From Bugula neritina (Eukaryota > Animalia > Bryozoa): DNA of 64,000 bases. A program made the position numbers and the translations under genes. The notes beneath the pieces are model-generated. The model did no database searches and had not been told where the DNA came from. It saw nothing but the letters and a program-made list of their open reading frames with translations. Shown piece after piece: positions 1 through 64,000 of this stretch. The stretch is from assembly GCA_964035545.1 (NCBI GenBank), contig OZ037773.1:1207751-1271750 (forward strand), given 5' to 3'. How positions within the stretch are numbered: position 1 is the stretch's first letter; each line of letters begins with the position of its first letter.

Positions 1-685
1 ACAATTTCTGCTTCAAACTTTCAATAGTGTGCTGAATAGTTGGTACAGTATTCCTATGTTGATGGGGGGACAACTCTGAAACAGGAGCTGTACACTGCAG
101 TAAATTAAGTTGCTTTTGCTGGATAAGGATATATGGTGATTATTGAGCTCTCTAGCTGCGACAATAAGTTAAACTGTCTGACATCACACAACTTAGAGAT
201 ACTTAAGCACCAGGTTCAAATTCTCACTTATTGAATATGCTTTGGTATAAATACTAACGACTGCCATTGCAAAGTTGTGTTGATGAGGGGACAAACCTTG
301 AATCAGCTGCTGCACTCAGATAGGAGAGATTGTGTGCGTACTACAACGTCACGAACACATATATAAATATTTGTATAATTCGGCAACCAGCAGGCTGACT
401 GAACTATGCTGAATATCACTGAGTCACTAAGATACAAGACCTTATGTTTGGCAGCCTTTGCATTGTTTTGCATCAGATTGAAAGATTGTAGTTGTGGTTG
501 AAAATTTGTGTGTGCCATAGATATGTGCTAATTTGGAAAATACACAAATGGGAATAAAAATAATTTATTTTCTGAAATTTCAAGAATTTTTCATAACCTA
601 AAACTGTGGCAGTGCTGGAAGCGGGCTCAATGTTAAAATAAAAAGATTATTTTGTAATGGCAATCAATTTAACATCCATACTTGC

Positions 686-910
686 AGGACTATACTGTAC
701 TATATACTAGACTATGCTATACTATGTTATACTATACTGTAATATACTATACTGTAATATACTATATACTATACTATACTATGCTATACTATACTATTCT
801 ATACAACACTAATGCACATGTATTACACCATCTGGTATACTGTAATATACTAGACTATGCTATATACTATTCTATATACTATTCTACAGAATACTTACCA
901 TGCTTACTAT
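686..910. repeat. (TATAC)n-type degenerate microsatellite
   Basis: Runs of ctata/tatac/tatgc pentamers; the Tyr-rich ORF 682-936 is an artefact of this repeat. Confidence 0.9.
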
Positions 911-1081
911 ATTTCTTACTTGTACACACTTACTAGACAGTTAATTATGTTAAAGAGGAAAGCTGAACACTCTTTTTGTTGTATTGTGTTTTGGCCTATA
1001 TTTTAGGAGATAAAAGTTTCATTTCATCAAAAGTTATTTATACCTGAATGCTTTCTTTCTATTCTTTATGCTAACATGCAG

Positions 1082-1160
1082 AGAAGATTCTTCGTCAGCC
1101 ACCACTAACTATCCTCATACTTGTCCGCCTACAAATCTAAAAGGCTCATCCAATGCATAA
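1082..1160 (+). CDS. Possible terminal exon of an upstream gene (EDSSSATTNYPHTCPPTNLKGSSNA*)
   Basis: Pyrimidine tract + gcag acceptor at 1080-1081, short open frame to TAA, AATAAA at 1215-1220; no recognisable homology. Confidence 0.2.
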
Positions 1161-1364
1161 GTTCCAGTTATTATTCAGTATAACCTCTGCTGGCGTACAT
1201 ACACTGCATATAATAATAAATTATATCTTTGCTGCTGGTACAGCTCTGTCACACAGCTCATGCTATACGGAGTATTGTTTATTGAAGAAATGTAAAGTAA
1301 GGGTAAGAGTACTTTTATTATGCTTTTAAGTTTGTTTTTATTTCAAGGTCAGGTTCTGCTTGTA

Positions 1365-1820
1365 ACCTATGTATGTACTATACTTATACTTACTCTACCA
1401 TACTATACTGTGCTATACTGTGCTATACTGTGCTTGTAACCTATATGTATGTACTGTAATAGTGACTCAGCATACTATACTTATACTTATACTCTACCAT
1501 GCTATACTGTGCTATACTGTGCTATACTACACTATACTATACTACACTATACTACGCTATACTACGCTATACTACGCTATACTACGCTATACTACGCTAT
1601 ACTACGCTATACTACGCTACGCTACGCTACGCTACGCTACGCTACGCTACGCTACGCTATGCTATGCTATGCTATGCTATACTATGCTATACTATGCTAT
1701 ACTATGCTATACTATATTATATACTATACTATAGACTATGCTATACTATACTATAGACTATGCTATACTGTGCTATACTATACTATAGACTATGCTATGC
1801 TATACTCTGTTATACTATAT
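1365..1820. repeat. (TATAC/CTACG/CTATG)n pentamer microsatellite
   Basis: Tandem actacgctat, gctac, gctat units; explains ORFs 1369-1853. Resumes after 3041, i.e. interrupted by the MITE. Confidence 0.95.
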
Positions 1821-1821
1821 A

Positions 1822-3039
1822 GGGGTAATGGGGCACAACGGGCCAATTTTTGAGTTTTTTGCTTTCCATCGGCTGTTTTTCAAGTTACTAGTTCAATAAT
1901 ATCTAGTCTAAATGCTGCATCTGTTGTCTATTACAAGTATCAGTTTGTTGTTTCTATCTCTCTCACAACTTTCAGAATAATGAACTTTTCATGACAAAAA
2001 AATAGGCCCATTGTGGCCCCTGTACCGGGGTACAATGGGCCACTGGATGGGACACAACAAATAATTATATTAAAATTTTGTTGATTTGGTTGCATCTGAT
2101 CCTAATTTAATTAATATACACAGATAAATAAAAATATTCTTTCAGATCTACAGCAAAAATCATATTTTAGCTATACAGTTGGTACCACCACAGATAACAA
2201 GGGGAGGCACAATCAAACGCACATCACCCATTTCTGCGGTACCATTTTCATTACTGTTTAGAACTACAAATATTTTTTTCAATTTCCACTTCACAGGAAC
2301 TTTCATCAGAAAAAATTTTTAGTAACATGTACTACAAAATTCCGAGTGGCTGCACGGCTGAGGTTTGTGACTGGAGTGCGGAAGGGGGGGGGGGGGAGGG
2401 AGGAAATGTGCAAATCAGAATTTATTTTAATCATATACATGTATAATTCCTCAACAATATAATGTATAATGAATATCATGACTACCCATTAGTAGCAACA
2501 GCAGTATTTTGTATAATGTATAAAATGACAAAGCCATAACCTCACCAGATGTATATATTAAGGGAGTTTCACCTTGTAACTTGGTAGTCTTACCATTATG
2601 TCTTTGATATTTTACAAAAAGGTCAGAAATGGTTATATCTACAGATTTTAGCAATATTTCAGCCAGCTTTTTTTGGCAAACAAACTAATGACAGTGATCA
2701 GGGTGCAAGGATCAGGTGGTCCATTGTGCCCCGGGTGGCCAAGTTGAAAATATAAATGTGGCTTATGGAAAATTTATTTTAGAGTTTGCTGTTATACTAG
2801 TTAAGCAATGTAGAGACAAGCAATGGCAACAATATCAGTAAAATCTTGGCTTGTCACCTTTGAGTATAAAAAGTTATAAAGCTTTACCTAAACCTAAAAA
2901 CATTACAACAAGTAGGTAACAACAGTTTTTGACTCGCCTCTTCAACATGTATGCTCCGCAAGTGTTGAAACTTACCTTTTTATTAAAGTACCCCTATGAC
3001 CGTTGTGCCCCCACCCTCCCCTCCTCCCCCAGTTACCCC
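1822..3039. mobile_element. Non-autonomous TIR element (Tc1/mariner-pogo-type MITE), TA target duplication
   Basis: TA|GGGGTAA...TTACCCC|TA termini; repeated subterminal motif GGGGCACAA(C/T)GG / CC(A/G)TTGTGCCCC at ~1830, 2006-2040, 2721, 3001; no transposase ORF. Confidence 0.75.
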
Positions 3040-3434
3040 TACTATTGACTATACTATACTATGCTCTACTATGCTATATACTTCTTTATAAATTGCTGTT
3101 ATATAATGTATGATGTAGTACTTGTGTGCATGTGCTAGTTTTACTAGTAAAAGTAATAAACTGGTGAATAAAGTTTGTTTCAAACTAGGCTATTATAAAC
3201 CTATGGTGTATGTTCAATATTAATTTATTTCGTGATGTAATAAATTGATCTCAAATGTTTAGTGGCTTGGGCTTATTGCAAATGCTTTTGTTATTGGTTA
3301 CAAAAGAAAAGTTATTAAGTTTGCAATCATCAATTAGTAAGAAGCTTTGCCAAAGCAATTCTAGATAAAGGATAAAGACTGATTGCAGTTGTAACTGTGG
3401 GCTTCACTGATAACTGAAACTTTCAATTTCCACT

Positions 3435-6400
3435 ATGAACATGTTTTCTTACTGTGTACCAAGAAAGATTCGAGCTGCTGTTCTAAGAGACAGCTATCCT
3501 ATGAAGTTCGTCAAAGTGATTGCTACCCTCCTACTCTTGTTCATGGGACTTTTAATCTCTAGAGAATACATCGAAGAGAACTTCTTTTCTAACAGGTTTG
3601 CAATCATAAATTGTCAATTTTATTTTGATGAAAGGAATATTGCCATTGTGTGGGCCGCGCTGTTTTGTATCTCAACTGAAGGTTTGCGATTACCAACTTT
3701 ATATCAAAGACAACAAAAATTTCCAGCTAGTTTTAAGTACAAGAATGGGGTTAACTGTAGCTGGGTTATAAAGCTGCATATTCTAGGTTACACAGTGAAA
3801 CCTTACGTGGGTTTATAGTTGCCATCTCTGTAAGAACCCCTGATGGAAAGGGTTTTTGAAGTGTTCGCCATTGTAGCACAGGAGTAATTATGGCTGGATA
3901 CTCTTCCTAACATTACCAATGGCCTTTACTGGGATTAGAATAACTGACATTGTGTTTAATAGCGATCAGTGCTCTAACATCCAAGCCATGGCTGCCCCCT
4001 TGGTTACACAGTAAAGTGTCTATATATTTTACTATTGCAATTTAACCCTCTTGCTTTGTAAAGAATATTTCTGATATTTTGTGGTCTATGTCCTGATAAT
4101 ATTCTTTTTGAAACATTTCATAATCAACATGTGTACTTCTGCTTTTCCATTTCCACCAATGAGCTCTATTTTATGATAAGCTAATAGCTGCACAGTAGTT
4201 TTTTTAGGTAACAAAAAACCAACTACTAAAATTAGAAATCAAACTATTTACAGTGTTATTTGTACAGAATAGCATGAAATCACAATAATGTTGCAAGTCT
4301 CTCTGAATTTAAAAAACTGCGAACGATTATCAGAATTATTTTTTTTAATTTTTCTTTTTAAATATAAAGTGATGTGTTCTTTAATAAATTAAGACAAATT
4401 ATTACTCCTTATGATTAAAATATCTACAGATCTATAATTTAAGCATATATAACCTGATGAAGTATGCATGGGGTTTGGCAAGCATAAAGCGGTTGATATT
4501 ACTCATGACACATTTTTTACCATTTTCAACTATTATATCTCAAACTTGAACTAAAATGAGACCTGGTTAATGATGATTTGATGATTAAGAATGTTTTTTC
4601 TTCTTTTTAGATGTACTACTGCTTATTAGCCTATATCAAGAAATGTTTATATTCATGACTTTAAACTATCATAATTCAAGCCTTTTCACCTAATTAACAA
4701 TATAATTTTCGAACATGTCTCTATTCTGTAATCTATTATATGTGATATAGCACGATATATGATATAATATGATATAGTCATACATGCATTTAACTTGCAC
4801 TCTGATTACATTCTAATCTGACGTGCAACTGTATAGTCAGTAATAGTCCAGAAACAGCTGTTTATACAAGCTGGCCATGGTCTTTCATAATACTACATCA
4901 TATGAATAATACCAGCTCCATATATATGATTCAGGTAAATTGTAAAATACAATATAATTTTCTGGATTATTCTATCAAGTTAGTATGAAGTCATAATATA
5001 ATAGAGGACTGTAATTGGAAAACTTCAAACTAAACTGAATAGTGTAAACAATAAAGCATTTGGTTGCATACTAACTTGATACGATACTCTATATAATTAT
5101 CTACTACAACAAAACACATCTAGTTAACAAACGTCTGATAGAAGCACCAGATAAAACAATATAATTAACATTTCTTCTGCCAATCGAACGCTTATATTTA
5201 AAAGGCTGGAAATCACAGAACAATTATACCTGGGTTCTTAGTCAACTGGTATGAGAATCTCAGTTGAATTTTAGGAAATAGAATGCTAGTTATAATATTT
5301 TACTATCACGTGTAAGGTTTACACTAACTTTTAGACTAAGTGTATTTTATGGACATAAACCAACTATTCAGTATTCATAACTCACTCAAGCCTATCTTTG
5401 TTGAATATAGTATGATACGCCTATTATGATGTTATTTTGAATAAAAATTTGATAATTTCTAAATTATTGGTTGCAGCAGCATTCTACGTTACTGAAATGA
5501 TTGTATTTCAACAGTGTTGTCAAGACCTCATTAGATGGACAAGCTAAGCAGACAAATAATGATTTAGTAGTCACAGCTAGTTTGTTCATAGAATATGCTG
5601 TTGCTTAGGGTTTACTGACTCAGTAATTCGTTTTAGTGAATCTATTTATTTATACCACTCCTCTAAATGCATAAAACACATGTTATTTCATATATCCGTT
5701 ATTACTTATAACACATAGCTAAAAATATGCATACAGACCAGTGACAGTATCCTACCCTGTACTTAGAGACATGCATTGGAATCATCAATAGCACAAACAT
5801 TTCAATAGAGAAACATTCAAAACATGTTAGTAGCTTCAATACTTCAGTAGCTTCAATACAAATAAAAGTAAATTGAAATCACTGAAGTTGTTGTAACTTT
5901 TGCTAGCAGCTCAATGGTGACTGCCAACTGCTTTCCTGATTCACAAATGTAACATCATGGCCTGAGATGCAGTGCTATTCTGCCATCACACCCAATTATG
6001 TCGTGTAGAGATTTTTAATAGTAAAATATTCATGTTTAAATGTTCATATGGTGCATGGTTCATGGTATTCAATATTTCAATGTATTACGTTGTCAACAGT
6101 GGTAAGAAAGGAATAACAACATATGAAACCCCATTGACATTGTAGTACTACTATGAATTATGTAGTGGAGAGTGGGCATGCCTCCTGCTAATGTCTTGCC
6201 TTGCTATATTCATGGTGTAGCTATACTTTCCTTATCTCCTTCCCGTTGGGGGGGGGAACATTTGCAGAATATTTGACTTATACACTGTTTACCTACATTT
6301 TCAAATGCCATAGGACTAAACATGTTTTGGTATTTATATATTGTTTTTGAAATTTAAATTTAATTCACAACGATAGGAGAATCTTTTAAATATTTTACCT

Positions 6401-9400
6401 ATTTTTCTAGAACCATGTTTTCACTGTGATCACATAATCTGATGATTTCTCTTGATTTTGAGCCAAAGGCTTTTTTAAGCCAAACGTTTTTAAACCTATA
6501 TAAATGCTTTCATGTCTTTTCTGTCCACTATATATACAGCTTAGAGTTTTATTGCTTTTTCTCTCACTATGGCATCTACTCTGTATGTGTCTGGTATAGC
6601 TCCGAAGAATGTTCTATTTTTTTATCTGGTGCTACACTGAAAAAAGCTTGCGTCATTTTTTTTACTTCATCAACTGTAGTAGCCAACCACCATTCTCATT
6701 AAGCAAATCCTGGTGTTGCTGGTCCTGCTTACAAAAGACGTTAATTGCAGTTTAGGCCACACCTTTGCTCACAGCCAACAAATTGTTTTTATAACCCTAA
6801 ATTTATACATACTACATACTTAAGATATAGCAATGCATATAACATACTTTAGTTGGTGTAAATATGTTTTGAAAATTCAAACAAAACGCCATTCTAATCT
6901 TTGAAGCATGTTACTGCCTTGGTGCATAGAGATAAAGATGTGAGGTGTGTGAATTTTTATATTTTTATTGTCTAGCTCTATCTGAAAAGTTGCTTATATA
7001 AGGCCTCATATGAAGGCACAGAAACATTTAGTTTGTTTCCTCGCCTTTAAAAAAGCTGAAAAAATACTTTAATAATTGTGAGATCACAACAACATATTTG
7101 GGTTGATAAATAATAGATCAAACAACTGAATACAAGTTCATAGTGCATTCCAATCAGCTGCTTTTCCATTTAACTACCTCATTTGGTTTGATCCCAGCTA
7201 AGGCTCATTACCCACTGCCTCTTCAAACATAACTCAGCTTTCGATGCCCATTTTAGAGAACAATCTCCCCGTACACCAGTTGCACCACCTCGTCCTGCAG
7301 CCACCAAAATGAAAAGTGAACTGATGAGCCCCCTCAAGCTTACACAGTGTGAAGGATGTGACGTCAAGCCTCAGTCCCGGTCCTGCGCAGAAATACTCCA
7401 AACTGTCAAGGATGTTGAGAAGTCAGACTACAAGATTCAGCTAATTGCTGCCGCTCCAGGTTCAGGCAACGACTGGTGTATGCTGACTTTACAAGATCTC
7501 ACAGGTAAATCTTACAGGTAGATCTTGCAGGTAGATCTTGCAGATAAATATTATAGCAGGTATAGGTTTTACAGGTAAATGCTACAGGTAAATATTACTA
7601 CTATATACCAGTGATGAAATACAGAGTTGATGGAGCTCCGCTCAACATATCACAAAAGGGATATATAACTGTTTATTGACAAACTCAAACTATGATATAA
7701 CAGTCTATACATTTATTCATGTGTTATAGGTTTGAAAACTGGCTCTGTGTACCGCTTTTCAAAATTAAAAAGTTTAAAGAATGTTCCAGAAAACTTACTT
7801 TATTACCACACACACTATCCGTATTTAACCCACATGGGGCCGGTTGGTGAATATTTGGATACCCACCCTCAAAGAGTTATACTCCTTATAAGAAACCCAC
7901 TAGATGCTGGACTATCCGAGTATGTAAGGTGAATATCATAGATGTGGATTATTTATAGCAGATAACTCCCAATGCATGACACTTAGGTTTAAGGATTCCA
8001 GTACAAGCTGGACAGGAGACTACAACTTCTCTGATCAGCTGCATTAAAAAATATTCAGTTAACTGAGACATTAAAGCTTGATCAGTTTAGGATTTTCAAT
8101 GGTGAAATGCTTAGAAAATTCTTAAAAATAAAATAACGCAAAGTTTTTTGAAAGTTTTGAAATCATTACTTACTGCGTTATATTATAGGCAGATAATTGC
8201 AAAGAAGAAAAATGGAACAGCTAAATATAGCAATGCAGAGGGCGTGTTTACGGAGTCTCACTTTCTCGTAAGAAATTCTTCCAAAGAGATATCAATAGCT
8301 CCAGGTAACATTGCTGTTGCTGAATTACACAGCATTGCATAATTGCTTATATTGCTTTTCAATGCTGTATAGATAGTGTAGGTATTTATACTTTAAGATG
8401 TGTTTGAGTATACAGATATATGAATAGTGTTGTAAGGTAACACATTATTATTTATTGCAAATAATGTATTGAAAAGCGCTTGTATAGTTGATTGTTTTCC
8501 TCTATCATATGTTCAAAAATACAGTAATTGGTCAATGCCTTAAAGTCAGTTTTGTGCAGCAATAAGTGCATGAGCACAATATTAGAAAATATTTAAAAAA
8601 TATATAATTTAAAATAATATTAGTCATGTATTAACAATAATGACAATAAAAAAAAAATGAGACATTATATTATATAAACATGTATTTTAAATATTCGATG
8701 TGAATCAGAAACTTTTACTATAATATTATAGCGTTGGTTTGGTTTTGGAAATGTAACCTAAGATACTTAGAGGCTAATAAACTATTGGTACATTTTATGT
8801 AAAATTGGCCTAACTGATTTTTCATTTATATAGTGTCGATTTTAGTATAGTCTGTGAGCTGTCAAATCTACTCAGCTAGATCAACGTCTAAAAACTTTGT
8901 ATTCTTTGAAACTGTGTGTCATGATGACAATAATCTGAGTTACTATACTATCAAGTCACTCTTACCTAAATTGGTCTGTGTACAGAAACTGCAAGTAAAA
9001 AGGCTGAAACTAAAACTGGTCTAAATGCAGCTCAGAACAGTCTGTCACGCTGTAAATCTCCTAAAAGCATAAATTTTAGCTAAAAATTATGGCTAAACGA
9101 ATAGCATGAGTGTTCATGTTATTTGCAACCCTGCATTGTATATATTTTAAATTATATTTTAAATAAGAAAATACATTTCTTGTGACACAATTCACATGAT
9201 ACACACATGTGTATTATCTTTCTGCAGCTCTTCAAACCCACTTACTGAAGTTCTTTAAAGGATGGAAAAAGTTGCATAATTATTGGTTAAAAGAGTACAA
9301 GAGGGAGCTAATGGTAGTTCTCTATTCTGATCTTCTCGAAGATCCTTCGCTATTTGAAAAAATGGCCGCCTTTTTTGGCTATAATTCCCAAGTTTCAGAG

Positions 9401-10359
9401 GAAAGGTAACATTTTTTGTTAAAAAGTATAAATGTTGCAGAAAAATGTTAACTTTGTGTTGAAATATAAAGCTCACAATAAAATGCTCATAAAACTGCTA
9501 GTTTCTTCAAAGCTACCCCAACTAACTTTTACTAGCTAATAGATTTGATCAAGTAAACTAATTTCTCCATATTCTGTAAATCAATTGTGTGATGCATTTG
9601 ATTGCTTGGCATTGTGATGGAGGTTTTGGTATCATTGGCAATGTTTACTTATTTTTAAGCTGCATCCACTGTAGATTACGCATTAGACAATGAGTGTTTA
9701 CTACAGATGATGTAGTAGTATATTATAGGTATCCACTGTAGTAGATCATGTAGTATATTATAGGTATCCACTGTAGTAGATCATGTGGTATATTATAGGT
9801 ATCCACTGTAGTAGATCATGTAGTATATTATAGGTATCCACTGTAGTAGATCATGTAGTATATTATAGGTATCCACTGTAGTAGATCATGCAGTATATTA
9901 TAGGTATCCACTGTAGTAAATCATGTAATATATTATAGGTATCCACTTTAGTAGATTTTGTAGGAAAATATGGGTATAGACTGTAAATCATATGTATATT
10001 TTTGCCATTTTTATTTATTCTGAAAATAGCGATACCCATTTTCAGAAAAAAAACTTCCAATTTCTTAGGAAAAAGCTAATTGTTGCTTTGAAGCACTGCA
10101 TCTAGCAATATAAATTATAGTCACTGTATAGTATTCATTCAACTACAACAACAATATCATTTGTTGTAGAAGAGCAAGATTAAACTGTTTATATCAACAC
10201 TACGAAAGAACAGCAGCAATGAAAAGAAAGATAGTCCCAGCAATAGACAACTCCAAAGAGCCTGTTAGAAAATTATTCATGTCTCATACTCAGCTTGCTA
10301 CCTCATATGTAGAAAAACTGTATAAAGAAAAGTACAATAGAACTATACTGATAATCTAA
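3435..10359 (+). CDS. WSCD-family sulfotransferase-like protein (type II membrane, PAPS-binding fold)
   Basis: Phase-consistent exons 3435-3595, 7257-7504, 7730-7928, 8189-8304, 9228-9405, 10170-10359. N-terminal hydrophobic anchor (VIATLLLLFMGLLIS); 5'-PSB-like IAAAPGSGNDW..TLQDLTG.KTGSVY; 3'-PB-like ILLIRNPLDAGLSEY; W....WL....MVVLYSDL..D; RLNCL tail. First intron acceptor choice and start codon uncertain. Confidence 0.8.
3797..3998 (-). mobile_element. tRNA-derived SINE (copy 1)
   Basis: Reverse complement aligns over ~200 nt with 61904-62127 (GCAGC.TGG..TAG head; CAGTAAAGGCCATTGGT.ATGTTAGGAAGAG.ATCCAG; CCATCAGGGGTT; ACTATAAAC); flanked by 11-bp direct repeat GGTTACACAGT (3786-3796, 4002-4012). 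Confidence 0.8.
9712..9955. repeat. 35-bp minisatellite, ~7 copies
   Basis: Unit ATGTAGTATATTATAGGTATCCACTGTAGTAGATC in the last intron of the sulfotransferase gene. Confidence 0.95.
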
Positions 10360-10452
10360 AAAAGCATATAATGGGTCATATCACACCCTTCATATAAAAT
10401 TTCTTAAGGGCAATTGCATGCTTTGCTTATGATTAGAGTACTTCTCATTTCA

Positions 10453-10608
10453 TGAAAGTTATATAAAATGAAATATAAATTGACAAATATTTTTTAAATA
10501 CAAGTACATGAATCAAACTAACCAATTGATCAATTGGTTAGTTTATTTCATGAACTTGTATTTAAAAAAATTATTTGTCAATTTATATTTCATTTTATAT
10601 AACTTTCA
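10453..10608. repeat. 156-bp near-perfect spacerless palindrome
   Basis: TGAAAGTTATATAAAATG...CAATTGA|TCAATTG...CATTTTATATAACTTTCA; arms ~78 bp with only a few mismatches; AATAAA follows at 10613-10618. Confidence 0.95.
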
Positions 10609-13099
10609 GTAGAATAAAGTTTATATATGTATGCAGCTGTGCATTTTTATATGTTTTTCAATTGTCATTTTCTTAGAAAGCAGTGAAACAACTTGCTCCT
10701 TTTTCAAGTCTTTTCATATTTAGCTCAGGGAATTTCGAACACATTTCCTACTTTAAGTACTATTGTACAATTCCGAGCTCCATCTTTGAGTGCTAGGCCA
10801 TCATTAGTCACCTTCTATTATGTCTATAAATTTCTGAATTTAATGCTCTACCATTGAGGACTTTAGCTGCCTTGTTACATCAGTATTGTGTTATATGACT
10901 CACTGAGTAATTGTCTACCATTATAGCCTTTGATACAGATTTGAGTTTGTGTACTGACAGATATAGCTTAGCTTGGCTGCAAGGTTAGCTCTTGCTCCTA
11001 TCTTGGCCTGTCTGGGGTGTAAGGCCTCTGGCTAGGCTCTTAGTCTAGCTGTGGTCCACAGTCTAGACTCTAGGACATTGAGCTTACAAATCGTAGTTTA
11101 GGAAATTTATTCTCAACTGTTGTATAAATACTATATATACACTCTCTTGCTCTTTGTCTATAACTGTACTCTCATTCTATTTATACCTATGCACAGTTTT
11201 TCTACTCCACACACTCTCTCTCTCTTATATAACTATTACGTCACCATGTATGATACACCTGACATCACTGCACTTTTTATTACTAGAACAAAATATGAAC
11301 TTGGCTTCTAGTGGTATTTTCATTGTCTGATAAAGTGTCATCTAATATATAAGGTTAATTTTGCTATAAATAGACTTAATTAAATGTATAAAAGCTTTTT
11401 GTCTTTTGTCAATATAGTTTCTGTTTAATTTAGCAAACTTTTGTTACCTAAGTATCAGTTTTTTAATTTCCTCAGCATAGGATTTTTCAAAAGTCGCTTT
11501 CAGTAATTTTCACTTCGCCATTACCAGTGAATAAGTGAGAATTTCTCTTAGGATTTCTGTAAGAAGACCAAACAAATGGATATTAAAGGGTTTCTACTGT
11601 TTTGAGCGCTGTGTGGAACCTCAACTTGGGTCAGCTAGTTGTTTGGATACACAGCCATTGGTGGTGTTAACAAGACCATCCAGTCATAATTGCTTGTGTA
11701 CACCCCTCCCGCCCGAGCTGCTAATGATCAGATAATTATTAGCCCAATCTGGATTGGCCGATCCTATCCAATACCATGGGAAATAGCGTAGCAGCGTGTG
11801 TTGGTATTAGGATGGGATGTAGCTTAGCGTATCGTAAATGATTGCTTGCTAAGGTAGCAGAATGAAGTAATTATGATTGGTCACAGCTCAACGTCGTGCG
11901 TTGTGATTTTTTTCAGTGTGTAAAGTCCCATCTAGTCATTAGGGGGAGAATGGAAATTCCAACTAGCAATGGACTTTTATGCTTGTCATATTATCTTCAC
12001 CATTTCGCCATTTGTTGGCTAGACTCTACAAGTCTCAGTGGCGGTCTGATAATAAATTCGCTGTGATTTTCATTTGAGTATTCAGTATTTAGACTGAAGA
12101 TTATTGAATAGACGTCGTCACTATGACTATGAGTATGAGTAGGACTATGAAATTGAATACGATGCGGTAAGCGAATTATCAATTTCAGTTTCACTATTAC
12201 TATTACTATTGGTATTACTCTATTACTTATTAGTATTTGAAACTGAAAGTCAAACTGAAAATGAATTTAATTATTATTATATAATAGTATTACTATTATA
12301 ATTGACAATTATAAATATTATTTATTTATAATTAATAATTATATTAATATTGTTATGATAATTCAAATTTATCATCAAAATGATAGTGAAGTAAAACTAA
12401 ATTCAAATTATAAGTTATGAATATGAGCTTAAAGTTAATGCTTGATAATTACTAAATTTTGGACTAATAGTAATACTAATACTCATTTACTAATAGTAAT
12501 AGTAATACACTTACAGTAATAGTAATACTAATAGACATAGTCATACTGTTGTAGTTTTATACTTTGAATTTGAATGTTGTAATACTAATACATTGCAAAA
12601 TTGCATAAAGTCCGGTGGGTTATGAGTTAATGTAATTACATGAACACAGTTCAGTATTGTTATACTTATATCAAGAATTACTAACATGGTTAGCTAACAG
12701 TGTCACTGGCCATGAATTTAGTAACTTAAGCTATAAGTTAATGAGCTATAAGTATAAAAATAGTAATTTTTAAGTAGATACAAGACATTGGTAGTTTGAC
12801 TGTTGCCATCGTATTGTTCTTGGTTACTTGGGACTAAGTCAGATAAAAACTTGAACTTCATCCTGTGTGCTTAGTCAAAAAACACTTATAAACCCATTTC
12901 AATTGATAGCTCTGCCAGAGTTTATTGACCTGGAGTGCCCAGTATATAAAAGAGTGTGTATAAGAGAGATGAGTGATTGAAATAGAGTGATTGAAGGTTG
13001 TGGATTAAAGATTGTGGACAGACAATTTTGAACCCAATAGAATGTGTTAGGGTGTGTTAGTGAGTGCTAGCTCAGGATCCTAAACTGCAGAGCACCAAC

Positions 13100-14266
13100 C
13101 AGGGTTGGGGTCAATTACATGTAAATGTAATTAATTACAATTACAATTACATGAAGATTTGTCAATTACAATTACAATTATAATTACAGTAAAAAATAAA
13201 TGTAATTAATTACAATTACAATTACATGGCAATGTAATTAATTACAATTACAATTACTTTTGTTCTCACAAGGAATAAATAGAAGTCACTTCTAGGGTCT
13301 AGCTACCAGGGGCAGTGTTGACAGTGGTGAACCTCTTTTGTTTTCTACAGTGATACTATTATATCATTCCATACCAAATCAACCAACTTTCAAGGGGTCC
13401 CAAGTCTTTGTGTCTCAGATTTTGCTCATATTTACACTAAATGGACCTACACATGTTCAGATCACCATTCGTGAATATTTCTGGCCTGACACAAAAACAC
13501 TTTGCGAAATTACTACTTTGGTGAACAAAGGTTGGAAAATATTTTGAGGAAAATTTGTGATTTATACTTTTAAACCAATTTATAAGTAATTTAAAATTTG
13601 ATTAAGCGAGTATTTGAAATTTTTCAAAATTTACAAAGATTTGTTCATATTCAATGACTTTGCATATATGCACACAAAGTATTCTGTAATATGTGTTGCT
13701 ACTAGTGCAAATTGATAGGTATTATCAAATCACACAGCAAATTTTAAGGCTCAGGCTAGAAAAATGATTGAGATATAGACGTTTATAGATTAGTCTAAAA
13801 GTAGAAATCACAAATTTTACTCAAAATGTTCCTCAACCTTTGTCCACAAAAGTAGTCAGTTCTCAAAAAAATTTGTGTCAGGTCAGAAATACTGAAGAAG
13901 AGTACTTGAGGCACGTGTAGGTCTATTTGGTGTAAACATTAACAAAATCTGAGACACAAATAGACGCGGTCAATTCGGTGAGCTGGCATGGAATGACCCT
14001 ACTATATTGACCTAACTATCTGAACTTGTTATTTAACAGTAGGCATTGTAGAAAAAGAAGGAGTTTTTTAAGATTTAAAAGTTTGAAGTAATTGACATGT
14101 AATTATAAAGTAATTGTAAAAATCAATTACATTAGATATGTAATTAATTACAATTACAATTACAATTACATTTTTAAGCCTCAATTACAAATTACATTCA
14201 ATTACTTGAAAAAATGTAATTAATTACAGCCAATTACAATTACAAATTACAATTACCCCAACCCTG
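13100..14266. mobile_element. Non-autonomous hAT element
   Basis: TIRs CAGGGTTGGGG / CCCCAACCCTG, 8-bp TSD GCACCAAC (13092-13099; 14267-14274), subterminal (AATTAC)n arrays at both ends. Confidence 0.9.
13361..13999. mobile_element. Long-TIR MITE nested in the hAT element
   Basis: TCATTCCATACCAA at 13364 vs TGGCATGGAATGACCC ending 13999; inner arms TTTGTGTCTCAGATTTTG...GGACCTACAC / GTGTAGGTC...CAAAATCTGAGACACAAA; imperfect inverted arms ~190 bp. Superfamily not assigned. Confidence 0.7.
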
Positions 14267-14599
14267 GCACCAACAACCGAATACCCTAACGCTGAGTCCT
14301 AACTACCCCCTAAAGAACATTGATGGAAGCTGGAGTCACATCGAAAGCCAAGCAACCCATTAAAGTATACCAATCTAAGCTGACTCACAGACTTCAACTT
14401 TTATATAATATTTTGTGAGTCGCAATAGCCTTAAAGTAGTGGATTTCCGTTACAACAGTAGTGACACCCTTTATTACTTGCTCGCTAATAAAGAAGCCCG
14501 AGCATGTAGCTTCTCACAAGACGAATAGCAAAATTATATATATATATATCTTGAGAGTAGGTAGTAGTGATCCCGTCCAGCGCCAGCTCTGTAGGAGAA

Positions 14600-15648
14600 G
14601 GCGGGCAAGTTGGGTCAAAAACTGATCTTTTTAATGTTGTGGCAGATCTAAGCGTATAAATAACAAACTTTTTGTGCCCTTAGCACCCTATAAATTTGCT
14701 CAGACTCCACTGCAGATTTGTTTAGCTGTGATGGCTTAGGGAATGTGTCCTGTGGATTCTTTTTGTAAAAGTCCAATCTCCGATTTTTTTTATCCTTGCC
14801 AACCACCGTTCCGAGAAAACCTATGGTTGAACGTTTTCCTTCGTATTTTACCACCACAAACGCCCCTTCTACATCTGAGACATCCTGTTCTTTTGCCTCC
14901 GCCTCGGATGGCGAATCGCTGTCTGTCTCTAGCAGAACTATATCATTCTGCTCAAGTTCACTGCAAGGTTCTGGCTCTATTCGTATAGGCCTACGCTTAG
15001 GTCGTTTCTTTCTTTTGTTTAACTTGTCTGCTCTGTTCTTCTTCGATTCTCTCTTTCTCTGGTGTGTCTGTCAGTATAGCAGTTTTTATCCGCTTTCTTC
15101 TGTGTGCCTCATTTTTTCTCAGAGCAGCTTTAGGCAGAAGAAGAATCTCCTGAAGGGTAACAGGCTGCTTAATGGTAGCCACCACCAGTGAAGTAGAAGT
15201 ATTCTGAGAGGTACCCCTGCCAATAAACCAAAAGTACCAGGCGTGCTTGGGTTGTGGATTGGAGTCTGGGACAAAGTTCGCTAAGATGAACTTGGCTGGG
15301 TTGAATCAGATCATCTTGCTCATTGACCACTGTTTGAGGTCTGTCCGTAATATCGGCTGGAATGTAGTCAGCGTTGGTAAATATGCCAGATGAGCGAAAG
15401 CCCAGTGTTATATTGACAAAAGTCTTGCTTTGCCCAAATGCTCGCTCTGTTAGGGTGCCAGTGTCTTGTATTTTTATGCTCCTGTTTAAATAGGTTCTCA
15501 TTAAGTTATCCATTGCCCTGTTGAAGTATGTTTCCATTGGACTGAAAACAGTTTTATCCAAAGGCTGTAATCGGTGTGAAGTATGTGGCGGCAAGGCGAG
15601 CAGAACAACTTCTAATTCTTTAGCAAGAGTTACAGACTCTAGGGATAG
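14600..15648 (-). mobile_element. pogo/Tigger-like DDE transposase remnant (3' half, frameshifted)
   Basis: LSLESVTLAKELEVVLLALPPHTSHRLQPLDKTVFSPM (DDE_1 PPHxSHxLQPLD motif), GFRSSGIF, downstream KTAILTDTPEKERIE; fragments spread over ORFs 15169-15594, 14997-15185, 14648-14857. Confidence 0.85.
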
Positions 15649-15649
15649 A

Positions 15650-16105
15650 TTTTGTTTTTGTATTGTTTTTATTTATTTAACACTTATGAAAAATTTACAA
15701 GAATGAGAAAAAAATAGCAAAAAAATGTGTTTAGGCCTATGGCACAATAACACTGCAGCTAGTCGAGGCACCAGGCTTTTGCTGAGGAGAACTAACAGTT
15801 AGCTGTCTAAAAATACAAAATCAAACAAGTTACATTGAGTCAAGCAAATAAGACTTTACAGCACGCTTGAAATCACCATCTCTTGCAACAGCACAAATTG
15901 ACTTCGGCAGCCCATTCCACAAGAATGCACACTGGTAACTCACTCTACGATGTCCGAAAGCGGTTGTAGATTTGGGCAGTTTTAAATTATATTTGGCAGC
16001 TCCAGTTAAGTAATTGTGGCAAGAATATGAATCATTGGAGTAAAAGGTTTGATGAGCAAGTAATAATAATTTATATTTGTATTGTAATTAGACAGGAAGT
16101 ATTAA
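15650..16105 (-). mobile_element. LINE (CR1/L2 group) 3' end: ORF2 C-terminus, 3' UTR and A-rich tail
   Basis: Minus-strand translation from the TTAA at 16102-16105: LILPV*LQYKYKLLLLAH...HNYLTGAAKYNLKLPKSTTAFGHRRVSYQCAFLWNGLPKSI...FKRAVKSYLLDSM* (stop ~15830); tail AAATAAATAAAAACAATACAAAAACAAAAT ending ~15650; continues in frame from ...KPLFLHS at 21430. Confidence 0.85.
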
Positions 16106-19100
16106 ACATCGTAGGCATCCAGGTTATTTTGATAAAATCAATTACTGTTAATTGAAAGATCATACTTTTTTAGTTACATTCACAAAATATATAAAAAAAA
16201 TCTCAATTCAATATACCAGAAAAAATGAATTAAAATATATGTGTTAATAGCACTGATATTGACGTGACCGTGGCACATGAAAAATCTGAAAGAAGAGTTG
16301 TCTTCTTTTTTTCTATATTAATATATAGAGCTTGTCGTGAAAATAAAGATTTTAAAAAAAAAATATTGTGACCCTCTGGTAACTTCCAGAATTTAGAAAA
16401 TTGGCTCATATATTTCCTTTTATGTGGACAACAGCTCACTTTTTTTTAAATTTATTTTGAAGCTCTTTTCGTAAAAAATATTTAAAAGTAAAAAATCCAA
16501 AATTTTTACAAATTGGTTCGGGGCTTGATGTGAAAGGCATTTAGACGAAGATGTCAAGGTCACCATTAATAAATTTATTTTATCACAATACTGCACGGAA
16601 AGTTAATGAAGTGAGCTGAAAATTAGGTTGCTAGCATATCGATATACATTATATTGATTGTTGCAGTATTATTTTTTAAATTTGTTTTATCAGTTATGTT
16701 TAACTTCTTCATAGAGCTGCTGTTAGACTAAGAGTAAGACATAATATTAGCAACAATGATAATAATATTAAATTCACGAAGAAGTATCAGTATCACTATC
16801 ACTATGAGTATGACTATGACTATCACTATGAGTGTCGTAATCGTATAAATTAATTATGAGTATGAGTATCACTATGACATTAACTCAATCAGTGATTGAC
16901 TAATACTGTGAATATGACTATGCATAACTCAATGAGAATATCAATATGAATATGGCTTCTAATTCTTGTAACTTTTGACTATGACGATGCTGATAGTGAT
17001 AATCACTGCCAGCCCAAGTCTCATACTCATAGTGATACTATTACTATTGTTTATTAGTATTAATAATTAGTATTACTATTAGTACAACTACTAGTATTAC
17101 TCATACTTCTGTTAATGATGCAGATGATAGTTTTAGAAGTTCTACTTCTACTTTTATAGTACGCTAGATTCAGATTGTATATGTTGAACTCTACTCATTT
17201 TTTACTACTAATGCTAATACTAATAGTAATAGTAATAATGATTATAGTTGTTATAATGATAGTAATACTAATGGTAATAATAACTATTTAAATTTGATAA
17301 TTTATGTTTTACAACAGCATTATCACTTATCAATTACATTGGTTCATAATATGCTTATTTTAATTTTGCTTTGTGTGTTTTGTCATGTTATAAAATTAAG
17401 TTCGTATGGTTATTTAATGAACTAGAGAACTAGCCAAATGTTATGTAACAGTTGCAATAATTTACTATAAACTCAGTGAAATTTAAAACCTAATTGATAT
17501 TACTATGACATTGATTGTACAGAGGTAGCTAAAATATACATTAAATTACCAATAATTTTAACTCGCCAATACACTATGAGTAGAACAATCAAATGCAATA
17601 ATAGAAAATTAATTAGTCATAGCAGCCCGTTGCTTGAAGAACATCGAGCTACAGGTCTAAAATTATGTAGTTTTGTGATCCCTTACATAACAAAATAATT
17701 TTTTTCAAACTGGTTTAATACTTTTATTATGAACACGCTTATCAAAGTAACATGTTTGTAATGTATATTCTATTAAAAAATCAATCACATCAGGTTTTCA
17801 ATTTGTATGTTGTACAATGTTTATTATGGTGACAAGTTACTAAATCATATGGTTCAGCTTTGTAAAGTAAAGCTGATAAAATAAATACAAGTATGTGATT
17901 GTTTTACTGCTATATATTAAATTTAAATGAGTTGAATAATATCCTAGTGCAGTGAATTAGATATTTTTTAGCTTTGGTACACCTGTTTGTTATAGGCTAA
18001 CATTCTACCAATAGAAGAATGGTGCAAGTAGAAGAAATTTCAGGCGCAGAAAGCTAAGGAGCAGTCAGAATGCTGCCAGAGTTGTGAAGAGGCACTTAAA
18101 AAAGCTGAATTTCAATAATGACATGACATTCGTAACATATCACCCTGGTGTATTTGAACTGACATGGCCAGCAGAGTTCTCGAAGTCACATTCAACAGCT
18201 ATTTACATCATCATGGTTAGCTTAAATTTAATTCCTTTATTAGTCTCTAATATATAGTTTGATATCTGCTGTAAATTCGCTTAAGGAGCATACACATAAG
18301 CAAAACTGAGTTACACTATAGTATTTGTTCTTGAATATATTTACCAAGATAAGTAGATAATTTGCTAATTCATTAACAGTAAAATTATAATGATACAACA
18401 ATTTTTCTTTTAGATGATTCAATCAATAACACAAGACACTACAACATGGTTTTGCAGTTATAGAGTATTAATTTTCTGGCTCTTTCCAAATCTTCATAGA
18501 AGGCAAAGAAAACCACCGTCAGCTTGCCTTTATAACTGAGTGCAAGCTTCTTCCACCTACAGATGATGATAAACAATTTGCTGATGTGGAACTTTCTAAT
18601 TTTGTTTACAATGAAGATAGATTATAGGACATTATTCTTTATGTAAAGATTGTCAAGTTTTGTTATAATTAAGAACAGTTTTAGTTTCAATAAATCAGTT
18701 CAACATTATGGACATCATTGCACAAACATTTTAATCTTTACTACCTACAAAGGTATCTGATGGACTACTTGAAAATACAAAACTATGCTCCAGATACACA
18801 ATGAACTGACCAGCAAAGTTAAAATGAGTTGGAGATGTAGAACATAATATCTTGTTCAAGGCTTTTCCCTGCTGTTGGAACCTTCTACTTCAGAACACTG
18901 AAATGAACAAACATATGTAGATATATAAAACTTTGCAAACAATAATAATGTGAAATTAGTTGCTAAGTATGACATTGCTAATAAATACAGCGTTGTGTAA
19001 TGTTTTATTTAATTTTTTTTTGAGCCATTTGATCTATAGGCCCGCATAGTATTTACTATATTATAACTAATAAATGGCAGACACATTATGTCAGACCAGT

Positions 19101-21425
19101 CTCCATTTAAATATAATAGTGTAGGCTATCAAATTTGTAGAAGTAAAAAACCGCATTCTTATTGAGTAAAATGCTTACCTTTTTTTTCATGATGCCTCTA
19201 CTGCTAAAGAGAAGTTTTTATCAATACAGCTCCATCAATCTGTATCCCGATGAAGCTAGTAGTTTAGGAACATTTGTGGCGGGGAGTGTAGGCTGAGCTG
19301 CAGTATAGGAAGAACCCCAACATATGTAATCTATTCAGCACATTATATGTATTGTAGAAATTTATTCAAAAAAGAATTTAGAAAATGCTTTATGAAGCAT
19401 GAACAAAGTAAAAATTAATGCTGGTGAAAGTAATATTATTACACCCATTAGAGTTACTAGCAGCTATAGCATTAAAATTATGTATTTTTATAAAATGTGT
19501 CTAATTTATGCTACAAAGTTATTACTGCCAAAGGTTACAAAATTTACCAGTCGCATTCATGCAGCTGATGGAGAATAACTAACCTTCACATGCAATAAAT
19601 ACAATTAGTAGCTCAATCTAAAACTAATGTTATGAGTATAAGTTATAGTTATTCTAAGGAATAATTGCAAAAAAAGTTACTTAGAGGAATTTAACTTTTA
19701 TTATAATGTAATTATCTTCCAAGATATATTACAACATCACTACTTGGATGCATACAATGTCATATTTATATTGGCATCAACATAATTTTCAATAATTTCC
19801 AATCTATTAACTTGAGCATTATGATTGTGATTATTTTATAAATAAGGCGATGATTAGGCACTGTTGGTATTTTGGTTCAATTTATTTATAGCTGTAACAG
19901 GCAGAGTTGTAAATATAATGGATATATCAAAATTCCAATAGGTATAGTACTCTAACACAACATTGATACTAATAATTGTAGTCACTTACTCTTAGAGTTA
20001 GTGAATGATGATACAGTCATAACAATTCGAATATCAATCAGCATTAGAGATAGACTGACTGCTTTATAATATTATAGTTATTATGTCAAATTGAATTTAT
20101 TCACTATAACTAAAAAAATTATGATTATAATTATAAATTAAAATAATTTAAATATTATATAATATATTGATAATTATTGGAATCATAATTATATTTATTG
20201 TTATGATCATTATGATTATAATTATTTAATATTATCTTTATGTTTGTATTTAAAGTTGTTCCTTAAATCTAAAGTTGTTTAAGTTTTATAAATTTATTAT
20301 AATTATATTACTGTATAAGTATTGCTATTAGTATTAGTATTAGTATAATTAAATTATTATAATTTATATTTTATTATTTATATTTATTTCACTTTTTATT
20401 TTAAGACCAACAGTTCAAATTAATACTTGTGTTGTTTGCTTTATATTATAACTTACAAGTATAACTATTAACATAATAATATTAGATTTGCTATTAGTAT
20501 TACTATGAATATAAATATTTATGTTAATATAGCTATCGGTATAACTTATACTTATAGTTATAACTAATATTACAAGTATTACTATTAGTATTACTGTAAG
20601 TGTATTAGTTTCGAAGCTGATCCTGCTCCGTAACATTAACATACTGAATACTGATACTGTCATATGATTATCATTATGACTAATAATGGTATTAATAAAT
20701 ATAACCATTGAATATTATTAATAATAGTTCACCAATACTAATAGGCGATAGTCATAGACTTAGAGTGAGAGTCATAGACATAGACTAGTGATACTCATAC
20801 TCATACTGATAGTCATAGTGATACTGTGATTCAGTCATTCACTGATTCAATTACAAATTTTAAAACTTGGTTTTACGTAGACAACTACTAACCTATAGTT
20901 CATCACAAAACGGTTGAAAATCATCATTTACTGCATATTTAAGAGTAATTTCTGGTAGTGTGGTCGACATGATAATTGAAATTAAAATAGGAAAAATAAT
21001 TATTTTGTGATTTACAGCAAGTTACAAACTAGCGAAATGGAATAGTCCATTTGAAAACAGTCAAATTAGTTACCTTTCTTGCTGTTGCGTAGCTAACGTT
21101 AGTTATTAGTAGCCGCCCGAAGAGTAACATTCATGTGATTTGAGCTACGAATAACGAAATCTGTGACAAACCCGCTTCTTAATAACTTTACGCGATATAA
21201 ACTCACGCTACAATAGGGCTATTTTGCCATCCCCACGTCAGAATAGGACACGGCGGGCAAGCTCGCGGGCAAGTCTGGGCAAGTCTAAGACACCTAATAT
21301 GACCACTTTTACTTGCATTTTTGTAGTGTTTTCGTATAAGAAATTGGATAAAATGCTGATAAAACAGTTGAAAAGCATGCAAACTTTTGCTCAAATGTAA
21401 TAAATAACCTGGACGCTTACGGCCT
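16106..21425. mobile_element. Kolobok-like DNA transposon (decayed), TTAA TSD
   Basis: TTAA at 16102-16105 and 21426-21429; imperfect TIRs ACATCGTAGGCATCCAGGTTATTT vs AGGCCGTAAGCGTCCAGGTTATTT (19/24); removal rejoins LINE ORF2; contains P2X7-ballast/KolX-like relic and AT-rich ATTAGT/ACTATG intron-like arrays. No intact transposase recognised. Confidence 0.75.
17623..18627 (+). pseudogene. KolX / P2X7 C-terminal ballast-domain-like spliced pseudogene
   Basis: Exons ~17623-17654, 17996-18215, 18414-18627 give EEWCK*KKFQAQKAKEQSECCQSCEE..., VTYHPGVFEL, RVLEVTFNSY, WFCSYRVLIFWLFPNLHRRQRKPPSACLYN, PPTDDDKQFADV; matches remembered WCxCxxC...ExxCC / HPxF / YRxxxxW...RxxxPxC...FP pattern; internal stops and frameshifts. 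Confidence 0.65.
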
Positions 21426-21429
21426 TTAA

Positions 21430-24016
21430 GGAATGTAAAAATAATGGTTTAGTGTGTGTCAATGGAGATTTTTAATAAATTAATTTTACTAATCGCTTTT
21501 GTAATAAGTTAATTTGGTTAATGTAACTTTTGCTGCGCTTCCTCATGATTCAAGACAGTATTTGATTTTGGAATTTATAAAAGAGTTATATATTACGATT
21601 AACACTTTTCTTGGTAGGAAACTTGAACATTTAAATAGCATTCCTATCATTGGCCTCAGCTTTTTACACAATTTGTCTATATGCAAATTCCATGACAGAG
21701 ATTTGTCAATTTCAACATCTAAAAATTTGATTGAGTTTGTTTCTTTTAGATATGAGTCGCCAATTTTTATTGAATTTAGGTTTAGTTTGCGTTTGTTTTG
21801 AGGTGTTTGTAATTCAAGATAATTTGTCTTTTCTAAGTTTAGAGTAAGTTTATTCAAGTTGCACCAATTTTTTTTAAGTTCTAATTCATCATTTATTGTA
21901 TTAATGTGTGAATTTAAATTTTTGCTTCTAAAGAATAAGTTTGTATCATCAGCGTATAGTATTGGATTGAGTGATTTATTAACCGTTGGTAGATCATTTA
22001 TGTAAATTAAAAATAAGGTGAGACCTAAGATGGAGCCCTGAGGCACGCCACATGTTATATCGTTTACATTAGAAAAATGTGGGTTTATCATAGTAAGTTG
22101 CTTATGATTTGAAAGGTAGTTTGAAATAAGGGTAACGCTAGTGTTTGAAAAATTGAGGCTTTTTATTTTATCAATTAAAGTACGATGGTCAATTGTATCA
22201 AAAGCTTTACTAAAATCCAAAAATGTTCCCAACACAGAATCTCCATCATTCAACGCTTCCAGTACACTATCTGTAAATTGAGCCAGTGCATGTGAAGTAC
22301 TTTTGCTTTTCCTAAAGCCATATTGTTGAGGATTTAAAATATTTTCACTTTCTTAAAAGTTGGCAATTTATAATATTTTCTATAATTCTGCTAAGAGCTG
22401 GAAGAATCGAAATAGGCCTATAATTGGTACAGTCAGTTGTTATACCTTTTTTGTGTAAAGGTTTTACCTTTGCAATTTTCAGAGTATCTGGAAATACACA
22501 ACTTTGGAAACTTTCATTAATAATGTGAGTTGAAGGAATAGATAGTATATGTGCGCTTGTTACAATCAACTTTGCTGGCATTTGGTCAAGCTTTCTTTTA
22601 ATATCCATGTTTTTTAGCAAAGCCTCTACATATTGGCTGCAAACTGGTAAAAATTGAAAGCTATAATGTGGCTTTTTTGCTGTAATGTTAGAATTGGTTG
22701 CCTCAGCTTGGTAGTTAAATTTTTTTGCCAAAGACGCTCCGACTGATGTGAAATATTTGTTGAAACAATTTGCTATGTCTTGATCACTTGTGAAAACAGA
22801 ACCGTTGTAGCAAAGTTGATTTGGCCCTGATGAAACAATTTTGCGTCGTTTTCCAAGTTGCTCATTTATCACTCTCCAACATTTTGAAGCTTCTGATGTC
22901 CGAAAAATGGTCTGAAAATACTGAGTTTTAGCTTCATGGATCTGTTTAGATACCTGGTTTCTTGGTGTTTTAAATTTATGTTTTAATTTAGTGTTGAAGG
23001 GAGAGTGTAAGGATTTTCTATAAACATAATCTCTTTTATTAATTAATTTTATAATTTCAAATGTCATCCAAGGATTTTTCGGCATTTTAATCTTATTCTC
23101 TCGTGTTTCAAGGGGATCGTGCTTGTTACAAATATTTAGAAAATTATTTGCAAAACTATTGTATTTACTGTAAACTTCGGGCTTACAATAAACTTTATTT
23201 TTCCAATTTATGTCACTCAGTTCTTTTAAAAAAGTTTTTGTATCAAAGGTTCTATAGTTTCGACTTGTGATGTTTTCGGTAGGTTTAAAATGACTACTAT
23301 CATTTTCAAAGCTAATAAATGTTGGTAGGTGGTCTGCAACCTTAGTCATTATTGTTCCTGAGGTAACTATTTTGTTGTTAAAGTTTATATTGATATGGTC
23401 TATACAGGATTTAAATCTAGTCGGTATAGTGATAACATTTGAGAAATTTGCGCTAGCAAGAATATTAAGATATTCTTGGCTTACCCTATCCGATTTCAGT
23501 GTATCAATATTTATGTCACCCAATATAATGTGACTGTGTCCCTTAGTAAGAATGTACCGCCGAGATCGCAGAGAAAGGCGCCAGTGTCTGAGGAAGGCTG
23601 CCGGTAGACAACAGTAAGGTAGTCCAAACATGCTTAAGACTCCACCTCCCAATTCCAATAGCAAGGATTCTGTGCCAGCTATCGTGATATCATTACATTT
23701 AAATGCCTCCTGCAGCACCATTGCTCACATAGACCCCAACTTCCCCCTCCCTCTAGTTAAACGTTGTTTGTGTACAAAAATCATAACCATTTAAAGGATA
23801 GTTACTAGTCTCGTCATCATACAAACAAGTTTCAGTAATACATATAAGGTCAAAAGGTTTATTAACACTACTCACAAAAACTTCAAGGGACTCAAAATCT
23901 GGGCGCAAGCTTTGAATATTTATATTTAGAAATATTGTAGAACAAGAAAAATCAGTAACTGTACATTTATTTTGAAAATTTTTAGCGGAAAATTCTTTAC
24001 ATATAATCATAGGCAT
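21430..24016 (-). pseudogene. LINE ORF2 (APE + RT), disrupted
   Basis: ORFs 23753-24016, 22345-23721, 21543-22253 are consecutive pieces of one APE-RT polyprotein; YADD at ~21945-21957. Confidence 0.88.
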
Positions 24017-24067
24017 GAATTTCTGTGTAGTTGATTAAAAAAAGAGTCAAAAACAAGTAACAGAAAG

Positions 24068-24774
24068 TTAACCCAACATTGCTAAATCATTTATAGTTCT
24101 AGTTGGTATAACCTCACTGTCTGGTGTCTTTCTTAAAAAGGTTCTGTTGTTATTGGTCGATGCAAAATTGTAACCATATTCCTTCTTATATGTTGGAACT
24201 TGATGAAAAAGAGCGGTTTGTTTAGGTGTTAGCATTTCATTTGCAAAAATTCTGCTATTGTTTGACTTGAAACCTAAATCACTAGCAACAACTTTTTGCT
24301 CTCTTGCAACTAGATAGGAATTTATCACACTTATGTATTTGTAAAAATTGCCTTACAATCTTGTCTGACTTTTTTTATCCTGTAAAGATTGTTTATGTCG
24401 GTGTTTGGGTTGATTTCATAGCTCACTTTATCTGAAAACACTTTAATTGCTTGAAAAAGATCTTTGCCTGCTTTGTAAGGAATTCCATCTATAACCAGGT
24501 TCCTCCTATTTCTATGGTGGGTTAGCTGATCTAACTGCTCTTCTAAGTCTACAATCTTTTTAGCATTTACACCTTTTAGGTTAACCTTGAATTCTTGCAT
24601 TTCATCTGACATGAAGTTTAAACCTTTTGTTATCTCCATTTGCTCGTATTCTAACTTTTTAAGTCTGGAATCAAAGTTATCTAATTTTGCTAATATTAAA
24701 ACCAATTTTTCATGAATTGAATCAGGTGTTTTTGAAGGTGTTGAAATTGATGTTTTACTTCCTCTACTAGGCAT
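24068..24774 (-). pseudogene. LINE ORF1 (frameshifted)
   Basis: Two adjacent ORFs with coiled coil and NLVIDGIP / IFANEMLTP motifs typical of CR1/L2-group ORF1. Confidence 0.75.
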
Positions 24775-25540
24775 TATGGGAATGAAAATTCACCTAATTG
24801 AGGGACAGTTTAAACCAACCCTGTGTTTTCCGGTGCTAATCCTGATGGAGTTCTTTAGTGTTTTCTTTGGAGTTTTGTTCTTCTGCCACAGAGTGGTTAA
24901 TATAGAATGATTAACCTTTCTGCCGTCTATCTCTTGGTCATCAGATGCCTGCCACAGGCAGGTGGGCGAGCATAAAAAATGGCTTCAACTGGCTAACTTT
25001 TTTGTAACTCACCTAAAATAGTGTGATTTATTTATTATATACGCAGTATAGCAAGATGATTAGGTACAAATGTAGCTTACAGCACACCAAAATGTATTAT
25101 ATTAGCTCTGGCTCCAACTGGCTAACTTTTTTGTAACTTTGATGTTAACTAGCCAAGCTTTTGAAGTGTCTGTAACTGTCTTGGAGTTAATTACACCTAG
25201 TCATAAAGAATTATCACCTAGAAAAAGTCCATCCATTTCTTCATAGTCAATTGCTTATTGTTTAAAATCAAAGACAAAATACTAGTAATCAGTTTCTTAC
25301 ATTGCTTTGGGTATTGACATGCAGTGAGCACACAATGCGTGTGGAATGTATAATTTCCCTCTTCTAGAATATTCTATTGGAATTTCCAGTATTACAGCTT
25401 TCTTGGCACTTTCCCAATGCTTTGCCAACGTGGCTTTGGCACTTTTCCAAACTGCTGCTGCCATTATAAGGGTCCTGTCATATGACTAAGAATTCTAAAA
25501 TAAGAGTCCCTACCTGACACAATACTTTGCTAGTATTTGC

Positions 25541-25947
25541 CAGAGATGATCTATATCCAGAGTGGCGACTTTAGGGCATGAGAAACCATTATGCCGCATT
25601 CTGTGCTGGGAGTTTATATAAGTTTTAAAGGAAAAATTTTGCAACTTTAGTTATTTTATAACTTTTTTTTTATTTTATGTGTACATTTTTTTAGTTTTGT
25701 TTATTGGTATAGTTTTTAAACACATTTTTATGTATAGAAAATTAAAAAAAAATTAAAACTCACTTATGCACGTAAATACAAAGCTATAAAGTTTAAATTT
25801 TGCTGTGATTACAATGTGAATATGAATAGAATAATGCTTGCAATAACCATTTTACACAAAATGCATAACAATTGCTTTAAATGTAAGACTAGTGAATGAT
25901 GTTTTTATGATATTCCCTAAAGTCGCCACTCTAAATAAATCACACTG
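25541..25947. mobile_element. MITE with 8-bp TSD (hAT- or P-type)
   Basis: GTATTTGC|CAGAGATG...CACACTG|GTATTTGC; perfect inner inverted repeat AGAGTGGCGACTTTAGGG (25559) / CCCTAAAGTCGCCACTCT (ending 25932). Confidence 0.82.
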
Positions 25948-27179
25948 GTATTTGCCAATAGCTTCTGCTGCCCTATGTAATACATTATTTCATTTTAAAT
26001 CCCACTCTCTATTCTCAATACAAACATTGAACTAAAACTAAATATTGCTCAGTCAATTTTGTAATCAGTAATTTGTTAAAGCATCCATTCAGCGAGTTTA
26101 CAGCATAAACTCCACAGCCCATCTGTGCTGAGCGTTTGCTTTGTGGAAGTCTACTCCACGTGGCCAGCCCTTAGGACGTGAAGATAAAGTTAAGTCACTG
26201 GTAATTTCTGTCACAGTCACACTTTAACTTTAAGCTAAGAAACAATGCTTTTCTGTGCCCTAAGGATCGAGGTGTTGCTGGTTGATTATAGGTTGGTTTT
26301 ACACTACTATACAGTGTTGGTCTTACTTATGCTCTCTAGCGGAAGAGGTGATACTAACTATGCAAAATAGTCAGCATTCTTCTGGAATTTAATGTTATAG
26401 TTGAGTCATAGGTGACTTCTGCAGACTACCTGCCCAGGTTGAATTAATTATGTGACTGCAATATGTTTATTATGCATTTATGCAGCTTTTGATTGACAAT
26501 AGGGGCTTATTTATATTTTACTATTACTTTAATGCAGCAGTACAATAGCTATTACTCATAAAATCTATTGTATCTATCATCATTATACAATTATATCCTT
26601 AATCAATTGCTGCCTATAAACTGGGTAAGAGAATAGTGAAACTCTGCCAATATTTACTGTCCTGCTTCAACAAGCCTCCTCTCCTTTAACAGACATTGCT
26701 CATCGTTTGGATATGTCACTTATGAAAGATACTGATATATTTTATTTCAACTCATGGATATTAATCGTATTTGCACATAAACTTCTTGGTGCATTTTCTT
26801 GCAGCTGGTAAACACTCGGACACTTCCCTTCTAGGTCATGAGTTTTGTTGAAGTCAGCTTATATTTTTATAAATGCTCTTGGGTAGAAAGGGCTTTGTGA
26901 TAATACTAAATGTCAAAACTGATCAAGTTCAATATCTTTGGGTTACAATATGATATTGTAGCTGTTATATCAAGTTGATAGAGTGCTAGGTGAGTACTAG
27001 TTTACTCACCTAGTACTCACCTAGCACTCTCCCAGCACTCACCTAGTACTCACCTATAGTGCTATCTGTGGTTCTATTAGCTTGTATGTACTATAAGCTG
27101 TGACATCCCAGAGTATGGGCTGACTGCTGGCTTACAAGTGGTGAACTCACTGCCTGATCATGCAGTTTTTCTCTTTTAG

Positions 27180-30025
<2,846 letters not shown>

Positions 30026-33000
30026 CTCATTCAACCAGTTAGTAAGTCAGTTAGAAAACTTTTTACTGTAAACTTTTTCATGGTTCTCACTTCCTTTTTA
30101 CTCTGTAAGCCCTAATCCATATTAGCTTTTATGTTTTATGTAGTGAATATAACTCAGTCATGCAGCTGGAAATCAAAGTTTTTTGGTAATTCTTAATAGC
30201 ATATATATAGTATATCATTCTTATTATTATACTCGTATATCAGTTTATATCATTGTATATCATTCTTATTAACGTTTCCTTGTAGATTCCACACACTTTT
30301 TATGTCATGTAAAAAGTACAAAAAATGTCAAACTCTGCACATGAAAGAAAGATTCAACTGTTTCCTGTCTGCACATCCTGTTTACTTCCACAGCATTTCT
30401 AGACGTTGCCTTTTTTTCGAGGAGAAGAGGATTTATTCTCTAACAGATGCACTTCCACTTCCATTCTCAATTTTTTTAATCAATCTTTCAGTAATTTATA
30501 AAAAAAAATTTCCCATTTCAGTTCATCTCATTTTTCATCTGCTCAGTTTGAAAAAAATTCATTGCTAAGCACGAAAACTTTTTGCACAAGTTTGAGACAG
30601 AAAACATAAAAACTTGCAAATAATTTACAAAAAAGACGAGATTTTCCTAAAAAAAATAAACTGTTGGTAAATACCCAGTGTTTCATTTTACAGAAATTGT
30701 AGCTTTTCAGCTGCGCCATTTCAAGACAAAACTTGTGGTTTTCGAGATGTATCGTCTCGTAAGCCCCGTATTTCATCAACTTCCTCTAGCTCTGCTTTGT
30801 CATAGCTCCTGCTCCTGCATAATGTGGAGATAGTGTTGAAGCTATAACTAGCAAGTGCTACAGGAAGTTGCACTTATCTCGGTAGATAGACTCTTACACA
30901 TCTTGGCGTGACGGTGTATTATGTCCGGCTGTGTGAGGGTTTCTCCATCAAGATGAGGTCAGTTGGTCTAAAAAGTTTCGGTAAGACGTTTTGTTTCCTT
31001 TACTGAACTTCAAGTTTATGTATGGACAAACCGCTGTTTGACCTTTTGTCATTGTCTACCAATCAGAGCTGTAGTACTGGAACTTTTTGACCAAATATTA
31101 TATATTATGTATTCTTCCCTAATGTTCTATATACGCCGTGTCTATTATAATATATTCTATCATTTTACTTTAATTATTTTGTGTGATTTTGTAGCAGTCT
31201 TTTTCACTCGTTTTAGATGTGGAAATGACTTCCACAATAAACCTTCAGCATGCTGAAATATTGTCTTTCTGGGTTTTTTCAGATAATCTATTATGTAAAT
31301 CAGCAGATACTAGTGTATTGGGGTGCTGCATGGTTTGTGGTATTAGGTGTTGTCTTCTTCCAATATGTCTTTCATTTCATGTGATTTGAATATACTTTCG
31401 AATTTTTATTCAAAATTGAAGTCCTACTTTAATCTACTGTTACCAGTGAAACACAACTCCTAGTGTCAAAAGTCATGCAGCCAATGCCTTTAGTATTCTA
31501 TTTCATCCTAATTGATATCCAATCTATAAGTTAATATACTTTGATTTACTAATAATAACTTTAATTCTGTATTGCAGTTTCATGCTTGCACAATGTTTTA
31601 TTTGTTATAGAGTGTTTAGTACTTGTACTATAGTTTGTTTGTCTGTATTGAACGAGTACAAATTTTCACTATATTTAATAAAAATATTGCTAATGCACAT
31701 ACCAAGGTCTTTTTGGTCCAACAGTCGCTATCACTGTTTATTGTTACTTGGTGGAAAGCTTTGAGGAAACGTTGCTAGTAGACAAATTATTTCTCTCTAA
31801 TCGAAGTCTCAGTAATTATAAGCAGCAGCAAACTATAGAATCTGTGGTACATGTCTTGCGTATAATATATTTTCCCAAAGAGTCATTTCACCAAATGCAT
31901 CTTTTAAGGAAACTCTAGCCATTCTCCCTCTTGCAACTATTAAACTATGCCTTAGTAATCCTGGTCAAAAGATAAACATGTGACAAAAATCATCTATTAC
32001 GCATTATACCTAGTAATAATAAGTTGTAATAATAATAGTCAAAATAATAACAGCAGCCATTTTTTGAAATTTAAGCTACAAATGAATATAATGTTGATAT
32101 GCAGGACCCAGCTTTGAAAATAGCTTTTTTACGATAATTAAGTGTGTTAAATAACCTATGCTGATATTATTTTCGAATTCATCTTGTTCAAAAAATTCTG
32201 TTTGATCACCTTTGTAAGTCTACTCTTGTAAGAATCACAATTTGTTATAATGAGATTATATGTAAATAAACCTATGTCATCCGTTATCAATAATTTGTCA
32301 ATGATTAGCTGAGAGAATAACTCCCAACTCAGGAATCTGGGGTGCTGTGATTGCCAGTCTATGTTAACGTGGTCAGGCTTAAACAGTGCTTATACATGCA
32401 GAGTTACTTAAACATTGTTTGTATAAATTATATTCCACGCAACCCCATCCAATATTAAATAAAAGATTAATCACTTACCCGGTATCTAGTCATGTGACCA
32501 ATTGGCCATGTGACCTTAACACTTTTTCATCTATAGATGTTATAGCATCAACACAGTAGAAGTAATGAAAAAAGAGAGACTTGAAGTTGTAACTGCATGT
32601 TCAATATATGCTACTTCCACTGCAAATTAAGCATAATGTCTTGTTTATTTTATTATAGCATTTAGTTGAAGTAGCTTCATTGCAGCTGTGAGAGTTGCCT
32701 CATCGCCCTAGAATAATTCAAAGCACATGATGCTTACATCTCTGCTTAAACTACGTCCAGGTTTTTGATCTTTTTTGCTGCGCCACATGTACAGCAGTGT
32801 GCAAGCTGCCACCATTGCTGCTGATATGCTGCTAGCAATCCTTTTTGAAAGCATGAATGTATGTAAGTTAATGTGAATAAAAATCAATTTATACAAAAAA
32901 TGTGTGGTGAAAGCAAAAATATTATATTGACTGCAATTGTAGTCTATAGACTATAATTATATATAAGGGTAACACTGCCTGTAGATTTTGTAACATAAAG

Positions 33001-35318
33001 TATGCCGTTTTTTATGAGTGACAGTCAGAAGATTGCTTGCAAATTTGCACTCATGTGATGAAATAGTTTGATTATTTATCACTCAATAGCCTATGCTACT
33101 GGAGACAAGTGAATGGTAACTCCTAGATCCCTGATATTTTACTAAGTTGTCTCCTGGATTTAATTTTGGATATACTAAACACATGCAGCCGTGCGGGTGA
33201 AGTGAACTAGCGAACTAAAACATTTCGGGTGACAACTGGAATGCATGGACAAAATAATTATTCAGGTTCACTCATGCGTATATCATATTGTGTTGTTATA
33301 TATAATATATAGCCTATAGCGTGATCTTATAAATTCCCTACTTGAATCAATAATATTATTATCAAGCGATAAGCTTACGAGGAAAATGGATTTTCCAATT
33401 CGTAATCAAGGAGTGTATACAAACAAATAAAAGGGGTTCAGTTACAGTGACAAATTGGAAGATGAGATAACGAAATTTTCAACAAGAAAACTTTGAAGTG
33501 TTATGTTTTTTTTTGTTTAGACACGTTATATTTACGAGTCTTTGAAATTTATCATTTTAAGGGCTTTAAAAGTCTGATGTAAATTCAATCTATGGCTTTT
33601 TAACTACTAAGTACTAGGTTAACTGACAAGATTTCTACTTTAATTATCATTGATTAAAAATATTATTAGAACATTGTATGCTTTATTAGCAAAGAGAGGT
33701 GAGAAATATTATGCTTCAAAATGGTAATACTGTTGTATTCATACGCATAAAGTATCCGTCACTGACTTCAATGAGCGTTCCTATTTCATGTAAAATCCAT
33801 TACGCAACACTGGAAAAAACCAATTGGTTTTTCCCATGTTCTATGTAGTATTATGTACTGGCAGATGGTTCGTAGCAGTTACTGCTAGCAGATGCAATTC
33901 AAACTGGCAGATTAGACTTGTCTCGGTGGTAATAGCTATGAGAGTTTCTTCTGGAAAAGTGTCTCATCGTCTTAGCAAAGCAGTGTGCAACCCAGGTAAC
34001 TCACAATCCCATCACGGTAGCTGTAAGTAGAGGTCAAGTTAGTATTTCTCATGTGCATTGTGGTAGCTGTAAGTAGAGGTCAAGTTAGTATTTCTCATGT
34101 GCGTTGTGGTTATATCTTGTTCTACTGGCTTTGGAATTATAGCAATACAAGATCTTTGCCAAGTTAACTATTGGATGAATCAGCATTCACCAACTGCAAT
34201 TATTAATCTACTGAATACATCAATAGCAATTACAATATTTGACAAATTCATCTAGAATACTCTGTTTAAACTTGTAAAGCTCTAGAAATAAATTCTAAGT
34301 TTCTGCAGGTAGTTTGCAAATAAAGCAAATAAAATGTGTAGGTTTTTTGTGCTTATGATCATCTTCCAGTGTACCTCTTGTGCATGAACTGATAAGGCTA
34401 TGCTGCCATGAATAAAGTAGTCATAGTGACTGCATAGAGTAAGTTTGCCTTGACCTTCAACCTGACAACTGTAAACCTGTAGTTGTTAGTAGTGACCTGA
34501 AACTATAACATGCTAGTTGATAATATAGGTGAAGGAACATGGCATCATTAATATCATATGCCACACCTTCTCTATAGAGGATAGTCTGGGAAGTAATTAG
34601 TATGTTATCAGTGATCAGTGAAATACTGTAGTTATCAGTGAAATACAGTAGTTGTTAGTGATCAGTTAAATATAACAGTAGCTATCAGTGAAATGCCTAC
34701 AGTCATAGTGATCAGTCAAATACAGTAGTTATCAGTGATCAGTGAACCAAGTGGAAAAGAGCAATGTGAGACGTTGTAGTGTATGATGAGCTACTGGAAA
34801 ATTCTCATTTTGTCTTCTATATTCTATTATTTTATATATACCTATGTAATATAATATAAGTATATGGGATGTATAATATATTTAATATAACACACACACG
34901 CAGCACGCAATGAAATACAGAAACACAATTTAATTTTGTAATATATATTATATACAAGACCGCAAATTGAATATAAATACATGGAACAGATTATAATGTT
35001 TAATAGAACAGTGAGATCCAATAGTTGAGCAAAGATAACACTGTTTGAAGCCTAACTAATAGCAGCAAATAGAAACAATATGCCACACAATAAGTTTCCA
35101 CATCTCCGATAAACTAAAAGCTAAACTGTATAAGGTTATATAACTATCATATCAGATGCAAACATAGCCTTCTATCAGGGTGAATGTAAACACAGTTCAA
35201 TGAGAAGAGAAATATCATCTACTCTTAGTCTTCATATAATTCAAATATTTTATTTCACAGCACTGCACCTGTTTGCACTCTCTCACTTGATTCTCGCCAT
35301 CCTATTTAGTAAGACTTA

Positions 35319-35665
35319 GCCTAGGGCCACACTGTGCGTATTTTCGCATGCGAAAATTGAAATCACAAGTAGCAAAGGTGTCCACTGTGCGCGTTGAGAA
35401 AACCTTCGCACTTGTCGTTCTGCATTCTCAACGCAAGTGCGAATCGTCTCTGTCGTCGTCACCTAATTGGCTGATGGTTATTCAGCGAGCCCAACTTCTT
35501 TATTTTAGTGCTACATTCCAGTAAATTTCGTTTTATTGAAAGCGAGTGCGATTTAAAAATGAAAGCTTTATTTATCACGCATCACTGACGCTACAGTGGA
35601 CACCTTTGCTACTTGTGATTTCAATTTTCGCATGCGAAAATACGCACCAACGTGTGGCCCTAGGC
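35319..35665. mobile_element. MITE with ~70-bp TIRs (PIF/Harbinger-like termini)
   Basis: TA|GCCTAGGGCCACAC..TGCGTATTTTCGCATGCGAAAATTGAAATCACAAGTAGCAAAGGTGTCCACTGT and its near-perfect reverse complement ending GTGTGGCCCTAGGC|TA. Confidence 0.88.
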
Positions 35666-36104
35666 TAAGCTGGTTAAGTAGCGCAGCTATTCATATGGGT
35701 TTCAGGTATGCATGTAAAATGAGCAAGTTTGAATTGCTATATGACTTTAAGTTGGAAATGAGTCTCACACTAAAATTACTCAGTAAACAGTGTGCTGCAG
35801 TTTACAAGTATGTTTTATATCCAACAGAGTTCTGACTTAATTTTGTCCAATTAGTTGTTCATACCTACTTGTTGTAGCCAGTACTTACACTGAATTTCAC
35901 AACCCTGTCCTCATGTCTGCGATATGTAATAAATAAAGAAATCAATCTATATATAGACTTGAGATTATAGCACCACATGATTAGTTTGACCTTCACCTTG
36001 ACCTTTCTATGTGGGTGTGATATAGGGCACTCCTTTCAACTTGTTCAAGCTGTTGACATTGCTCTGAGGCTATGTTGATATAGATGTAGAGCTATATTAT
36101 GATA

Positions 36105-36241
36105 AAGTGTGCTGTATTGTAGATATAGGTCAGTGTATGTTACAAGTGTGCTGTATTGTAGATATAGGTCAGTGTATGTTACAAGTGTGCTGCATTGTAG
36201 ATATAGGTCAGTGTATGTTACAAGTGTGCTGCATTGTAGAT
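36105..36241. repeat. 39-bp tandem repeat (~3.5 copies) overlapping a splice acceptor
   Basis: Unit AAGTGTGCTG(T/C)ATTGTAGATATAGGTCAGTGTATGTTAC; last copy supplies the ttgtag acceptor at 36238-36239. Confidence 0.9.
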
Positions 36242-37808
36242 GTACACATGGGGCCTGTGTTTGAAGACTCTCATTCTTCCGACGCATCTTCCAGCGAGTC
36301 CACTTTGACGCCAGCACAGGAAACTGACAACTCCGTAAAAATTATACCCGAGTTGGAGGAACTGCAATCTGCAGATGAGTTCCACTCAGGGAGTTCTACA
36401 GAGAACATCCTTTTACCCGACTTTGACGCTTTAGAATCGGATGATGACGCGAAGACAGTACAGAGAGGGCAAAAGTTGCAGGTGACAAACTAGTTAATCA
36501 TAGAATTGTGGGAGATAATTCCCCACAATTCATTCAATTACACACAAGCACATTGAATAGTTCCCCTTCATTTTACCTAGTGTGTTCTGTTTAGCATTGA
36601 GTGTGTTTGTGTTGAGGTCACCAACTGTCTGTATTCACTAATAAAGAAGAGAGTAGACATTCTTCCTTTGTTGATAGGAATGTGATGACCCAGAAGTCAG
36701 CGAAAGGCGAACTAAAAACAGAATGGCTGCCACGGCATGTAGGCAGAGACAGAAGGATAAGACTTCTCAGCTGACAAAAGTAAATGAGTGTTGTAGTACT
36801 AGTGTAGTTATACTGTAGTACTGGTGTAGTTATACTGTAGTACTAGTGTAGTTATACTGTGTAGTACTAGTGTAGTTATACTGTAGTACTAGTGTAGTTA
36901 TACTGTAGTACTAGTGTAGTTATACTGTAGTACTAGTGTAGTTATACTGTAGTACTAGTGTAGTTATACTGTAGTACTAGTGTAGTTATACTGTAGTACT
37001 AGTGTAGTTATACTGTAGTGCTAGTGTACTAGTAGTATTGAACTATAGTACTACAGTTGAACAATGCAAGTAATTTCACCAATAATGACTGAAGACTTCC
37101 ACACACATCTTTCACTGTGCATTCACATTTCCATCATTAGTTCATTAATTAGGAACTGGTTGCCATAGAACCAAAAAATAAGCCAATCAAAGTTTTTCAA
37201 TATGATGCAACTCTGTTCTGGAAATTCCAGCACGCAAAACACGCACCAGTGGGAATATACAGGCTTTGTCATTTATCATAGGAGTATGGCATGGCAAAGG
37301 AACCAGCCTAACATAAGCAACTTTCATGAATCAGCACAATACATGGTTATGAGAATGGATCAATATAGCGCACTAAATACTAGCAGTATATTATATTTGG
37401 AACTGTTCCAATATATGACTAGGTGGAAAAACTAAAAAGATCCCGACTGTTTTATAATCGCATAATGAGTAATTGTGTGATATGATTTGTTAGTAGGCTC
37501 AACGTTCAGTTAAATCTTCCTTCCTACCCAATTCCCATTCAATCTATCTAATTATTTTGTAGGAAGTTGAAGCATTAGAAAAAACAGGCAAAGCACAAAA
37601 AGAACAAATAAAAATGCTTCGCGAGGAAATATCAAAATTAAAAGCCACATATGTAAAACATTTACCAAAATGCAAGAAATTACAGCAGATAATCATAAAG
37701 AAGAGGCAGCAACAGCGACAGAAGCAACAACAGCAGCAACGGCGTCAGTCTCAGTGTGAACTTATCACGCACCCGAATAATGACAGTTACTCATTGACGG
37801 TGCTATAG
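36240..37808 (+). CDS. bZIP transcription factor, ATF3/Fos/BATF-like (5' end unresolved)
   Basis: Exons 36240-36481, 36678-36779, 37563-37808: acidic Ser-rich region, basic region RRTKNRMAATACRQR, zipper L-x6 (LTKEVEALEKTGKAQKEQIKMLREEISKL), HLPKC after the zipper as in Fos/ATF3, Gln-rich tail. Confidence 0.8.
36793..37035. repeat. 22-bp minisatellite (TGTAGTACTAGTGTAGTTATAC)n, ~11 copies
   Basis: Direct observation, intronic. Confidence 0.96.
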
Positions 37809-39565
37809 TGTACACTAGGGCTATTTTACTGTAGAATAGAGACCCGGTATAGGATTATCTCCCCCATCCCTCCCTATCTCGTATCTATATATGTCTCTCC
37901 CAAATATGCTGGCTGTGTTGACTGAAGGATTGGCACTAGATCTGAAGCAGCGCAGAGCTCACTCACTTGTCTCTTTGTCCAGAATCTGATTTAGCTTGTA
38001 CAATGTTACTCTGTAAAGCTGCTTGTTGTTCATATGTTGTGCGGCATATCGTATCAGGGATCATAAGCTATGCTTTAAAAATGTTAAGTTTTGGTACCAA
38101 ATTTCCCAGTTATCTGCAAAGAGTTTAGAATTACATACGGAAGGGATTGACAATACGGGTAAACTTTACTGTGACTGTAGGCGGAGGTAAATTCTGTGAG
38201 TTGAAATTGTGCATGTCTGTATATTTTGTAAATATTTTTATTGGCTAGTATTACTAATAATACTAATATGTTTTATATATGACTTTTCTAAAACTTTTTG
38301 TTTATAACACATATAGTTATTGTATATTTTCAAATGTATACTTATACATATCAGTATAAGTCTTATCAATTTCATTTTCTATCTGATAAGAATTGATTAA
38401 AATTTAAGTATAATATACTATAATAATTTTTCGAGATAGTATATTTAAATTTCTTTGACTGACATCAAGCTTATAATATATCAGTCATAAAATGAATATA
38501 ATATTAAATTTTTTTCCTATTGATTGCAATATGAAAACAATTTGTTACTCTAAAAGTGATAAACATGGTATTGTTTATAAAATAAATGCATGGTTGAGTT
38601 ACTATCTTAGTTTGTTTGGTAATTAGCATAAATCATGCAGCAATTATATATTTAGTAATATTGACATATGTGTATATACGCGCAGTTGATCTGCTATAGA
38701 GCTTCAAATAACATGATACCCCTGTTTCCTAGCAACAGCTTCTAGCCAAGAGCCAGTGTTGGCCTCAACTACAAAGTGTTAGTATATGAGAGTTAACTCA
38801 TTTCAGGGACCATAATCTGAAGCATATACACAATGCAAGGTTAAACCTCAAAAGCTGTAACAGATCTTATTTGCACATGTTAATGTTCTACATGAATGTC
38901 CACAATTGGCTTTCAATTAGGCTATAAACTACAAACAGTTAAACACCGCCATTTTTAAAGGCTAATGCAAACTACTCAAACCTGCAGTTGATCAATTATT
39001 ATTAAAGATTTGAATTCATATTAAAATCTTGAAGATTGGAGAAACCTGTATAACAATCAATCACGTGATGTGAAGTTAGCAGTTATACTTAAAGGGAAAG
39101 GGGAACTTTCCTCTTTTTAATCAAGTTGGTTGACACAGCACAAGCACATTTTTGAAAAGTAGATTAAATGATCATATAGATAATTTAGGTTGATATAATT
39201 AATATGCTATATAAATATAGATTACACCTCCCAGGTACCACCTTTCAGGCTATGATATCTGCCTCACGTTTCCTTTATTAGTGTATTAGTTATTATATAG
39301 GCTAAACTAACTGAAATAGTTGGTAAGAAATAATGCGTGTGATTTCAATGAATAAGTGCAAATACCTTTAGGTAGTATTATTAAAACAAACATATTATGG
39401 TAAAACAAAGCATTTCGTAAGTTACTCACTGATGATTAAGGCTGAAATAAGCATAAATAATTGATGTTGTTTCCCTGAATGCATATTGAGGGAAGCCAAT
39501 GAGGTAGGGCAGTATTGTTATGATGTAATAGCTATTCTACTCACCATTCAAGTAAAACATTGCAG

Positions 39566-39635
39566 TAGCAGCCGTGGTCTAGGGGTTAGGGGTTAGGGGC
39601 TAGAGTGTTTGGGGTTAGGGGTTTGGGGTTATAAT
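39566..39635 (+). mobile_element. Truncated SINE head with expanded (TTAGGGG)-like units
   Basis: GCAGCCGTGGTCTAGGGGTTAG...AGAGTGTTTG matches the start of the SINE at 61904; truncated at the adjacent MITE. Confidence 0.55.
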
Positions 39636-40411
39636 CACGGGCTTTCCATGTACCGATCTCAGATCGATCTCGCTGAGATCGATCTGAGAAATGTACTCAG
39701 ATCGATCGTTTTTCCAGGAGAGTGTCAGATCGATCTTGCGAAGTTGCCTCCTCTTAAGTGAAGGATACCTTAAAAGTATAATTTGTTCACCTATTTGAGT
39801 GATTAAAGCTACTACTTTTGAAAACAAGATCGTAGTAAGCTAAAATTTAATCCCAGCTATAAACTATACGCAGCAAAGCTTTCAGTGTATGGTAATTTGG
39901 CCAATTTAAAATAATTAATTTTAAGTTTTTAGCTTGACAGCTTATATAAATTTAATGGCTGTCTTGCAGATTATTAATAAACTTACAGGACTGTTAGGCT
40001 TAAAATTGCAAAAAAATAGCTAATGAAACTAAGTTTTAATAGTCATTTAAATTCAATTTAAATTCTCGCATTTTTTTTACCTTTTACTGCATATAATTGA
40101 GTTTTCTTAATCATTGTACTGAAAGTCAAAGTTTTGGCATCTGAAAAGGTGGCTATCATAATTATTTAATACTTTGCTTAGTAATTATCAATAAGTTATC
40201 ATTTTTATTAGCAGACAACATTGTAGCGCACAGTCTTTTTCTACTTCTCAGATCGATCTGGCGTCTTTCCATGGTCTTATTGACATGAGATCGATCTGAG
40301 TTCGAGCTCCACAGACCGACCAGCTCAGATCGACTGAGATCGATCTTTGGCGTCTTTCCATGGATCGATCTCGCTAAGATCGATCTGAGATCGGTACATG
40401 GAAAGCCGGTG
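39636..40411. mobile_element. MITE with AGATCGATCT palindromic subterminal repeats
   Basis: CACGGGCTTTCCATGTACCGATCTCAGATCGATCT... / ...AGATCGATCTGAGATCGGTACATGGAAAGCCGGTG; multiple AGATCGATCT motifs at both ends; TSD unclear. Confidence 0.85.
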
Positions 40412-40479
40412 TATGAGAAGTTTAGTTGCTGGCTCCTGTATAAGAAAAGACATTCATAAAACGTTGCAATATAGTTTAC

Positions 40480-41801
40480 CTGCAGGTCAGTGACAAGGGG
40501 GAGTAACTCCTGGAAGTAAAGTTTAACGGCTTCTATAAATGGCTGATATGTTGACCTCAGTTTCATTTCACTGTCTGAGAGAAGCCAACTACAATATAAA
40601 TTAATTAAACTATAATAAATTTATTCAGCTAATATAATGAAGATATATTAGATAATTTAATATAATATAATAAAGATATGATAAGTGCATGCAATATTTG
40701 TAAATAGAACAAATTGGGCTTCAAAATAACCGATATAAATAGAAAAATTAGAGTCTATAATAAAACACATCTAAATATGATAATATAATGTATAACATAA
40801 TCAAATGCATTGAATGCATATAAAATAATGCCGTATATAATATTATAATTAATATAAGTAATTGGAAGAATGTATAGCCAAAGATTAGAGTATGATAGGT
40901 TTTACTCAAGTGTAATTTAGAGCATAATAATATATTTTAAAGAAAATAGATGTAAATGAAATAATAATTTAAATATAATTTAAATCGAAATTACTATAAC
41001 ATATAAAGCATACAATTACATATTGCAATTTGTGCTAACTGTAGCATTTGGGCATATAGCTAAATAAATAAATGTAATAGTATGTCTTCTTTCAATAAGA
41101 AGCTAGAAGATTATGCTTCGTTAACAAACAGGTTTGAAATAGATTGCAAAAATAGAATTTGTGAAATTGAAATCTAATCAAACCCACCTAGGGAGGCCCC
41201 CTAAATCCCACTCTAGGGCCCTGGTCTAGGAATTACAAAGAGTCCACATTCCTCTGCCAACTTCACATAGGCTCTACAGTAAAATATGCAATGTAGTAGT
41301 TTGGTTAGTAGATATACTTAGATTACTATAATATTATACTATGATTAATATAATACTATAATAATAATACTTGAGTACAGAGGTACTTTATACATAACTG
41401 TAATATTATTAATATTGGCTAACATTAGGTATATGGTGTGCTTACCTTAAATCCAGCATATCTTTGAAGTTGTATTCTCCACGACGTGGTTCATGCAGAT
41501 TCCATGGCACATATCTGGAGAATATTGATATATAATTATTTACATTAATTAAGGCATACACCGTATATATTTAAACTTATACAAATTAGGAGAATGTGTT
41601 GATTGAAATAACAAAGTAAATACTAATATTATAGTAGTGCGTAAGTTTCCAGAACATTACATGGCCACTTGATCTCAACTTTATTAAATGATCTCTCCAG
41701 TATTCTCTAGGAATTCTAAAGTAATGCATAGCACCACTGAATAGAAGAGTCTTCTTTCCATCTATCCAGAACCAGTGATTTCTAGCTTCCAGTCCGCGAG
41801 T
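40480..41801 (-). pseudogene. Partial GH35 beta-galactosidase pseudogene (copy of exons 1-4)
   Basis: Exon copies 41645-41801, 41446-41514, 41188-41273, 40480-40588; no ATG, 2-bp insertion and GT>TT donor loss in exon 1, 10-bp deletion in exon 3 (removes YICS of [10 protein letters not shown]); no exon 5 onward found. Confidence 0.9.
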
Positions 41802-56900: not shown

Positions 56901-59900
56901 CCCAACACGACTGTATATGTCAAGCAGCGCTTCAGCTACAGTAGCTGAGTCAATGTTCTTCAATGGTGTAGCTTCAGGGTATCTTGTAGCATAGTCAACT
57001 AAAGTTAGGATGTAACGGTGTCCTTTCTCACTTGGAGGGTTAATTGGTCCGATTAGGTCTATTGCACATCTCTTGAATGGGGTGTCAATTAGTGGAGTTT
57101 CCTGTACTGGAACTTTCATGACTGAGCCTTTTTTCACCGTCTTCTGGCAAATGTCACATGATTGACAGAAACGTACGACATCTCCGTTTAGTCCTGGCCA
57201 GAAGAAGTTGGAAAGCACTCTATCAGTGGTTTTCTTTACTCCTAGGTGTCCGCTCATTATGCAGTCATGAGCTTTTTGTAGAACTTCCTTCCTCAGTGAA
57301 CTGGGTACCATGAGTTGTTTAACAGGTTTTACACTGGCAGACTTCGAGTCGGTGTACTCACGGTACAGAATCTTATTCCTCACCACAAACCTAGTGGTGC
57401 ATCCCTTTTTCTCCTTCACTTCTTTTGCATCGAAGAAACGCTCCAATGTGGGGTCATCCCTCTGCAGTCTGGCTATTTCATCTTTCCCTATACTTAATGG
57501 GTTAGTATTTGAATCAATCTTCAGTGGTTTGTCTCCTGACTTTTCCTTGACAGCCTGAGCTCTTGTGGTTACGGCGCAGTCCTTCCAGTTTTCCAGTGGC
57601 TGGTCAGCTGATCTCGCTCCATCCACATTCCCAATAAGCAGGTCACAAATCGTCTTGTCCATTACTGCAGCTTTGACGACACCATTGTAAAATGGTGAGC
57701 GCACTGAGATAAGTGCCCACTGAGCCTCTCTAACACTTGCATCAGCCATATTCAGATAAACTGATTCTCCAGTTAAATGTTGAGGTTGCACATACTTTGC
57801 ATTGACTACAATGCAACCACAGCCGGTGTCGCGCATTACAGTAGCTCGTTGGCCATTAACTTCCGCATCAAATATCGCTGTGCCCCCATCTTTGAATTTA
57901 GGTCCATTCTTGCAGACAGCAGCGTTGACAAACTTTTTACCATTAACTGTGATTTCCGTAGGTTCTTCCACTTTAGATGAGATTCCTGGATCTGTGACCA
58001 TAGTCTTATTCTGAGTAGTCCCTATTGCAGCAGCAGCACGCACCGACCTTCCACCATACTTTCTGCAGTCTGAAGTATTGTGATTGTTCATCTTGCAATG
58101 TGAACAGTACTTCTTCCCTCGCCGTGGGCAGTTGCGAGCAATGTGTGACTTATCCTTGCAGATGAAGCATGCACCATCGCTTTTACTTCCTTGTTCAGCA
58201 TTCATGCTAGCGGCAGGTGTGTTTTCCATCCTTTTTGTATTAGTTTTCTTAGTCTTTGCTAGTTTTCTTCCACGGGCGTGCAAAAACAGTGACGCTGCAT
58301 CACACATATCCTCACTGCTGTTGTAGGAACTTTGCTTTAAATGCACGGCTAGGTCGTCTGGGCATGATGTTCAGTTGTTCAGTTCAGTTGCCACTAGTTT
58401 GGCTATGTCCATGCCCCCTGAAAGCTCCACCCACTTGTGCACATAACTTTCTATCCTAGTGAACAGTTGGGCAGGAGTTTCATCCTCGTAAGCTTCTGCC
58501 TCTCTGAGCTTTTTTCTGTAGCCCTCTTGAGTCAAGTTAAAGCGCTCCAATAGGGCTTCTTTGACTTTTTTATAATCTCTACGATCGGTAGGTGACAACC
58601 GGATGTAAGCTTCTGTTGCCGTACCCCTTAGGTACTGACTGAGATGGTAGGGCCAATCTCCCTTGTCCCAGTTACATCCTTCGGCAACCCACTCGAACCG
58701 CTCTAAATAGCTATCCATTTCATCCACCTTCTCATCAAAGAATGGTATTTTTGGTTTTGGTTTGTTAGTTATTTCTAACCTGGTGCTCTCATGTCTTGAG
58801 TGCTCCAAACTTGTGTCAGCTTTCAGCTTTTCCATATCTAATTCATGTCGTTGTCTTCTCTCTTCTGCCTCCTGGTCAGCTTGAACCTTGAGTGCCATTG
58901 CCTCCTGATCAGCTTTAACCTTGAATGCCGTTGCCTCCTGATCAGCTTTTATCTTCATCGCCATTAGGGCTTTCTCATTTTCTTGCCTGATCTTTTCTGC
59001 CTCACGCTCTAATCTACGTTCCTCTCGGTCTTTTTCTTTTTCCTCTCGGTCCTTTTCTTTTTCTTCTTGTGCAGCAACAATAGGTAGGTTCTTTTCAACA
59101 AAAGCTACGAGCTTATCCTCCACCAATCCGAGGTCTTTACCCATCTGTGTCACTCTCTCCAACAATGCCATAATGTCTCAACAACTGTTAATTAATCCTG
59201 TGTATACTCACGTTGTAACTAATAACTTCCCTGTGTGCGACTGAGACTTCCCGGAGCAGCCCCCAATTGTCACAAAACTGTTGATAGCAGTGTGACGAGT
59301 TCGAAAAGTCTGGTAGTCAGAAGTGTATAGACAAGTAGCATACAGCTTGCTAATCCAGTTGTGAGTAAATAGAGTTGTGAATATAAGTAGACTTTATTCC
59401 TTTAGTAAGATATGCACAGATGAATTAATAAAAATGAACTGATTCGTAAACACAACTGCCTCAGTATTTATAGTAAACAAAACACTCTAGAACATTCTCA
59501 AGCATTCCAGTATAGAAGATTCTAGTAGAAAACATTCTCCACATGCCAATACTATTTATAGAAAATCAAAACAAAACAAAACATTGGAATTTCCATGGTT
59601 ATTTCGCAATTATTGCGCAATACCTTGTTTACATTGCTGGGCAGTAGTTAACATGACTAACCAAAACAGTAACAATGAACAATGACCCATCTCTTTGATT
59701 AGTCTAGAATATTTATGAACATTCCTGTATAATCATTAGGAAAAACCCGGTAAGTTTATTTATAGGTATATGTACACTCAGAATTTGTGACAGAGCAATT
59801 GCGTCAATTGCGCCAAACTAGCGTTCTTTGATTGGTCTGACAGCAGAAAAGTTTGTTCGTTTTGAATCACGTGATCGACTTTTCACAGTTTCGTCGGAAC

Positions 59901-62775
59901 CTGACCCAGCTAGGTTTCAGCTGACGAATTTTATCTGATCGCACATCATTGGCTTATTTCAAAAAGCAAAAAGCGCGGGCATAATTCACATGGCAAACAT
60001 TGCGGCATTGTAACTAAACTAAATAATTAATATTTTAGTAATATTAATAATAATAATTGCTAATTAATTAAAACGAGCAAATTTGTAGGAAGCACATTAT
60101 TTTGCTAGTCAGCAGCATTTTAGAATTATTTCAAGCAGTTTTTATGACGGAAGTACGTTTTTTTATAGAAATCATCATAGCTTGACCACCTGCACTGTAT
60201 CAGTATGATCCTTGTGATCCTGAATACAAAGATGCACGTAAATAACTGAGTTGATGTGCACAATGAGTAGCAGTGACTTGAAAAAAAGTTAAAATGTAGT
60301 TAAATTGAAACTGATGCAACTGAATCATTTCACCTATAGTAGACACTACCAACTTCTATTTTATTTTATAATTGTTCCAGCTGAAACATATTAGCTATAG
60401 TTCTTTCATAGAAAAACTACTATAAAACAGGTCATTTAATTTTTTATTTAGCAACAATAAAAAATATAAGTAGAATAAGTCATGAAGGGCTACGAAAAAA
60501 TAAATAATCAGTTTGAGTTTGATATAAAAGCACGACTACGGCATTGCAGTTTTACGTGTCATTTTCATTTCCTTTTCACAGTCCAACTGTTGTTAAACAT
60601 AAATCTACTATATCCTTAGGTTTTGTTTAGCTAATAAATTTGTCATGATTTAAATGTTTCATATTTAATTATAATTATTTTTACTTAGTTATCGCTAAAT
60701 TTAACTAGTCACAACTTTGCTAGTAAAAGCACTGTTGCTAAGCAACTATACACTGCTACTGCAGTTAGCGAACAAAAAACGTCGTGTGTGAATAAGCTAG
60801 TACACTAATCATCTTTCAAAAATATGCCCATACGGGCATATGGCCTAGAACAGTCTATTTTCTTCTAGGCCATACGGCGTATGGGACCGTATGGGTACCA
60901 CTACATCCCTGGCTAGGTGTGAAGTCTTAGTACCAGGTATTCCCTAGGCCTGCACATAAGGGTTTTTAATTAGAAAACAGCCTGTTAAGAACTTATTTGA
61001 TATGAGTCACTGTGCTGTAGCCTAGCCAACTGGGACAGTGTGACCAAAGGCAACCAGAGTGTAGTTGGTGTGTCTATTTATAACTTGTTCTGGGCGAGCT
61101 GCCCACCACACCTGACAAGTAACATCTACCAGAGAGTGTCTATTTACTTTTAAACCCTTAAAGATGGTAACAGGGGGGGGGGGGGGGTGTCACAGGTAGT
61201 ATTAGTTCACACTTAGAGCAGAATAGCAGATTATCACTATACATGTGCAGACAGAGTGCAAGTGACAGTGTAACATGATCTGCAAGGTGTTTATACAAGG
61301 CTGGTGATGATTGAGGATGTCATTGTATATGGTATGCAGATCAAAGCATAACTTCAAACACATGCCTGGTGAAAGGACAATAAATCAGTGTGTGAACAAT
61401 GAGGTGTGTGCAGTTTATTATCCAGCAATGAGAAGGGCAAGTATGTTCTCTATACTTGTGGCCCACATCCCCCCCTTCCCTACAGCGTGTTCTCAGTCTA
61501 GTATAGTATATAGTATAATATAGTGTATAGTATATAGTATGGTGTAGTATAGTATGTAGTATAGTATAATATAGTATAGTATAGTAGGTAGACTATTACA
61601 TAGTATAGCAGATAGCCTATTAAGTAACAAAAATAGATCATAGCTTCTGGAAACCAACAATTCTCATCAAAATGCAATATAAACTCAATGTGATTGCGTA
61701 TTCAACTCTAAAGCTACATGAGTTGTCACCAAAATATTTCTGAATAACTAAATTTTGCACAGCTGTAACTTACAGTCATGTTTGTTTCAATTGTGACTTA
61801 TTACGTAACAGGCTGTGTTTGGAATATATGTTCATAGAACAAAGTAAAATGACACAGTAATATAATATAATGTATTTTATATAAGCATTAGTGTCTGCAC
61901 ATAGGAAGCAGCTGTAGTCTAGGGGTTAGAGTGTTTGCTTCATAAGCACGAAGTCATGGGTTCAAACCTCAGTAAAGGCCATTGGTGATGTTAGGAAGAG
62001 CATCCAGTCATAAATGCTCCTGTGCTCTATCTGAATAAGTCCTTAGCCGATTTAACAAAACCTTTTCCATCAGGGGTTTCCGTACAGGGATAGCGACTAT
62101 AAACTTGTGTGAGCGAGTTTTTCACTGCCTACACTTGTTTAATGCAAATTTAATCAAACCCACCTAGGGAGGCCCCCTAAATCCCACTCTGAACAGATGT
62201 AGGGCCCTGGTCTAAGAATTACAAAGAGTCCACATTCCTCTGCCAACTTCACATAGGCTCTACAGTAAAATATACAATGTAATAGTTTGGTTAGTAGATA
62301 TACTTATATATAACTGCAATACGATTATTAATACTGGCTAACAGTAGGTACTATATGCTGGTCACCTTTCAGTGCAGTGGTTCTGCTCGAGTGGCGGGAA
62401 GGTACTATGGTGTGCTTACCTTAAATCCAGCATATCTTTGAAGTTGTATTCTCCACGACGTGGTTCATGCAGATTCCATGGCACATATCTGGAGAATATT
62501 GATATATAATTATTTAGATTAATTAAGACATACACCTTATATATTTAAACTTATACAAAGGAGAATGTGTTGGACTTGACATAACAAAGTAAATACTAAT
62601 ATAGTAGTACATACGTTTCCAGAACATTACAGCCACTTGATCTCAACTTTATTAAACGATCTCTCCAGTATTCTCTAGGAATTCTAAAGTAATGCATAGC
62701 ACCACTGAATAGACGAGTCTTCTTTCCATCTATCCAGAACCAGTGATCTCTAGCTTCCAGTCCTCGAGTTCCCAT
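44944..62775 (-). CDS. Glycoside hydrolase family 35 beta-galactosidase (GLB1-like), 16 coding exons, ~615 aa
   Basis: Exons 62615-62775, 62420-62488, 62164-62259, 50700-50808, 50223-50318, 48928-49009, 48573-48731, 48136-48300, 47622-47768, 47147-47352, 46671-46736, 46441-46534, 46076-46163, 45858-45972, 45219-45338, 44944-45018 (1848 nt, all GT-AG, phases match). Motifs [40 protein letters not shown] (acid/base), MEFWTGWF (nucleophile), [28 protein letters not shown]. Confidence 0.95.
45017..45175. repeat. 49-bp tandem repeat x3
   Basis: AACTAAAACACATTGTAATGACAGAACATAACATGTGCTAAAGACTGTA; first unit supplies the last-exon acceptor of the GH35 gene. Confidence 0.9.
45598..45832. repeat. 76-78-bp tandem repeat x3
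   Basis: CAGGTGCCCTCTTGTA...CCTGCACTGCCCTGTCACACAGAATGTCAGA, intronic. Confidence 0.92.
46757..47023. repeat. ~35-bp AT-rich minisatellite
   Basis: ATAATAATATATTAGTATTATGTGTATGTATATAT-like units, ~7-8 copies. Confidence 0.9.
49062..49995. repeat. (AGT)n microsatellite with higher-order duplication
   Basis: ~930 bp of AGT; the variant pattern beginning GTATTAGTTTTAGTAG occurs twice (~49235 and ~49715). Confidence 0.97.
50860..51021. repeat. (AGT)n microsatellite
   Basis: Direct observation. Confidence 0.95.
52844..54017. mobile_element. Non-autonomous TIR element, copy 1 (PIF/Harbinger-like)
   Basis: TIRs TAGCTTATTCACAC / GTGTGAATAAGCTA, flanked by GTA on both sides; 1174 bp. Confidence 0.85.
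54116..54640 (-). repeat. 3' LTR
   Basis: 525 bp; differs from 59268-59792 at two positions by manual comparison. Confidence 0.97.
54641..54652 (-). other. Polypurine tract
   Basis: AGAATGGGGGGT immediately before the 3' LTR on the minus strand. Confidence 0.85.
54687..58346 (-). CDS. pol: Gag C-terminus/Pol polyprotein: 2 CCHC knuckles, aspartic protease, integrase, RT, RNase H
   Basis: [14 protein letters not shown] and [14 protein letters not shown]; RDTGC protease; HDCIMSGH...CQSCDIC zinc finger and DLIG/SDQG/VEKFN DDE core; [33 protein letters not shown]; RNase H TDASD, EKECLA, TDHQPL, ADYLSR. Confidence 0.96.
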   Translation of the reverse strand: MHLKQSSYNSSEDMCDAASLFLHARGRKLAKTKKTNTKRMENTPAASMNAEQGSKSDGACFICKDKSHIARNCPRRGKKYCSHCKMNNHNTSDCRKYGGRSVRAAAAIGTTQNKTMVTDPGISSKVEEPTEITVNGKKFVNAAVCKNGPKFKDGGTAIFDAEVNGQRATVMRDTGCGCIVVNAKYVQPQHLTGESVYLNMADASVREAQWALISVRSPFYNGVVKAAVMDKTICDLLIGNVDGARSADQPLENWKDCAVTTRAQAVKEKSGDKPLKIDSNTNPLSIGKDEIARLQRDDPTLERFFDAKEVKEKKGCTTRFVVRNKILYREYTDSKSASVKPVKQLMVPSSLRKEVLQKAHDCIMSGHLGVKKTTDRVLSNFFWPGLNGDVVRFCQSCDICQKTVKKGSVMKVPVQETPLIDTPFKRCAIDLIGPINPPSEKGHRYILTLVDYATRYPEATPLKNIDSATVAEALLDIYSRVGIPEEVISDQGTQFISDYMKEFTRLLDMRQLPTSPYHAMANGLVEKFNGTLKSMLKKLCAKEPRQWHRFINAALFAYREVPQESTGFAPFELLYGRTVRGPMYILRQLWTKEDTADEVKTCYQHVFELRERLDDMMEMALASLKDSQKRYKHYFDKKAKQRDFRPGDKVLILLPTDGNKLLMHWQGPFNIEEKVRLNDYIINIRGKRRTYHANMLKKYFERETPTDPMTVGAVMTLDAAGTGIIDHDVEREEGQDDLLDLYSKKQQTETTKDVILGEELENQQRRQLEELLRKFEGIFSDLPGNATGIEHSIELTTDEPVKSKPYGLPYRVRETLKADIEDMLKMGVIRPSTSPYASPTVIVKKPDGSNRICIDYRKLNRVSVFDPEPMVKTDDVFRKLSKDKYFTKLDLSKGYWQIPVKKEDIPKTAFVTPDGHYEFIKMPFGMVNSGATLVRGLRKLFVNLKGVDNYIDDILVHTESWEEHVKMLTEVFSRLATAGLTVRPSKCRVGGTNMEFIGHKLYRGEIKPMDDNIEKIRAAPRPTNKTQVRSFIGLTSYYREYIPHYSTIASPLTDLTKKGEPKKVKWQEPQEKAYTSLKTMLTSAPILKLPDVHKPFVLRTDASDVGLGAVLMQPQDGKLFPVSYASRKLLDRERNYSAIEKECLAVIWAVKKYLQYLYGVEFMLQTDHQPLVYINQAKFENSRVMRWAMYLQNFRIKVESIKGKDNVGADYLSRIDSEF
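58371..59171 (-). CDS. gag: Gag N-terminal part (coiled coil + capsid/SCAN-related region), ends at in-frame TGA
   Basis: [22 protein letters not shown]...[13 protein letters not shown]...[24 protein letters not shown]; same frame as the pol ORF. Confidence 0.9.
   Translation of the reverse strand: MALLERVTQMGKDLGLVEDKLVAFVEKNLPIVAAQEEKEKDREEKEKDREERRLEREAEKIRQENEKALMAMKIKADQEATAFKVKADQEAMALKVQADQEAEERRQRHELDMEKLKADTSLEHSRHESTRLEITNKPKPKIPFFDEKVDEMDSYLERFEWVAEGCNWDKGDWPYHLSQYLRGTATEAYIRLSPTDRRDYKKVKEALLERFNLTQEGYRKKLREAEAYEDETPAQLFTRIESYVHKWVELSGGMDIAKLVATELNN
59248..59265 (-). other. Primer binding site, tRNA-Pro-like
   Basis: TGGGGGCTGCTCCGGGAA 2 nt after the 5' LTR; compare tRNA-Pro PBS TGGGGGCTCGTCCGGGAT. 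Confidence 0.8.
59268..59792 (-). repeat. 5' LTR
   Basis: 525 bp, TG...CA, followed on minus strand by PBS. Confidence 0.97.
61904..62127 (+). mobile_element. tRNA-derived SINE (copy 2)
   Basis: Pol III box A-like TAGTCTAGGGG (61915-61925) and box B GGTTCAAACC (61959-61968); body homologous to 3797-3998. Confidence 0.8.
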
Positions 62776-64000
62776 TTTGGGAAATGTCTGACCTAAACTC
62801 AAATATAAAAATATATTGTATTTCTTTGCAGATTGCACCACGTACCTTAAATTAGGCCGTTAGTTGAAAAGTGACCCAATAACAACCATTTAAATTTCAG
62901 TAAATTACTAAAATTATAAATTGAAGATAAGTTTCTTGAGAGTTATGTTATGTTGTAGATATATAAGCATAATATTTTTAAATATTAAAAACAACTAATT
63001 TTACATAAACTATGCAACTATTAAAAAAAAATTCAACAGTAGTGATTAACAGTAATAGAAGTTTTAAATATGTTATTCATAGAGAATCTTACGAACCTGT
63101 ATTTGGTTTATAAGTGCCTTGCTTAATTTTAGAGGATGGGTTAGTGAAATGGTAAAATACATTCACACCAACTGCCATGCAGATAATCAAAGAAATTGGC
63201 ACTCTGAGAGCGACAATGACTTTACACAGAGATTTCTGTTTCATGTTAGTAGGCTGCTTTTAAAAATTGTCAATGTGAAGTACTTCAGCCAGAATAAATT
63301 ATTAAATAAAGATATCGATTCTTCTTGTCACAATGACAATCTTAATCTGTGTGAGATCAATACTTATTTATAATTATATGGTTTAACTTAAAGTATATTA
63401 AAACTAAAATATATTCCAGGAGTTGAACCAAAACTGGAAATTTTAGTCTGCAGATGCCGCTACTACAAGACACGTCAACGGGTAATGCCAATCGCCTAAA
63501 GCTAATGGTACTACTAGTACTACGTCTACTGGTATGAGTATTACATTATATTTAACTGGGAGTGAATTAATTACATATAATTATATCAATATGATATTCA
63601 TATTTATTTGATACAGTTAATAATTGTGTTTACAATTTCTTGAAAACATACTATATGGTAACAGATTATTAGTCTAATTCAGAATTTTACGGGCAGCCAA
63701 AAAAGCAGGCAAGGGTGTCAACTGTAAGAATGTATAGTGTTGTACTCACGTTTTGATGTTAGTGCTGTTTCAACACTTTCTGAATGATTGAGCAGGGTGG
63801 AATGACATGTAGCGTGGTAAATGGGAAATATGCTATTCGAAGAAACAAATAACACGTGAATGCTCGCATTATAATTGGTCAGACACATAGTACAAGCTCC
63901 GCCAGTTATTTACTTTACAATGGGGACGGTTTGGCTTTTCGTTCCGATTATGCAAAAACATGGTTGAGCGCCAATTCAAAATTCACATTGAATAAATTTA

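Follow-up and report, generated by a model that had tools for sequence, protein, structure and literature searches.

What interrupts the open reading frame of a decayed LINE over more than 5 kb in the genome of Bugula neritina, and does the intruding DNA carry a working gene? The window analysed here, a stretch of 64,000 nucleotides, holds at positions 16106-21425 a 5,320-bp copy of a DNA transposon on the plus strand (Table 1). TTAA lies on both sides of it, and its terminal inverted repeats (TIRs) are imperfect: an inverted-repeat search aligns arms of 24 bp with 19/24 positions matching, or 28 nt at 82% when the TTAA is included. Other copies match at 20/24; a single T-to-C change in the right arm is private to the window copy. 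No extension of the TIRs past 24 bp was found when one was looked for. Further inwards lie two sub-terminal blocks that are 88-93% complementary to each other (inverted-repeat pairs I2/I4/I13), TRF marks a large share of the interior as microsatellite-like repeat, and an Rfam search of the element gave no match. How did the site look before the insertion? When the element and one TTAA are removed, the minus-strand reading of the LINE becomes continuous in a single frame (...THTKPLFLHS joined to LILPV*LQYKYK...). Four other LINE copies, all uninterrupted, match both flanks with identities of 92-95%, one right flank being at 88%; in these paralogous empty sites the two flank matches overlap by exactly 4 bp. 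The host copy still has a recognisable RVT_1 domain in ORF2 (E 1.9e-19) and bears its own stops. The TTAA flanks, the 24-bp arms and the ORF2 frame restored by excision had all been read from the letters by the initial annotation, and each is borne out here.

How many such elements are there, and how old are they? The TIR-end pattern has 206 matches in the genome (102 + 104), corresponding to about 103 copies, and its reversed control has 0 + 0. The BLASTN collection that had been proposed in order to gather TTAA-flanked relatives recovered them with the same TIRs: each of the 23 full-length copies retrieved has precisely the same outermost bases (query 1-5320), with TTAA on both sides in 21/23 and ATAA on the left and TTAA on the right in the other two. 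Across 5,339 bp seven copies from different loci show no difference at all, and the same is true of three copies across 5,313 bp. Because identical copies occupy different sites, movement has been very recent; this is a mobile, TTAA-targeting TIR transposon whose family of about 100 copies has moved very recently. For the same reason the family seems to be still moving, and so able to disrupt genes. The locus is chiefly of use for annotation, as it defines in a bryozoan genome a repeat family that is very young, numbers roughly 100 copies of 5.3 kb and inserts at TTAA.

Table 1. Features of the element and its insertion site (positions within the window)
Feature	Position	Strand	Details and basis
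Whole non-autonomous transposon	16106..21425	+	At least 23 full-length copies, 95-99% BLAST identity, query bases 1-5320
Left TTAA target-site duplication	16102..16105		TTAA or ATAA at this site in 23/23 copies
Right TTAA target-site duplication	21426..21429		Sequence, fetched copies, LINE empty sites
Left terminal inverted repeat	16106..16129	+	Begins ACATCGTAGGCATCC...; inverted-repeat search; same in every copy
Right terminal inverted repeat	21402..21425	-	Reverse complement begins AGGCCGTAAGCGTCC...; inverted-repeat search, copy alignment, genome pattern search
Left sub-terminal block	16783..16877		6/12/18-bp repeats (TATCAC-type); TRF; inverted relative to 20786-20826
Right sub-terminal repeat block	20786..20826		Inverted partner of 16783-16833; inverted-repeat search, TRF
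KolX/P2RX7_C-like relic, upstream exon, Cys-rich part	18002..18217	+	TAG 18029-18031, frame changes around 18126-18165; tblastn
Relic intron (putative)	18218..18413	+	Pyrimidine tract and AG at 18412-18413; removal needed for collinearity with P0018/P0050; inferred from sequence
KolX/P2RX7_C-like relic, last exon	18414..18627	+	TGA 18537-18539, frameshift near 18547-18553, homologous stop 18625-18627
Interrupted host LINE, 3' part	15830..16105	-	C-terminal about 91 codons of ORF2 and stop; translation; four paralogues at 93-95% identity
Interrupted host LINE, 5' part	21430..24774	-	ORF1-like 24331-24774; ORF2 with RVT_1 21543-22253

What does the element carry? The initial annotation had picked out a set of peptides (WCK*KKF, SECC, YHPGVF, RVLEV, SYRVLIFW..LHRRQRKPPSACLY and PPTDDD) as the remains of a protein related to KolX and to the cytoplasmic ballast domain of P2X7. 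All of these peptides are present, but in different frames, and their relationship was reached through intact bryozoan proteins with the exons searched piece by piece. For the upstream exon, tblastn of P0018/P0050 from Watersipora subatra gives E 1e-3 when the element is the target and 4e-5 to 7e-5 when the region is, the alignment crossing four stops, and residues 21-33 of P0027 are 77% identical to the translation of 18179-18217. The last exon is matched by P0010 in two HSPs in two frames (tblastn, E 3.8e-14) and, in tblastx, by C6 ORFs that share its stop codon (E 4.7e-10); overall the C6 ORF matches to the relic range from E 2.4e-6 to 4.7e-10. The intact relatives in turn lead to P2X7. P0018 matches Pfam P2RX7_C (PF20478) with 37.3 bits (E 3.4e-9) and a C6 ORF does so with 25.3 bits. 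In the PDB, a profile of the intact-relative family has no matches other than P2X7 (6u9v residues 537-586, E 1.1e-4). P2X7 also accounts for each of the top 13 Foldseek matches to the P0018 model, although these are weak (prob 0.92, E 0.16) and the model itself is of low confidence (mean pLDDT 63.7). Judged by sequence comparison through these intermediates, both exon-like blocks are homologous to KolX/P2X7-ballast (P2RX7_C) proteins, as had been suspected. The tblastn search originally proposed succeeded with intact relatives as queries. Direct recognition by Pfam failed: six reading-frame pieces of the relic have no PF20478 match at E up to 10, and no copy of the element is among the matches of a genome-wide PF20478 search. 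Compared with the ballast domain as known from PF20478 and PDB 6U9V, the copy in the element is not an open frame, has lost Cys positions and escapes direct detection by the Pfam profile.

Is this, then, a functional, spliced ballast-domain gene travelling as cargo? In favour of that reading are two exons with a plausible acceptor site, homology that runs through the two halves of the domain as far as a homologous stop codon, and a somewhat lower density of substitutions across the relic, where 2.7% of columns vary versus 5.0%. The coding sequence is nevertheless thoroughly broken. It has more stops than the in-frame TAG (18029) and TGA (18537), and a reading that stays with the homology must change frame at least three times. 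Conserved Cys residues are lost as well: in 23/23 copies a TAG stands in place of the second Cys in the WCxC motif and a Phe in place of the Cys after it. What argues strongly against a gene is that 23/23 copies, drawn from all subfamilies, share both of these stops and several of the frameshifts, with exon lengths the same throughout except for a 1-base difference in two copies, and that no element copy matched in the genome search is free of stops. These shared lesions make the KolX sequence of the element a two-exon pseudogene without coding function, inactivated before all the sampled subfamilies split from their common ancestor; a working cargo gene is extremely improbable. What had been described as a mobile, intron-containing carrier of a ballast-like domain is therefore mobile, TTAA-flanked and equipped with an intron-split KolX homologue, but what it carries is a pseudogene. 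The P2X7-ballast/KolX signal is a fossil: it does not belong in a count of ballast-domain genes and should not be read as a sign of a new element that carries cargo. The element is a routine repeat.

What moves it? The longest stop-to-stop frame in the element is 99 aa, and its ORFs of at least 42 aa contain no transposase, THAP or credible Pfam domain. Could an unrecognised, intron-rich transposase hide on the right of the KolX relic, in 2.8 kb of AT-rich sequence, making the element autonomous? About 100 copies, identical ones included, alongside no detected partner with the same TIRs would fit such a gene. Set against the short, domain-free frames and an interior that is largely microsatellite-like repeat, we regard it as very unlikely. 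The autonomous partner with a DDE transposase that was to be reached through the termini did not appear: among elements with these TIRs none was found, and all the end pairs that can be put together delimit copies of this family, 5.0-7.0 kb long. The genome does hold intact KolX-like last exons 1.4-1.9 kb from THAP exons, in convergent orientation, at no fewer than 10 loci, and at C6:5894097/5900004 the members of one THAP/KolX pair are separated by 5.7 kb. Among the zero-mismatch TIR matches listed (C1 to part of C7), none is near a THAP/KolX locus.

To which superfamily does the element belong? Kolobok transposons have TTAA target-site duplications and RR..YY termini, and their Kol0 lineage encodes KolX, a protein with the P2X7 ballast fold (Kojima & Bao, PMC9587614); the Kolobok transposase is a DDD/E enzyme with a C/DxxH signature, usually accompanied by a THAP domain. 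The Kolobok assignment made at the outset holds for the TTAA duplication, the KolX relic and the right terminus (...CT-3', reverse complement AGG), which conforms to RR..YY. It fares less well at the left terminus, which is 5'-AC (purine-pyrimidine, not RR) and constant in all copies, and in the matter of the autonomous partner. Kolobok is probably the right superfamily, the likeliest one but not a proven one. TTAA is also the target of piggyBac, duplicated on insertion as here, and the element might instead be a non-autonomous piggyBac member with a KolX-like relic, mobilised by one of the piggyBac transposases of this genome, of which two apparently intact frames of 595-600 aa exist (C1:22849802 and C4:13240616). 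The 5' end of piggyBac is C-rich, and ACATCG.../...CGGCCT is not a terminus pair of that type. Termini are also what sets piggyBac apart from Kolobok, with its RR/YY ends, in PMC9587614, the same study that reports a few piggyBac families with genes resembling KolX's C-terminal portion. The relic in the element keeps the N-terminal Cys-rich part (WC., ECC, HPGV) that is said to be missing from those piggyBac-borne homologues. The transposase domain of piggyBac, DDE_Tnp_1_7 (PF13843), has 14 matches in the genome, all outside the element and none within it, and no piggyBac match is adjacent to a KolX match or to a TIR match listed. A piggyBac origin consequently seems improbable, if less so than a hidden transposase.

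We therefore favour, as likely, a non-autonomous TTAA-specific element descended from a Kol0-lineage Kolobok, in which the transposase is lost and a dead KolX is kept. The ancestor would have encoded both transposase and KolX; the former would have disappeared entirely, leaving only the two-exon pseudogene. A THAP-type Kolobok transposase made elsewhere in the genome would then act in trans, recognising the 24-bp imperfect TIRs, cutting the element out and reinserting it at TTAA with duplication of the four bases, and the window copy would in this way have entered a LINE that had decayed beforehand, within the stretch of its ORF2 that encodes the C-terminal part. How does this compare with known systems? 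Kol0 elements of the Kolobok-1_XT type (THAP-DDD/E plus KolX) and non-autonomous derivatives such as the Xenopus T2-MITEs likewise have a 4-bp TTAA duplication and short imperfect TIRs with a purine start (AGG... at the right end here), and the TIRs of Xenopus Kolobok begin with AG (PMC6004289). Also shared with this group are a KolX gene placed inward from one end and recent amplification of transposase-less copies. Unlike the group, the element has no detected transposase or THAP remnant, its KolX is dead, its left end is AC, and it is far longer (5.3 kb) than a MITE, with sub-terminal microsatellite-like inverted blocks. That KolX, Kolobok and the P2X7 ballast fold are connected has been on record since 2022 (PMC9587614), which leaves no novelty in the concept; bryozoans are absent from the Kol0 host list of that study, and a probable Kol0-derived family in Bryozoa is a modest addition.

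Could the ends be served by an enzyme whose own element has different ones? Some 100 copies lacking an autonomous copy with the same TIRs, together with the 5'-AC end, raise the possibility of cross-mobilisation by a transposase of the genome's Kol0 Kolobok or piggyBac elements, which, if true, would show relaxed end recognition at work in nature. The relic region, with its slightly lower variability, may instead be kept for a role in cis in transposition. Even taken together, these two ideas are improbable, and descent from Kol0 Kolobok with mobilisation by a THAP-type enzyme is preferred. Two copies on C8 that are 5.3 kb longer than the rest were tried as autonomous partners and rejected: their extra DNA is a nested LTR retrotransposon with gag/pol ORFs and LTRs of 352 bp, and one locus is a segmental duplicate of the other at 99.6%.

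The 5,320-bp element at 16106–21425 has terminal inverted repeats (TIRs) of 24 bp, with 19/24 positions matching, and TTAA on both sides, just as the initial annotation had described; no TIR similarity was found past 24 bp. Searching the 216-Mb assembly with the whole element returned at least 23 full-length copies, each aligning to query bases 1–5320 exactly, at 95–99% identity by the search's count and 97.7–99.5% over aligned columns. All copies excised with flanks start ACATCGTAGGCATCCAGG and finish ...CCTGGATGCTTACGGCCT. TTAA is present on both sides in 21 of the 23 and two have ATAA at the left, with no added preference in the bases adjoining TTAA (23 copies). A TTAA + TIR pattern, allowing up to two mismatches, gave 102 + 104 genome matches (reversed control, 0), which amounts to about 103 elements, and searching with the 120-bp ends turned up 106 and 107 candidates.

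Would excision restore the host? The element interrupts a minus-strand LINE (RVT_1 in 21543–22253, E 1.9e-19). Removal of the element and one TTAA gives the unbroken minus-strand reading '...KSPLTHTKPLFLHS|LILPV*LQYKYKLLLLAHQTF...LLDSM*', so the claimed frame restoration holds; the interrupted copy has stops of its own. The left flank (15860–16105) and the right flank (21426–21670) both match the same four other LINE copies (Table) at 92–95% identity (one right flank, 88%), and in all four the left and right alignments share exactly 4 bp. These copies are paralogous empty sites, showing a precise 4-bp duplication, and the element as first described is confirmed. Just past the interrupted LINE's 3' end, an ORF fragment (15169–15594, minus strand) weakly matches DDE_1 of the pogo/Tigger type (E 5.7e-4, short of the Pfam cut-off), making this neighbourhood a transposon pile-up. 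Elsewhere in the window, 54687–59171 (minus strand) holds an open pol frame of 1,219 aa (RVT_1, RNase H, integrase zinc-binding, rve) and then a 266-aa ORF, resembling an LTR retrotransposon that is apparently intact.

Features of the element, its host and related loci (contig positions refer to assembly GCA_964035545.1)
Feature	Location	Remark
Left TTAA target-site duplication	16102–16105	
Right TTAA target-site duplication	21426–21429	
Sub-terminal repeat blocks	16783–16877 and 20786–20826	6/12/18-bp units; ~600–680 bp inside each end
Uninterrupted LINE copy	C5:12201320-565 and 12201562-806	left, right flank alignments
Uninterrupted LINE copy	C3:22500361-606 and 22500119-364	left, right flank alignments
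Uninterrupted LINE copy	C4:12180888-1133 and 12181130-369	left, right flank alignments
Uninterrupted LINE copy	C3:31176446-689 and 31176688-907	left, right flank alignments
C6 tandem array	L035–L037 (C6:12939415-12946752)	at least 6 units, ~1 kb spacing
KolX/THAP pair	C9:7661036(+)/7662632(-)	
KolX/THAP pair	C1:16273631(+)/16275218(-)	
KolX/THAP pair	C3:2875124(+)/2876724(-)	
Nested LTR retrotransposon	L033:1073-6336 (C8:2.865 Mb)	
Nested LTR retrotransposon	L034:909-6172 (C8:1.731 Mb)	

What does the element encode? It lacks a transposase and is non-autonomous: its longest stop-to-stop frame is 99 aa, the scanned frames of at least 42 aa hold no credible Pfam domain, and an Rfam search of the element gave no match. 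A large part of the interior is microsatellite-like. The two sub-terminal blocks are 88–93% reverse-complementary to one another, a layout that could represent transposase-binding arrays or remnants of formerly longer inverted ends.

The Kol0 lineage of Kolobok encodes a second protein, KolX, of which the P2X7 ballast is a homologue (PMC9587614). A spliced gene of this kind had been proposed inside the element, and the relic concerned comprises exon-like blocks at 18002–18217 and 18414–18627; the peptide strings quoted for the gene are all present, but scattered across three frames. Pfam does not recognise the relic's reading-frame pieces, and a genome-wide search with the ballast profile P2RX7_C (PF20478) matches solely a tandem array on contig C6 and nothing in the element. 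Is the kinship then real? In each array unit an 86–100-aa frame represents the C-terminal exon of a protein resembling KolX/P2RX7_C. Three of these frames have no interruption and lie above the Pfam gathering score; others have one TGA. Scanned directly, array ORFs pass that score (25.3 bits, E 1.6e-5), and the element's last exon matches them by tblastx (E 4.7e-10, with the same stop codon at the end) and tblastn (E 2.4e-6). Either amplification of a gene fragment or domestication as a cluster could account for the array. With one array ORF as the query, HMMER searched 1.84 billion representative proteins exhaustively and found only 49 matches. Among these intact relatives, P0018 (XP_067931047.1), annotated in the bryozoan Watersipora subatra, matches P2RX7_C profile positions 65–186 (E 3.4e-9). 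P0010 matches the last exon at E 3.8e-14 and 56–61% identity, in two HSPs and two frames with a TGA within; P0018 and its isoform P0050 match 18002–18214 through four stops (E 1e-3 against the element, 4e-5 to 7e-5 against the region); and residues 21–33 of P0027 are 77% identical to 18179–18217. A 22-member family profile has P2X7 as its sole PDB match (6u9v residues 537–586, E 1.1e-4), and for P0018, modelled by AlphaFold at low confidence (mean pLDDT 63.7), the top 13 Foldseek matches are all P2X7 chains (best, prob 0.92, E 0.16). Through these intact proteins the relic is recognised as truly related to both KolX and the ballast domain, in agreement with the annotation. Collinearity with the spliced Watersipora protein needs 18218–18413 taken out, a segment ending in a pyrimidine tract and AG; the relic exons were compared one by one.

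Is this still a gene? To follow the KolX homology, one must pass a TAG at 18029–18031, where the WCxC motif would have its second Cys, shift frame before and again after the HPGV motif, pass a TGA at 18537–18539 and shift frame once more near 18547–18553. All 23 full-length copies, whatever their subfamily, share both stops and an identical frameshift zone, and their relic exon lengths are equal save for a 1-base difference in two copies. At least one stop also interrupts each of the ~110 element matches in a genome-wide protein search. What had been read as a gene is a pseudogene, already dead before the family amplified; the relic is a fossil passed down by descent and codes for nothing. The relic region has 2.7% variable columns vs 5.0% elsewhere in the element, a figure inflated by hard-to-align repeats, so the lower variability carries little weight. 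Across 18106–18855, variable sites number 4–7 per 250 bp vs roughly 10–13 elsewhere (23 copies), about half the density, which may reflect better alignability and composition.

To which superfamily does the element belong? Kolobok elements have TTAA duplications, and their 5'-RR...YY-3' termini set them apart from piggyBac (Kojima & Bao 2022, PMC9587614); Xenopus Kolobok has TTAA-flanked, imperfect TIRs starting AG (PMC6004289). The element's right end (reverse complement AGGCCG...) fits the described termini, whereas its left end (ACATCG...) fits by the first base alone. A few piggyBac families do carry a KolX C-terminal-like gene, without most cysteines (PMC9587614), while the relic retains a Cys-rich N-terminal part; the 14 piggyBac matches in the genome, two with long open frames, all lie away from KolX matches and listed TIR matches, and membership of piggyBac is improbable. 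At no fewer than 10 loci, an intact KolX-like last exon (an 83-aa open frame, scoring equally at many loci) lies 1.4–1.9 kb from a convergent THAP exon; one further pair, C6:5894097/5900004, is 5.7 kb apart and is a candidate full-length element. Kolobok, with a Kol0 derivation, is the best-supported assignment and a likely one. None of the end pairs that could be formed gave an autonomous partner with matching TIRs, and among the zero-mismatch TIR matches listed (contigs C1 to part of C7) not one is near a THAP/KolX locus. The presence of KolX in Kolobok and its kinship with P2X7 are already published; the element family is a new non-autonomous family of a known type, probably uncatalogued.

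How recently has it moved? Subfamilies share 97.7–99.5% mutual identity, seven copies at separate loci are identical across all 5,339 bp, and three of another subfamily across 5,313 bp; transposition is therefore very recent or ongoing. Excision and reinsertion would depend on a transposase acting in trans, for which a THAP-DDD/E Kolobok transposase putatively active in this genome is the likeliest candidate. On C7, the loci L016 (8234285-8242623) and L017 (322303-330641), separated by 8 Mb, show 100% identity across 8,339 bp, a stretch that takes in the element with its two 1.5-kb flanks, and so represent a recent duplication or assembly repeat, not separate insertions.

Two C8 copies longer by 5.3 kb were considered as transposase carriers and ruled out: the extra DNA is a nested GC-rich LTR retrotransposon of ~5.3 kb (352-bp LTRs; gag-/pol-like ORFs of 321, 786 and 268 aa), inserted at about position 765 of the element copy. 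The 8.3-kb structure of element plus retrotransposon occurs twice on C8 at 99.6% identity, a segmental duplication. Length variants also occur on C5: one TIR pair 4.97 kb apart (11536266-11541232) reflects a deletion of ~0.35 kb, and another 6.97 kb apart (6245472-6252441) an insertion of ~1.65 kb, with the stop-bearing relic still present.
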